In this document: positions 1 through 50,401 of the stretch, one piece after another
How positions within the stretch are numbered: position 1 is the first letter of the stretch
How the letters are laid out: each line of letters opens with the position of its first letter
Sequence record: DRR723986_8153
Length of the DNA: 50,401 nt
Direction: 5' to 3' (one strand)
The notes under the pieces: model-generated
What the model saw: the letters and a program-made list of their open reading frames with translations, nothing else
The model's database searches: none
Told to the model about the DNA's origin: nothing
Position numbers and translations under genes: made by a program

Positions 1-31
1 CGTGCGCCTTCAGCCACTCGGCCACCTCTCT
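1..31 (-). tRNA. tRNA-Ser, 5' portion (truncated by window edge before the anticodon)
   Basis: Reverse complement AGAGAGGTGGCCGAGTGGCTGAAGGCGCACG matches the acceptor 5' strand and D-arm typical of bacterial tRNA-Ser. The anticodon is outside the window. Confidence 0.85.
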
Positions 32-67
32 AGGTTGGCTTCCGATCCAGTATTCCGAATCGGAGTG

Positions 68-99
68 CAAAGAAAATTATTATTAATCCAGTTTCCAAA
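68..99 (-). promoter_or_regulatory. Putative Bacteroidota sigma70-type promoter for the tRNA
   Basis: Minus strand TTTG (99-96), 20-nt spacer, TTTCTTTG (75-68); one mismatch to TTTG-N19-21-TAnnTTTG. Confidence 0.5.
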
Positions 100-130
100 T
101 TATCCTGGAAAATAGCCGATGAAATTAATC

Positions 131-1198
131 CTAAGCACTCATCTCGCCAGCTAATGGCGCTTTCAGCTTCGCGATGATTTCTGAATGCCGAGTTTCCTGA
201 CCCAATAAAAACATCAATTTGGTTACCGCTGCTTCGGTGGTCATATCTGTACCACTCACCACACCTACACTCAGTAGCTCCTTACTTGTCTCATATCTCC
301 CCTGAATCACCCTACCACCATTACACTGAGATACATTAAGGATAATTATCCCCTTTTTAATAGCTCGTTGAAGTGACTCCATAAACCATGACTCGCTGGG
401 GCTGTTTCCCGAACCGTAAGTTTCTAAAACAATCGCCTTAAGTCCCTTTATATTTAAGGTAGCATCTATCACATTCTGTGTGATGCCAGGAAATAACTTG
501 AGGATAAGCACATTATTATCAAGTGAATTTCTATTCACTAATTTCTTGTGCGTCTCCAAAGGACGAATAGCCTGGGTGTTATAGTCTATTACTATTCCTG
601 ATTCAGCGAGAGGCGGGTAATTTTCAGATTCAAATGCGTCAAAGTGCACACTTTGAACCTTCTTGGAGCGATTTCCTCGAAGTAGGAGATGATTAAAGAA
701 AATACAAACCTCTGGCACTATAGGCTCTCCATTGATTTTTGCGGTAGCGATTTCTAGGGAAGTCATGAGATTCTCACGAGCATCAGAACGCATAGCTGAA
801 ATCGGTAATTGTGCCCCAGTAAAAATTACTGGCTTATTCAAACCTTGAAGCATATAGCTGAGCATGGAAGCTGAATAGGCCATGGTATCCGTACCGTGCA
901 GTACCACAAAACCATCGTAGCTATCGTAATTTTCATAAATGATATAGGCCATATCCTTCCAATGACTCATAGTGACATTAGATGAATCAATGGGCTCAGG
1001 AAAGGAAATTACCGTAATAGCAATATCCATAGTATAAAGAATAGGGATCTTTTCTAGTATCTGCCCAAAATTAAATGGCACCAAAGCTCCGCTATCATCA
1101 TACGCCATACCAAGTGTTCCCCCAGTATAGATGATCAATACTGAAGAAGTCTTACTTGTCCGCATTGCGGTATTTAATCGTACTATTTTATAATTCAT
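131..1198 (-). CDS. ansA: Type I (cytoplasmic) L-asparaginase
   Basis: YTGGTLGM and HGTDTMAYSAS catalytic motifs; no signal peptide. Confidence 0.95.
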   Translation of the reverse strand: MNYKIVRLNTAMRTSKTSSVLIIYTGGTLGMAYDDSGALVPFNFGQILEKIPILYTMDIAITVISFPEPIDSSNVTMSHWKDMAYIIYENYDSYDGFVVLHGTDTMAYSASMLSYMLQGLNKPVIFTGAQLPISAMRSDARENLMTSLEIATAKINGEPIVPEVCIFFNHLLLRGNRSKKVQSVHFDAFESENYPPLAESGIVIDYNTQAIRPLETHKKLVNRNSLDNNVLILKLFPGITQNVIDATLNIKGLKAIVLETYGSGNSPSESWFMESLQRAIKKGIIILNVSQCNGGRVIQGRYETSKELLSVGVVSGTDMTTEAAVTKLMFLLGQETRHSEIIAKLKAPLAGEMSA

Positions 1199-1971
1199 GA
1201 TCCAATCTCACGGAATAGGTTAAGGGCATTTTGTTTTGTTTTGAGAGCAACTTCCTCCTTAGACAGTTGGAGGTAATCTCCTATTTTCTCTGCTATAATA
1301 GGCAAATAAGCTGGAGAGTTCCTTTTTCCTCTATAGGGTACGGGGGCAAGATATGGCGCATCAGTTTCAAGCACCAAATGCTCAATACTGATTTCAGGAA
1401 TTACTTTATCCAAACCGCCGTTTTTAAAAGTTGCTACACCACCTATACCAAGTAAGAACCCCATTTCAATTATCTGATTTGCCTGATCTAAGGTGCCATT
1501 AAAGCAGTGGAAAACTCCTTTCAACTTGCCATCGTGCTCCTCCTTAACTATGGAGATTGTTTCATCCATAGAATCTCTGCAGTGAAGCACTATCGGCAAA
1601 TCTCTTTCCTTAGCCCAATTTATCTGAATTCTCAAGGCTTCTTTTTGCTGCTCAAAAAATGTCTTGTCCCAATATAAGTCCAATCCAATTTCACCCACAG
1701 CTGCAAACTGACGTTTGTTCAGCCAGTCTTCCATTATAACCAATTGCTCATGAAAATCCTCCTTCACATCACAAGGATGTAGCCCCATCATCGGGATACA
1801 CAACCCAGGATATTTCTCCTCACAGTCAAGCATCGCAGCGATCGTCTCCACATCCACATTCGGCATATAGACCCGCTCAATCCCAGCATCTCTAATGTCT
1901 TGGATGACCTGATCGCGATCTGAATCAAACTTAGAAGAATAGATATGGGCGTGTGTTTCTATGTAATTCAT
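1195..1971 (-). CDS. tatD: TatD family hydrolase/DNase
   Basis: ETHAH, GLHP, VGEIGLD, LHCR, VFHCF and LETDAPYLAP motifs. Start moved to ATG 1971, which forms an ATGA overlap with the upstream stop. Confidence 0.93.
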   Translation of the reverse strand: MNYIETHAHIYSSKFDSDRDQVIQDIRDAGIERVYMPNVDVETIAAMLDCEEKYPGLCIPMMGLHPCDVKEDFHEQLVIMEDWLNKRQFAAVGEIGLDLYWDKTFFEQQKEALRIQINWAKERDLPIVLHCRDSMDETISIVKEEHDGKLKGVFHCFNGTLDQANQIIEMGFLLGIGGVATFKNGGLDKVIPEISIEHLVLETDAPYLAPVPYRGKRNSPAYLPIIAEKIGDYLQLSKEEVALKTKQNALNLFREIGS

Positions 1972-3095
1972 GGGTATATTCTGGATTTCCATTTGGTCTT
2001 GGAAGGCCAAAAATAGTAAAGAATAGTAAGGAGGATGGTATTGAAATTATAAAAATCGAAAAGCAGCAAGGGAAACCAACTTATTTTAACACCGCATTTT
2101 CTGGTTAACCCAATAAGAAATATGCTTTGTAAAAAGATTTTAATCCACGCTAAACTCAGCCCAAGTGACGGCCTCAATAGTATTAACCCAATTATCGCTA
2201 CAAAATATATCACCTGAAGAGCCAGAATAACCTTCCAATAAAACGGCAAAGTCATCACTCCACTCATCCAACGTTTTCGTTGCACAAGTAAGGCTCGAAA
2301 ACTTATTTCAGGTTTTGTTATAGCAAGCATCCTTGAACTTACTTGATGCGCTATTTTGAAACCTGACTTCTGAATCGCTCGTGAGATCTCGAGATCTTCA
2401 GTAAGGCAAAAAGGCAACTTTTTAAACCCTCCCGATTTTTCATAGGCCTCTCGACTAATGACCATATTATTTCCGAGGCCAGTTGTCTGGATCCCCATAT
2501 CAGTGGCTACTTTGACAAAACCTAGTGTCAACCACCAATCGATCTCCTGAAACCTCTCCAGTAATTTTTGCGCCTTGACTTGAGTAATCCCGATTAGCAC
2601 ACCTGTTTTTTCACCAAAACAAGAAACTCCTTCTTGAATCCAATTTGGGTTTACCTCACAGTCTGCATCAGTATAAAAATAAAATTCACCAGTTGCTTGA
2701 TCTCCCAAAATCGCCAACGCATTTGCTTTACCATTTCTATTATATAGCCCGGTTTGCGATGGGGAAATAGTCAGAAAACTTCGGTTAGGCTTCTTCTCAC
2801 ACCAGTCCTTCAAGATCGCAGTGGTAGCATCTGAACTTTGATCATCGACAAAGAGAAACTGAATTCGATCCGATGGGTAATCCAATTTTTCAAAAGATCT
2901 CAGAAGGTTCGGGAGATCCATTTCCTCATTTCTTGCTGCTACCAGTACTGACACCTTTGGCAATTCCTCGTTCAGTGGCTTTGAATGGTCTTTCCAGAAA
3001 AAATGAAGACGAATCCACGCAAGTAGGAATTGAATATAAAGTAGCGCTAAGGTTACCAGCCCAAACATTACAAAATACGCAATCCAAGCACTCAT
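1968..3095 (-). CDS. GT2 family membrane glycosyltransferase
   Basis: VSVLVAARNEE, VDDQSSD, TDADC, TED and QRKRW motifs; N- and C-terminal TM helices. Confidence 0.9.
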   Translation of the reverse strand: MSAWIAYFVMFGLVTLALLYIQFLLAWIRLHFFWKDHSKPLNEELPKVSVLVAARNEEMDLPNLLRSFEKLDYPSDRIQFLFVDDQSSDATTAILKDWCEKKPNRSFLTISPSQTGLYNRNGKANALAILGDQATGEFYFYTDADCEVNPNWIQEGVSCFGEKTGVLIGITQVKAQKLLERFQEIDWWLTLGFVKVATDMGIQTTGLGNNMVISREAYEKSGGFKKLPFCLTEDLEISRAIQKSGFKIAHQVSSRMLAITKPEISFRALLVQRKRWMSGVMTLPFYWKVILALQVIYFVAIIGLILLRPSLGLSLAWIKIFLQSIFLIGLTRKCGVKISWFPLLLFDFYNFNTILLTILYYFWPSKTKWKSRIYP

Positions 3096-3718
3096 AACAA
3101 CCCGGTTTTCCAGCCCATCTCCCGAATGTAATCCAGGTATTGTGGCAAAATTTTTGGCAAAAGAGCCTTAGTCTTTATTTGATCGTGAAATACTGCGATG
3201 CACCCTTCTTTGGTATGCTGGATTGATTTCCTCAAAACCAATTCAGACTTCAAGCTTTGATCATAATCTCCCGACAGCATAGTCCACATCACTATCTCAT
3301 GGAACCTGGAAACCTCCACTGCTTGACTTGATTTAATCAACCCATATGGCGGACGAAAAAGCTTAGTCTTTATTCCCAAAACGTCCTGAAGGGTTCTATC
3401 GCAAAGTTCTATATTATCTAGGTAAACCGACTTTTCTGTTTTCCAACCGTTCAGATGATTAAAGGTATGGTTGCCCAATTTATGTCCTGAGCTAACGATT
3501 TCTTGGGCTAAAGACGGGTTCTTACGGACATTATCACCGACCACAAAAAAGGTAGCTTTTTGATTTCTTTTGGCTAATTCCTCTAGTACAAAGTCTGTAA
3601 CTCCAGGCACGGGACCATCATCAAATGTCAAAAAAATCGTATTCTCAGGTTCACTTTTCTTCCAAATCCTCTTGGGATAAAGCATCTGAAAAAGCTTCGG
3701 AACCGTATGCAAAATCAT
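3092..3718 (-). CDS. Polysaccharide deacetylase (CE4/NodB family)
   Basis: LTFDDGP, NHTFNH, FRPPYG and FHD motifs; no signal peptide. Confidence 0.92.
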   Translation of the reverse strand: MILHTVPKLFQMLYPKRIWKKSEPENTIFLTFDDGPVPGVTDFVLEELAKRNQKATFFVVGDNVRKNPSLAQEIVSSGHKLGNHTFNHLNGWKTEKSVYLDNIELCDRTLQDVLGIKTKLFRPPYGLIKSSQAVEVSRFHEIVMWTMLSGDYDQSLKSELVLRKSIQHTKEGCIAVFHDQIKTKALLPKILPQYLDYIREMGWKTGLL

Positions 3719-3719
3719 A

Positions 3720-4931
3720 CTATTGGAACTTTAAACTGAGCAAGGTCAAATCATCTCTCAATGGAACATCTTTTGAAAAGGTATTAATCTTCTTCAAAAA
3801 CTTACGGTGAAAATCATCTGGGTCCAGCCCTCCATTTTTATAGATGAATTTCTCCAGCCGCTCCTCACCAAATTCTTCTCCAGATGGATTCATCGCCTCA
3901 GTCAATCCGTCCGTATACAGATGCAAAGAAAAATCAGTCAGATTTTCACGCATTCCAATTTCTAGAAAAGGTAACTCATCGAATGCTCCCAAAATAGTTG
4001 TTCCAGCATCCAAATTCTCGGCTTTTTCTGCCTCCTCTCTATAGAGCAATGGCGGATTGTGACCCGCATTGACATAAGTAAGCTTTCGGGTTTTGAAATT
4101 GAAATACCCTAGGAAAAAAGTAATGAAACGCTCGCCATTGGTATTTTCAAACAGAGTATAATTCAATTGCTTTACAACCATTTCCAAATCAGCATCGCTC
4201 CGCAAAAGCGTACGAAGAGCAGCCTGAAAATTGGACATTAGCAATGCCGCAGAAATTCCCTTACCCGAAACATCCGCAATACAGAAATAAACCTCATCTT
4301 TTGACTTGCGAATCAGATCGTAATAATCACCACCAACCATGCTGTGAGGCAAATAAGTGACTTTTGCCTTCAACTCTTTGTCAATAGGAAGCTCGGCTGG
4401 GAAAAGCATCTGTTGCACCTGGGAAGCTATGGCAATTTCACGATTCAATATTTCCTGCTCCAACTGCTTTCTAGCGAACCGCTTATTTTCCAAAGCCACC
4501 ACCAGAATATTGGTTAGGGCTTGGGTGAAATTCAGATCTAAATCCAGGCTCAAATCCTTTCGCTTGAGAAATAGAATCGCAAGCATTTTGTCTTTATGAT
4601 AGACTGGTAGATATGTTTCGAGCTCCGCAAAAGAGTACTGCTCTTCCAGCTCCAATCTCAATTCACCCGTAGCTTTTTCGTCCACCACCTGATCAGCAGA
4701 AATCAACTTAGGCACATTCCCTTTTACTCCATGAGAAATTTTATTTTCGAAAGCACCTTGCTTTGCCACATAAAGAATCAATGCTTTGATATTCAGATGG
4801 ACTAAGCAGGTAAACTTGAAAATATTGAGCAAAACTGCCTCAGACTGATTTTCATTAATAGCCTGCGTGATCTCGAGTAGAGATTTAAGCTGCAGTTCCT
4901 TCCGTTGGAATTTGTGTGTTTCTTTGATCAA
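3720..4931 (-). CDS. RsbU/SpoIIE-type PP2C Ser/Thr phosphatase with N-terminal GAF-like region
   Basis: VGGDYYD, IADVSGKG, NAGHNPP, YTDGLTEA and DDLT motifs. Confidence 0.92.
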   Translation of the reverse strand: MIKETHKFQRKELQLKSLLEITQAINENQSEAVLLNIFKFTCLVHLNIKALILYVAKQGAFENKISHGVKGNVPKLISADQVVDEKATGELRLELEEQYSFAELETYLPVYHKDKMLAILFLKRKDLSLDLDLNFTQALTNILVVALENKRFARKQLEQEILNREIAIASQVQQMLFPAELPIDKELKAKVTYLPHSMVGGDYYDLIRKSKDEVYFCIADVSGKGISAALLMSNFQAALRTLLRSDADLEMVVKQLNYTLFENTNGERFITFFLGYFNFKTRKLTYVNAGHNPPLLYREEAEKAENLDAGTTILGAFDELPFLEIGMRENLTDFSLHLYTDGLTEAMNPSGEEFGEERLEKFIYKNGGLDPDDFHRKFLKKINTFSKDVPLRDDLTLLSLKFQ

Positions 4932-4933
4932 TT

Positions 4934-5185
4934 CTAAAGTGTATTATGGGCCATCAGGCCTTTTTTCGTTGCCAAAAAATGTAAATCTTTTCCTTCTCTC
5001 TTGATATCCACTTCTCCAAATCGCTCTGTATCGGGGTCATCGAGGCATTTTATATAGCCTTGGGCATACAGACTCTGTAAAGTTGCTAATAGCACTTCAT
5101 CTTCCCAAGCTAAAGTTTCCAGAAGGTAGGTAAAGGGCTGGACAAAATAGAGTTCGTCCATCAAGTCAAATTCTTGGTCGCTCAT
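4934..5185 (-). CDS. Small acidic hypothetical protein (possible winged-helix fold)
   Basis: 83-aa ORF ending 2 nt before the phosphatase start; LQSLYAQGYI...FLATKKGL pattern. Confidence 0.7.
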   Translation of the reverse strand: MSDQEFDLMDELYFVQPFTYLLETLAWEDEVLLATLQSLYAQGYIKCLDDPDTERFGEVDIKREGKDLHFLATKKGLMAHNTL

Positions 5186-5218
5186 GATCTAATTTTCAAA
5201 TTCTAAATTAACATTTCT

Positions 5219-6319
5219 CTACTTCTCCCTACCCTTCCAAGTGAATTTTCCACTCAAAGCTGCAATCCCAACTCTCAAAACATAGAATGGGTGCACTAGA
5301 GAGGTTTGTAGCAGGAAACTATTATTTGGCTGCCTTCCCATCGTTTTAAGAACTTTTCCCAAACTCAATTTTTCAGCAGCGATTTTAATTAGCCAAACTA
5401 ATCCAAAAGCAACAACTCCCTTTGCTCCAAGAAAAACTAAATAAAAGCTTCCGATCCAAATCAGTTGGACACAGAAAGCAGCAATAGCAGATAAGGCATG
5501 TGAAAAAGAAAAATGGATCTTCCATTTACTTGCCCATCGTACGCGTTGATTGATCAAAGAATCCCAAGTGGATTCTGGCTGAGTTTTTACCAAGGAACCT
5601 GGTGAGACTAAATAGTGACAAGCTTCTTTGCCAAATTTCTTGTGGATTTTCTTTAACAAAAACTCATCATCCCCTGAAGCAAACTCTCGATTACCTTCAT
5701 ATCCGTTCACTAGATCAAAAGCCGCCTTCCTGTAGGCAAGATTTGCACCGCTACACATTAAAGGATTCTTTTGGAAAAAGGAATAATTAGTAAGCAATAA
5801 AATACTTGCCCAATCCAATGATTGAAACTCATGTAGAAATTCTGCCTTTCCCTCCACCATGACAGTCCCTGCTACCAACTGAATCTTTGGATCCTGAAAA
5901 GGTAAAACCATCCTTTCTATCCAATATTCCGAAAATTCACAATCTGCATCAGAACAAAATATGATTTGTCCTGTCGCTACCTTCACTCCAAGTTCCAGCG
6001 CTCTCTTTTTGCCCTCATCCCTACTTCTCAACACTTGGACCTTTTGATTTTCTTTAAAAGCCCTTTGCAAAAGCTCGAAAGAGTCGTCTTCAGAATTGTC
6101 ATCAATCAGCAGAATCTGAAGGTTTGGATACCTGAGCTTCATTAAATTAAAACAGAGACTTGGGATATTTTTAGCCTCATTTCTGAATGGAATAAGCAAT
6201 GAAACAGCTGGAAAAAATGTATGATTAAGAGCTTGATCCGATTTTGGATCCCAAAATCTACCCATCCACCAAAGCAATGTGAAGTAACTCAAGGACCAAA
6301 TGAGGTAAAAACTTAGCAT
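5219..6319 (-). CDS. GT2 family membrane glycosyltransferase
   Basis: LIPFRNE, IDDNSED, SDADC, SGDDEF and QRVRW motifs. Start taken at ATG 6319 (MLSFY...) to avoid overlap with ruvC. Confidence 0.9.
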   Translation of the reverse strand: MLSFYLIWSLSYFTLLWWMGRFWDPKSDQALNHTFFPAVSLLIPFRNEAKNIPSLCFNLMKLRYPNLQILLIDDNSEDDSFELLQRAFKENQKVQVLRSRDEGKKRALELGVKVATGQIIFCSDADCEFSEYWIERMVLPFQDPKIQLVAGTVMVEGKAEFLHEFQSLDWASILLLTNYSFFQKNPLMCSGANLAYRKAAFDLVNGYEGNREFASGDDEFLLKKIHKKFGKEACHYLVSPGSLVKTQPESTWDSLINQRVRWASKWKIHFSFSHALSAIAAFCVQLIWIGSFYLVFLGAKGVVAFGLVWLIKIAAEKLSLGKVLKTMGRQPNNSFLLQTSLVHPFYVLRVGIAALSGKFTWKGREK

Positions 6320-6340
6320 GTTTTGGGCTAACTTGCGGGG

Positions 6341-6916
6341 GTGAGCAAAGAACAAGAAAAAGCACCAAAGGAAAAAATCATCTTAGGTATAGATCCTGGA
6401 ACAAACGTGATGGGTTACGGGGTGATTTTGACAGAAGGCAAAAAATACAAACTCTTACAATACGGGGTCATTCATCTAAAAAAATATGAAACCCATGAGT
6501 TGAAACTCAAGAAAATTTTTGAACGAATTACAGGAATACTGGAGGAATTTTTACCTGACAGCGTTGCTTTGGAGGCTCCATTTTTTGGAGTAAACGTACA
6601 ATCCATGCTGAAGCTTGGCAGGGCCCAAGGAGTTGCCATGGCGGCAGCTTTGGCTAGAGATATACCGATCACCGAATATTCCCCAAAAAAAGTAAAACAA
6701 TCAGTAACTGGAAATGGAAATGCATCCAAAGAACAGGTAGCAGCTATGCTTCAGACGCTTTTTAGCTTAACTGAGCTTCCAAAAATGCTGGATGCTACTG
6801 ATGCCTTGGCAGTAGCGCTGTGCCATCATTTTCATGAGGGAAGAATCCAAACAAAAGGAAGAAATGCAGGATGGAAATCCTTTATAGAGGAAAATCCAGA
6901 CCGTCTCAAAAAATAA
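6341..6916 (+). CDS. ruvC: Holliday junction resolvase RuvC
   Basis: [31 protein letters not shown] and DATDALAVA motifs; GTG start. Confidence 0.97.
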
Positions 6917-6940
6917 AAACCCGGAATAAACCGGGTTTTA
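6915..6940. terminator. Bidirectional intrinsic terminator
   Basis: AAAACCCGG-AATAAA-CCGGGTTTT between convergent genes. Confidence 0.8.
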
Positions 6941-6963
6941 TATTTTGTTGATCAAATAACTTT

Positions 6964-7518
6964 CTAAAAAGTATATCCTACAGACAATTTAAGCACATTA
7001 TTTTTGACGTCTTGATTGTAATAATTTGTGCTCTGTATCCCTAAATCATAACTGGCCTGAGCATTAAATCCTAAGGGCAAATCTACTCCAACACCTACCA
7101 CACCGGCTATTTCATATCCTTTGATAGCCTCTGTGCTAGTATCAGTACTGCCATCCGCGTACTCTAATTTTCTAGAGACCAAAACTGAGCCCTGCGGTCC
7201 AGCAAAAACATTTAAAAATGGAAGAAAATTTACCCTAAGTAGTACAGGAACATCTATGTAATTCAAACGATCTTGATCAACTGCAGGAGTGCCAGTATCG
7301 CCGGTCCTAATGTGACCCTTTTGGGAATATTGAATACCCGGCTCAACAGCTATAAATCCGGCACCAATCTTATAGTAACCTCCAACATGAAACCCTCCGA
7401 TTGCCTTAGAATCAAAGTCTGAGAAATTAGCACTGGAATAACCTGCGCGAATACCAAATTGAGCATGAGCTGATCCAAACAACCCAAGAGCGAATACTAA
7501 AACCAAAAGTTTTTTCAT
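6964..7518 (-). CDS. Outer-membrane beta-barrel (porin/PorT-like family) protein
   Basis: Signal peptide ending AHA-Q, FGIRAG, YIDVPVLL and C-terminal LSVGYTF beta-signal. Confidence 0.85.
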   Translation of the reverse strand: MKKLLVLVFALGLFGSAHAQFGIRAGYSSANFSDFDSKAIGGFHVGGYYKIGAGFIAVEPGIQYSQKGHIRTGDTGTPAVDQDRLNYIDVPVLLRVNFLPFLNVFAGPQGSVLVSRKLEYADGSTDTSTEAIKGYEIAGVVGVGVDLPLGFNAQASYDLGIQSTNYYNQDVKNNVLKLSVGYTF

Positions 7519-7696
7519 AAGTTTTTAATTAGTTGATAGAATATTAAGAGTAGAATTCGATGAATAATCAATTAAAATCAGTGATATTTCTACTATCACT
7601 ACGACACTTAAGGCACTTCTTTTTAAATTAACTGGATAAAATTTAGGCTAGCGAATAGTCAACCTTTCGCTACCACAACTTTTTAGTAACGAACCA

Positions 7697-8260
7697 ATGG
7701 AAAATTTCTCAAGTCTTTTCAGCAAATTCCCTACCATAAGTGATGAAGCAAAACGAGCCTTTGCAAGTCACTTAGAAGAATTTGAAGTAGAAAAAGGCTA
7801 CCTATTGGAAAAAGAGGGGCAAATAAGCAAATTTCTTTACTTCGTTGCTGTAGGTTCTGCGAGAAGTTACTACATCCGTGATAACCGTGACATTACGGTC
7901 TCATTTACCCTAGATGAGGAATTTGTCACCGCGATGCACTCGTTCATTACAAGAAAACCTTCCTATGAAAACATTGAAACCATGGAGAAAAGTAAGGTTT
8001 TCAAAATCTCCTATGATAACCTTCAGGCCTGCTTTCTTGAATTCCCTGAACTCGAGCGCGCTTACCGCATGATTTTGGAGCAATATTATATAGTGCTAGA
8101 GGAACAACAGATATTCACCAAGTTTAAAACTGCTAGGGAAAGGTACCTCGAATTGATGCAATACCGGCCAAAAGTAATTCACAAAGCTTCCGTGGGTCAA
8201 ATCGCTTCCTTTCTCGACATGACTATAGAAACACTCAGTAGAATTCGGGCGAAGATTTAA
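7697..8260 (+). CDS. Crp/Fnr family transcriptional regulator
   Basis: cNMP-binding-like domain; C-terminal HTH QIASFLDMTIETLSRIR. Confidence 0.9.
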   Translation: MENFSSLFSKFPTISDEAKRAFASHLEEFEVEKGYLLEKEGQISKFLYFVAVGSARSYYIRDNRDITVSFTLDEEFVTAMHSFITRKPSYENIETMEKSKVFKISYDNLQACFLEFPELERAYRMILEQYYIVLEEQQIFTKFKTARERYLELMQYRPKVIHKASVGQIASFLDMTIETLSRIRAKI

Positions 8261-8283
8261 CTCCCAACGGCTAGCCTTTATGC

Positions 8284-8829
8284 TTAATCTTTACCCCCAC
8301 TTCCTTTAAACTGATCTTCTTTATAAGCAAAAAGTACATTGAAAGTAGTCAATGAGCCATATGCTCTGGTAATGTACTGTTGCAAGTGAATCCGGTCTTC
8401 ATCGTCCAATTTTGGGTGATTGTTGATATTTTGCTCCAGCACTCTCAGTTTTTCCCTCACCATTACGATTTTATGAAAAAACGCAGACATCGGGATTTCC
8501 TTGGTTTGTAGCGATTCATCGTTTGGTTCAAAAATCACATTGCCACCCATCCATTTCCCTCCTAAAGGAACAATCGGTGCGCGCTCCGAGGTCTGTATCA
8601 GCGCTTCTCGAATGGCCTTTTCTACATCCTTCATTGTCAGCATTGGGAAATCAGGAACCTTGGCTTCCTCCACAGTAAATCCCTCATAGTCCCTTGCGAG
8701 CGTCTTCACTTCCTCAGTGGTATAGAAGTAGATTTTATAATAAGTCTCATCGAGAGAAAGGATCATACCTGTCCCGAATTTGGGATGCACCAATTTGCTA
8801 CCTGGTGCCAGTTCACTTGCTTGTGCCAT
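8284..8829 (-). CDS. Conserved hypothetical protein with N-terminal Tudor/SH3-like segment
   Basis: GSKLVHPKFGTGMI N-terminus; helical C-terminal region FFHKIVMVREKLRVLEQ...YGSLTTFNVLF. Confidence 0.8.
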   Translation of the reverse strand: MAQASELAPGSKLVHPKFGTGMILSLDETYYKIYFYTTEEVKTLARDYEGFTVEEAKVPDFPMLTMKDVEKAIREALIQTSERAPIVPLGGKWMGGNVIFEPNDESLQTKEIPMSAFFHKIVMVREKLRVLEQNINNHPKLDDEDRIHLQQYITRAYGSLTTFNVLFAYKEDQFKGSGGKD

Positions 8830-8900
8830 TTTTAAAAAGATTTAGGGATCCAAAATAAGGAATTTTACTAAAAGAGAATTAGCTACAATGAAAACTACCT

Positions 8901-8930
8901 AAAAAGAAAGGGGGAACTTAGCACCCCCTT
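8901..8930 (-). terminator. Intrinsic terminator
   Basis: Minus strand AAGGGGG-TGCTAAGTT-CCCCCTT followed by TCTTTTT, just after the 8935 stop. Confidence 0.7.
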
Positions 8931-8934
8931 AAAA

Positions 8935-9423
8935 TTAATTTTTCAGATTATTTATTTTCTGAGACCAAGCCTGTGCCAGATCCCATTCGTTTATCATATA
9001 GTCACTTCGCTGCTCATCATAGAGATCTATAGTAACCGGCTTACTTTGCTCATCATAATGATCTAGCTTTAAGCTGACTTTTTGAATGATCTGCCTCTTC
9101 TCCTTTCCTACCTTCATTTCACGAAAGTTTCTGATAGGACGACAAAGTCGAACCTGACTCAAGTCTATTTTCTGAACTTGGTTCCCTTTGTCCAAGGAAT
9201 TCAGAAATAGCAGTTGGCCATTTTTTTGGTCCAAGCCAATGCAATAAGCCTCCCGCCAGGTATCAAAATCCCCTGATTTCAGATGACTTACTTGTGTTTC
9301 AGACTTGAGTTGTTCCATAAGCAGATTGCTTTTATTCCTTTGTTTTAAACTTGTTAGAATTAATGGCAGGCTTACCATTACTGTCAAAGCCACCGATAAG
9401 GTAATTAATGTTAGTTCACTCAT
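8935..9423 (-). CDS. Hypothetical single-pass membrane protein
   Basis: ATG 9423 with A-rich upstream context; N-terminal TM helix followed by a basic stretch and a soluble domain. Confidence 0.75.
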   Translation of the reverse strand: MSELTLITLSVALTVMVSLPLILTSLKQRNKSNLLMEQLKSETQVSHLKSGDFDTWREAYCIGLDQKNGQLLFLNSLDKGNQVQKIDLSQVRLCRPIRNFREMKVGKEKRQIIQKVSLKLDHYDEQSKPVTIDLYDEQRSDYMINEWDLAQAWSQKINNLKN

Positions 9424-9513
9424 TATTTTTGGATGGATAAATGGAATATTTGTCCTACCTGACTTAGAGAAGCCAGAAGGATTTAGCAAAGTCAAATTGA
9501 ATTGCTATCCGTT

Positions 9514-9891
9514 TTACCAGAAATAATGGAAGGGAAAAATTATTATTGGTGCAGTAAGCGAGCCTAAAAATGGCGAGCTCGAATAGATTAGATCCAATAA
9601 GGAATTAGTATCCTGAACAAATTTTGGGTCTAAAATTGACGAAAAAAGAACTGGCCAATGTCCCGTTCCTGAACCCAAATTCTCATTGGAGCTTTGCCTA
9701 CTGATCCTATTCCAATCAGGATTAACACAAGGCTGAAAATCAGAGAAATTTGCATCTCCTTTCGTAATGCTATAATTACCTCTATCCCCAAATTCACTTG
9801 CGTACACCTGCGCTCCCAATCCTGTAGAGGGCAAAACCACCCACAGCAGGAAATAGAAAACGAGGTAAACAAGTGAAATTATTTTTTTCAT
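9514..9891 (-). CDS. Hypothetical signal/TM-bearing protein ending IIFPFHYFW (candidate regulatory leader/arrest peptide)
   Basis: MKK plus hydrophobic N-terminus, polar middle, aromatic C-terminal motif at the stop; a promoter element lies 40 nt upstream. Confidence 0.7.
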   Translation of the reverse strand: MKKIISLVYLVFYFLLWVVLPSTGLGAQVYASEFGDRGNYSITKGDANFSDFQPCVNPDWNRISRQSSNENLGSGTGHWPVLFSSILDPKFVQDTNSLLDLIYSSSPFLGSLTAPIIIFPFHYFW

Positions 9892-9931
9892 TTTTTACGA
9901 AAAGAAGGCTCTTTATGGCACCAAAGCCGCA

Positions 9932-9939
9932 CAAAAGTA
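9932..9939 (-). promoter_or_regulatory. -7 promoter element for the 9891 ORF
   Basis: Minus strand TACTTTTG, a perfect TAnnTTTG. Confidence 0.6.
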
Positions 9940-9981
9940 AGTGAATCTTCGTTAGTTTTGATCTATTCCCAATTCTCGCTT

Positions 9982-11445
9982 ATGTCTGTAACGGCCGAAA
10001 ATATTCTTTTAATCAGTTCTCTTTTACTTTTAGCAGGTGTTTTGGCGAGCAAAACTGCTGGTAAGACCGGCATTCCTATGCTTCTGATTTTCTTAGGAGT
10101 TGGGATGCTGGCTGGTTCAGACGGGATTGGCGGGATTAGATTTGACAATCCTGCCATAGCACAGTTCCTAGGAATCATTGCACTCACCTATATTCTTTAC
10201 TCAGGAGGTATTGACACCAAGTGGCCAAGCATAAAGCCAGTACTCAAACCTGGAATCACACTTTCTACCTTAGGCGTTTTGCTAACGAGTTTTTCTCTGG
10301 GCGGGTTCGTTTATATGATTTCGGAGCTAAGCTTTCTTGAAAGCCTATTACTCGGATCTATCGTTTCCTCTACAGATGCCGCTGCTGTTTTCTCTGTTTT
10401 ACGGGCAAAAAGCATAGGATTAAAAGGGCATTTGAGACCGCTACTCGAATTGGAAAGCGGAAGTAACGATCCCATGGCATATTTCCTGACTGTTTCGATC
10501 CTCGGACTGATCACTTTAGAAACGGGTTCGATCTGGGAAATTATCCCTCTGTTTTTTATTCAGATGATTGTTGGCGGTTTATTAGGCTGGCTGTTTGGGA
10601 GAGCTACCGTATTATTAATCAATAAAATCAAACTGGATTTTGAAGGGCTTTACCCTGTGATGCTTCTTGCTTTAGTATTGATTACCTACACGACGACGGA
10701 TCTATTGAAGGGCAACGGATTTCTCGCCGTTTATATCAGTGCTATCACTGTTGGGAATGCCAATATGGCCCACAAGAAAAGCCTCATGAAATTCTTTGAT
10801 GGGATCGCATGGTTGATGCAAGTGATCATGTTCATCACTTTAGGTCTCTTGGTTTTTCCTAAGCAACTCTTCCCTGTCTCAGGAATTGCAATTTTAGCTG
10901 CACTCTTTTTGATTTTCGTCGCACGACCGCTAGGAGTGTTCATCTCACTTTCCTTTTTCAAATACAAGCTTCGCGAAAAGACTTTTATCTCCTGGGTGGG
11001 ACTCAGAGGAGCAGTTCCTATCGTATTTGCGACACTACCCCTGATCGAAAATATAGAAATGGCTTCTACGATTTTCCATATCGTCTTCTTCATCGTATTA
11101 GCTTCAGTTGCAATTCAGGCGACTACCCTTCCTATAGCTGCAAAACTCCTGCATCTCTCTCTACCGGCTTCCTTGAAGCGAAGATCTATGTTAGACATCG
11201 AGCTTTCTGATGATTTCAAGAATGCGATTCTGGAAGTTCAGCTACCAAGGAACAGCATGATTGCTGGGAAGAAAATTTTGCAATTGGGATTCCCAAATAC
11301 TTCTTTAATCGTACTTGTGAAAAGAAACGGAAAATTTATCACGCCAAATGGCCAAACCGAGCTGGAAGAATTGGACGAGCTTATGATCATGTTGGAAAAT
11401 GACCAGGAAGAGGAGCAGATAAAGAATCTCCTTCAGATTAAATGA
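9982..11445 (+). CDS. cvrA: Potassium/proton antiporter (CPA1, NhaP2/CvrA type) with C-terminal TrkA-C domain
   Basis: STDAAAVFS, ELESGSNDPMA, GNGFLAVY and WVGLRGAVPI motifs; many TM helices; ATG 9982. Confidence 0.92.
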   Translation: MSVTAENILLISSLLLLAGVLASKTAGKTGIPMLLIFLGVGMLAGSDGIGGIRFDNPAIAQFLGIIALTYILYSGGIDTKWPSIKPVLKPGITLSTLGVLLTSFSLGGFVYMISELSFLESLLLGSIVSSTDAAAVFSVLRAKSIGLKGHLRPLLELESGSNDPMAYFLTVSILGLITLETGSIWEIIPLFFIQMIVGGLLGWLFGRATVLLINKIKLDFEGLYPVMLLALVLITYTTTDLLKGNGFLAVYISAITVGNANMAHKKSLMKFFDGIAWLMQVIMFITLGLLVFPKQLFPVSGIAILAALFLIFVARPLGVFISLSFFKYKLREKTFISWVGLRGAVPIVFATLPLIENIEMASTIFHIVFFIVLASVAIQATTLPIAAKLLHLSLPASLKRRSMLDIELSDDFKNAILEVQLPRNSMIAGKKILQLGFPNTSLIVLVKRNGKFITPNGQTELEELDELMIMLENDQEEEQIKNLLQIK

Positions 11446-11628
11446 GGTAAGTCATAAGTTTTGACACCTAAGAAGTCGAACAATTTGCCAAACGCTTCTT
11501 CAAGTTCGGCAGATATTTATAAAAATCGACGGGATAATCAGAGGATTATTTACTTTCCATTTGCAGTATGACTGATAGTATTTCACCAAAAAAAATTAGC
11601 CCACCCCACTATTAAACCCGATAAGGAA

Positions 11629-11666
11629 GCGTCAGGAGAATCTAGCAAGAAAAATTCCCCTGACGC
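11629..11666. other. GC-rich hairpin in the convergent intergenic region
   Basis: GCGTCAGGAGAAT-N12-ATTCCCCTGACGC, 13-bp arms with one mismatch (G-U on the minus strand). Confidence 0.55.
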
Positions 11667-11808
11667 AGGAAAAATAAGAGTTGAAAAAGGAAAGCTCATA
11701 GCTTGAAAAGCATTTTAAAAAATAACCCAATCAAATCCTTGAGAAATTAGCAGAGATCATATTAATTATTTTGTTGGTGGCTGACCTATTCAGCTGGTTT
11801 CCAGCCCC

Positions 11809-11878
11809 CCGTCTTTCCTCTTCGCCCTTATGCCTCTCGGCTACAGTCTTTCACCAAGTGGCTCCCAAGACCAGACTC
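11809..11878. repeat. Degenerate period-7 tract
   Basis: ccgtCTt tcctCTt cgccCTt atgcCTc tcggCTa cagtCTt tcaccaa gtggCTc ccaagac cagaCTc; CT at positions 5-6 in 8 of 10 heptamers. Confidence 0.55.
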
Positions 11879-11879
11879 C

Positions 11880-12209
11880 TCACAACCTGCGAATCATCTC
11901 AATCAACTCCAGCTGGGCGTTTGCTTCAATTACATTTGCCTTGAGCCGGTAAAACTCCTCTTCAAGCAGCGTAAACTGTACATCAGGATGATAGGTCTCA
12001 ATCACAACCCGGTCAAATCCATCAAAGAAGGGATACTTTTCAAATTCAAATTCCATCCGGTCCAGATAGCTGCAGAAAGCATCAAAATTGAGCGCATCAA
12101 AGCTGATCATCGCTTGCTTATACATAAGCCCCATCCTGTCACAATCGGCACATTTAGTGAAAACAAAATCTTCCGTTTGATAGACTATTTCTGTTTTACA
12201 TGAGGACAT
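11880..12209 (-). CDS. Small Cys-containing hypothetical protein (DUF6686-like)
   Basis: 109 aa, N-terminal C...CxxC (CADC); sits in an iron-uptake locus. Family name recalled from memory. Confidence 0.7.
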   Translation of the reverse strand: MSSCKTEIVYQTEDFVFTKCADCDRMGLMYKQAMISFDALNFDAFCSYLDRMEFEFEKYPFFDGFDRVVIETYHPDVQFTLLEEEFYRLKANVIEANAQLELIEMIRRL

Positions 12210-12232
12210 AAGCTTCTTGGTTGAATGAAAGG

Positions 12233-12417
12233 AAAATAGTGCCTGGGATAAAAGCTAAGGTCGGTTTAGTTTCCAAATGCAGCCAATTTCCCAGGGCTTA
12301 GTTATACAGATAAGGTTATCTCTTAAGGCCTATGAAGTACTCAAAACCCAATTACTAGTACTAGGTGAGTTTAAATCATTTGACTCGTTTTATTTTTATT
12401 TAGATTAATTTTAAATT
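12233..12417 (-). ncRNA. Candidate Fur-repressed sRNA or long structured 5' leader
   Basis: Promoter at 12422-12453 and Fur-like box at 12398-12416; no real ORF; long imperfect hairpin at 12241-12297 followed by a U-rich tract. Confidence 0.45.
12398..12416. promoter_or_regulatory. Fur-box-like palindrome
   Basis: ATTTAGATTAATTTTAAAT; same motif family as the two copies upstream of the TonB receptor. Confidence 0.7.
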
Positions 12418-12421
12418 AAAA

Positions 12422-12453
12422 CAAATCTAAGCCATGAGAGCCAGTCTGGCAAG
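12422..12453 (-). promoter_or_regulatory. Bacteroidota sigma70-type promoter
   Basis: Minus strand CTTG-N20-TAGATTTG. Confidence 0.65.
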
Positions 12454-12502
12454 GATCTCTGGAATTATTTAAAGGTTTTTTGGAAGAAAAAGTAAGTGTA
12501 AA

Positions 12503-12537
12503 AGTTTAGAGTCCATAAACTACAGTCCACAGCCTGA
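12503..12537. repeat. Degenerate heptamer tandem repeat
   Basis: agtttag agtccat aaactac agtccac agcctga. Confidence 0.5.
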
Positions 12538-12602
12538 CAAAAGGAACTTCCATTCTTTATTTACAAACAGATACTAGCGATAGCGAATGATAAATCCTTC
12601 CT

Positions 12603-12638
12603 AAAATGCAGAAAGGCTGCAAAACCTTACAACCTTTC
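12603..12638 (-). terminator. Probable terminator of the TonB receptor-PepSY operon
   Basis: Minus strand GAAAGGTTGTAA-GGTT-TTGCAGCCTTTC then TGCATTTT, 25 nt after the stop. Confidence 0.6.
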
Positions 12639-12662
12639 CACCTTACCACTCTAAACTTAAAT

Positions 12663-13826
12663 TCAAGCTTCCGACAACACCATCTTCTCCTTAGCTTCAC
12701 CCTCAGATTCTTTCTTTGCCTTATTTCTCCTTCCCCACCAGATCAAAAATCCAGTCACTGGAAGTGAAGCGATAATCGCACTTAGGAAAAAAGCTAAGAT
12801 TTTACCCGGCAAACCCGCAATGGCGCCCACGTGCACATCATAGTTCATCCGCATAATTTTCTGGGCTACAGTTGCCTCTTCGAATCGGTTGTAAAAATGC
12901 TCCACAGGAAGTTCTTCCAAGGTATTCTGATCAAAATACCGGTAGTCAGACTTCCAATAAGTAGATGCGTCCGGATTTGCGTTGGCTGCAATAGCCGCTC
13001 CTTCGAAACCCGGAGGATGAACTTCTATCCAATCCGCATTTGGATATTCTGCATTCATCTTCATCCAAACCGCATCCAAAGCCGGGATTTCTCCCTGATA
13101 AGTCTGGGTGGAATCCGAAATTGGATCGTAATATTCTACAAATTTCTCCCCACCCGAAGCGACAAAATACAAAGTATCTCTGAACCATAAGAAGCCCCAG
13201 ACCAAACCTGTAATTGCAAAAACCAAGGCAAAAGTCATTACATAGAATCCTAAGACTTGATGCAGATCATAATTTTTTCTTCTCCATCGAGCAGACCACT
13301 TGACCTTCAGGCTTTGCTTCAAGTTCTTTTTCTTTGGCCACCAAAGAATCAAACCCGAAATCACCATAAATAGAAATACTAAGGTAAATGATGCCACTAC
13401 TGGCTGACCTATTTCCGGTGGAAGCCACAGGTAAAAATGTCCGTCTAATACGATTCGAAAAAAGTCAGCATACTCATCCTTTAGCTTGAGAACCTCACCG
13501 GAATAAGGATTGATGTATGCGATTTGGTAGTGGTCATTCCCTTCCCCATAGCTGAAGAATATAGCCTGAACAGATTTTTCTTTGGTAGGATAAAGAATCG
13601 CGTGTAAATGCCCTTCAGGAAAAGCCTTCTCTGCAATCGTAGTGATCTCACTCGGTGTCAAAACGGCAGTTTCCTGAGGTTCCACAAATAGAAATGGATA
13701 AGTCAATTCTTTGATTTCGGCCTGAAATGCGTAGATACAACCAGTAACTGCCACAATAAACACCACTAGCCCGGATGAAAGTCCGAGCCAGAGATGAAGT
13801 TTATTAATTGCCTTCTTTAGTTTCAT
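12663..13826 (-). CDS. PepSY-associated TM helix protein (iron-regulated; putative ferric-siderophore reductase)
   Basis: KLHLWLGL, LDGHFYLWL, YDLHQVLGFY and YDVHVG conserved His motifs; overlaps the receptor stop. Confidence 0.9.
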   Translation of the reverse strand: MKLKKAINKLHLWLGLSSGLVVFIVAVTGCIYAFQAEIKELTYPFLFVEPQETAVLTPSEITTIAEKAFPEGHLHAILYPTKEKSVQAIFFSYGEGNDHYQIAYINPYSGEVLKLKDEYADFFRIVLDGHFYLWLPPEIGQPVVASFTLVFLFMVISGLILWWPKKKNLKQSLKVKWSARWRRKNYDLHQVLGFYVMTFALVFAITGLVWGFLWFRDTLYFVASGGEKFVEYYDPISDSTQTYQGEIPALDAVWMKMNAEYPNADWIEVHPPGFEGAAIAANANPDASTYWKSDYRYFDQNTLEELPVEHFYNRFEEATVAQKIMRMNYDVHVGAIAGLPGKILAFFLSAIIASLPVTGFLIWWGRRNKAKKESEGEAKEKMVLSEA

Positions 13827-16204
13827 TAAAATCTATAATTGAGACTAAGTGATACATTTCTTAGATTCTGCGGGGTCACTGTGGACCAGCCTGAATAGTA
13901 CTTTTGATCTGTCAGATTATTGACCTTCAAGGCTAAGAAATATTGTGAGCCTGTATAAGATAGTGACGCGTTAAAAACCTGATAGGATGGAAGCTCAAAT
14001 GAGCCGATCACATCTCTGTTTATAGTAAGGTATTCACTGGCAGTGTTACCACCAAAGCCAAGTCCAAAGCCTTTCAATGCGCCCGCTGAGAAATTATAGC
14101 TTGCCCAAAAATTGAACAAATCTGCTGGTCCTGCTTCTTCAGGACGTAGTCCCAAGTACCCACTTTCAGCATAATCCTTGGTCACCTCTGCGTCATTGTG
14201 GCTAAACCCTGCCACCAAACTCAATCCGTCCACTGGACTTGCAATCACACTTAGCTCAAATCCTTTGCTGACTACCTCACCACCTTGGATAGAATTGTTC
14301 ACGTTGGTAGGATCAGTCATGACACGATTGCTCACTGTGATATTGTAGTAGCTGGCAGTTGCAGAGATTTTGTCGTTTAGCAAGTTGGTCTTCACACCAA
14401 ACTCATATTGGTTGGCTTTCTCAGCATCAAAAGTTTTAAAACGTGAATTGGTACCGTCGGCATCTGTCACGGTGGTTGGTGCTATATTTTTGAAGCCATT
14501 CATATAGTTTCCAAAGATGGAAACCTTGTCTTTCACTGGCTGGTAAACCACTCCGAATTTAGGAGAAACAGCTGTTTGCGTGTTTTCGTTGTTATCAGTA
14601 CCCCAGGCTTCATTTTTGAAGTTATCCACCCGTAGACTTGCCATCACAGAAAGCTGCGAAGTCAGTTCCAATACATCCGATACATAAGCACTCAAAACTC
14701 TCGTATTGCCTGTAGTATTTCCTTCGAACGTATCTTTAAGCAATTCATCCACTCCTGCTTGGGTCAAAACACCTGTGTCATTTCCATCAGAAAGTGTCAC
14801 TACGCCATTTCCAACCCAACCTGTGCTGCTATTAATCAAATCCTGATCGTAATAATCAACACCTACAATCATTTTATTTTTCATAGCTCCCAGCAGGAAA
14901 TTACCGATGAAATTTTGCTGAATGTCAGTGGAAATCGTCTGCGCATTTCTATCCGAAATATATCGGTAGAAAGAGTCTCCATCACTTCCATCAAATAGGT
15001 AGTGATAGTATCCGTCAGATTTGGTAGAGCTTCTGGAAACTACCGTCTGAGAAGTCCAGCTATTGGAAAGTTTGTAGAAAGCCTGAGCTTGAAGTGCATA
15101 CGAAGTATTGTTGATACTCAGCTCATTTCCAGTAAATGAACGCTCATAATTACGTTCAAAAGGATCAATCGAATCAAAAGTGATTGGATTTGATCTGTTC
15201 AAAAAGATCATCGGCGTATTAACTGAAGTGGCGTTCAAAAACTCGGTGTTGATCAGGAAGGAAAGCCTTTCGCTAGCCTGAAACTTAAATGAAGGGGCAA
15301 TGAAAAATGAATTTCTGTTTCCGGCATCCTGAAAGGTATTGTTGGACTGATATGCTGTATTTACACGCATAGAAGCATTTTCATTCAAAGGAACATTCAC
15401 ATCTCCTGTGATTCTATTTAACCCATAACTTCCTGTGATAAAACCAACTTCTCCTTTAAAGAAATCAGTGGGACGCTTGGTGGTGATATTGATCAAGCCT
15501 CCATAGGAAATCACTGAGCTACCGAAAAGCGTGCCTGATGGACCTTTGATCACATCCACAGTTTCGATATTTGCAGGATCAAGTCCACCATTATTTAAGC
15601 TTGGCATACCATTGACCATAGTTGGCTGGAGTGAAAAACCTCTCATTGAATAGTATTCTGCGCCGTCACCTCCACGCCCTGTAGATTCCCAAAGTCGGGT
15701 TATTCCAGTCGCATTTTTCAGTGCATCATTCATATTCGTTACCACTTGCTCTTTCAGAAGTTTGGAAGAAACTGAGTTGTAGACTTGCGGGTTTTCCAAA
15801 TCTGTCAGAGGAAGTTTAGCTACAGTAAAGTTGCTGTCAGAATAAAAGCGATTGGTACTCATATCCGTGACAATCACTTCATTGAGATCAGTAGAACTTT
15901 CTGACAAAGTGAAATTCACAGAAAGTATTTCTCCAGCACTTAACTGGATATTTTTCTCCTGCTTTTCAATACCTACAAACGAAGCATAAACAGTATAGCT
16001 ACCCGGAGCGATGTTCTTGATTTCAAAAAAACCATTTCTGTCAGTTGCATTGCCCTTCGCAAGGCCTTTGATCCCGACATTAACAAATTCCATCGGCTGG
16101 TCATCCGATGTCTTTACAAATCCTTTAATGCTGGCAGACTGGGCAAAAACGCCAAAAACGCAAAGGTAAAATAGGGTGGATAAGAGTAGAATTTTACGAT
16201 TCAT
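13826..16204 (-). CDS. TonB-dependent siderophore receptor with N-terminal carboxypeptidase-like domain
   Basis: Signal peptide (VFA-Q), plug motif VDVIKGPSGTLFG..GGLINITTK, C-terminal SLNYRF. Confidence 0.95.
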   Translation of the reverse strand: MNRKILLLSTLFYLCVFGVFAQSASIKGFVKTSDDQPMEFVNVGIKGLAKGNATDRNGFFEIKNIAPGSYTVYASFVGIEKQEKNIQLSAGEILSVNFTLSESSTDLNEVIVTDMSTNRFYSDSNFTVAKLPLTDLENPQVYNSVSSKLLKEQVVTNMNDALKNATGITRLWESTGRGGDGAEYYSMRGFSLQPTMVNGMPSLNNGGLDPANIETVDVIKGPSGTLFGSSVISYGGLINITTKRPTDFFKGEVGFITGSYGLNRITGDVNVPLNENASMRVNTAYQSNNTFQDAGNRNSFFIAPSFKFQASERLSFLINTEFLNATSVNTPMIFLNRSNPITFDSIDPFERNYERSFTGNELSINNTSYALQAQAFYKLSNSWTSQTVVSRSSTKSDGYYHYLFDGSDGDSFYRYISDRNAQTISTDIQQNFIGNFLLGAMKNKMIVGVDYYDQDLINSSTGWVGNGVVTLSDGNDTGVLTQAGVDELLKDTFEGNTTGNTRVLSAYVSDVLELTSQLSVMASLRVDNFKNEAWGTDNNENTQTAVSPKFGVVYQPVKDKVSIFGNYMNGFKNIAPTTVTDADGTNSRFKTFDAEKANQYEFGVKTNLLNDKISATASYYNITVSNRVMTDPTNVNNSIQGGEVVSKGFELSVIASPVDGLSLVAGFSHNDAEVTKDYAESGYLGLRPEEAGPADLFNFWASYNFSAGALKGFGLGFGGNTASEYLTINRDVIGSFELPSYQVFNASLSYTGSQYFLALKVNNLTDQKYYSGWSTVTPQNLRNVSLSLNYRF

Positions 16205-16229
16205 GTTGGTTTGGTTTTCAAATATTTCA

Positions 16230-16284
16230 CAAACATATTACTTAGATTAATTCTAAACAATAGTTATTTAGAATTAATCTAAAA
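16230..16284 (-). promoter_or_regulatory. Promoter with two tandem Fur-box-like palindromes
   Basis: TATGTTTG (16237-16230). Boxes ACTTAGATTAATTCTAAAC (16240-16258) and ATTTAGAATTAATCTAAAA (16266-16284). Confidence 0.78.
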
Positions 16285-16407
16285 AAAGTTAAGAGTCCGC
16301 TTTTTGCTTCCCTTTAGCTTTAACTGCATTGCCGGGTCAACTCCATATCTTTTACCTTATTATTTGGAAATACTTAAATTGAAGCAGAATCGCTCAGCAT
16401 AATTTTT

Positions 16408-17016
16408 ATGAAAAAACTTCCTCAACTGACTATTGCCAGCATTTCTATCTTCCTAGGCTTCACCTTTTGGGGAGCTGGTATGGCAAAACTTTTTCACGAT
16501 CACCAGTTTTTTGGATGGATTGGGCCGGTTTGGCTAATCGAAGAATTGGAACCCTATGGTTTGGGCTTCTACGGAAGGTTTATAGCTTTTAGCCAACTAA
16601 TAATTGGATACCTCTTAGTCACCACCCGCTACAAATTGCTTGGTAGCATTATGATGATTCCTTTGATCGGCAATATTTTAATGGTAACGATCTCCTTGCA
16701 ATGGAGTGGAACTCCGATCGTTTTAGCATTTCTTTTATTCTTAGACCTGATATTACTCTGGCAATACAGAGATTTTTTCAGACCCTTGATCGATGAAAGC
16801 AAAAGCAAATATGATATCAAGACTCGAAAAACACGCACTGAAAACGGTCACCTCACTTGGCTAGCAGGACTTGCCCTCCAGATTTTTGCAATTCAAGTTT
16901 CCTATTGGAACTGGATAGTGGCTTGCGGGATAGTTTTGATGGGGCTTGTCCTATCTGGGTTAAGCTTTTATGTAGACAGAATTTTGACCAAGAAGCATGA
17001 TTTAAGAATTACTTAA
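16408..17016 (+). CDS. DoxX-like membrane protein
   Basis: GFTFWGAGMAKLF...FIAFSQLIIGYLL pattern; about 6 TM helices. Confidence 0.7.
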   Translation: MKKLPQLTIASISIFLGFTFWGAGMAKLFHDHQFFGWIGPVWLIEELEPYGLGFYGRFIAFSQLIIGYLLVTTRYKLLGSIMMIPLIGNILMVTISLQWSGTPIVLAFLLFLDLILLWQYRDFFRPLIDESKSKYDIKTRKTRTENGHLTWLAGLALQIFAIQVSYWNWIVACGIVLMGLVLSGLSFYVDRILTKKHDLRIT

Positions 17017-17085
17017 TACGGCTTTTGAAAAGATCATGTCTTTTATGGGCTACTTTACATATATTTTTACTAAAACTCTGACTTA

Positions 17086-18456
17086 ATGAATACCTCAATT
17101 AAGATCGCCTTTGTCATTCTGTTTCTTGTAGCATCCTGCTCTACTCTTACAGCTCAAAATTTTAAACCTTCAGAATTCCCTGACCGGATAATTCTGACTT
17201 GGTCAGACGACCCTATGTCCACCCAATCTGTTACGTGGAGAACTTCTTCTGATGTATCGGTTTCAAAAGCTCAGTTCATCTTAGCGCCGAATACCCCGAT
17301 TTATCTAGACAGTGTAGAGACTGTTATTGCAAGCACTGAATCTCTGGAGGTGGATAATGTAGCAGCAAACTACCATTCCGTAACGTTTCGCGACCTCAAT
17401 GCAGCAACAACTTATGCTTATCGCGTAGGAAATGAAGATACTTGGTCAGAGTGGTTTCAATTCACCACCGCACCAAAAAAAGGAACACCCTTTACTTTTG
17501 CCTACTTTGGCGATGCGCAAAACAACCTCAAATCTCAGTGGTCAAGAATTATTCGGCAGGCTTATTCCAACCTACCGAAAGCGGCATTTATGGTTCACGC
17601 TGGTGATCTAATCAATAGTACACAATCCGACTCCGAATGGGGTGAGTGGAACTATGCTGGGGGATTTATCAACGCGATGATTCCATCTGTCAGCACACCT
17701 GGTAACCATGAATACGACAGCGAAGAAGATGGGACTTTGGTCTTGGATTACCATTGGCAAAAGCAATTTACATTTCCTAGAAATGGCCCAAATGAGTTTT
17801 CGGAAACTGTTTATTACATAGATTATTCAGATTTGCGTTTGATTTCCCTGAACTCCCAGGAGATAGTACAGAACGAAAAATCTATGGAGACCCAAAAAGT
17901 CTGGTTAGAAAAAGTACTCGCTGAAAACACCCAAAAATGGACAATCATCACTTTTCATCATCCGATTTATTCCTCGGGAACTGGCCGTGACAACAAAGAA
18001 TTTAGAGAGGCTTTCAAGCCTATTTTTGACAAATACAAAGTGGATTTGGTGCTTCAGGGGCATGATCATTCTTACGGAAGAGGAAGAAATCTACCTTCTG
18101 GCGTGGCTAATCAAGATTCAGCTGCTCAAGGCCCTGTCTATGTAGTGTCAGTTAGTGGGCCTAAGATGTACAACCTCACTTTCGATAAGTGGATGGATCG
18201 GGCAGCTTCCAATACACAACTTTACCAACTGATCAGCATAGAAGGAGATCGATTAAGCTATGGGGCATACACAGCTACCGGAGATTTGTACGATGCATTT
18301 GACCTCATCAAAGATGGAGTTCAACCGAAACAATTCATTGATAGAGCTGATAAAGCAATCCAAGAAGCAATAGAGCTAACCCCTGGCTCGGATAAGAAAA
18401 TGACTCCTGAAGAAATGGCTGAGTACATGCGTACCTATAAAAAGGGAAATGAATAA
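17086..18456 (+). CDS. Exported purple acid phosphatase-family metallophosphoesterase
   Basis: N-terminal Ig/FN3-like domain (VTWRT); GDAQ, AGDL, GNHE, HHP and GHDHSY motifs. Confidence 0.9.
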   Translation: MNTSIKIAFVILFLVASCSTLTAQNFKPSEFPDRIILTWSDDPMSTQSVTWRTSSDVSVSKAQFILAPNTPIYLDSVETVIASTESLEVDNVAANYHSVTFRDLNAATTYAYRVGNEDTWSEWFQFTTAPKKGTPFTFAYFGDAQNNLKSQWSRIIRQAYSNLPKAAFMVHAGDLINSTQSDSEWGEWNYAGGFINAMIPSVSTPGNHEYDSEEDGTLVLDYHWQKQFTFPRNGPNEFSETVYYIDYSDLRLISLNSQEIVQNEKSMETQKVWLEKVLAENTQKWTIITFHHPIYSSGTGRDNKEFREAFKPIFDKYKVDLVLQGHDHSYGRGRNLPSGVANQDSAAQGPVYVVSVSGPKMYNLTFDKWMDRAASNTQLYQLISIEGDRLSYGAYTATGDLYDAFDLIKDGVQPKQFIDRADKAIQEAIELTPGSDKKMTPEEMAEYMRTYKKGNE

Positions 18457-18590
18457 ATTTGTGCAGGATACCATATCCTAACAAAACATAGAGCGGATAG
18501 GTTAAAAGTTAGGTAAACTGGCTTATTTATTGCCCAAATATAGCCTTAGGAACATCTACATTTACATCCATTATTTAAACGCTCAATTCC

Positions 18591-21500
18591 ATTAAACGCT
18601 TTTTAGCTAAATTTTTAAAGATTCTGGGTATAACTATTGCCACTCTTCTGGTGGTCGTAGGAGCCTTGATTCTTTTCATTCGCAGCCCATGGGGTCAGGG
18701 GATCATTGTGGACAAAGCAACTTCCTATGTTTCTGATAAAACAGGCACTGAAATATCAATAAAGCGGCTTTTCATCACATTCTCAGGAAATATCTATTTG
18801 GAAGATTTATACCTAGAAGACACCCAAGGTGACACGTTGCTCTATTCCAAAAATCTGGAAGCAGGAGTAGCTTTTGGCCCCCTACTTACCACAGGAAATA
18901 TTAGTGTAACGAAGTTGGAATGGGAAGGTCTAATAGCTAGAGTAAATCGAAGCGCAACCACTGAGAAATTCAATTTCGACTTTTTGATTGAGGCATTCGT
19001 TTCCCAAGATGCGGACTCCACTCAAACTGTGGCTGCCGACACTACTGTCTCCGACCCGCTATCTATTAAATTATCTCCAATAGCGCTTAGGGATTTCGAT
19101 ATTACTTATCTGGACGAAGTCATGGGGATTGATGCAGCTATAGTTTTGGGTGAACTGGATGTAGAAATACCTGGATTGGATTTGGAAAAGTATGAGTTTG
19201 ACATCAAAGAAGTATCCATCCAAGACACCAGAATCAAATACCATCAGACAAAGCCATTTCCCCCATCTAAAGAATCTACAGAGGAATCACCTCTTCCAAT
19301 TCTGAATTTGGATAAAATGAGGTTAACTAATGTGAGTGCAGATTATGTCAATGTACCCGATAGTCAGGAGGCCCAAGTCAAGATCGGTAACTTCTTGATA
19401 GAACTTCCGGAAGCGAACCTTCAAACTCAAACTATAAAGCTGAAAACTTTAGCATTAGAGAAGTCCAGTATTCTTTTCCATGATTTCTCGGTTGCTACGC
19501 AAAATGGGGGCAGCCCAGCAAGTCCTTCTGCTCCATTTGAATGGCCAGATTGGGTAGTGGAAGCTGATAAAATAGCTATTGACTCAACTGACATCGAATA
19601 TAAATCTGCAGACACCTCCATTAAACAAGGTGAATTCAATCCTGAAGCCATTGTGCTCAGCAACTTACTATTTGATGCTAAGGATATTTTCCTGAAAGAT
19701 GAAAAAGCAGGAATGAATCTTCAGGCGTTTCATTTTCAGGAAGGAAGTGGTTTTGACCTCAACGAATTTCAGTTTGACCTGAAAGCAGGAAATGAATCCG
19801 TACTGGTTAAAAACTTAATATTGGCAACCAATCGTAGTAAGCTCGATGCTGAATTCTCCTTGAAATATCCATCAATTCAAGCGTTCATCGATAATTATGA
19901 AAGTCTAAAGTTTGATATGGAGATCAACGAATCCAGACTGGATGTGCGAGACAGTTATTTCTTTGACCCTACTCTGGCACAGGACACGCTTATAAGAGAG
20001 CTCGCTAACAATCCGATTAGGTTGGATTTGATCGCGAGTGGAAGTTTCAATGCCATGGCTATCCCTAGCCTGAATGTTCAATGGGGAGAAAGCGATTTCT
20101 CTGCAAATGGAACAGTGGAAAGCCCATTGGATGTAGAAAAACTTTCCTTTGACTTTCCAGAAATCAACCTGCTCACCACTCGGGAAACTCTCCTGAAATT
20201 TATAAAAGAGGAAGATTATGGAATGAAATTCCCAGAGCAACTAGATTTAAAGGCCACTACCAGTGGAACGCTGGATGACCTGTTAGCAAAGCTGAATGTG
20301 GAGACTGACATGGGGAATATCCTTCTCGACGGCACCTACCAGGACAAGGATCAGCTGGCTTTCTCCGCAGATCTCATTGTTAATCAGCTCCAACTTGGAA
20401 ATCTTCTCAAGCAACCAGAGCTGGACACACTAACATTCGCAATCAATGCCCATGGCTCTGGTTCTAACCTAAATGAACTTAATGCAGAATTATCCTCCAC
20501 ATTTGAGCGCTTACGGCTGTATGGTTCGGATTACTCAGGACTGAATTTGACAGGCAAAGTAACTGATGGAAAAGGAAATTTACGGGCAAGCTTGGATTCA
20601 GAGTATTTGGATTTTGAGTTAGATTCTGAATTGACCCTAGATTCATCAAACTCAAAAATCGACTTGAAGCTGGATTTAGTTGGAGCCGACTTCTACGCAC
20701 TTGGCTTAACGGCAAAAAACTCCAGAGCTAGACTTAAACTAGATGCAAATTTTGAAGGAAATCTGGATGAATTTGACCTCAACGCCTTGGTACAAGAAGG
20801 CATATTATTATACGACGATAGAAACTACCCTATCGGTGAATTAACGCTAGCAGCAAATGTTCGCGAAGATTCCACCAGTTTAGATATCGCCAGTAAAATA
20901 TTGAATGGCTTTGTCCGAACAAACACTAACCCAAGTGAACTGGCTACTGCTCTTTCCGAACATTTCACCCAGTACATAGACAAAACCGACTCAGTGTATC
21001 AGACCGGTGATCGCAGTATTGTGATGAATATGGATATGAAGATTTCAGACGATCCATTGCTTACCGAAGTGCTGCTTCAAGGTATGGAGCAGTTTGATTC
21101 AGCTAGAATCCAAGCTAATTACATTCAGGACATTGATTCTCTCACAGCAGATATAGACTTCCCTTATATCAATTATTCAGGGACAGAAGTCGATAGTTTG
21201 GGGCTCAGAATCCGATCAAACAAAGAAATTCTAAGAATGTATGTAGGCTTTCAGGACTTAACATCCGGCCCACTCGCCATCGGTAAAACATACATGACCG
21301 GGCAACTAGCCGACTCCAGAATGTATTTTGATTTTCATTCTTATGAAGAAGAGACACGTACCTATCATATTTCTTCGGACATAGGCTTAAATGGAGACAC
21401 GCTGAGCTACCATGTATCATCCATAGACTTAATTCTGAAGGGGGATAAATGGACGGTCCCTGAAAAAAATCAGGTGAAATATTCAGGTGAAAGTCTAGAA

Positions 21501-23597
21501 TTCAAAGATTTCGTTTTCTCCAAAGGCAATCAGGAACTCTCTTTTGTAAATAATGTAGAAGGCTTTACAGACGAGAACATCGCGATGGTATTTAGAGATT
21601 TTAGACTTTCTACCATTACCAGTCTGCTGAATCCACAGGAAATCATCGCTGGAGGAAAAATGGATGGACGACTGGTGGTGGAGAATCCATTTGGAGCGAC
21701 AGGCCTGATGGGTGAGTTAAAAGTAGATAGTCTGAAAATCGTGAATGTACCGCTTGGCAATTTAAACCTTGAAGCTACTGCCAAAAGCTTAGGAAATTAT
21801 ATTCTAGAGCTTAATCTTAAAGATGGTGGCTTTGATTTAGACCTTAATGGAGATTTTGTGGCCAATGAAGCTGGGGGTGATTTTGACGTGAAACTCGAGC
21901 TGAATAAAATCGAAATGGATAAAATAGCCGCACTCTCACAAGACCAAATCCTAAATGCAGATGGCTTCCTCACTGGTACAATTACAGCTAATGGCACCAC
22001 TGCAGATCCAAAATACAAGGGTGAAATACAGTTCAATGAGACCTCTTTTGTCCCTGCTCAATTAAACACAACCTATATCCTTTCGAATGAAACGATCAAG
22101 GTGGATAATGCTGGAGTTTATTTCGATCAATTCACTATTCGAGACGTAGAAAGCAACACCTTTGAGATTGATGGGACAGTTGGTACAGAAAGCTATCTCA
22201 ACCCCACCTTTGACCTATCTCTTACAGCCAAAAATTTTATGGCGGTAAATTCCACCGACGAGGAAAATGATTTGATCTATGGTAAAGGAAGCATTGATGC
22301 AGATGTGAGAATACAAGGAGATCTGGTGCTGCCGATTGTGAAAGCTACCTTAAGCATTAAGGAAAGTACAGACTTGACCGTGATAATCCCAGAGTCTGAG
22401 CTAGATTTAGTAGAAAGACAAGGAGTAGTCTTGTTCGTAAACAAAGACAATCCTGATGATATATTGACCCGCCAGTCGGAGGAAACGACGAGTGCATTTG
22501 CAGGCTTTGACATTCAAGCAATCCTAAGAGCTGACCCAGATGCATTGTTCACGATTGTAATCGATCCTGCTACGGGGGACAATCTTCAGATCGCAGGGGA
22601 TGCCGATCTACAAATGGACATCAATCCTAATGGAAGAATTACACTAAGTGGTAACTACGAAATCTCAGACGGGCATTATGAAATGTCTCTTTATAATCTC
22701 GTAAGTAGGAAATTTGACATAAATCCTGGAAGTAGAATATCATGGAATGGTGATCCGATGGACGCTAATCTGGACATCCGCGCTATCTATGAAGTAGAGA
22801 CTGCAGCTTCAGAACTGATGTCTGCTCAGCTTACTGGAAGCACTAATGAAACACAAACTCAGTATAAGCAACAGTTGCCCTTCTTGGTTTATCTGAATGT
22901 AAGTGGTGAATTGCTACGGCCTGAAATATCCTTCACACTTGATATGCCTGAAAATCAAAGAGGCGCTTTTGGAGGAAATGTCTACTCCCGCGTGCTACAA
23001 ATCAATGAGCAGGAAGATGAACTGAACAAACAAGTTTTCTCTTTACTTGTACTCAATAGATTTTTCCCTTCATCTGGTAGCGATGGATCCAATGGAGGAG
23101 CAGAAGCTATTGCGAGAAATTCAGTAAGTCAGGTGCTTTCGGACCAGATGAATGCACTTTCAAGCAAACTATTTGGTGATAGTGGGTTTCAAGTAGGATT
23201 CGATGTAGATAGCTACCAAGACTATCAGTCCGGCAGTGCGCAAAACAGAACTGACCTGAACATCAATGCCCAGCAGACTCTTTTTGATGACCGATTAGTC
23301 GTGCAGGTCGGGAGTCAGGTTGACTTGGAAGGAAGCTCTCAAAATTCCCAGCAAGCAAATTCAATTCTGGCAAACATAAGTTTTGAATACCTCCTCACCG
23401 AAGATGGGCGCTGGAGAATCCGTGCTTTTCGTAAGAATCAATTTGAAAGTATTATAGACGGTCAACTTGTAGTGACTGGTGGAGGATTAATTTTCAATCG
23501 GGAGTTCAATCAATTTTCAGAATTATGGAAAGATCCAGATCAAGACAAGGAAAACCGAGTTGATGAATTGGAGAAAAAAGAAGAAAATGAGGATTAA
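18591..23597 (+). CDS. tamB: Translocation and assembly module TamB (AsmA-like)
   Basis: ~1660 aa, N-terminal TM anchor, beta-rich, C-terminal DUF490-like region. The frame is open from 18579; probable ATT start at 18591 (first GTG at 18651). Confidence 0.88.
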   Translation: MKRFLAKFLKILGITIATLLVVVGALILFIRSPWGQGIIVDKATSYVSDKTGTEISIKRLFITFSGNIYLEDLYLEDTQGDTLLYSKNLEAGVAFGPLLTTGNISVTKLEWEGLIARVNRSATTEKFNFDFLIEAFVSQDADSTQTVAADTTVSDPLSIKLSPIALRDFDITYLDEVMGIDAAIVLGELDVEIPGLDLEKYEFDIKEVSIQDTRIKYHQTKPFPPSKESTEESPLPILNLDKMRLTNVSADYVNVPDSQEAQVKIGNFLIELPEANLQTQTIKLKTLALEKSSILFHDFSVATQNGGSPASPSAPFEWPDWVVEADKIAIDSTDIEYKSADTSIKQGEFNPEAIVLSNLLFDAKDIFLKDEKAGMNLQAFHFQEGSGFDLNEFQFDLKAGNESVLVKNLILATNRSKLDAEFSLKYPSIQAFIDNYESLKFDMEINESRLDVRDSYFFDPTLAQDTLIRELANNPIRLDLIASGSFNAMAIPSLNVQWGESDFSANGTVESPLDVEKLSFDFPEINLLTTRETLLKFIKEEDYGMKFPEQLDLKATTSGTLDDLLAKLNVETDMGNILLDGTYQDKDQLAFSADLIVNQLQLGNLLKQPELDTLTFAINAHGSGSNLNELNAELSSTFERLRLYGSDYSGLNLTGKVTDGKGNLRASLDSEYLDFELDSELTLDSSNSKIDLKLDLVGADFYALGLTAKNSRARLKLDANFEGNLDEFDLNALVQEGILLYDDRNYPIGELTLAANVREDSTSLDIASKILNGFVRTNTNPSELATALSEHFTQYIDKTDSVYQTGDRSIVMNMDMKISDDPLLTEVLLQGMEQFDSARIQANYIQDIDSLTADIDFPYINYSGTEVDSLGLRIRSNKEILRMYVGFQDLTSGPLAIGKTYMTGQLADSRMYFDFHSYEEETRTYHISSDIGLNGDTLSYHVSSIDLILKGDKWTVPEKNQVKYSGESLEFKDFVFSKGNQELSFVNNVEGFTDENIAMVFRDFRLSTITSLLNPQEIIAGGKMDGRLVVENPFGATGLMGELKVDSLKIVNVPLGNLNLEATAKSLGNYILELNLKDGGFDLDLNGDFVANEAGGDFDVKLELNKIEMDKIAALSQDQILNADGFLTGTITANGTTADPKYKGEIQFNETSFVPAQLNTTYILSNETIKVDNAGVYFDQFTIRDVESNTFEIDGTVGTESYLNPTFDLSLTAKNFMAVNSTDEENDLIYGKGSIDADVRIQGDLVLPIVKATLSIKESTDLTVIIPESELDLVERQGVVLFVNKDNPDDILTRQSEETTSAFAGFDIQAILRADPDALFTIVIDPATGDNLQIAGDADLQMDINPNGRITLSGNYEISDGHYEMSLYNLVSRKFDINPGSRISWNGDPMDANLDIRAIYEVETAASELMSAQLTGSTNETQTQYKQQLPFLVYLNVSGELLRPEISFTLDMPENQRGAFGGNVYSRVLQINEQEDELNKQVFSLLVLNRFFPSSGSDGSNGGAEAIARNSVSQVLSDQMNALSSKLFGDSGFQVGFDVDSYQDYQSGSAQNRTDLNINAQQTLFDDRLVVQVGSQVDLEGSSQNSQQANSILANISFEYLLTEDGRWRIRAFRKNQFESIIDGQLVVTGGGLIFNREFNQFSELWKDPDQDKENRVDELEKKEENED

Positions 23598-25884
23598 GAG
23601 ATTCATACCGGCTATCTATTTAATTACCCTTGCAACTGTAATTGGCTGCAGCGTGAAGAAGTATATACCAGAGGATGAATTCCTATACAAAGGCGCTGAA
23701 CTTAAACTCCAAACAGAAGTTGAGGGCATCAAAGGATTGGATGACATAGAGGAGGAACTGAATGGACTTCTCCGGCCTGAACCAAATACAAAATTCTTAG
23801 GAATGTACGTCGGTCTTTGGGCTTATTTTAAGGGAACTAAAGATAAGCCTGGATTCATCAATAGATTTTTGAATAAAAAAATAGGTGAAGAGCCTGTCTA
23901 TTTCAGCCAAGTTGCTCCAAGTCGAACGGAGGAACTCATCATTAATAGATTAGAAAACCGGGGCTTCTTTTACAGTACGACTAGCTCTGAAGTGACTCGA
24001 AAAGACATCTATGCCAAGGTTGACTACACGGCTACAATTTCGGAACCCTATAAACTCTCCGAGGTAGTCGTAGATAGAGATAGCCTGGAAGTGGAAAAAG
24101 AGATCATCGAACTGATGAAGGATACTAAGCTAGATTCTGGAAGCAGGTTTGATCTTAACATCTTGACCTTCGAGAGAAACAGAATTGATTCAGCGCTCAA
24201 AGAAAAGGGGTATTACAACTTTAACAGTGACTACCTCATTTTCGAAGCAGACACCAATATCTCTGATAGCGCTAGGATCTTCAAGCTTTATCTAAGACTA
24301 AAAAACAATGTACCATCCAAAGGCATTATTCCATACACCGTTGACACCATCAACGTTTTTCCAAATTATTCAATAGATGAAAATGAAACGAAAACTGATA
24401 CTGTTTCTCTAGCTGGCAAAAATTTTATCCAGAATGAAAAAGTCTTCAAACCAAAGCTTTTGAACGACTATATCCTGATCGAAAAGAATGAACGATATAA
24501 CCCAACCCTTTCCCGACTTTCAAGTAACAGGTTAAGCTCAATCGGTAATTATAAGTTTGTAAACCTACGCTATAAGGAGTTAGAAACTTCGGATTCACTT
24601 GGTCACCTAACTGCTAACTTCTATTTATCTCCGATGACCAAACGATCTGTGCGAGCAGAACTTTTGGCGGTATCCAAATCCAACAATTTTGCTGGGCCAG
24701 CATTGAATTTGGTTTATAGAAATAGGAATCTATTCAAGGGAGGAGAAACACTCAATTTGACTGGAAAAGTAGGATATGAATTTCAAATAGCGGGCGGTGA
24801 AAACCGGAAGGGACTTCAATCCTTAGAACTAGGTTTAGGGGCAGATTTGATCTTCCCTCGTGTCATCTTCTTTGTACCTATCAAGGAGAAGTTCAGTTAT
24901 TCAGTCCCGAAAACCAAAATGGGATTAAGTGCAGAATACCTAAGCCGTGGTGGACTTTATCGTCTTAATTCAATTTCGGCAAAATATGGCTATTTCTGGA
25001 ATGCAAACCAGTTTGCCTACCACGAGATCAATCCAATCAGTTTAAGTGTGGTAAACCTCAGCAAAACCTCTCCTGAATTTGAGCAGATTTTGGACGATAA
25101 CCCATTCTTGAGACGGAGTTTTGAGCAGAATTTTATTGCAGGAATCAATTACACTTTTAATTACAACAAGTTAAATGACAGATTTCGAACTCATGGTTAT
25201 TTCTTAGGAGTGGGGCTAGATTTTGCAGGAAACACGATCAATCTTATCAATAAAATTACAGGGAAAAATGACGGCAAATTCTTAGGACTCGAGTATGCTC
25301 AATATGGCAAAATGGATCTGGATCTGCGTTATCATTTGAATATAGACAAGAAGCAAACCATTGCAACCCGGCTTTTTGCTGGTTTCGGATTCCCTTTTGG
25401 CAATTCTCAATCCCTACCTTATATCAAGCAGTATTTCTCAGGCGGACCAAACAGCGTCAGAGCATTCAGAATCCGATCGATAGGACCAGGAACGTATAGA
25501 CCTGAAAACTTCGACGTCAATTCATTCTTCGATCAATCTGGAGATGTCCGCATTGAAGGTAATATCGAGTATAGATTCCCTATAGTCTCTTTGCTAAAAG
25601 GAGCGCTATTTATGGATGCAGGAAATATCTGGCTAATGAATGAAAACGAAGCCTTACCTGGTGGTAAATTCACATCTGATTGGTGGAACCAGTTAGCCGT
25701 AGGAACTGGATTTGGGCTACGTGTTGATATTGAGTTTTTTGTGATTCGCTTCGATTTGGCTACGCCTCTTCGCATTCCTTATTTGGAGGAAGGGGAGCGT
25801 TGGGGAAATAGCTTTGATGTAGGTAGCAAGACTTGGAGAAAGCAAAACCTGATCTTCAATTTTGCGATTGGCTATCCATTCTAA
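23587..25884 (+). CDS. Omp85-family TamA/BamA-like outer-membrane lipoprotein (TamL type)
   Basis: Lipobox VIGC, POTRA region, GGPNSVRAF lid motif, C-terminal AIGYPF; ATG 23587 overlaps the tamB end. Confidence 0.9.
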   Translation: MRIKRFIPAIYLITLATVIGCSVKKYIPEDEFLYKGAELKLQTEVEGIKGLDDIEEELNGLLRPEPNTKFLGMYVGLWAYFKGTKDKPGFINRFLNKKIGEEPVYFSQVAPSRTEELIINRLENRGFFYSTTSSEVTRKDIYAKVDYTATISEPYKLSEVVVDRDSLEVEKEIIELMKDTKLDSGSRFDLNILTFERNRIDSALKEKGYYNFNSDYLIFEADTNISDSARIFKLYLRLKNNVPSKGIIPYTVDTINVFPNYSIDENETKTDTVSLAGKNFIQNEKVFKPKLLNDYILIEKNERYNPTLSRLSSNRLSSIGNYKFVNLRYKELETSDSLGHLTANFYLSPMTKRSVRAELLAVSKSNNFAGPALNLVYRNRNLFKGGETLNLTGKVGYEFQIAGGENRKGLQSLELGLGADLIFPRVIFFVPIKEKFSYSVPKTKMGLSAEYLSRGGLYRLNSISAKYGYFWNANQFAYHEINPISLSVVNLSKTSPEFEQILDDNPFLRRSFEQNFIAGINYTFNYNKLNDRFRTHGYFLGVGLDFAGNTINLINKITGKNDGKFLGLEYAQYGKMDLDLRYHLNIDKKQTIATRLFAGFGFPFGNSQSLPYIKQYFSGGPNSVRAFRIRSIGPGTYRPENFDVNSFFDQSGDVRIEGNIEYRFPIVSLLKGALFMDAGNIWLMNENEALPGGKFTSDWWNQLAVGTGFGLRVDIEFFVIRFDLATPLRIPYLEEGERWGNSFDVGSKTWRKQNLIFNFAIGYPF

Positions 25885-25976
25885 ATCTCCTCTTCCATAA
25901 CTAAAGGCAACTTGAACTTTAAGTTTTCCAATTATCTATTATCTTAGGTAAACTCATAGTTACCTGACAAACCTTA

Positions 25977-27863
25977 ATGAAATTCCCTTCAATTTCTCAG
26001 CTGCAAAAAGATGGAACCCATGCTGCATTGCGCTTTCCTTTTAGTTTACTTTTTGGGATTCTGGCTGCTGGATTAAGCTGTTGGATGATTGAGGCAGATC
26101 CCATTGAAGATCTCAGAATGCTCAATCTTCTACTCACTTTTGCATTAGGGATTCCACTTTACTTCTGTATTGCTGTATTTGCAGAGCGGAAAAATTTCAC
26201 CTCTTTCCAAAAGCAGATTTCGTGGATAGTCGGCTTAGTCATTTTAGGCTTAATCTATTTCAGCTTCCCTTCGGAGGACACTTTCACTAATACCCGAGTA
26301 CCATACATCCGATATGCCATTTACAATCTGGCAATTCACTTAATGGTCGCCTTTCTACCCTATTTCGGATCTGATAATCAGGAGGGTTTTTGGAATTACA
26401 ACAAGAACTTGTTCATCCGGCTCGTCCTAGGAGTGTATTATTCACTGGTGATTTTTATTGGCATAAGCCTCGCACTTCTAGCTATAAACGCGCTTTTCGA
26501 CGCCAACATCCAAGGAAAAATATATGCCCAAATCTTTGCAATCACCTTTGGTGTATTCAATACTTGGTTTTTCTTAGCTGGCATTCCTAAGACTTTTGAA
26601 AGCGAACTTTCTTTGGAAGATTATCCCAAAGGGCTGAAGATTTTCACCCAGTTTATCCTGATACCGCTCCTGCTGGTTTATCTCTGCATCCTGTATTTCT
26701 ACGGGGCTAAAATCATCATAACAGGAGAATGGCCAAAAGGTATTGTGAGTTACATGATTATAGCCATTTCGGTCTTGGGAATTTTCACTAACCTCCTACT
26801 TTACCCTTACCAGCAGTGGAAAGAAAGTGGCTGGATCAAGAAGTTTCATCGGGGATATTATGTCTTCCTCATTCCATTAGTCATTCTACTTTTCTTAGCT
26901 ATTGGCATTCGTATCCAAGATTATGGCCTTACAGTAAATCGATATATAATCACCTTAATGGGGATTTGGCTGGCCTTTATTTCCATTTATTATTCTTTAG
27001 GCAAAAGAAATATCAAGACCATTCCGATATCCCTCGCCCTATTTATGATTCTGTCTTCGTTTGGTCCCTGGGGAATGTTCAGTCTGAGCGAGCTAATACA
27101 GAGAAAGCGTCTAATTTCCATTTTGACAGAAAACAACATCTTGGTAAATGAACAAATCAAAGGTGAAGTGAACTGGGAAATAGATCAAAAAGGGAAGCTA
27201 AAACCTATCGGTGAACTTCGCACGAAATCACTTCCAAAAGATGAATTGAATGAGGTAAATTCTATCCTTCAATATTTAGAAGATTATCACGGAATGGAAT
27301 CGATCTACCCGTGGTTTACACAAGATTTGAAAAGCCTGATGAGTGAGGCCAAAGAAAATCAACGTTCTCTTGTCTCAATAAGTCCAAGTAAAATCATCAT
27401 AGAATCAATGGGCCTGACTTATGTACCTTACTATGAAATGATGGCTGAGGTTAATGTTCTGAAGGACATGACCTTGGTAACAGACGGCAATTTTCAACTC
27501 GAAATCTCAGATTTTGATTACATCCGAAGTTTCAATAGTACCATTTGGAATCAAGAAGAAGAACTCCTTTTGGAAAAGAAGTACCTTTTAGAAATTGACG
27601 AGGAAAACAAATCAAATTTAACCCTGAAATGGACTGAAGGACAAAAAGTTATTGACCTTTCCATGGAGTTGAGGGATTACTTTAATTTATATGGAGGAGG
27701 CTATCACAACATGCCTTCAGAGGAATTGATTATTTCAAAAAAATATGACGACATGGAAATAATCCTACAGATCACATCATTGACACTAACAATTTCAGAA
27801 GAAACATTCCTACTTCAAAATCTAGACGGATTGCTTTTCATCAAGGAATTTCAAGAGGAATAG
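25977..27863 (+). CDS. DUF4153-type polytopic membrane protein
   Basis: About 11 TM helices with IRIQDYGLTVNRY motif, then a soluble C-terminal domain. Confidence 0.75.
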   Translation: MKFPSISQLQKDGTHAALRFPFSLLFGILAAGLSCWMIEADPIEDLRMLNLLLTFALGIPLYFCIAVFAERKNFTSFQKQISWIVGLVILGLIYFSFPSEDTFTNTRVPYIRYAIYNLAIHLMVAFLPYFGSDNQEGFWNYNKNLFIRLVLGVYYSLVIFIGISLALLAINALFDANIQGKIYAQIFAITFGVFNTWFFLAGIPKTFESELSLEDYPKGLKIFTQFILIPLLLVYLCILYFYGAKIIITGEWPKGIVSYMIIAISVLGIFTNLLLYPYQQWKESGWIKKFHRGYYVFLIPLVILLFLAIGIRIQDYGLTVNRYIITLMGIWLAFISIYYSLGKRNIKTIPISLALFMILSSFGPWGMFSLSELIQRKRLISILTENNILVNEQIKGEVNWEIDQKGKLKPIGELRTKSLPKDELNEVNSILQYLEDYHGMESIYPWFTQDLKSLMSEAKENQRSLVSISPSKIIIESMGLTYVPYYEMMAEVNVLKDMTLVTDGNFQLEISDFDYIRSFNSTIWNQEEELLLEKKYLLEIDEENKSNLTLKWTEGQKVIDLSMELRDYFNLYGGGYHNMPSEELIISKKYDDMEIILQITSLTLTISEETFLLQNLDGLLFIKEFQEE

Positions 27864-27973
27864 CTATCTCATCTTCCATTCTAGCGCCATTCTAAGTATA
27901 TTGATGAAATGGAAAACCAGCTAGGTTTTTCAACTCTTATTTTTCCAATACAACATAAATTCCAGTTAGAAAT

Positions 27974-28876
27974 ATGGCATTTATAGATTACTACAGCGTA
28001 CTAGGCATAGATAAAAATGCTACTCAAGCTGACATCAAAAAAGCTTATCGTAAACAGGCGCGAAAATACCACCCAGATGTCAATCCTGATGACAAAGAAG
28101 CTGAGCTAAAATTCAAGGAAGTCAATGAGGCGAACGAGGTTCTCAGTGACCCGGAGAAGCGTAAGAAATACGACAAATACGGCAAGGACTGGAAGCATGC
28201 AGATCAATTTGAACAGGCAGGTGCTGGCAGGCAGCAAAGGAGCCAAGGAAATCCTGGAGCTGGCTTTGGTGGGCAAAACTTCGGAGGAGCTGACTATTCG
28301 GACTTCTTTGAATCCATGTTTGGTGGATCTGGAGGAGGTTTTCGGCAAGGTGGCAGAAGTACTAAGTTCAAAGGTCAGGACTTCAATGCACGGCTGGAAC
28401 TAGACATTCACGATGCTTACAAAACGCACAAACAAGTGCTCAATGTCAATGGTGAAAATATCCGTCTTACTATAGCTGCGGGAATAGAAGATGGGCAAAC
28501 CATCAAGATCAAAGGCAAAGGATCACCAGGGATAAATGGTGGCCCCAACGGGGATTTATACATCAAATTTGTGATCAAAAATAACACGAAGTTCACTCGA
28601 GAAGGAGACAATTTGTATTCCACTGTTGAAGTGGATCTATACACCGCCATGTTAGGAGGTGATATTATAGCTGACACCTTTGATGGAAAAGTAAAACTCA
28701 AAGTAGCTCCGGAAACACAAAATGGCACAAAGGTGAGACTCAAAGGAAAAGGTTTTCCTGTCTATAAAAAAGAAGGCGAATTCGGAGATTTGATCCTTAC
28801 CTTCTCGATTAAAAACCCCACAAATCTCACAGCAGAAGAGAAAAAGTTATTCGAAGAACTCCAAAAACTACGATAA
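27974..28876 (+). CDS. cbpA: DnaJ-class chaperone CbpA (no Zn finger)
   Basis: J-domain with HPD, G/F-rich linker, DnaJ C-terminal domain; followed by cbpM. Confidence 0.9.
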
Positions 28877-28877
28877 G

Positions 28878-29180
28878 ATGGCACAGCAAGAAATGATATT
28901 GATTGAAACGCTTTGTACGCACTATGAGATCGAAGTTTCCTTTGTCGACACGCTTTCCAGTCTAGGTTTAATCGAAGTACACACATTGGAAGAAACACAG
29001 TTTATACCTGAGGACAAAGTAGGAGATTTAGAAAGAATGATTCGAATCCACCAAGATCTACAGGTAAACCCAGAAGGTATAGACGTGATTTTTAATTTAC
29101 TTCGGAAAGTAGATGAATTGAAAAGCGAATTAGCTGCCACAAAAAAAAGACTCAAGCGATACGAACTTGAAGACGAATAA
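28878..29180 (+). CDS. cbpM: Chaperone modulator CbpM (MerR-like HTH)
   Basis: RIHQDLQVNPEGIDVIFNLL motif; 1 nt after cbpA. Confidence 0.88.
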   Translation: MAQQEMILIETLCTHYEIEVSFVDTLSSLGLIEVHTLEETQFIPEDKVGDLERMIRIHQDLQVNPEGIDVIFNLLRKVDELKSELAATKKRLKRYELEDE

Positions 29181-29196
29181 TCCAATTGCACAACTT

Positions 29197-29655
29197 ATGA
29201 AGTATAGTTTCGACATCTGGAAAACGAATAGAAGCATCTACTTGAAATACCTGACTGAGTATTCACTTGCACAATTAAATCAAGTACCTGAAGGCTTCAG
29301 CAATAATCTGATCTGGAATATCGGCCATGTCATAGTCGTGCAACAAAGGCTTGTCTATGGCTTGTCTGATCTATCAATGCATGTTTCAGACACACTATTT
29401 CAAAAATATAAGCCAGGAACCAAGCCAGAAGCAAATGAACCGCAGGAAACTGTCGCGCTTTTCAAGGAGCTTCTTATGTCTTCAATAGATCAAACCATTT
29501 CTGATTTTAAGTTGGGAAAATTTGAGCGTTATAATGAACTTACTACTTCCAAAGGTTTTCATTTGGCAAATGCTTCAGAGGCCATCAATTACAACAATTA
29601 CCATGAAGGCATGCATTTGGGTACAATGATTGGCCTGGTTAAATTCCTTAAATAA
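29197..29655 (+). CDS. DinB/YfiT family protein
   Basis: NNLIWNIGH and HEGMHLG metal triad; ATG 29197 preferred over TTG 29167. Confidence 0.88.
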   Translation: MKYSFDIWKTNRSIYLKYLTEYSLAQLNQVPEGFSNNLIWNIGHVIVVQQRLVYGLSDLSMHVSDTLFQKYKPGTKPEANEPQETVALFKELLMSSIDQTISDFKLGKFERYNELTTSKGFHLANASEAINYNNYHEGMHLGTMIGLVKFLK

Positions 29656-29672
29656 CTTAAACCACCTCTACG

Positions 29673-30164
29673 ATGAATAGGATTACACTTTTCGCAGCAG
29701 TAATCTCTACCTCCTTTAGCCTGGGTTTTTTGTTAAATTCTTTTCTCGAATCCAAATCTCAAAATACAGCTACGAACATAAACTATACAGCTATGAAACT
29801 AGGAGCATTTTCTATTAGCCTAAGCGTTAAGAACCTTGAAGCCTCAAAAGCATTTTATGAAAACCTAGGCTTTACCCAGTTTGGTGGAGCAATGGATAGT
29901 AATTACCTGATCATGAAAAACGAAAGTACCTTGATAGGTTTATTTCAAGGTATGTTTGAAGAGAATATCTTGACTTTCAATCCAGGCTGGGATGAAAACG
30001 CAAAGGAAGTGGCAGATTTTCAGGATGTGAGAAAAATCCAGCAGCATCTTAAATCTACCGGCATAGAAATCATCAACCCAGCTGATGAGGACACAACAGG
30101 CCCAGCCAGCTTTGTGGTCAAAGATCCAGATGGAAATATGATCCTTTTTGATCAGCATCTATAA
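29673..30164 (+). CDS. VOC/glyoxalase family protein
   Basis: SLSVKNLEASKAFYENLGF and VKDPDGNMILFDQH motifs; alternative start ATG 29793. Confidence 0.85.
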   Translation: MNRITLFAAVISTSFSLGFLLNSFLESKSQNTATNINYTAMKLGAFSISLSVKNLEASKAFYENLGFTQFGGAMDSNYLIMKNESTLIGLFQGMFEENILTFNPGWDENAKEVADFQDVRKIQQHLKSTGIEIINPADEDTTGPASFVVKDPDGNMILFDQHL

Positions 30165-30214
30165 ATAGATTTTGTAAATCCTTATTTCAATTTTATATCA
30201 CACAACCTTACCAA

Positions 30215-30922
30215 ATGAATAAGTCAAGTGTCGCAGAAATCCGCGAAAGATTCGATAATGATGTAGAACGATTTTCAAACCTAGATACCGGTCAAGTAGC
30301 TACCATTGATGCTACGATTTCTCTGGAACTAATTACCGAAGCAGCCAAGCGGATCGTTCCTAAAGCAGAAAATGTTCTGGATGTGGGGTGCGGAGCGGGC
30401 AATTACACCTTGAAAATGCTTACCAAAGTCCCTAATCTTTCCTGCACATTAGTGGATTTAAGTGGTAAAATGCTTGAGAAAGCAGCGGAAAGGGTCTCGG
30501 CTGAAACGCAAAGTAAAGTATCTATATACCAAGGAGACATAAGAGATATAGTACTCCCTGAAGGCAGCTTCGATATCATTTTAGCTGGTGCTGTTTTGCA
30601 TCACTTGAGAGATGATGAAGACTGGGAAAAGACATTTGCTAAGCTCTTCTCACTTCTAAAACCTGGAGGATGCCTGATGATTTCCGATTTAATTACGCAG
30701 GACACTGACTTGCTCAATGAGTTCACATGGGAACGCTATGGGGATTACCTAGAAGAACAGGGTGGAAAAGAATATCGTCAAAAGGTATTGGATTATGTAG
30801 CGAAGGAAGATTCTCCCAGATCAATGAATTATCAGCTAGACCTAATGAAATCTGTAGGGTTCAGCAAAGTAGAAATCCTTCATAAAAATATGTGCTTCGG
30901 AGCATTTGGAGGGATTAAATGA
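30215..30922 (+). CDS. Class I SAM-dependent methyltransferase
   Basis: VLDVGCGAG, VDLS, FDII..AVLHHL and LKPGG motifs. Confidence 0.92.
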   Translation: MNKSSVAEIRERFDNDVERFSNLDTGQVATIDATISLELITEAAKRIVPKAENVLDVGCGAGNYTLKMLTKVPNLSCTLVDLSGKMLEKAAERVSAETQSKVSIYQGDIRDIVLPEGSFDIILAGAVLHHLRDDEDWEKTFAKLFSLLKPGGCLMISDLITQDTDLLNEFTWERYGDYLEEQGGKEYRQKVLDYVAKEDSPRSMNYQLDLMKSVGFSKVEILHKNMCFGAFGGIK

Positions 30923-31084
30923 AAAGCAGCTCAAAATATTCCAGAAGAGGATGCGAGGAACACTAACATCATTCTTGATTTCCTAGGGGAAATCGGTATT
31001 CCTACAAGACACCAACAGCTTGAGAGCACCTTCCTACCTAGAATAAAAATTGACAAAAGTGTCATATTATATGATCTGATGTGA
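30919..31084 (+). pseudogene. Frameshifted, truncated remnant of a conserved hypothetical gene
   Basis: ATG overlaps the methyltransferase TGA. Removing one A from ATGAAAAGCA gives MKAAQNIPEEDARNTNIILDFLGEIGIPTRHQQLESTFLPRIKIDKSVILYDLM*. Confidence 0.55.
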
Positions 31085-31247
31085 TCCAACTGAATTTCCA
31101 AAAATGAAAAAATGGGTTAGGGATTAATACTAATAAATAAACGAATACATCGAAAGTGCTTTTTATTCTTTCGTTCTCCATTAGTCAAGTTTAGGGCACT
31201 TTAAATTCCTGATTTTTCTATATTAGAAAACCGCTGACTTTAAACCC

Positions 31248-32360
31248 ATGCCAATGAGTGAACTAAAAATTCCTAGCCAAAACAGATTGGCTTCCCTTGA
31301 TTTATTTCGTGGTTTGACGATGTTTTTACTTATCGCGGAAGCAGCTTCAGTTTATCATACATTATTGGAGGCCAATCCAGAAGGCACTTTTCTACATCCC
31401 TTCTTTCTCCAGTTTACCCATCACCCTTGGAATGGACTTCGATTTTGGGATCTGATCCAACCTTTTTTCATGTTTATTGTAGGCGTTGCGATGCCATTTT
31501 CTTTGAATAAGAGAATGGCAGTCGGAAGCGACAGAGGAAAAGTGACGCGGCACATCCTGAAGCGATGCTTACTATTATTCCTTTTCGGTACAGGATTACA
31601 TTGTGTTTACTCAGGCAAACTAGTCTTTGAGCTGTGGAATGTTCTGACTCAATTATCCTTCACCATTTTGGTTACTTATTTCCTGCTCGATCGATCGTGG
31701 AAAATTCAATTAGGCGTTTCAATCGGGCTTCTTGCCTTGACAGAAATCATGTACAGACTATACAATCCTGAGATGCCTTATGAGCATGGAACTAACTTTG
31801 GGAATTATATGGATCACATCCTGATGGGCAAAATCAACAATGGGGGCTGGGTGGCGATTAATTGCATCCCCACTGCTGCGCATACGATATGGGGAGCTAT
31901 CTGCGGAAATCTGCTACTTTCTAAAAAATCAGAAAGTGATAAAATAAAGTTATTTGTATTAGCAGGAGTTATTGGTTTGGTCATAGGATATGGCTTGGAT
32001 TTCGTAGAGATCACCCCAATCATAAAACGAATCAGCACCTCATCTTTTGCATTTACGGCAGGTGGGTGGGCAATTCTGGCGTTAGCAATTTCCTATTGGA
32101 TAGTTGATGTTAAAAAGATAAACTCATGGGTTTTCCCTTTTGTAATCGTGGGGATGAATTCCATTTTCATTTACCTTTTCGCCGAGATTTTAGGGCATCG
32201 TTGGTTGTATGGATTTGTAGATATTTTTAGCGCCGGAGTACTGAATGCCATAGGAATGAGAGAAACTACCATCGCCATTATTACGAGTTTTCTGACCTTG
32301 GGGGTAATGTGGTACCTCTGCTATTTTCTCTATAAAAAGAAAATATTTTTTAGAATTTAG
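31248..32360 (+). CDS. Heparan-alpha-glucosaminide N-acetyltransferase-like (NagX-type) membrane acyltransferase
   Basis: RLASLDLFRG, HHPWNG, DLIQPFFMFIVG, PIIKRISTSSF and GMNSIFIY motifs. Confidence 0.88.
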   Translation: MPMSELKIPSQNRLASLDLFRGLTMFLLIAEAASVYHTLLEANPEGTFLHPFFLQFTHHPWNGLRFWDLIQPFFMFIVGVAMPFSLNKRMAVGSDRGKVTRHILKRCLLLFLFGTGLHCVYSGKLVFELWNVLTQLSFTILVTYFLLDRSWKIQLGVSIGLLALTEIMYRLYNPEMPYEHGTNFGNYMDHILMGKINNGGWVAINCIPTAAHTIWGAICGNLLLSKKSESDKIKLFVLAGVIGLVIGYGLDFVEITPIIKRISTSSFAFTAGGWAILALAISYWIVDVKKINSWVFPFVIVGMNSIFIYLFAEILGHRWLYGFVDIFSAGVLNAIGMRETTIAIITSFLTLGVMWYLCYFLYKKKIFFRI

Positions 32361-32376
32361 CGAGTTGGTAGGCAAT

Positions 32377-32406
32377 AAAAAAGGTGATCCTATTACGGAT
32401 CACCTT
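32377..32406. terminator. Intrinsic terminator between convergent genes
   Basis: AAAAAAGGTGATCC-TATTAC-GGATCACCTT; strong U-tract on the minus strand. Confidence 0.8.
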
Positions 32407-32426
32407 AGAACTTTAAAGTGTCCCAA

Positions 32427-32963
32427 CTACACTTTCAAAGTTCCTTCAATAGAATCATCCATTGTTTTTCCTGAAATGGCGCTGATCAATACTTTGATTC
32501 CTGCGACGGTATTTCCATGCTTGTTGTCCCAATAGTACCCGCTATTTGGGATAAATTGAATCACCGAGATTCTTGGATCATCTTTTCCTTCTGTAAACCA
32601 AGCCTTGACAGTTGGATCCCAAAGCTCTTCAATTTTTGCTTTGTCATCGGTAATATAGGCATGACCATTTAGCTCCAGAAAGTCTGAATAGGATGAACCC
32701 TGAAAGTAGAGAGTAACATCAGTATCTGCTGCGATCTCCATATTTTTCATGCTATCCTTAGCACTTAGAAACCAAATATTGCCAGCTTCGTCAGTCTTTT
32801 GGACAGACATGGGACGTGACTTGTGTGAGTTATTGAGGCTAGTAGAAGTCACAAAAAAGCAGGACCCTGATTTATCAATCAATTCTCGGATTTTCTCCAC
32901 GGCTTCCTTTCCTGCGAGATTTTCTCTAGTGTGTTCTTCTTGGTTTTTATCAATCGAGTTCAT
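32427..32963 (-). CDS. Pyridoxamine 5'-phosphate oxidase-like / general stress protein 26 (FMN-binding)
   Basis: SRPMS, IWFLS, AWFTEGKDDPRI and YYWD motifs. Confidence 0.88.
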   Translation of the reverse strand: MNSIDKNQEEHTRENLAGKEAVEKIRELIDKSGSCFFVTSTSLNNSHKSRPMSVQKTDEAGNIWFLSAKDSMKNMEIAADTDVTLYFQGSSYSDFLELNGHAYITDDKAKIEELWDPTVKAWFTEGKDDPRISVIQFIPNSGYYWDNKHGNTVAGIKVLISAISGKTMDDSIEGTLKV

Positions 32964-33201
32964 GGTATAGTTGGTTTAGTCTATCAATTTCTACCCCTGA
33001 AGGGTTTGATAAGAATAACGCAAACCCTTTGCCCAAGAAGGTTTCACAAAACTAAATACACCAAAAGCCTAAACAAAAACGGCCTTAAGGCTCGCAAGAG
33101 CTCGATTTAAGAATACTGAAATATTTTCTCGATAAAAGCACTGCGCAGATTTATCCTGCAATAATACCTCAATGAGGGAAATTCATTCCTAGGCTTGCCT
33201 C

Positions 33202-34077
33202 TCACCCGAAAAGATCAGAGCTGAGATAACGATCCCCACGGTCACAAGTGATGCAAACGATTATTCCTTCTTTCAAAGTTTTAGAAAGCTCAATAGCGGC
33301 ATGTAATGCTCCTCCACTACTCATTCCTGCAAGGATACCTTCTTCTTTCGCCATTCTGCGGGTCATTTCAGTGGCCTGATCCTGACTCACATCTATTACT
33401 TGATCTACTCGGCTTGGGTCAAAAATTTTAGGTAAAAATTCGGGAGACCATCTTCTAATACCAGGAATGCTAGAACCATCCGTAGGCTGAGTTCCTACGA
33501 TCTGAATATCCGGATTTCTTTCCTTCAAATACTTGGAAACTCCCATGATCGTACCCGTTGTTCCCATCGCAGACACAAAGTGTGTGACTTCACCATCAGT
33601 ATCTTCCCAGATTTCAGGACCTGTGGTCTTATAATGCGCCAGGTAATTATCAGGATTCCCAAATTGATCAAGCATGAAATACCCTTCCTTGCTCATCTGC
33701 TCCGCAAGAGTCCTAGAATACTCAATGGTTTTTGCAGCCGGAGTAAGGATCACCGTCGCACCATAGGCTTCCATAGAGAGCACACGCTCTCTGGTAGAAT
33801 TATCCGGCATGATCAAGGTCATATCCAATCCCAAGACTTTCGCTACCATCGCTAAAGCAATCCCAGTGTTACCACTAGTTGCCTCTACTAACTTATCCCC
33901 TCTCTTGATTTCACCCCGATCCATGGCACTTCGGAGCATATTATACGCAGCCCTATCCTTTACACTACCACCGGGATTCTGCCCTTCCAGTTTACAAAAA
34001 ATCTTAACCTTAGGATTTACTGGAATATGGTCCAGTTGTATCAGTGGCGTATTCCCTATTAGTTCAAATAACCTCAT
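33202..34077 (-). CDS. cysM: Cysteine synthase B
   Basis: [14 protein letters not shown] (PLP lysine), [14 protein letters not shown] and IPGIRRW motifs; start at ATG 34077. Confidence 0.93.
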
Positions 34078-34909
34078 CTTGATCGTTTTTGAAAACATAC
34101 ATATCTGTCACCGCAGTATCCGCATGATACATTTGTGTCTGATAATACACTTTGCTTTTTGGGGCTACACTTTTGGTCAACCAAACATTCCCTCCAATTA
34201 CGCTACCTTTTCCAATGACCGTATTACCACCCAAAATAGTTGCCCCTGAGTATATTACGACATCATCCTCTATCGTAGGATGTCGCTTATTATCCGCATC
34301 AGCTTTATCTACACTTAATGCGCCCAGAGTTACGCCTTGGTAAATCTTTACGTGATCACCTATGATGGTCGTCTCACCAATCACCACTCCGGTGCCGTGA
34401 TCTATGCAGAAATACTTGCCGATCGTAGCTCCAGGATGAATATCTATTCCTGTTCGGCTATGCGCAAATTCCGTAATCATTCTTGGAATTAGATTAACAC
34501 CTAACCCTAATAGTGAATGGGCAATTCTATAAGCTGCAATGGCATAAAAACCAGGATAACTTCTTAAAATTTCTGTTCTGGATTTGGCTGCTGGATCGCC
34601 AGCAAACATGGCATCCACATCCTGATTAATCCAATCAAAAATCTGTTCTAGATTACCAAAAAAGTCTTCAGCGATCTTTAATCCTTTCCCTTTATGTAAC
34701 TGTGGATTTCTTTCCAAGATAAAGGTAAGATCGTTCTGAAGGATAATTAAAGCAGCTTCTATTTGTGACTTATCTTGAATCTTTCCTACTGTATATTCTG
34801 GAAAAAGAAGCCCAAGCATGTCTTCGAAAAACTTCTGAATCACCTTTGGTGAGGGACATTCAGTACAATCCTGATGAGCTTTGTATAGTTTTGAAATGAA
34901 AGATTCCAT
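34064..34909 (-). CDS. cysE: Serine O-acetyltransferase
   Basis: [25 protein letters not shown] and KRHPTI hexapeptide region. Confidence 0.93.
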
Positions 34910-34929
34910 TAAAAATGTGTTAGGTATAT

Positions 34930-35481
34930 CTACAGCACAAAACCAACACGGATCACGTATGGTTCACCATAGGGCGAACGAAGATTGTCGTGCAACACAT
35001 TGTAGAGGAATGTGAAATTGGCGCCACCCCTGCTTCCAAAAGGCGCAAAATAGCCTCCACCCAAAAAGAGTGCATTTGACCAAATCCGTTCAAACCTGTC
35101 TGTCAATAGATTATAGTTATCAAAATTTATGGATTCATATTCGGCATGAGCAAAAACATTTGGGAAAATATTATATCTACTAAAAAGCCTCCCTCCATAA
35201 GAAGACGTCTCACCACCTATATAGCGTCTGTCATTGAAATACTGGTAAGTAATTCCAACACCCGATGAGAACTTCGGGGTGATCATCACACCAACCAAAG
35301 GGGAAAAATCAATTAAAGTAACCGTGCCAAATTGCATCCCGAAATTCCCTCCATAATATAATCGCTCTTTAAATGGTATGGAATCACCTTCATAAATCTC
35401 ACGCTGTGCAAAAGAGTAAGTTTGAAATAGTCCAAAGGCAATAAAAAAAAGGAGTAGAGATTTACTTTTTAACGATGACAT
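34930..35481 (-). CDS. Exported hypothetical protein, probable small OM beta-barrel
   Basis: Signal peptide (SFA-Q), alternating aromatic strands, C-terminal IRVGFVL. Confidence 0.75.
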
Positions 35482-35749
35482 AGAGGTCTTCAGAATTTTT
35501 CTTCATTAAGTACTTTTCACGGGCAAACTTCTCTAAGAGTTCAGGATTACTCATCAATTCCTCTCGTTCTGCTTTAATTTTCTCTCTTCTCTCAAGATAA
35601 AACTCCTTTTGGTCTTCGAGTTGACCTAGCTTACTGCTCAATTTCACTTGATTCACTACATTGTTTGAGTCAATAAAAATCATCCATGCAGCAAAAAAAA
35701 CAAGGCCTAGAAAATAAAAGCTTTTGGTGTACTTAAGATATTTGCTCAT
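35462..35749 (-). CDS. ftsB: Septum formation initiator FtsB/DivIC
   Basis: TM helix, coiled coil and LEKFAREKYLMKK motif; follows eno. Confidence 0.85.
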   Translation of the reverse strand: MSKYLKYTKSFYFLGLVFFAAWMIFIDSNNVVNQVKLSSKLGQLEDQKEFYLERREKIKAEREELMSNPELLEKFAREKYLMKKNSEDLYVIVKK

Positions 35750-35791
35750 AGGAAAGGAGTGGTATTAGAATTCAAGGTACAAAAATGATGC

Positions 35792-35824
35792 AAAAAAAAG
35801 ATAGCCCACCGAAGTGAGCTATCT
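35792..35824 (-). terminator. eno terminator
   Basis: AGATAGCTCAC-TTCG-GTGGGCTATCT followed by a T-run on the minus strand. Confidence 0.88.
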
Positions 35825-35852
35825 CAAAAATCACTTGTATGTTATGATCCTC

Positions 35853-38253
<2,401 letters not shown>

Positions 38254-38270
38254 TTTGCTAAATAATTGCC

Positions 38271-38278
38271 CAAAGTTA
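38271..38278 (-). promoter_or_regulatory. -7 promoter element for carA-eno
   Basis: TAACTTTG 17 nt upstream of the carA ATG. Confidence 0.7.
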
Positions 38279-38315
38279 AATATTTATTGGGAAGGAAGAG
38301 AAATGAAAAGGGTAT

Positions 38316-38347
38316 AAAAAAAGGATTGAACAAATGTTCAATCCTTT
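38316..38347 (-). terminator. Terminator of the alpha operon
   Basis: AAAGGATTGAAC-ATTT-GTTCAATCCTTTTTTT after rplQ. Confidence 0.88.
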
Positions 38348-38372
38348 CAATATCGTGAATCCACTGATCAAC

Positions 38373-38930
38373 TTATTTGTTATCAGTTTCTTCTTCAGCA
38401 GAATCAGCAGAAGCTTCAGGTGCCTTAGGCTCCTCAACATCCTTTGCAGGAGTTTCTTCTACAGCTGGTGCAGCAGATGCTTTTGTTTCCTCAGCGGCAG
38501 TAGACTTCCCAGAACCTCTACGAGATCTTCTAGTAGTTTTCTTAGCAGGCTGAGCATCTTTCAACATTAATTCGTTGAAATCCACTAATTCGATGATACA
38601 CATTTCTGCATTATCACCCAATCTGAAACCAGTTTTAATAATTCTGGTGTATCCACCTGGACGAGTAGCTACTTTAGAGATTACTTCACCAAATAATTCG
38701 ATGATAGCTTCCTTATTTTTTAAATAAGCGAAAGCCATACGTCTATTGTGTGTAGTATCTTCTTTAGCTCTTGTTACCAGTGGCTCCAAGTACTTCTTCA
38801 ATTCTTTTGCCTTGGCAAGCGTGGTTGAGATACGCTTGTGAAGAATCAGCGAAGTTGCCATATTAGAAAGCATTGCTTTTCTATGAGCAGCCTTCCTTCC
38901 AAGGTGGTTAAATTTCTTACCGTGTCTCAT
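38373..38930 (-). CDS. rplQ: 50S ribosomal protein L17 with long low-complexity C-terminal tail
   Basis: [12 protein letters not shown] and RPGGYTRI motifs. Confidence 0.98.
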
Positions 38931-38936
38931 TATTAT

Positions 38937-39926
38937 TTATTCTTCATCAAGTTTATACTTAGAAATATCCATTCCGAAGGTTAGGCTCTTTTCTTGGATA
39001 AGTTGCTCTAGTTCCGCTAAGGATTTCTTACCAAAGTTTCTAAATTTCATCATATCAGAAATTTCTAGTTTGGCAAGATCACCCAAAGTCTTCACGTCAG
39101 CAGCTTTAAGACAGTTGAATGCTCGAACAGAAAGGTCAAGGTCACCCAAAGAAGTCTTAAGAAGCTTTCTCATGTGCAAGAATTCTTCGTCAATTGGCTC
39201 CGGCTCCGCGATACCTGTTGAATCAAGAACCATAGTCTGGTCTGAGAACAACATGAAATGTTGGATAAGGATTTTTGCAGATTCCTGAAGTGCTTTTTCC
39301 GGGTGGATAGAGCCATCAGTAGAAACTTCCATGATCAATTTTTCGAAGTCAGTCTTCTGTTCTACTCGTGTATTCTCAACACTATATTTCACATTCTTAA
39401 TAGGTGTGAAAACAGCATCGATAGCGATAGTACCGAAGATTTGCTCTTTTGGTTTGGATTCTTCAGCTGGTAGATAGCCTCTTCCTTTTTCCATCGTCAA
39501 TTCGATCTCAAAGTTTTTGGTCTCGTCGATGTGACAAATCACCAACTCTGGATTTAGGATTTCGAAAGAAGAAGTAAACTTAGCAATGTCACCTGCAGTG
39601 AAGACAGACTGATTTTTAATCTCTACAGTGATTTTTCCGTCAAATGCTTCGTGCACTTTCTTGAATCTCACTTGCTTAAGGTTCAAAATAATATCTGTAA
39701 CGTCTTCAACTACACCTTCGATGGTCGAAAACTCATGCACTACACCAGGGATCTTAATCGCAGTGATGGCATAACCTTCCAAGGAAGAAAGCAAAATTCT
39801 TCTCAGGGCGTTACCAATTGTAACTCCATAGCCTTTTTCGAGTGGTTTGAAAGTGAATAAGCCATGAAAATCATCGGCTTTTTCCATCACCACTTTCTCG
39901 GGCATTTGAAATGCTAGTATGGACAT
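38937..39926 (-). CDS. rpoA: RNA polymerase alpha subunit
   Basis: [21 protein letters not shown]; alpha-[13 protein letters not shown]...FRNFGKKS. Confidence 0.99.
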
Positions 39927-39965
39927 ATATCTCGTTCTTTTTTAAAAGCTGAAAATATTAAAATA

Positions 39966-40571
39966 TTACTTAGAGTAAAGTTCGACAATGAGTTGCTCCT
40001 TGATATTCTCTGGAATATCATCTCTGCCTGGAACACTGACGAATTTGCCGGTCAATGATGTGCCATCCCACTCTAACCAGGAATATTTATTAGCACCTCT
40101 ACCTGCTAAGCTATTAGTGATTGCTTCTAGAGACTTAGATCTTTCTCTTACAGAAACTACATCACCTGGCTTAAGTGTAAACGAAGGAATGTTAACTACC
40201 TCACCGTTTACAAGCACATGCTTGTGAGAAACTAGTTGTCTAGCACCTCTTCTGGTAGGGGAGATTCCCATTCTGTATACCGTGTTGTCCAATCTAGCTT
40301 CTAGAAGCTGAAGAAGGTTCTCTCCGGTGATTCCAGATTTTCTGGAAGCAATATCAAACATCTTAGCGAATTGTCTCTCCAATACTCCGTAGATGTATTT
40401 TGCTTTTTGCTTCTCAGCAAGCTGGATTGCGTATTCAGACTGCTTTTTTCTTCTACCTCTTCCGTGCATGCCAGGAGGGTAGTTTTTCTTTGCAAGTGCT
40501 TTGCTATGTCCTTCTATAGCTTCGCCGAATTTTCTGGCAATCTTTGCTTTAGGACCTGTATATCTAGCCAT
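39966..40571 (-). CDS. rpsD: 30S ribosomal protein S4
   Basis: MARYTGP...[10 protein letters not shown]. Confidence 0.99.
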
Positions 40572-40589
40572 TGTATTACAATTTTATGA

Positions 40590-40988
40590 TTAAACTCTTC
40601 TACGCTTAGGTGGACGACAACCGTTGTGCGGCATTGGAGTCACATCGATGATCGTAGTCACATCCAATCCTACATTTTGCAATGTTCTAATCGCTGATTC
40701 ACGACCAGATCCCGGACCTTTTACAAATACTTCGATTTTTCTCAAACCTAAGTCATATGCTACTTGTCCACAGTTTTGCGCTGCCATCTGTGCTGCGTAA
40801 GGAGTGTTTTTCTTTGAACCTCTGAAACCCATTTTACCGGCAGAAGCCCAAGATATTACTTGACCTGCATTGTTGGTAAGAGAGATAATGATGTTGTTGA
40901 AGGATGCTCTAATGTGAGCTTGTCCTACAGCCTCAACCTTTACTACTCTTTTTTTACCTTTTGCTTTATCGTTTCTTTTCTGAGCCAT
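40590..40988 (-). CDS. rpsK: 30S ribosomal protein S11
   Basis: ASFNNII...[13 protein letters not shown]. Confidence 0.99.
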
Positions 40989-41002
40989 AATCTAATCAGG
41001 TT

Positions 41003-41380
41003 TTATTTAGTCGCTTTTTTCTTGTTAGCAACTGTCTTTCTCTTACCCTTCCTTGTTCTGGCGTTGTTCTTGGTATGTTGACCACGAACTGGAAGTCCTT
41101 TTCTGTGTCTCAAACCTCTATAGCAACCAATATCTTGTAGTCGCTTGATGTTCAATTGGATCTCTGACTTTAATACACCTTCGGTTCTGAACTCTTCAGC
41201 GATAATGTTACGGATAGCTGTTGACTCATCGTCATCCCACTCACCTGCTTTTTTATCGAAAGAGATACCGGCCTTGGTCAGGATAGCTTTGGCTGCAGAT
41301 CTACCTATTCCGAAGATATAGGTAAGTCCGATTACACCACGCTTATTGTCTGGTATGTCTACACCTGCAATTCTAGCCAT
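41003..41380 (-). CDS. rpsM: 30S ribosomal protein S13
   Basis: [10 protein letters not shown]...[18 protein letters not shown]. Confidence 0.99.
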
Positions 41381-41383
41381 AAT

Positions 41384-41500
41384 TTAACCTTGTCTTTGTT
41401 TAAACTTAGGATTCTTCTTATTGATGACATACAAAACCCCTTTTCTACGGATTAGCTTGCAGTCAGCACTTCTTTTTTTGATGGATGTTTTTACTTTCAT
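41384..41500 (-). CDS. rpmJ: 50S ribosomal protein L36, zinc-free (type B); not in ORF track
   Basis: Manual translation [38 protein letters not shown]. Confidence 0.97.
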
Positions 41501-41507
41501 CTCAGTC

Positions 41508-41726
41508 TTATTTATATCGATATACAATTCTGCCTTTACTCAAATCATAGGGAGACAGTTCCAACTTTACTCGATCACCAGGAAGAATCTTGATATAATT
41601 CATCCTCATCTTACCAGATATGTGAGCGATCAGTTGATGCCCATTCTCTAGTTCCACTTTGAACATCGCATTAGACAATGCCTCTTTAATCGTACCGTCT
41701 TGCTCTATTGATGTTTGCTTGGCCAT
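41508..41726 (-). CDS. infA: Translation initiation factor IF-1
   Basis: [18 protein letters not shown]. Confidence 0.99.
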
Positions 41727-41727
41727 A

Positions 41728-42501
41728 TTAGAATTTAAAATTCTCTTCTATGTATTTATGAGAGGTTAACACCTCTGTTCTATCTTCAAATATCGCTACT
41801 GTGTGCTCATAATGTGCTGAAGGTTTTCTATCCGCTGTGCGAATAGTCCAACCATCTCGCTCTTGTACAATATTTCGTGTTCCAAGATTTATCATGGGCT
41901 CAATTGCGATCACCATTCCATCTTTAAGTAAAGGACCGCTCCCTTTTTTTCCATAATTAGGAACTTCAGGTGCTTCATGTAGACTTCTGCCTAATCCATG
42001 TCCAACAAGCTCTCTGACTACGGTGTAGCCCTTGGCTTCTACAAACTTCTGAATTGCATTGCCCACATCGCCAATTCTTTTCCCAAAGACAGCTTGCTCA
42101 ATTCCAATGTAAAGTGAATCTTTAGTGGCTTTTAATAATGCTTTTACAGCAGGAGAGACCTCACCAATAGGGTATGTATAAGCGGAATCGCTATGAAAAC
42201 CTTGGTGAAAGACTCCACAATCTACTGAGATTATATCGCCATCTTTCAATTCATATTCACTGGGAAAACCATGTACAACTACTTCATTCACAGAAATACA
42301 TAGTGAAGCAGGAAAACCGTTGTAGCCCTTGAATGAAGGTACTCCATCATGATCCCTGATAAACTCCTCAGCAATTTTGTCTAGATAAGAGGTCTTTACC
42401 CCTTCCTTGACATACTTCGCTACTTCCCCATGGGCTTTTGCTAATATGTCGGCACTTTCTTTTATTAACTTAACTTCTTCCGAAGTCTTGTAATTGATCA
42501 T
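41728..42501 (-). CDS. map: Type I methionine aminopeptidase
   Basis: [28 protein letters not shown] and SAHYEHT motifs; start at ATG 42501. Confidence 0.97.
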
Positions 42502-42502
42502 C

Positions 42503-43822
42503 TTAGGCAACTTGGTAATTAGAAGGATTATTCTTCACATTACCGCTTTTCATCATGCCTTCGTAGTGTCTCATCAACAAGTAACTTTCAATCTGTCTCA
42601 ACGTATCCATGATCACACCTACCATAATTAATAGAGAGGTTCCACCATAGAACTGAGCAAACTCTCCACCCACTCCGGAAATAATTGCGAGAGCAGGAAG
42701 AATAGCTACTGCAGCTAAGAGAATAGATCCCGGAAGTGTAATTTTGGAAATAATTCCATCAATAAATTCCGATGTAGGAGCTCCTGGCTTAATACCTGGA
42801 ACAAAACCTCCATTTCTCTTCATATCTTCAGCGATCTGCTCAGGGTTAACTGTAATAGCAGTGTAGAAGAACGTGAAAAGAATGATCATTGCTGCGAAAA
42901 GCAGATTGTATTGCCAAGAAGTGAAATCACTGAACGTAGCTCCAATGTAGTTGGCGATGTCATTTTCAGAAGCCCAGATTTGAGCGATCAAAGCTGGAAC
43001 AAACATCAACGACTGTGCAAAGATGATTGGCATAACACCTGATGCATTTACCTTGATAGGTATATACTGTCGTTGTCCACCATACACTTTACCACCTACT
43101 ACTTGTTTTGCATATTGTACAGGGATTCTTCTAGTCGCTTCAGTCAAGGCAATCACCCCAACTACTACGAAGAACAATACAGCGGCTTCAATAAGAAGAA
43201 GCAACATACCTGAAGTACCTTTCTCTAGACCTTCAGCTATGATCGCTCCAGGGAATCTAGATATGATACCAATCATAATAAGCATTGAGATACCGTTACC
43301 TATACCTTTTTCAGTGATTTTCTCTCCGAGCCACATGCAGAACATGGTACCGGCAGAAAGTAAAACCAAAGAGCTAAACATAAATAAAGTAGAGCTAACC
43401 ATCACCGCACCTGTAGGCATTATAGTAGCGGAAACATATCCGATACCTTGCGCAATAGTGATTAGGATAGTCAAAACTCGAGTGATCTGGTTGATTCTTT
43501 TTCTACCAGATTCACCCTCTTTTTGCATTTTTTGAAAATATGGTACTCCGACAGTCAATAACTGCAACACAATGGATGCAGATATATATGGCATGATGCC
43601 TAGACCGAAGATAGATGCGTTACTGAACGCTCCACCAAGGAAGGTATCGATCAATCCAAAGATCCCTTCTGGAGCTTCTCCTAAACGAGAAGGATCAACA
43701 CCAGGAAGAACTATGAACGACCCTAATCTGAATATGATCAAAAATCCGATCGTATTCATGATTCTAACTCTAAGGTCTTCGATAGAGAAAATGTTCTTAA
43801 CTGTCGAAATAAACTTTTTCAT
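42503..43822 (-). CDS. secY: Preprotein translocase SecY
   Basis: SIFGLGIMPYISASI, GIGNGISM and GVMPIIFA motifs. Confidence 0.99.
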   Translation of the reverse strand: MKKFISTVKNIFSIEDLRVRIMNTIGFLIIFRLGSFIVLPGVDPSRLGEAPEGIFGLIDTFLGGAFSNASIFGLGIMPYISASIVLQLLTVGVPYFQKMQKEGESGRKRINQITRVLTILITIAQGIGYVSATIMPTGAVMVSSTLFMFSSLVLLSAGTMFCMWLGEKITEKGIGNGISMLIMIGIISRFPGAIIAEGLEKGTSGMLLLLIEAAVLFFVVVGVIALTEATRRIPVQYAKQVVGGKVYGGQRQYIPIKVNASGVMPIIFAQSLMFVPALIAQIWASENDIANYIGATFSDFTSWQYNLLFAAMIILFTFFYTAITVNPEQIAEDMKRNGGFVPGIKPGAPTSEFIDGIISKITLPGSILLAAVAILPALAIISGVGGEFAQFYGGTSLLIMVGVIMDTLRQIESYLLMRHYEGMMKSGNVKNNPSNYQVA

Positions 43823-43826
43823 TAAA

Positions 43827-44273
43827 TTAAATTGTGTTTACCGTTCCACCCAACTTCTCAATAGCTACTGCTGCAGTTGCTGAGAATTTATGAGCAGTTA
43901 CGTCTAATTTGGATTTCAATTCACCTCCACCGAGGATTTTGATTTTGTCATTCTTGGAAGCAATACCATGAGAAACTAACGCTTCCATGTTTACTACTTC
44001 AAGATTGTATTGCTCAGCAATGCTTTGCAATGTATCCAAATTTACTGGTTTGAACTCTACTCTATTCAAGCTTTTGAATCCAAATTTAGGAACTCTTCTC
44101 TGAAGTGGCATTTGACCACCTTCAAAACCTAACTTAGACTTGTAGCCTGATCTAGATTTCGCTCCTTTATGACCTCTTGTAGAAGTTCCACCTCTACCTG
44201 AACCTGTACCTCTACCAATTCTCTTACGATTTTTGGTAGATCCTTCAGCTGGTGTTAATGTATGCAGTTTCAT
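43827..44273 (-). CDS. rplO: 50S ribosomal protein L15
   Basis: [18 protein letters not shown]. Confidence 0.99.
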
Positions 44274-44275
44274 AA

Positions 44276-44455
44276 TTAAGCTTCCTCCACTTTTACAAGG
44301 TGATTAACTTTATTTACCATACCGGCAATCTGAGGCGTATTCTCTACGGTCACTGATTTGCTGATACGACCTAAACCTAAAGCTGTAATAGTAGCTTTTT
44401 GATCACTTGGTCTATCAATGGTACTTTTGGTTTGCGTGATTTTGATCTTAGCCAT
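44276..44455 (-). CDS. rpmD: 50S ribosomal protein L30; not in ORF track
   Basis: Manual translation [59 protein letters not shown]. Confidence 0.97.
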
Positions 44456-44460
44456 TTCGA

Positions 44461-44979
44461 TTATCCGTTAAAAACTTTAGACATTTTAATGCTTCTCTGT
44501 TGTGAAACAGCGATTGCATCTCTTAGCTGAGTCAAAGCTTCGATAGTAGCTTTTACCACGTTATGAGGATTAGATGATCCTTTAGATTTTGCCAATACGT
44601 CAGTAACGCCGGCACTCTCCAAAACTGCACGCATTGCACCACCTGCGATAACGCCTGTACCTGCTGCTGCTGGTTTGATCAAAACAAAACCTCCACCATA
44701 TTTACCAATCTGCTCATGAGGGATAGTACCTTTCAAAATTGGCACTTTCACCAAATTCTTCTTAGCATCTTCGATACCCTTAGTGATTGCATCTGTTACC
44801 TCATTGGCCTTACCCAATCCGTAACCAACAACACCTTGGCCATCTCCCACTACAACAATTGCTGAAAAAGAGAATCTTCTACCGCCTTTCACCACTTTGG
44901 CGACACGGTTGATAGCTACTACTTTTTCCTTTAAATCTGTATCTGTAGCCCTGATAGGCTTTCTTCTTAGTTGAGACAT
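44461..44979 (-). CDS. rpsE: 30S ribosomal protein S5
   Basis: [14 protein letters not shown]. Confidence 0.99.
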
Positions 44980-44985
44980 AGCTTA

Positions 44986-45336
44986 TTAAAATTTAAGGCC
45001 TCCTTCTCTGGCACCATCTGCCAAAGCTTTCACATTCCCATGATACAAGTAGCCATTTCTGTCAAATACTACGGATTCTACTCCGTTTGCAACAGCTCTT
45101 TCAGCAAGTTTTTTACCTACTTCTTTAGAAACTGACACATTAGCGTTAGCCTTTGCTCCCAATTCCTTGGAAGAAGCTTGAGCCAAAGTCTGACCTTTAA
45201 GGTCATCGATAAGCTGAGCGTAGATGCCAGTATTGCTTTTGAAAACTGACAAACGAGGTCTGGAATCAGTACCAGAAATCTTTCTTCTGATACCCTGCTT
45301 GATTCTAAGTCTTCTGGAATTCTTATTAAATGCCAT
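44986..45336 (-). CDS. rplR: 50S ribosomal protein L18
   Basis: RPRLSVFKS...VFDRNGYLYHG. Confidence 0.99.
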   Translation of the reverse strand: MAFNKNSRRLRIKQGIRRKISGTDSRPRLSVFKSNTGIYAQLIDDLKGQTLAQASSKELGAKANANVSVSKEVGKKLAERAVANGVESVVFDRNGYLYHGNVKALADGAREGGLKF

Positions 45337-45342
45337 AACCTA

Positions 45343-45900
45343 TTATTTTTTAGCGGCAGTTTTACCAGCCTTACGTCTAACTTGTTCACCAACGAAGCGC
45401 ACACCTTTTCCTTTGTAAGGTTCAACCTTACGAAGAGATCTGATTTTTGCAGCCACTTGTCCAATCAATTCTTTATCTATCGATTCTAAGGTAATGATTG
45501 GATTCTTACCTTTTGCAGTCTCAGCTTTAAGAGCTACCTCATCAGGAAGCATCATAAAGATATTGTGAGAGTAACCAAGATTCAATTCAAGAATCTGTCC
45601 TTGGTTAGACGCTTTAAAACCTACACCAACAAGCTCTAAGTCTTTCTTGTATCCTTCAGAAACTCCAATCACCATATTGTTGATTAAAGATCTATAAAGA
45701 CCGTGAATAGACTTATGTCTCTTGGAATCGGTAGGTCTTGCAACAACGATTTCGTTGTTCTCTACTTTCACCTGAATATCGGGATTCACATCCTGAGTCA
45801 GGGTACCCTTTGGACCTTTAACAGTCACAGTACCTTTGTCTGTGACGTCTACAGTAACACCGCTGGGTATATTTATTGGTTTTTTACCTATTCTAGACAT
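45343..45900 (-). CDS. rplF: 50S ribosomal protein L6
   Basis: MSRIGKKP...EPYKGKGV. Confidence 0.99.
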   Translation of the reverse strand: MSRIGKKPINIPSGVTVDVTDKGTVTVKGPKGTLTQDVNPDIQVKVENNEIVVARPTDSKRHKSIHGLYRSLINNMVIGVSEGYKKDLELVGVGFKASNQGQILELNLGYSHNIFMMLPDEVALKAETAKGKNPIITLESIDKELIGQVAAKIRSLRKVEPYKGKGVRFVGEQVRRKAGKTAAKK

Positions 45901-45909
45901 GATAGTAAA

Positions 45910-46305
45910 TTAGTATACGTAGCAAATAACTTCTCCACCTACACCCTCAGTGCGGGCTTCCTTGTCAGTCATTACCCCCTTAGAGGTAGAAACAATTGCT
46001 ATTCCGAGCCCGTTGATTACTCTTGGCAGCTCCGTATGTTTCACATATTTTCTCAAACCTGGCGTACTAACTCTCTTCAAGCTTACAATTGCATTTTGCT
46101 TTGTAACAGGATTGAATTTCAGAGCAATTTTGATGGATCCTTGTGGACCGTTTTCTTCAAACTTGTAATTCTGAATGTATCCTTTTTCGTGCAATACTTT
46201 TGTAATCTCTTTCTTGATATTAGAAGCAGGTATTTCTACGATTCGGTGAGATGCCTTGATGGCATTTCTCAACCTAGTCAAATAATCAGCTATTGGATCA
46301 GTCAT
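45910..46305 (-). CDS. rpsH: 30S ribosomal protein S8
   Basis: [15 protein letters not shown]...GGEVICYV. Confidence 0.99.
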
Positions 46306-46324
46306 TGTATTTTATAGTCTAGCT

Positions 46325-46350
46325 ACACCCGATTTGGGCGTGCAAAGTTA
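46325..46350 (-). promoter_or_regulatory. Internal promoter element plus small hairpin upstream of rpsH
   Basis: TAACTTTG (46350-46343) followed by ACGCCC-AAATC-GGGTGT in the largest gap (82 nt) of the superoperon. Confidence 0.65.
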
Positions 46351-46387
46351 CGAATTGATTTTTATAATAAAAACTACTGTCGTTATT

Positions 46388-46657
46388 TTACCAGCTGGAC
46401 TTTGTCACTCCAGGGATCTTGCCTGCTGAGGCCATTTCTCTGAAGGTTACCCTGTTGATACCAAACTTTCTCATGTAGCCCTTAGGACGACCAGTTAGTT
46501 TACATCTGTTGTGAAGTCTAACTGGAGACGCGTTCTTTGGCAATTTATCAAGTGCTTCATAATCGCCAGCAGCTTTAAGCGCGGCTCTTTTATCTGCATA
46601 CTTGGCTACCAGACGCTCTCTTTTTCTCTCACGAGCTTTGATTGACTCTTTTGCCAT
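46388..46657 (-). CDS. rpsN: 30S ribosomal protein S14 (long, zinc-free type)
   Basis: 89 aa, single Cys in RCKLTGRP, ends KSSW. Confidence 0.99.
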
Positions 46658-46659
46658 GA

Positions 46660-47220
46660 TTATTCTTCTTTAGTTTTTTTAACGAAAGGCATTCCAAAAG
46701 CTTTGAATAATTCTAAGCTTTCCTCATCTGTATTAGCAGAAGTAACGAATGTAATATCCATACCTGAGATTCTATTGACTTTCTCAATGCTGATCTCAGG
46801 GAAGATTATTTGCTCTTGCACACCTAGTGTGTAATTGCCTCTTCCGTCAAATCCTTTATCAGAAATACCTTTGAAATCTCTTACACGTGGTAGTGCAATA
46901 GTGATCAAACGATCAAGGAACTCATACATCGTCTGACCTCTCAAAGTAACTTTAGCTCCGATAGGCATTCCTTCTCTCAACTTAAAGTTGGAAACAGAAG
47001 TCTTTGCGATAGTCGAAACAGCTCTCTGACCAGTGATCAAAGAAAGCTCTTCTACACCTTGGTCTACCAATTTTTTATCTGCTACAGCTGCACCGATACC
47101 TTTGTTGAGAACAATTTTCTCCAACTTAGGTACTTGCATTACTGAAGAGTATTGGAATTTCTCTTTCAAAGCAGGAACGATCTCGTCCACGTACTTTTGT
47201 TTGATTCTTGGATTAGCCAT
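46660..47220 (-). CDS. rplE: 50S ribosomal protein L5
   Basis: [16 protein letters not shown]. Confidence 0.99.
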
Positions 47221-47557
47221 TGATCACCTCCCCAGTTTTCTTAGAGTATCTTACTAATTTACCATTTTCACCTTCTTTGCGACCTGTTCTAGTGGCTTCA
47301 CCAGTCTTAGGATCTACAAGTTTCAGGTTACTAATATGGATAGAAGCTTCTTTCTTATCGATACCGCCCTGAGGCTTAGCTGCTGTAGGCTTCACGTGTT
47401 TAGTGATCATATTAAGACCTTCCACGATTGCTCTATTCTTTTGCTTATCTACAGAAAGTACTTTTCCTGTTTTGCCATTGTCATCACCTGCAATCACCTT
47501 TACAGTGTCACCAGTTTTGATATGAAGCTTTGTTTGCTTGTTCATTTTTCTTTCCAT
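47213..47557 (-). CDS. rplX: 50S ribosomal protein L24
   Basis: KOW motif [17 protein letters not shown]. Confidence 0.98.
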
Positions 47558-47559
47558 GA

Positions 47560-47928
47560 TTACAATACTTCAGGAGCCAATGAAACGATTTTCATAAACT
47601 GCTTCTCTCTCAACTCTCTAGCCACTGGGCCGAAGATACGCGTGCCTCTTGGCTCGTCGTTGTTGTTCAATAACACAGCTGCGTTGTCCTCGAAACGGAT
47701 ATAAGAACCGTCTTTTCTTCTTATTTCTTTACGAGTACGCACGATTACCGCTCTTGAAACGGTACCTTTTTTCATGCTGCTGGAAGAAAGCGCAGATTTT
47801 ACTGTCACAACGACTTTATCGCCGATGGAAGCATATCGCTTTTTTGTTCCTCCCAATACGCGGATTACCAATACCTCTTTGGCACCAGAGTTGTCCGCTA
47901 CGCTTAGTCTTGATTCTTGCTGGATCAT
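47560..47928 (-). CDS. rplN: 50S ribosomal protein L14
   Basis: VADNSGAK...SLAPEVL. Confidence 0.99.
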
Positions 47929-47930
47929 AA

Positions 47931-48194
47931 TTACTTAGCCCTTTCAATAATTTCAACTACTCTCCAACGCTTGTTCTTACTCAGCGGACGAGTTTCGCTG
48001 ATTTTCACCAAGTCACCTGGGTTACAATCATTTGTCTCGTCATGAGCCATAAATTTGGTTGTTTTGGTAACAAACTTACCATAGATGGCGTGCTTTACGC
48101 GACGCTCGATCAATACGGTAATGGACTTATCCATCTTGTTACTTACCACCTTACCAATTCTTTCTTTTCGAAGATTTCTCTCTGTCGTAGCCAT
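47931..48194 (-). CDS. rpsQ: 30S ribosomal protein S17
   Basis: [11 protein letters not shown]...[11 protein letters not shown]. Confidence 0.99.
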
Positions 48195-48211
48195 ATTCTT
48201 TTTGTTAGCTA

Positions 48212-48394
48212 TTATTTGGCAGCCAATGCAGTCTTTAATCTTGCGATAAAGCGCTTGGTCTCGCGGATTCTGTTAGGATTCTCTATAGGAGATATCGAGT
48301 GTGCAAACCTAAGTTTGGTTAGATTCTCCTGCTCAGCGACTAGTCGCTCGGCGATTTCACTGTTAGACAGTGATTTGATTTCAGTATTTTTCAT
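48212..48394 (-). CDS. rpmC: 50S ribosomal protein L29
   Basis: LRFAH..IENP...IARLKT; position in the operon. Confidence 0.97.
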
Positions 48395-48402
48395 AGTGCT
48401 TA

Positions 48403-48822
48403 TTATTCAGCGTAATCTCTACGAACAACAAATCTAGTGCTTACAGGTAGCTTTTGCTGTGCAAGTCTCAACGCCTCTTTAGCTGTCTCCTGGCTCACGC
48501 CAGTAGCTTCGAAAAGGATCGTTCCTGGTTTGATAACGGCTACCCAATATTCTGGAGCACCTTTACCTTTACCCATACGAACCTCTGCGGGCTTTTTAGT
48601 GATAGGTTTGTCAGGGAATATTCTGATCCAAACCTGTCCTTCTCTTTTCATTGCTCTCGTCATCGCGATACGAGCTGCCTCGATCTGACGGGAGGTGATC
48701 CATCCTGCTTCAAGGGACTTGATGCCAAAGTTGCCAAAAGAAAGCGTATGCCCTCTTTGTGCAATGCCTTTGACACGGCCCTTTTGCATTTTCCTATATT
48801 TAGTTCTTTTTGGCTGTAACAT
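48403..48822 (-). CDS. rplP: 50S ribosomal protein L16
   Basis: MLQPKRTK...RMGKGKG. Confidence 0.99.
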
Positions 48823-48845
48823 GAGTTCTCACTTATGGGCGAAAA

Positions 48846-49577
48846 TTAGTTATTTCTTTTTCTTCGTCTTGGACCATCATTTCTCTTAGGACCTGCATTA
48901 CGAGCACCTTTAGGCTCATTAGCTGCTCCCTGATTAGGAGAAAGATCTCTCTTACCGTACACTTCACCTTTGAAGATCCAAACTTTGATTCCGATCAAGC
49001 CATATACCGTAAGGGCTTCTGACAAGGCGTAATCAATATCTGCTCTCAATGTGTGAAGAGGAATTCTTCCTTCTTTGTACATTTCAGAACGGGCCATTTC
49101 GGCTCCGCCTAGACGTCCAGAAAGTTTAACTTTAATTCCTTCCGCTCCCACTCTCATGGATGCTGCAATAGCTTGCTTCATTGCTCTTCTGAAAGAAATT
49201 CTTGCTTGAAGCTGCTGAGCGATTGATTCACCTACCAATTTCGCATCCAATTCAGGACGCTTGATCTCGAAGATATTAATCTGAATATCCTTGTTGGTGA
49301 TATTCTTAAGTTCTTCTTTCAGTTTATCTACTTCGGCTCCACCTTTACCAATTACAACACCTGGACGGGCAGTATGAATCGTAAGAGTGATTCTTTTAAG
49401 CGTACGCTCAATAATCACTTTAGAAATACCTCCCTTAGGAATTCTGGCAAGGACGTACTTACGGATTTTCTGATCTTCATATAGCTTCTCAGCGAAGTCT
49501 TTCCCACCATACCAGTTGGAATCCCAGCCTTTGACTACACCAAGTCTAAATCCTATTGGGTTGATCTTTTGTCCCAT
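48846..49577 (-). CDS. rpsC: 30S ribosomal protein S3
   Basis: [13 protein letters not shown]...[13 protein letters not shown]. Confidence 0.99.
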
Positions 49578-49586
49578 AGTCTGTTC

Positions 49587-49979
49587 TTAATTTGCCTTTT
49601 CGTTTGTTTCTACTACATCAGCGGTAACTTCTTGCGTGTCGAATGAATCAACAATAAGCGTTACATGATTTGATCTCTTGCGGATTCTATGACCTCTACC
49701 TTGAGGAGCTGGTCTTAATCTCTTAAGCATTCTACCTTCATCTACCATTACAGTTTTGATGAAAAGGTCAGCTTCTTCCAATTTGGCATCAGGGTTTTTC
49801 GCTTGCCAGTTGGCTACAGCGGAAAGCAACAACTTCTCAAGTCGAGCAGCTCCATGATTAGGAGTAAACTTCAATATGCTAAGTGCCAATCCTACTCTCT
49901 TGCCTCTGACAAGGTCAGCCACAAGGCGCATCTTACGCGGAGATGTAGGGACATTATTTAATTTTGCTAATGCTTCCAT
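49587..49979 (-). CDS. rplV: 50S ribosomal protein L22
   Basis: [14 protein letters not shown]...RPAPQGR. Confidence 0.99.
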
Positions 49980-49981
49980 GA

Positions 49982-50260
49982 TTATCTCTTTCCTTTATCT
50001 TTTTTGGCAATGTGGCCTCTGAAATTTCTGGTAGGAGCAAATTCACCTAGCTTATGACCTACCATGTTGTCTGTTACAAATACTGGAATGAATTTATTCC
50101 CATTATGCACAGCGAAGGTATGTCCTACGAAATCTGGAGAAATCATTGATTTTCTTGACCAAGTCTTGATTACCGATTTCTTGCCTGATTCGTTCTGAGC
50201 ATCCACTTTTTTCACAAGATGGTGCTCGATATAAGGACCTTTTTTTAATGAACGTGCCAT
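49982..50260 (-). CDS. rpsS: 30S ribosomal protein S19
   Basis: MARSLKKGP...[11 protein letters not shown]. Confidence 0.99.
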
Positions 50261-50262
50261 AA

Positions 50263-50401
50263 TTATTTAGATCTTTTGCTTACGATGAACTTGTTTGAAT
50301 ACTTCTTAGGAGATCTTGTTTTCTTACCTTTAGACAATAGACCTTTTCTAGATCTAGGGTGTCCTCCAGAAGAACGACCTTCACCACCACCCATTGGGTG
50401 A
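50263..50401 (-). CDS. rplB: 50S ribosomal protein L2, C-terminal part (truncated by window)
   Basis: [20 protein letters not shown]...[11 protein letters not shown]. Confidence 0.97.

Follow-up and report, generated by a model that had tools for sequence, protein, structure and literature searches.

The leader peptide TnaC ends in proline, senses free tryptophan and acts via Rho-dependent transcription termination. A second leader, PepNL, blocks termination at its own stop codon, the nascent peptide preventing release (PMC11890864), and in Bacteroidota, upstream ORFs (uORFs) ending in NSP-stop or NAP-stop have been seen in toeprints to stall the ribosome with the stop codon in the A site (PMC10987492). 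Bacterial arrest peptides have mostly come to light through searches upstream of secretion genes, and the family described here would have been missed. As its design is described, the survey in PMC10987492 was confined to ORFs upstream of Sec/YidC genes and therefore could not have found it. No earlier description of the family was found in the titles and abstracts searched, nor was any paper with its motif 'FPFHYFW' or a described termination arrest with this chemistry (Trp last, not Pro). The uORF cluster tables of PMC10987492, though restricted to positions upstream of Sec/YidC, could in principle include related ORFs.

Here we describe a two-gene locus in the window (the whole stretch of DNA analysed, 50,401 nt), in which a leader-like ORF, gene A, encodes a candidate arrest peptide upstream of a second gene, B. 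A ribosome-stalling switch of this A-B kind looks like an undescribed one, judging from the comparisons below. The features of the locus are as follows.

9932..9939, minus strand: -7 promoter box of the Bacteroidota type, TACTTTTG, separated from the gene A ATG by 40 nt
9514..9891, minus strand: gene A, a leader-like ORF of 125 aa (ATG at 9891, TAA at 9516-9514)
9802..9891, minus strand: putative export signal or signal anchor of gene A, residues 1-30 (MKK, hydrophobic stretch), from a heuristic and an AlphaFold2 helix
9517..9543, minus strand: invariant C-terminal peptide IIFPFHYFW, with the stop directly after it, from homologue comparison
9508..9530, minus strand: 5' arm of a predicted long-range helix, comprising codons F-H-Y-F-W, the stop and the 6 nt after it (RNAalifold, RNAfold)
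9453..9507, minus strand: two predicted local hairpins in the 90-nt spacer, inside the long-range helix (RNAalifold, RNAfold)
9419..9445, minus strand: 3' arm of the predicted long-range helix, the A-rich initiation region of gene B with its AUG at 9423-9421 (RNAalifold, RNAfold)
8935..9423, minus strand: gene B, 162 aa, with a transmembrane helix at the N-terminus and a PH-like domain after it, start set from an alignment of 52-53 relatives
8911..8928, minus strand: terminator-like hairpin with T-tract that would close the two-gene unit (consensus scan only)

The initial annotation had described a 125-aa ORF ending in IIFPFHYFW-stop, with its own promoter element, an MKK plus hydrophobic N-terminus and a domain-less linker, and these descriptions held. 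Translation gave the ORF and its ending on the minus strand, which that annotation had left unstated; the protein opens with MKK and a hydrophobic stretch and closes with APIIIFPFHYFW before the stop. The promoter element is read at 9939-9932 on the minus strand, fits the consensus TAnnTTTG described in PMC6847099, and is kept at a similar upstream distance in two Algoriphagus relatives (L001, L080). Across lineages, the mRNA of gene A appears to be leaderless in most. Gene A had no Pfam or NCBIfam match above noise, and AlphaFold2 (24-sequence alignment, mean pLDDT 50) modelled residues 2-22 as the sole helix, the body after it being predicted as disordered. In 80 family members, a heuristic gave an n-region net charge of +1 to +4 (72 members), a hydrophobic stretch with a median length of 17.5 aa, and a zero or negative net charge over the 15 aa that follow (62 members). 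The ORFs had a median length of 123 codons (range 114-129), with a median of 98 residues (range 87-109) between the end of the hydrophobic stretch and the C-terminus.

Gene A has 23 full-length homologues with 48-98% identity, and those with names were all Algoriphagus; the nearest genome (G001) served as whole-genome stand-in for the window. Of 1.84 billion representatives searched with the whole-length window protein, only four reached E <= 0.001. In a Bacteroidota cluster of the Atlas whose proteins have 123 aa (score 0.93), 34% of members carry the Pfam family DUF8440 (PF28586), a possible catalogue entry for gene A, for which no mention was found in the literature. Other assignments were considered for the protein. 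An outer-membrane beta-signal was rejected, since a barrel would need a longer mature part and the motif is invariant and includes Pro. A lipoprotein signal was rejected as well, the window protein having no lipobox. A RiPP precursor reading was set aside because no modifying enzyme is conserved nearby.

All 24 sequences of the Algoriphagus clade kept the C-terminal peptide IIFPFHYFW unchanged. A scan of 596 Gb found FPFHYFW-stop in the genomes of at least 119 species, all of them Bacteroidota wherever a taxon is given in the title, at the end of otherwise dissimilar ORFs of ~123 codons; the statement in the initial annotation that many otherwise dissimilar Bacteroidota proteins share such an ending was accurate. 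The degenerate 24-nt pattern of FPFHYFW plus stop carries ~39 bits (uniform base composition), so chance alone would give ~2 matches in 596 Gb, both strands counted. Searched without the stop, the pattern had eight matches in 401 phylum genomes, all eight being ORF ends upstream of gene B, and the backwards control had none; the exact motif was found in 8/401 phylum genomes. Among the matches listed, codon usage in the motif was TTT 68 and TTC 56 for Phe, CCC 46, CCT 45, CCG 19 and CCA 14 for Pro, CAT 95 and CAC 29 for His, and TAT 103 and TAC 21 for Tyr. The synonymous codons vary freely, and therefore selection acts on the peptide. Four of the loci L001-L084 lacked an ORF of 90 codons or more and were dropped, two being contig-end cuts (L032, L036) and two having frames of 40 and 58 codons (L045, L073), while L085-L123 were available with 300-nt flanks only and served only for tails and codon counts.

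When loci were ascertained through gene B, the upstream ORF ended in a variant of approximately [FY]PFHx[FH]W-stop at all 29 loci with upstream DNA, a count that leaves out one locus without it (L133). The variants keep the chemistry of the motif (FPFNYFW, YPFHFFW, FPFHYHW, FPFHCFW and others), with PFH kept in 23/29 and the final W in 24/29. Conservation reaches ~25 residues back from the stop (Y at -25, S at -21, N at -19, R at -13, K at -12 and D at -10, with I or L at -9 and -8). The length of this tail is close to that of the ribosomal tunnel. In homologue and tail alignments, conservation in gene A centred on two parts, the hydrophobic signal at the N-terminus and these last ~25 residues, in line with the pattern that the initial annotation had anticipated for an arrest peptide; conservation along a whole-length folded domain, which it had named as the opposing outcome, is not what was found, the body not being predicted to fold (AlphaFold2). 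A mid-protein block of roughly '...P.P.FKN...', recognised by eye, is common to many lineages besides the termini, and this block and the -25 to -8 part of the tail could serve a mature protein.

The open reading frame of gene B (8935..9495) opens at TTG; alignment of relatives moves the start to the ATG at 9423, giving an N-terminus of MSELTLITL... and placing the co-oriented membrane-protein gene exactly 90 nt after the gene A stop, the distance originally proposed. AlphaFold2 modelled the protein with a mean pLDDT of 93.7, with strands between residues 53 and 136 and a helix at 146-161. In structural comparison (VIA-align) the best match had a Z of 9.9 and an rmsd of 3.6 over 95 residues, the best 50 matches were all of PH/PTB/FERM-F3/GLUE type, and the bacterial PH domain 3hsa was among the matches (Z 6.9); Foldseek matches were weak (E >= 0.02). 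The model has the seven-stranded beta-sandwich and C-terminal helix of the PH-like fold, which we confidently predict for gene B in membrane-anchored form. The same helix-capped sandwich is found in bPH proteins, and membrane-tethered members have an N-terminal membrane helix resembling that of gene B. Unlike the bPH families, however, gene B lacks a match to a Pfam bPH model: nine B proteins searched against Pfam, bPH families included, gave nothing above noise. No NCBIfam family was found, a profile of B had no significant match among PDB sequences (best E 0.082), and the nearest named Atlas cluster, bPH_11, scored 0.80, below the level that counts as more than a lead.

Among the matches listed, 79 loci had an ORF downstream of A, and in 69 of them it was the same gene B of ~160 aa; starting from gene B, the A-like ORF lay upstream at 29/29 loci with upstream DNA, so that a consistent, close, co-oriented downstream gene, as the initial annotation had foreseen, is present in both sets. 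The A-B spacer had a median of 108 nt (range 49-213); none of 69 spacers contained a TAnnTTTG box, and in the window the consensus scan placed a terminator-like site after B and none in the spacer. The two genes are predicted to be co-transcribed as an operon. Gene B was found in 35/301 class genomes searched and the exact motif in 8/401 phylum genomes, and the A-B cassette is judged to be accessory. A predicted complex of A residues 76-125 with B residues 40-162 scored 0.01, which weighs neither way.

Neighbours other than gene B were not conserved across loci. In eight loci the same tail precedes unrelated genes, namely Na+/H+ exchanger genes directly downstream (L038, L077, L004), a YitT-family protein gene (L024), an OmpL-like porin gene (L063) and mini-ORFs of 35-48 aa (L016, L041, L082). 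Such variety is easier to reconcile with a portable leader than with proteins A and B as an obligate pair. Cation/proton antiporter genes (PF00999) also lie upstream of A on the same strand (L081, L084) or divergent from it (the window, L001, L080). In three of the alternative-downstream loci the duplex was no better than 6-12% of shuffles.

The RNA around A's stop, from ~20 nt before to ~12 nt after it, is predicted to complement the start of gene B and the A-rich region upstream of it. RNAfold gave the window region a minimum free energy of -27.4 kcal/mol (z -2.75), and 0/200 shuffles were as stable. In the RNAalifold consensus, built from four Algoriphagus sequences, the His codon CAU (9528-9526) pairs with the AUG of gene B and the spacer hairpins occupy columns 39-62 and 65-93; hairpins are present in most other A-B spacers too. 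Rfam had nothing for 8800-10100 beyond a match at chance level (E = 1). Over 68 loci (spacers below 60 nt left out), the mean duplex energy was -7.3 kcal/mol for cognate versus -4.9 kcal/mol for non-cognate pairs, and the cognate value was reached in 0/10,000 permutations. Over 65 loci (spacers outside 70-140 nt left out), the best partner of gene B's start lay at -24 to +11 from the stop in 54 and elsewhere in 11. The post-stop bins held it in 26/65 cognate versus 4/65 non-cognate comparisons, while over the motif non-cognate controls peak too (24/65 in the -18 bin), part of the 5' arm being the motif's own coding sequence, which pairs generically with A-rich AUGGA starts. The independent B-ascertained set gave 20/27 cognate versus 12/27 non-cognate, with the partner elsewhere in 7/27. 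Lineage-specific complementarity was seen in L052, L055, L059, L037, L158, L148, L161 and L144. Pairing around a stop codon with a downstream start is an architecture that a stalled ribosome would exploit.

Based on these findings, we propose that A is a candidate termination-stage arrest peptide and that ribosome occupancy at its end would unmask the start of gene B, a reading for which we see the chances as evenly balanced. The nascent C-terminal peptide (consensus RKxD-II-FPFHYFW) would hold the ribosome at A's stop; lying in the upper exit tunnel and the peptidyl-transferase centre, the invariant residues would slow peptide release and so set a time window for initiation on B. Both complementary segments would fall inside the footprint of a ribosome with A's stop codon in the A site, so that B's start would be free while the ribosome is there and masked again once it has gone and the helix re-forms. 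Bacteroidia use no Shine-Dalgarno pairing, and their initiation is adjusted by RNA structure around the start, so masking would be an effective off-state. Initiation in Flavobacterium johnsoniae is reported to be tuned by mRNA structure (PMC6847099). More speculatively, export through the N-terminal signal could pull on the chain and end the arrest, in which case a defect in export, or in the membrane energy behind it, would raise B; translocation or membrane status as the signal for A is something we infer. Several findings count against the reading: a last residue of Trp and not Pro, a helix that could couple translation by itself, loci with the best partner elsewhere, blocks shared beyond the termini and an accessory cassette. 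The arrest-leader interpretation of the initial annotation is supported in part: the computational evidence it had named, conserved termini and a consistent downstream gene, is present, the arrest itself is a prediction, and the downstream gene is not a known secretion component. A wider version we put forward only tentatively, as possible but short of probable: a phylum-wide family with the motif [FY]PFHx[FH]W-stop, usually on leaderless mRNA, whose dwell time at termination, set by export or by membrane energy or ion state, would unmask the start of the PH-like protein or, in some lineages, of an antiporter.

Many of the same observations could be accommodated if A were an ordinary exported or membrane-anchored small protein whose aromatic C-terminus acts in the envelope, for example as a free C-terminal tag for a PDZ-type protease or partner or as a membrane-interface anchor, the helix merely coupling translation of B. 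The export-type N-terminus of A points this way, as do its conserved length, the conservation of ~25 residues at the C-terminus, the additional blocks common to many lineages, and an A-B co-occurrence as tight as that of complex partners. A motif anchored at the extreme C-terminus is characteristic of free-carboxylate tags such as PDZ ligands, and by analogy that of A may be one. The helix alone could moreover give ordinary translational coupling, so arrest is not required for it. Nevertheless, we consider an envelope role on balance unlikely. The body of A, disordered by prediction, has diverged past detection, yet seven residues are identical across orders, which would be unusual for an interface; the positive-inside rule puts the tail of A in the periplasm and the PH-like domain of B in the cytoplasm, on opposite sides of the membrane, so the tail could not contact that domain after export; the same tail stands before unrelated genes in eight loci; and both arms of the helix fall exactly within the footprint of a stop-codon ribosome.

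The motif might instead be kept mainly as RNA, its codons UUC CAU UAU UUC UGG serving as an anti-start for B and the peptide being a by-product. In the window clade the His-Tyr-Phe codons do pair with AAAUAAUGA of B's start, and the mean duplex-energy profile over all loci has a minimum over the motif codons. Against this, every synonymous third position varies, Pro occurs in all four codons, 29/124 His codons are CAC and unable to pair fully with AUG, the amino-acid variants conserve chemistry rather than pairing, and most lineages pair through a second, lineage-specific arm after the stop, which makes such an origin very improbable; some RNA-level constraint on the motif may exist, since its codons pair generically with AUGGA starts. 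An arrest peptide whose release responds, through the His/aromatic tail, to a cytoplasmic condition (such as pH, K+ or a tunnel ligand) instead of export, with ion homeostasis genes under its control, would account for the PF00999 antiporter genes that adjoin A in several distant lineages, and His at -4 is kept in 27/29 B-ascertained variants. It would leave unexplained the N-terminal export signal and the fixed distance of ~98 residues from it to the tail, however, and antiporter adjacency is a minority pattern (7/80 loci plus the window, some of them close relatives). Dependence on a ligand or pH, moreover, cannot be read from sequence, and we regard ion sensing as improbable.

If true, the aromatic/His, Trp-at-stop chemistry of gene A could uncover a mechanism, so far undescribed, by which nascent chains prevent peptide release, and the locus would exemplify occupancy control without Shine-Dalgarno pairing, by masking of the start codon itself. 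It would be a Shine-Dalgarno-independent form of the monitoring-substrate mechanism and the first such circuit with a target other than a Sec/YidC component; that gene B is not one also counts against the reading, as the 'monitoring substrate' logic lacks its usual target here. For a widespread PH-like membrane protein that has no name it would supply a first functional context, as it would for several hundred 'hypothetical proteins' in the Bacteroidota Atlas clusters nearest to A and B.

Among described systems, TnaC resembles the proposed action of A in arresting at termination with a nascent tunnel peptide that blocks release. Both it and PepNL are short cytoplasmic leaders without export signals, whereas A has 125 aa, an export signal and a Trp-ended motif with no similarity to either, which sets it apart from the TnaC type (short cytoplasmic leader, Pro-stop). 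The NSP/NAP-stop peptides of PMC10987492 share with A a Bacteroidota origin, an N-terminal localisation signal, a stop-abutting motif and a position upstream of a co-oriented gene. Their arrest has been measured, while that of A is predicted from sequence; their motif ends in Pro (N-S-P, N-A-P) and they precede secA or secDF, whereas that of A is aromatic/His and Trp-ended and precedes the PH-like membrane protein or sometimes an antiporter, so that A falls outside a class defined by a Pro end and a secA/secDF neighbour. SecM, VemP, MifM and the RAPP-like peptides, as presented in PMC10987492, stall in elongation a few codons before the stop and regulate Sec/YidC machinery by Shine-Dalgarno masking. 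In contrast, the motif of A ends at the stop, its regulated gene is no Sec/YidC component and the A-B pairing would mask a start codon without a Shine-Dalgarno sequence. What these peptides combine, namely a signal or anchor, a variable linker and a conserved C-terminal element, is also the layout of A, and their RNA-held downstream initiation region, opened by a stalled ribosome, has its counterpart in the predicted A-B pairing; in sequence and predicted RNA, A thus shares with them the signal, the conserved tail with variable body, the upstream position and the sequestered start.

The initial annotation had described a signal-bearing ORF with its own promoter element, no recognisable domain, an aromatic C-terminus at its stop codon and a co-oriented gene 90 nt on, all of which we confirmed, but on the minus strand. 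The features of this unit, in which gene A is the putative leader and gene B the downstream membrane-protein gene, are the following:

9939-9932, minus strand: Bacteroidota-type -7 box TACTTTTG, 40 nt from the gene A ATG
9891 (ATG) to 9516-9514 (TAA), minus strand: gene A, 125 aa, with MKK, a hydrophobic stretch and a polar body, ending APIIIFPFHYFW-stop
9423 (ATG), minus strand: gene B start, set by alignment with 52 relatives; the ORF listing began at TTG 9495
8928-8911, minus strand: terminator-like hairpin past gene B (terminator scan)

The same scan found no terminator-like site between A and B in the window, and neither protein matched Pfam or NCBIfam. A word-indexed search returned 24 full-length proteins for A with 48-98% identity, those with a named source all being from Algoriphagus, and their alignment is invariant mainly at TGHW...F and the last nine residues, IIFPFHYFW, with the N-terminal hydrophobic stretch likewise well conserved. 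Whole-length similarity fades quickly, since phmmer, run exhaustively against 1.84 billion representatives, gave only 4 proteins at E <= 0.001. An Algoriphagus A profile recovered, from three other genomes belonging to two further genera of the same family, ORFs of 124-130 aa in which the match was limited to the C-termini, all ending (I/L)IFPFHYFW-stop.

A degenerate DNA pattern for FPFHYFW plus stop, run against 185,579 species, each represented by a single genome, matched at least 119 stretches, compared with about 2 expected by chance (39-bit pattern, our own arithmetic). Among the matches listed, 79 of 80 titles name a Bacteroidota taxon, including Flavobacteriales, Cytophagales, Chitinophagales, Sphingobacteriales, Bacteroidales and others, the remaining one being an untitled metagenome chromosome; the motif that the initial annotation ascribed to many otherwise dissimilar Bacteroidota proteins is thus real. 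Among the 84 flanked loci (L001-L084), the motif closes an ORF of 90 codons or more in 80; of the four dropped, two were cut by contig ends and two (L045, L073) have frames of only 40 and 58 codons, maybe decayed A-B gene pairs (cassettes) or assembly frameshifts. Every synonymous position of the motif varies (TTT 68, TTC 56; CCC 46, CCT 45, CCG 19, CCA 14; CAT 95, CAC 29; TAT 103, TAC 21), and therefore the peptide is conserved, not the DNA. Without its stop, the pattern matched in 8 of 401 genomes of the phylum (reversed control, 0) and all eight matches were ORF ends, so that the motif is patchy and always terminal.

An exact TAnnTTTG box followed by an in-frame start codon (GTG 30, ATG 21, TTG 4) was found in 55 of 79 complete loci, with a spacing of exactly 4 nt in 43 and 5 nt in eight (e.g. 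L013, L006, L012). In Flavobacterium johnsoniae, transcription starts 4 or 5 nt past the -7 element, and leaders exceed 10 nt in 87% of predicted transcripts (PMC6847099). Based on the matching distance, most A mRNAs are predicted to be leaderless and often GTG-started, an exception being the Algoriphagus clade of the window, whose box lies ~40 nt from the ATG, leaving a leader of roughly 35 nt. From box-defined starts A has a median of 123 codons (114-129). Its N-terminus carries a net charge of +1 to +4 in 72 of 80 ORFs, the hydrophobic stretch has a median of 17.5 residues, and a neutral or acidic 15-residue segment follows it in 62 of 80, which predicts an N-in, C-out topology. The distance from this stretch to the C-terminus is a median of 98 residues (87-109). 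The tail is conserved over ~25 residues, Y(-25)...S.N[IFL]L[IV].[LFY]RK.D[IL][IL]FPFHYFW in 114 distinct tails, with positions -7 to -1 set by the search pattern itself; conservation is focused at the termini, as had been anticipated. AlphaFold2 (24 sequences) modelled only a helix at 2-22, with a mean pLDDT of 50 and nearly all of 27-125 below 50, which is weak evidence for a disordered body because the alignment is shallow.

One homologous protein, B, lies downstream in 69 of the 79 loci that have a same-strand downstream ORF, in line with the earlier expectation of a close co-oriented gene, and no other conserved neighbour of A was seen in these loci. The A stop lies a median of 108 nt from the B start (49-213), and TAnnTTTG occurs in none of the 69 spacers. 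B has a short acidic N-terminus, followed by a single membrane helix, a cluster of Lys and Arg and then a domain of ~115 residues, which the positive-inside rule puts in the cytoplasm. Its AlphaFold2 model (mean pLDDT 93.7) gave PH/PTB/FERM-F3/GLUE-type folds for all of the best 50 listed VIA-align matches (best Z 9.9, rmsd 3.6 over 95 residues); Foldseek matches were weak (E >= 0.02), the best being mostly of the same fold. L043 and L057 agree in the A tail, in how the spacer begins and in the downstream frame, with A intact and only a 71-codon frame at the B position; these are perhaps decayed cassettes or assembly frameshifts.

Searching with B made ascertainment independent of the motif. 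Of 301 genomes searched in the class, 35 carry B, and upstream DNA was present at 29 of the 30 B loci among the matches listed, with B preceded at all 29 by a frame of 90 codons or more that ends 62-127 nt before it. The tails were FPFHYFW, FPFNYFW, FPFDYFW, FPFHYHW, FPFHCFW, YPFHYHW, YPFHFFW, FPFHSFL, FPFHYFR, YPFHHFW, FPFHIFW, SPFHFFP, YAFHFFW and FPKHNFW, together with a second type, F[IL][RH]FF[HF][ST]W; 23 of the 29 retain PFH and 24 the final W. The genome nearest the window (G001) has three cassettes, two of the second type ending ...TFIHFFYTW-stop. These are L162 (G001:C1:174300-176200) and L163 (G001:C4:400900-402800), and L153 and L155 are alike; A' is ~114 aa, ending ...LFDVK[DE]TFIHFFYTW-stop, B' at least 164 aa and the spacer only ~65 nt.

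In most lineages the bases just past the A stop, typically UAA-UCCAUUUUU, complement the B start region (AAAAAUGGA), and this segment changes along with the B start (L052, L055, L059, L037, L072; and, among loci found through B, L158, L148, L161, L144). The comparison of each A-stop region with its own (cognate) and other loci's (non-cognate) B starts was as follows, the 65-locus scan running from 45 nt before the A stop to the spacer end:

Pairing of A-stop regions with B starts
Mean duplex energy, 68 loci: cognate -7.3, non-cognate -4.9 kcal/mol
Best partner of B start at -24..+11 from stop, 65 loci: cognate 54, non-cognate 40
Best partner in post-stop bins (0..+11), 65 loci: cognate 26, non-cognate 4
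Best partner at -24..+11, 27 B-ascertained loci: cognate 20, non-cognate 12

None of 10,000 permutations attained the cognate mean energy. Since UUCCAUUAUUU complements A-rich AUGGA starts, a second, generic minimum lies over the motif codons; non-cognate controls also peak there, with 24 of 65 in the -18 bin. The window clade uses this coding arm: in the RNAalifold model the His codon CAU (9528-9526) pairs with the B AUG (9423-9421), in a helix enclosing two local hairpins; the window sequence is predicted in the same fold (-27.4 kcal/mol, z -2.75). By the established geometry of the ribosome footprint, a ribosome with the stop codon in its A site covers the stretch of both helix arms.

At some loci an A-like ORF with this tail stands instead before a Na+/H+ exchanger gene (118 nt away in L038 and L077, 293 nt in L004), a YitT-family gene (L024) or, in L063, an OmpL-like porin gene with a duplex of -18.4 kcal/mol versus -7.5 for shuffles. 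In a Chitinophagales-type clade (L016, L041, L082) a mini-ORF of 35-48 aa, not B, lies 78-82 nt past the A-like stop. Since the same tail precedes genes other than B, these loci support A as a portable regulatory leader, although the duplexes at L004, L024 and L077 were no better than 6-12% of shuffles. The mini-ORFs (MPD[YH]I[IV]TLL...NRD...) each have a single membrane helix followed by a basic tail, resembling the N-terminal part of B without the PH-like domain. Na+/H+ exchanger family genes lie directly down- or upstream of A-like ORFs in several distant lineages (L004, L038, L077, L081, L084). Neighbours in the window are:

9958-11445, plus strand: K+/H+ antiporter gene (NF003716, PF00999), divergent beside gene A
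8284-8829, minus strand: 181-aa ORF just past the A-B unit, sole hit sub-threshold (CarD_TRCF_RID, E 0.15)
12663-16204, minus strand: 792-aa ORF resembling a TonB-dependent receptor by eye, then a 387-aa membrane ORF
6964-7518, minus strand: outer-membrane beta-barrel protein (PF13505, E 2.5e-13)
7697-8260, plus strand: cNMP-binding Crp-like regulator (PF00027, E 7.3e-08)

The last two were not conserved beside the cassette in other genomes.

We propose that ribosome dwell time at the A stop would set B translation, the strand masking the B start codon sitting beneath the ribosome that terminates on A. Such a switch fits the invariant terminal peptide, the peptide-level selection, the operon lacking an internal promoter and the start-codon mask. 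Bacteroidia disregard Shine-Dalgarno sequences, and structure and upstream adenines tune their initiation (PMC6847099), so a start-codon mask would be effective. The A peptide would prolong the dwell by arrest at termination, and its export might relieve the arrest, given that it has an N-terminal signal and a fixed spacing of ~98 residues. To the extent that sequence comparison can show it, A is supported as a candidate arrest peptide; that its nascent C-terminus holds the ribosome and so frees the B start has, in our judgement, roughly even chances.

On the main competing reading, A is a small protein that is exported and works in the envelope through its free aromatic C-terminus, the helix giving plain translational coupling. 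This would account for the co-occurrence of A and B and for the additional conserved blocks, but leaves unexplained the identical residues ending an otherwise unrecognisable body predicted to be unstructured, the opposite predicted topologies of the A tail and the B domain, and the differing downstream genes. Conservation of the motif as RNA only is countered by its synonymous variation. The cassette may be functionally tied to ion or proton homeostasis, and an arrest variant sensing ions or pH is suggested by the recurring antiporter neighbours, although these are a minority.

The string FPFHYFW was not found in the literature searched, and titles and opening parts of abstracts on arrest peptides in Bacteroidetes/Bacteroidota do not describe the A family, which may already be catalogued as a DUF in newer Pfam. 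The sole systematic survey covering Bacteroidota was restricted to regions upstream of Sec/YidC genes (PMC10987492). It offers a precedent for arrest at a stop codon in the Bacteroidota NSP-stop and NAP-stop uORFs, which need their stop codon for arrest and show it by toeprinting to occupy the A site (PMC10987492). The A-B cassette shares its architecture with monitoring-substrate arrest peptides and differs from them in its new terminal motif, predicted Shine-Dalgarno-independent start-codon masking, usually leaderless mRNA (also predicted) and putative non-Sec target.

Follow-up and report, generated by a model that had tools for sequence, protein, structure and literature searches.

A predicted Fur-type promoter and a conserved stem-loop precede a DUF6686 gene related to Xus-like operons of the Cyclobacteriaceae

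A long leader behind an iron-type promoter may belong either to a small regulatory RNA with a gene of its own or to the mRNA of the gene that follows, and this question is raised by a short segment of the 50,401-nt (50.4-kb) stretch DRR723986_8153, which we refer to as the window. A sequence-only reading had interpreted the segment as a Fur-repressed small RNA of the RyhB/PrrF/FsrA kind, with the small Cys-protein gene behind it expressed by read-through. Post-transcriptional control of iron uptake in the Bacteroidota is almost unexplored; a 2025 preprint (bioRxiv 10.1101/2025.09.08.672848) presents IroR of Bacteroides thetaiotaomicron, which is iron-induced and conserved among Bacteroides species only, as the first RNA reported to take part in iron homeostasis in the phylum.

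The features that matter here all lie on the minus strand and are given in the direction of transcription:

16266-16284 and 16240-16258, minus strand: two inverted Fur-box-like sites upstream of the TBDR-PepSY operon (consensus match)
16204..13826, minus strand: gene for a TonB-dependent siderophore receptor (TBDR; TIGR01783, 263.6 bits; Plug and barrel domains)
13826..12663, minus strand: PepSY_TM gene (domain match)
12641..12608, minus strand: terminator-like hairpin just 3′ of the PepSY_TM stop codon, a 15-bp stem followed by AUUUU
12453..12450, minus strand: CTTG, the -33-like element of a Bacteroidota-type promoter (read from the sequence)
12430..12400, minus strand: extended A/T-rich palindrome of 31 nt (read from the sequence)
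12429..12422, minus strand: -7 box TAGATTTG, 20-nt spacer after CTTG and left arm of the 31-nt palindrome (read from the sequence; the palindrome arms pair)
12416..12398, minus strand: Fur-box-like operator ATTTAAAATTAATCTAAAT, 19 nt, overlapping the inferred transcription start (consensus match)
12387..12304, minus strand: lineage-specific deletion junction of 84 nt with a 2-codon ORF and the proposed seed (BLAST breakpoints against L003 and L006)
12297..12239, minus strand (12299..12234 with flanks): hairpin 2, a CCUGGGA/UCCCAGG base followed by CACUAUUUUCCUUUC, conserved in 19 of 19 related loci
12209..11880, minus strand: DUF6686 gene (109 aa; Pfam PF20391)

The PepSY_TM and DUF6686 genes are separated by a gap of 453 nt. 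Close to its upstream end a terminator scan flags 12616..12596, which overlaps the hairpin at 12641..12608, as terminator-like, and this stretch is 97% conserved across 38 nt in two related loci (L004 and L005). The terminator-like hairpin forms a boundary between the DUF6686 promoter and the TBDR-PepSY operon upstream of it, making it plausible that DUF6686 has an independent transcript and a promoter of its own. The leader contains only the 2-codon ORF that had been pointed out earlier (ATG ATT TAA, at 12379..12371), and there is no sense-strand ORF of 30 aa or more in 12210..12556.

A profile search of genome contigs with a 20-sequence DUF6686 alignment returned 20 loci from Algoriphagus and Cyclobacterium (Cyclobacteriaceae). 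Because two of these (L017 and L020) are the halves of one gene cut by the start of a chromosome record, they represent 19 distinct genes, and counts out of 20 instances refer to the window plus these 19 related loci. Identity of their DUF6686 proteins to the window copy ranges from 97% to 50%; the 97% belongs to L001, from A. winogradskyi, which is 98.3% identical to the window over 9 kb by BLAST.

Promoter and predicted operator

The proposed promoter, CTTG and TAGATTTG 20 nt apart, is present at 12453..12422, and its geometry (TTG, 20 nt, TAnnTTTG) is retained in the homologous promoters of all 19 related loci. This -33/-7 promoter type of the Bacteroidota is mentioned in PMC5609570, which also gives a predicted Fur-box consensus for Riemerella anatipestifer and EMSAs with Fur on promoter fragments containing that box; Fur binding, again by EMSA, to a promoter fragment with a closely similar box is reported in PMC10986502. 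The Fur-like box that had been placed at the transcription start bears comparison with this consensus well, since its 19 nt agree at 17 positions, although the consensus is a predicted one from the Flavobacteriales and the order of the host is Cytophagales. At three or fewer mismatches the consensus occurs at only three sites in the 50.4-kb window, the one at 12398-12416 and the two ahead of the receptor gene, and all three stand upstream of iron-uptake genes; counted on both strands there are five matches against 0.11 expected, a number reached by none of 100 shuffled sequences.

The box starts 5 nt past the -7 element, and the left arm of the palindrome takes in the -7 element itself, so that a bound repressor would be expected to cover both the -7 box and the start site. 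The site resembles those of the R. anatipestifer Fur regulon in being a 19-nt A/T-rich palindrome that overlaps a -33/-7-type promoter and in standing 5′ of TonB-dependent receptor genes and their operon partners; it differs in that it lies in the Cytophagales and in that the putative Fur site extends to a 31-nt palindrome which includes the -7 box. By motif similarity and genomic context, the DUF6686 promoter can be placed in the Bacteroidota Fur-box class as a new predicted member, and the locus provides a well-delimited, predicted Fur-type operator for the Cyclobacteriaceae.

The promoter and box, cTTAGATTTG-tTTTAATTTAAAATtAATCTAAATAA, are nearly unchanged in all 20 homologous promoters, with cTTAGATTTG kept in 8 of 8 stand-alone and 12 of 12 operon-type promoters. 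They are positioned about 100-110 nt 5′ of a TBDR gene in 12 loci, and 5′ of DUF6686 in the window and the other seven. Sequence comparison thereby shows that the promoter and predicted operator of the window have as their orthologue, in related Algoriphagus and Cyclobacterium, the element from which a Xus-like operon for iron uptake is driven.

Origin of the leader from a Xus-like operon

In the 12 operon-type loci (L002-L008, L014-L016, L019 and L020) DUF6686 lies inside a Xus-like operon, in which the genes and hairpin follow the order TBDR, DUF4374, hairpin 2, DUF6686, DUF4198, a DUF3325-like gene (108 aa) and PepSY_TM. A link of DUF4374 and PepSY proteins to siderophores is described in PMC13142918 and PMC10434189. 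As in the XusABC loci of Bacteroides, which are composed of a TBDR, a DUF4374 lipoprotein and PepSY_TM, these relatives hold TBDR, DUF4374 and PepSY_TM in one operon; the Cyclobacteriaceae operon differs in adding DUF6686, DUF4198, the DUF3325-like gene and two conserved RNA hairpins, and the window differs again in keeping nothing of it but the promoter, hairpin 2 and DUF6686. Co-transcription of TBDR, DUF4374 and PepSY_TM with the element is thus the arrangement of the 12 relatives and not that of the window, where TBDR and DUF4374 are gone from between promoter and hairpin and a separate TBDR-PepSY operon lies upstream.

BLAST alignment of window positions 18000..9000 with the operon-type loci reveals how the two arrangements are related. 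Window 14521..12388 matches L003 1..2134 at 90% identity and window 12303..11879 matches L003 5905..6331 at 81% identity; between these segments, 3,770 nt of L003 containing the TBDR leader, TBDR and DUF4374 correspond to just 84 nt in the window, 12387..12304. Alignment with L006 places the breakpoints at the identical window positions, 12388 and 12303. DUF4198 is also absent downstream, where window 11734..11628 aligns with L002 7309..7415, and the DUF3325-like and PepSY_TM genes of the operon are replaced by a convergent Na+/H+ exchanger gene. These alignments show that a deletion of about 3.77 kb in the window's lineage took the leader hairpin, TBDR and DUF4374, and that it joined the operon promoter, through 84 unrelated nucleotides, to a stem-loop that normally lies 3′ of the DUF4374 stop codon.

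The 84-nt junction is common only to the window and L001, whose copy differs by one substitution and an indel of 3 nt. A search of the leader (12397..12298, 100 nt including the junction) for traces of the deleted genes, by blastn-short and tblastx against 18 loci, yielded only chance matches of 11-15 nt. The stretch between box and hairpin differs in both length and sequence in the other stand-alone loci, from about 35 nt (L009 and L011) to about 430 nt (L018); in L018 the leader hairpin and first codons of TBDR persist as a remnant between promoter and hairpin 2. In a tree of DUF6686 the window and L001 are nested, with 100/100 support, inside the operon-type clade, and the distribution of operon and stand-alone states requires three changes, of which at least two are forced by well-supported branches. 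The nested position and the multiple changes of context imply that the stand-alone arrangement is derived and that it arose more than once.

This origin bears on the proposal of a RyhB-like RNA which, repressed by Fur, would act in trans by pairing a seed, UUUUGAGUACUUCAUAGG, with the translation starts of iron-protein mRNAs. The Fur-like box at the promoter is in keeping with it, as is the hairpin of the window, whose U-rich tail could end an RNA of 180 nt, and the existence of the iron-induced small RNA IroR in Bacteroides (bioRxiv 10.1101/2025.09.08.672848) offers a precedent. The seed segment is indeed present, at 12346..12329, but its noted complementarity to a start-codon context is simply that of the segment to its own reverse complement. 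There is no complementary start region and no other match in the window; the next best site, at 50293..50310, has three mismatches and does not include an ATG. The seed is confined to the window and L001, inside the 84-nt junction, and is absent from the other 18 loci; its identity in the first two carries no weight because they are 98.3% identical overall. The segment through which pairing in trans was envisaged, GAGUAnUUCAUAGG, likewise falls within this lineage-specific product of the 3.77-kb deletion, and the box-to-hairpin leaders of the other stand-alone loci, as described above, do not resemble that of the window.

The related idea of an independent small RNA gene with its own promoter and intrinsic terminator fares no better. 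Hairpin 2 is intercistronic and has no promoter ahead of it in 12 of the 20 instances, where it is therefore not the terminator of a free-standing 180-nt gene, and the U-run behind it is not conserved. The element of the window shares with RyhB, PrrF, FsrA and IroR an iron-type promoter control, inferred here, and possibly a transcript of about 180 nt that carries a hairpin at its 3′ end; it differs from them in having no conserved seed, no independent gene in most relatives and no Rfam match. Judged by its sequence, it falls outside the RyhB/PrrF/FsrA class, since both a seed and an independent gene are wanting, and we consider a trans-acting role of this type very improbable. While IroR shows that iron-responsive small RNAs exist in the phylum, nothing ties it to the window locus. 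What stands of the sequence-only reading as a whole is a predicted Fur-type operator on a Bacteroidota-type promoter and a structured leader; the RyhB/PrrF/FsrA-like RNA does not. As the locus shows, a deletion scar can look like a long leader that carries a seed.

Sequence and structure of the stem-loop

The long hairpin reported ahead of the small Cys-protein gene (12297..12239, with the DUF6686 gene beginning 29 nt past it) is a different matter, as it is kept in all 19 related loci and, by sequence comparison, is the sole conserved part of the leader 3′ of the operator. The pattern is AAG(C/U)CCUGGGA, an interior of 36-42 nt and UCCCAGGCAC(C/U)A(A/U)UU, and in 20 of 20 instances AAG(U/C)CCUGGG and CCCAGGCAC(C)AAUU precede DUF6686. 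The flanks of the basal stem, AAG and CACCAAUU, are near-invariant, as is the 8-bp stem itself. The stem base and flanks stay invariant at 50% protein divergence, where other intergenic sequence is unrecognisable.

The leader had also been described as structured, and this is true of the hairpin but not of the leader as a whole. Folded alone, the hairpin of the window has a z-score of -3.27, and the hairpins of all 19 rows lie between -1.8 and -4.7 (L019, -4.70), whereas the whole 221-nt leader folds unremarkably (z = -1.44; 13 of 200 shuffled sequences fold equally well). A covariance model (R1) built on the 8-bp basal stem and run over 265 kb finds exactly one copy in the window and one per locus (E 1e-17 to 3e-6). 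One additional copy, with an E value of about 1e-3, is at L009:496-575 between the DUF4374 stop and DUF4198; in this genome DUF6686, together with a promoter and a hairpin of its own, has moved to a position 5 kb away, and the extra hairpin stands behind DUF4374. The basal stem is 97.4% paired, and only two of its eight pairs show a compensatory change because the stem is so strongly conserved. RNAalifold on a MAFFT alignment recovers the basal stem only, as the interiors are not alignable.

These interiors are of two sorts. That of the main Algoriphagus clade, 42 nt long, is conserved in sequence, with GGAAACUAAACC in 11 of 13, and is weakly structured (z of +0.5 to -1.3), the antisense strand sometimes being more stable than the sense strand. 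Cyclobacterium, L013, L018, L019 and the extra copy in L009 have unrelated interiors that nonetheless form extended stems, and for those of Cyclobacterium the sense strand folds more stably than the antisense strand, by 6-9 kcal/mol. The figures for interiors and strand asymmetry are drawn from 17 of the 19 rows, with L019 and the L009 extra copy left out. We considered a riboswitch and rejected it, in that the interior is wholly replaced in each of the lineages just named and conservation is limited to the stem base and flanks.

The hairpin also has a regular position. It starts 8-23 nt past the DUF4374 stop wherever DUF4374 is present (the 12 operon-type loci and the L009 extra copy). In 16 of 20 instances 27-36 nt lie between its end and the DUF6686 ATG, and in L013-L016 this distance is 89-204 nt; for the window, L001, L007 and L019 this distance was counted by hand. 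Each rearrangement has kept the hairpin attached to DUF6686. A U-rich run follows it in the window and about seven loci (among them L004-L006, L008, L009 and L020), offset from the stem by 4-5 nt of CAC(C)A, and is missing from L002, L003, L007, L010, L012-L016, L018 and L019; the terminator scan does not flag the hairpin. Inspection by eye revealed no consistent sign of an internal -33/-7 promoter within or behind the hairpin, nor of base-pairing between its arms and the DUF6686 start codon.

The Rfam comparison suggested earlier identified no family matching the window or the hairpin: at the gathering threshold there are no matches in the window or in seven loci, and a permissive search of window 11800..12800 gives only sub-threshold matches with E of at least 1.5. 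A permissive search of L006 1900..6400 places two sub-threshold matches at 2152-2227, a part of the TBDR leader close to hairpin 1, and none on hairpin 2; the better of them is to sar RNA (E 0.0077; 29 bits against a gathering score of 43). As far as its sequence tells, hairpin 2 is a cis-element that has not been described before, though its general kind is familiar, and the locus thus offers a new conserved mRNA stem-loop without an Rfam family, linked to Xus-like siderophore operons, along with a second hairpin in the relatives.

Possible roles of the stem-loop and the DUF6686 protein

The reading that we prefer, with a probability of roughly 0.55, is that the segment supplies the DUF6686 mRNA with its promoter and 5′ leader and is no free-standing small RNA gene, and that it combines a Fur-repressed promoter with a cis-acting stem-loop recognised by a factor. 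Iron-loaded Fur would bind the 31-nt palindrome over the -7 box and the start, blocking transcription as long as iron is sufficient; under iron limitation, mRNA would be made from a start near 12417. The 84-nt junction would be neutral filler, and the stem-loop would act in cis on the RNA as the site for a putative trans-acting factor. Such a factor is the simplest explanation because the basal 8 bp and flanks are invariant in sequence while the interior is only required to pair, and because a plain terminator or stabiliser needs no conserved primary sequence. The element lies at the boundary between the outer-membrane genes (TBDR and DUF4374) and the genes behind them, and it is retained in rearranged loci, which suggests that its most likely role is to adjust the output of DUF6686 and the genes downstream against that of the receptor genes. 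This would happen either through processing and stabilisation of the 5′ end or through partial or factor-dependent termination (attenuation), and processing, stability or attenuation is most likely its function.

Intercistronic and 5′-UTR stem-loops can set differential mRNA stability or can be protein-binding sites, the eukaryotic IRE being an example. Taking the IRE as a concept, hairpin 2 is similar in being a hairpin of an mRNA under predicted iron regulation, with a conserved base and flanks and a variable interior, and in its location between cistrons that need different levels of expression; it differs in having no sequence relation and in that its factor and mechanism are putative. Two observations sit less easily with the preferred reading. 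The 42-nt interior of the main Algoriphagus clade is, as noted, weakly structured and sometimes more stable on the antisense strand. In Cyclobacterium and L013, moreover, the hairpin is 8-23 nt past the upstream stop codon or 89-204 nt from the DUF6686 ATG, and this position would suit an element that serves the 3′ end of the upstream cistron no less well than one that serves DUF6686 expression.

Alternatively, the stem-loop could be a simple attenuator or partial terminator, ending most transcripts after DUF4374 in the operons and after the leader in the window; the window promoter would then yield a Fur-regulated RNA of about 180 nt as a by-product with no conserved function in trans, and DUF6686 would be made by read-through. 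The constant spacing behind DUF4374 in 12 of 12 operon-type loci and the L009 extra copy agrees with this, as do the U-rich stretches of the window and the six loci named above, and other terminator-like hairpins of the same genome likewise have weak U-tracts. However, CAC(C)A separates the U-rich stretch from the stem, the stretch is missing from the 11 loci already named, the large and weakly paired interior of the main clade makes a poor terminator stem, and intrinsic termination has no need of an invariant stem base and flanks. We regard simple attenuation as unlikely.

The near-invariant sequences could alternatively act as DNA, with GTCCTGGGA and TCCCAGGCAC as inverted half-sites about 42 bp apart that form either a transcription-factor site or a hairpin-forming recombination site. 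The half-sites are 41-42 nt apart in 16 of the 17 rows that represent the main clade and Cyclobacterium (39 nt in L013), a distance of 6 nt separates the hairpin from the deletion breakpoint at window 12303, L009 has a second copy of the element, and a recombination site would explain why repeated rearrangements end here. But the breakpoints are also simply where a deletion can stop without destroying DUF6686, and the differing interiors of Cyclobacterium, L018, L019 and the L009 extra copy keep an extended pairing that would be superfluous for DNA binding at half-sites; the G:U pairs of Cyclobacterium, too, favour the sense RNA strand. A DNA-level element is in our view distinctly improbable. 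That the hairpin is a passive remnant, functionless in the window and not yet decayed since the deletion, seems hardly credible: the deletion is recent, with flanks 90% identical to L003, but stand-alone lineages of greater age (L009-L013 and L018, whose DUF6686 identity falls as low as 55%) retain the basal stem and flanks while the rest of the leader has diverged beyond recognition. With promoter, hairpin and DUF6686 together, A. winogradskyi-like strains amount to a natural 'minimal' construct for testing the hairpin and the uncharacterised DUF6686 protein.

The protein itself matches Pfam PF20391 over residues 5-99 (32.0 bits, with a cut-off of 23.9) and has no NCBIfam match. The family comprises 84 representative clusters at E ≤ 1e-3 in a library of 1.84 billion proteins, and its members, about 105-112 aa long, are stand-alone proteins. 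Throughout the family C20 and C23 are near-invariant, and C4, C20, C23 and H74 are invariant in the Cyclobacteriaceae set. An AlphaFold2 model from a 73-sequence alignment (pLDDT 95.4, pTM 0.85) predicts four β-strands and two helices, then two more strands and a long helix. Foldseek comparison of this model with the PDB gave nothing significant, the top neighbours being the guide-RNA-binding proteins MRP1/MRP2 and Pur-alpha (E 0.1-0.4, TM about 0.3); such nucleic-acid-binding neighbours of a predicted structure are a lead, not evidence. The sole PDB sequence match (E 0.013) was set aside as implausible, an Atlas search with the model returned only unnamed clusters with scores below 0.9, and a literature search for 'DUF6686' found no paper. 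None of these database or structure matches is good enough to name a function.

The lead does admit one further reading, a bacterial analogue of the IRE/IRP system, in which DUF6686 would be a small Cys3-His metal-binding protein that binds the stem-loop in an iron-dependent manner and so controls its own synthesis and that of the downstream reductase/permease. It draws on the confident DUF6686 model and its weak Whirly/PUR-like (single-stranded nucleic-acid-binding) neighbours, and we hold it to be improbable; if true, a circuit of this kind would explain why hairpin and DUF6686 have been kept together under a Fur-type promoter in every rearrangement.

A second conserved hairpin and a common heptamer

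Among the related Cyclobacteriaceae loci (L001-L020), those of the operon type carry in the 5' leader of the TBDR gene a second conserved RNA hairpin, designated hairpin 1 (GAAGCCAyACGG-CGGCAA-CCGUrUGGCUUC), and the conserved stretch on its 3' side ends ...CUCCAAUUAAAAAGCGAUG. Compensatory changes are seen in six of the 11 predicted pairs (13 sequences). Hairpin 1 is not present in the window. Its only overlapping matches in Rfam are two sub-threshold hits on the opposite strand, one to sar RNA (E 0.0077; 29 bits, where the gathering score is 43) and one to ctRNA_pGA1 (E 0.98).

The heptamer ACUAAAC is found in the apical region of hairpin 2, the conserved stem-loop ahead of DUF6686, in all 13 sequences of the main Algoriphagus clade, and it recurs on the 3' side of hairpin 1 in six of the eight main-clade operon loci; Cyclobacterium, L013, L018 and L019 have it at neither hairpin. 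ACUAAAC may be a recognition site shared by the two hairpins, or it may recur by chance. The positions are as follows.

L002:2150-2222, hairpin 1; same place in L003-L008, L014-L016, L019 and L020
L018:5540-5612, remnant of hairpin 1
L004-L008 and L020, near 2197-2238, ACUAAAC flanking hairpin 1 on its 3' side
Window 12270..12264, minus strand, ACUAAAC in the apex of hairpin 2

In locus L009 hairpin 2 occurs a second time (L009:496-575). This extra copy has another interior and separates the stop codon of DUF4374 from DUF4198; the DUF6686 gene of this genome, preceded by a promoter and a hairpin of its own, is found 5 kb downstream of it, behind a sulfatase gene.

DUF6686 and flanking regions in the window

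The structure of the DUF6686 protein (window 11880..12209, minus strand) is predicted very confidently (pLDDT 95.4), and the model has no structural neighbour of significance, its best matches, which are weak, being Whirly/PUR-type proteins that bind single-stranded nucleic acid. In the sequence, the pattern C-x15-C-x2-C ... H suggests a metal site. The region 3' of the gene (9892..11879) lacks the DUF4198, DUF3325-like and PepSY_TM genes of the relatives' operons, in whose place there is a convergent gene for a Na+/H+ exchanger that has a TrkA_C domain, and shares with L002 only a 107-nt block that includes a terminator-like hairpin. Ahead of the separate TBDR-PepSY operon are two Fur-box-like sites, in an intergenic region bounded on its other side by a divergent 202-aa gene that belongs to no Pfam family; half-site versions, at L012:780 and L018:1828, stand ahead of PepSY-type genes.

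11734..11628, minus strand, 107-nt block common to L002
11666..11629, minus strand, terminator-like hairpin within this block
16240-16284, two inverted Fur-box-like sites 7 nt apart, in intergenic 16205-16407

Unusual related loci

L013 and L019 come from one MAG (the isolate names are identical), the former a stand-alone DUF6686 and the latter a divergent operon-type paralogue (50% identity); a single genome can thus contain both arrangements. The record of L011 bears the title of an uncultured Limnohabitans (Betaproteobacteria) MAG, yet its DUF6686 locus is of the Algoriphagus type and groups with A. terrigena; it is probably a mis-binned contig.
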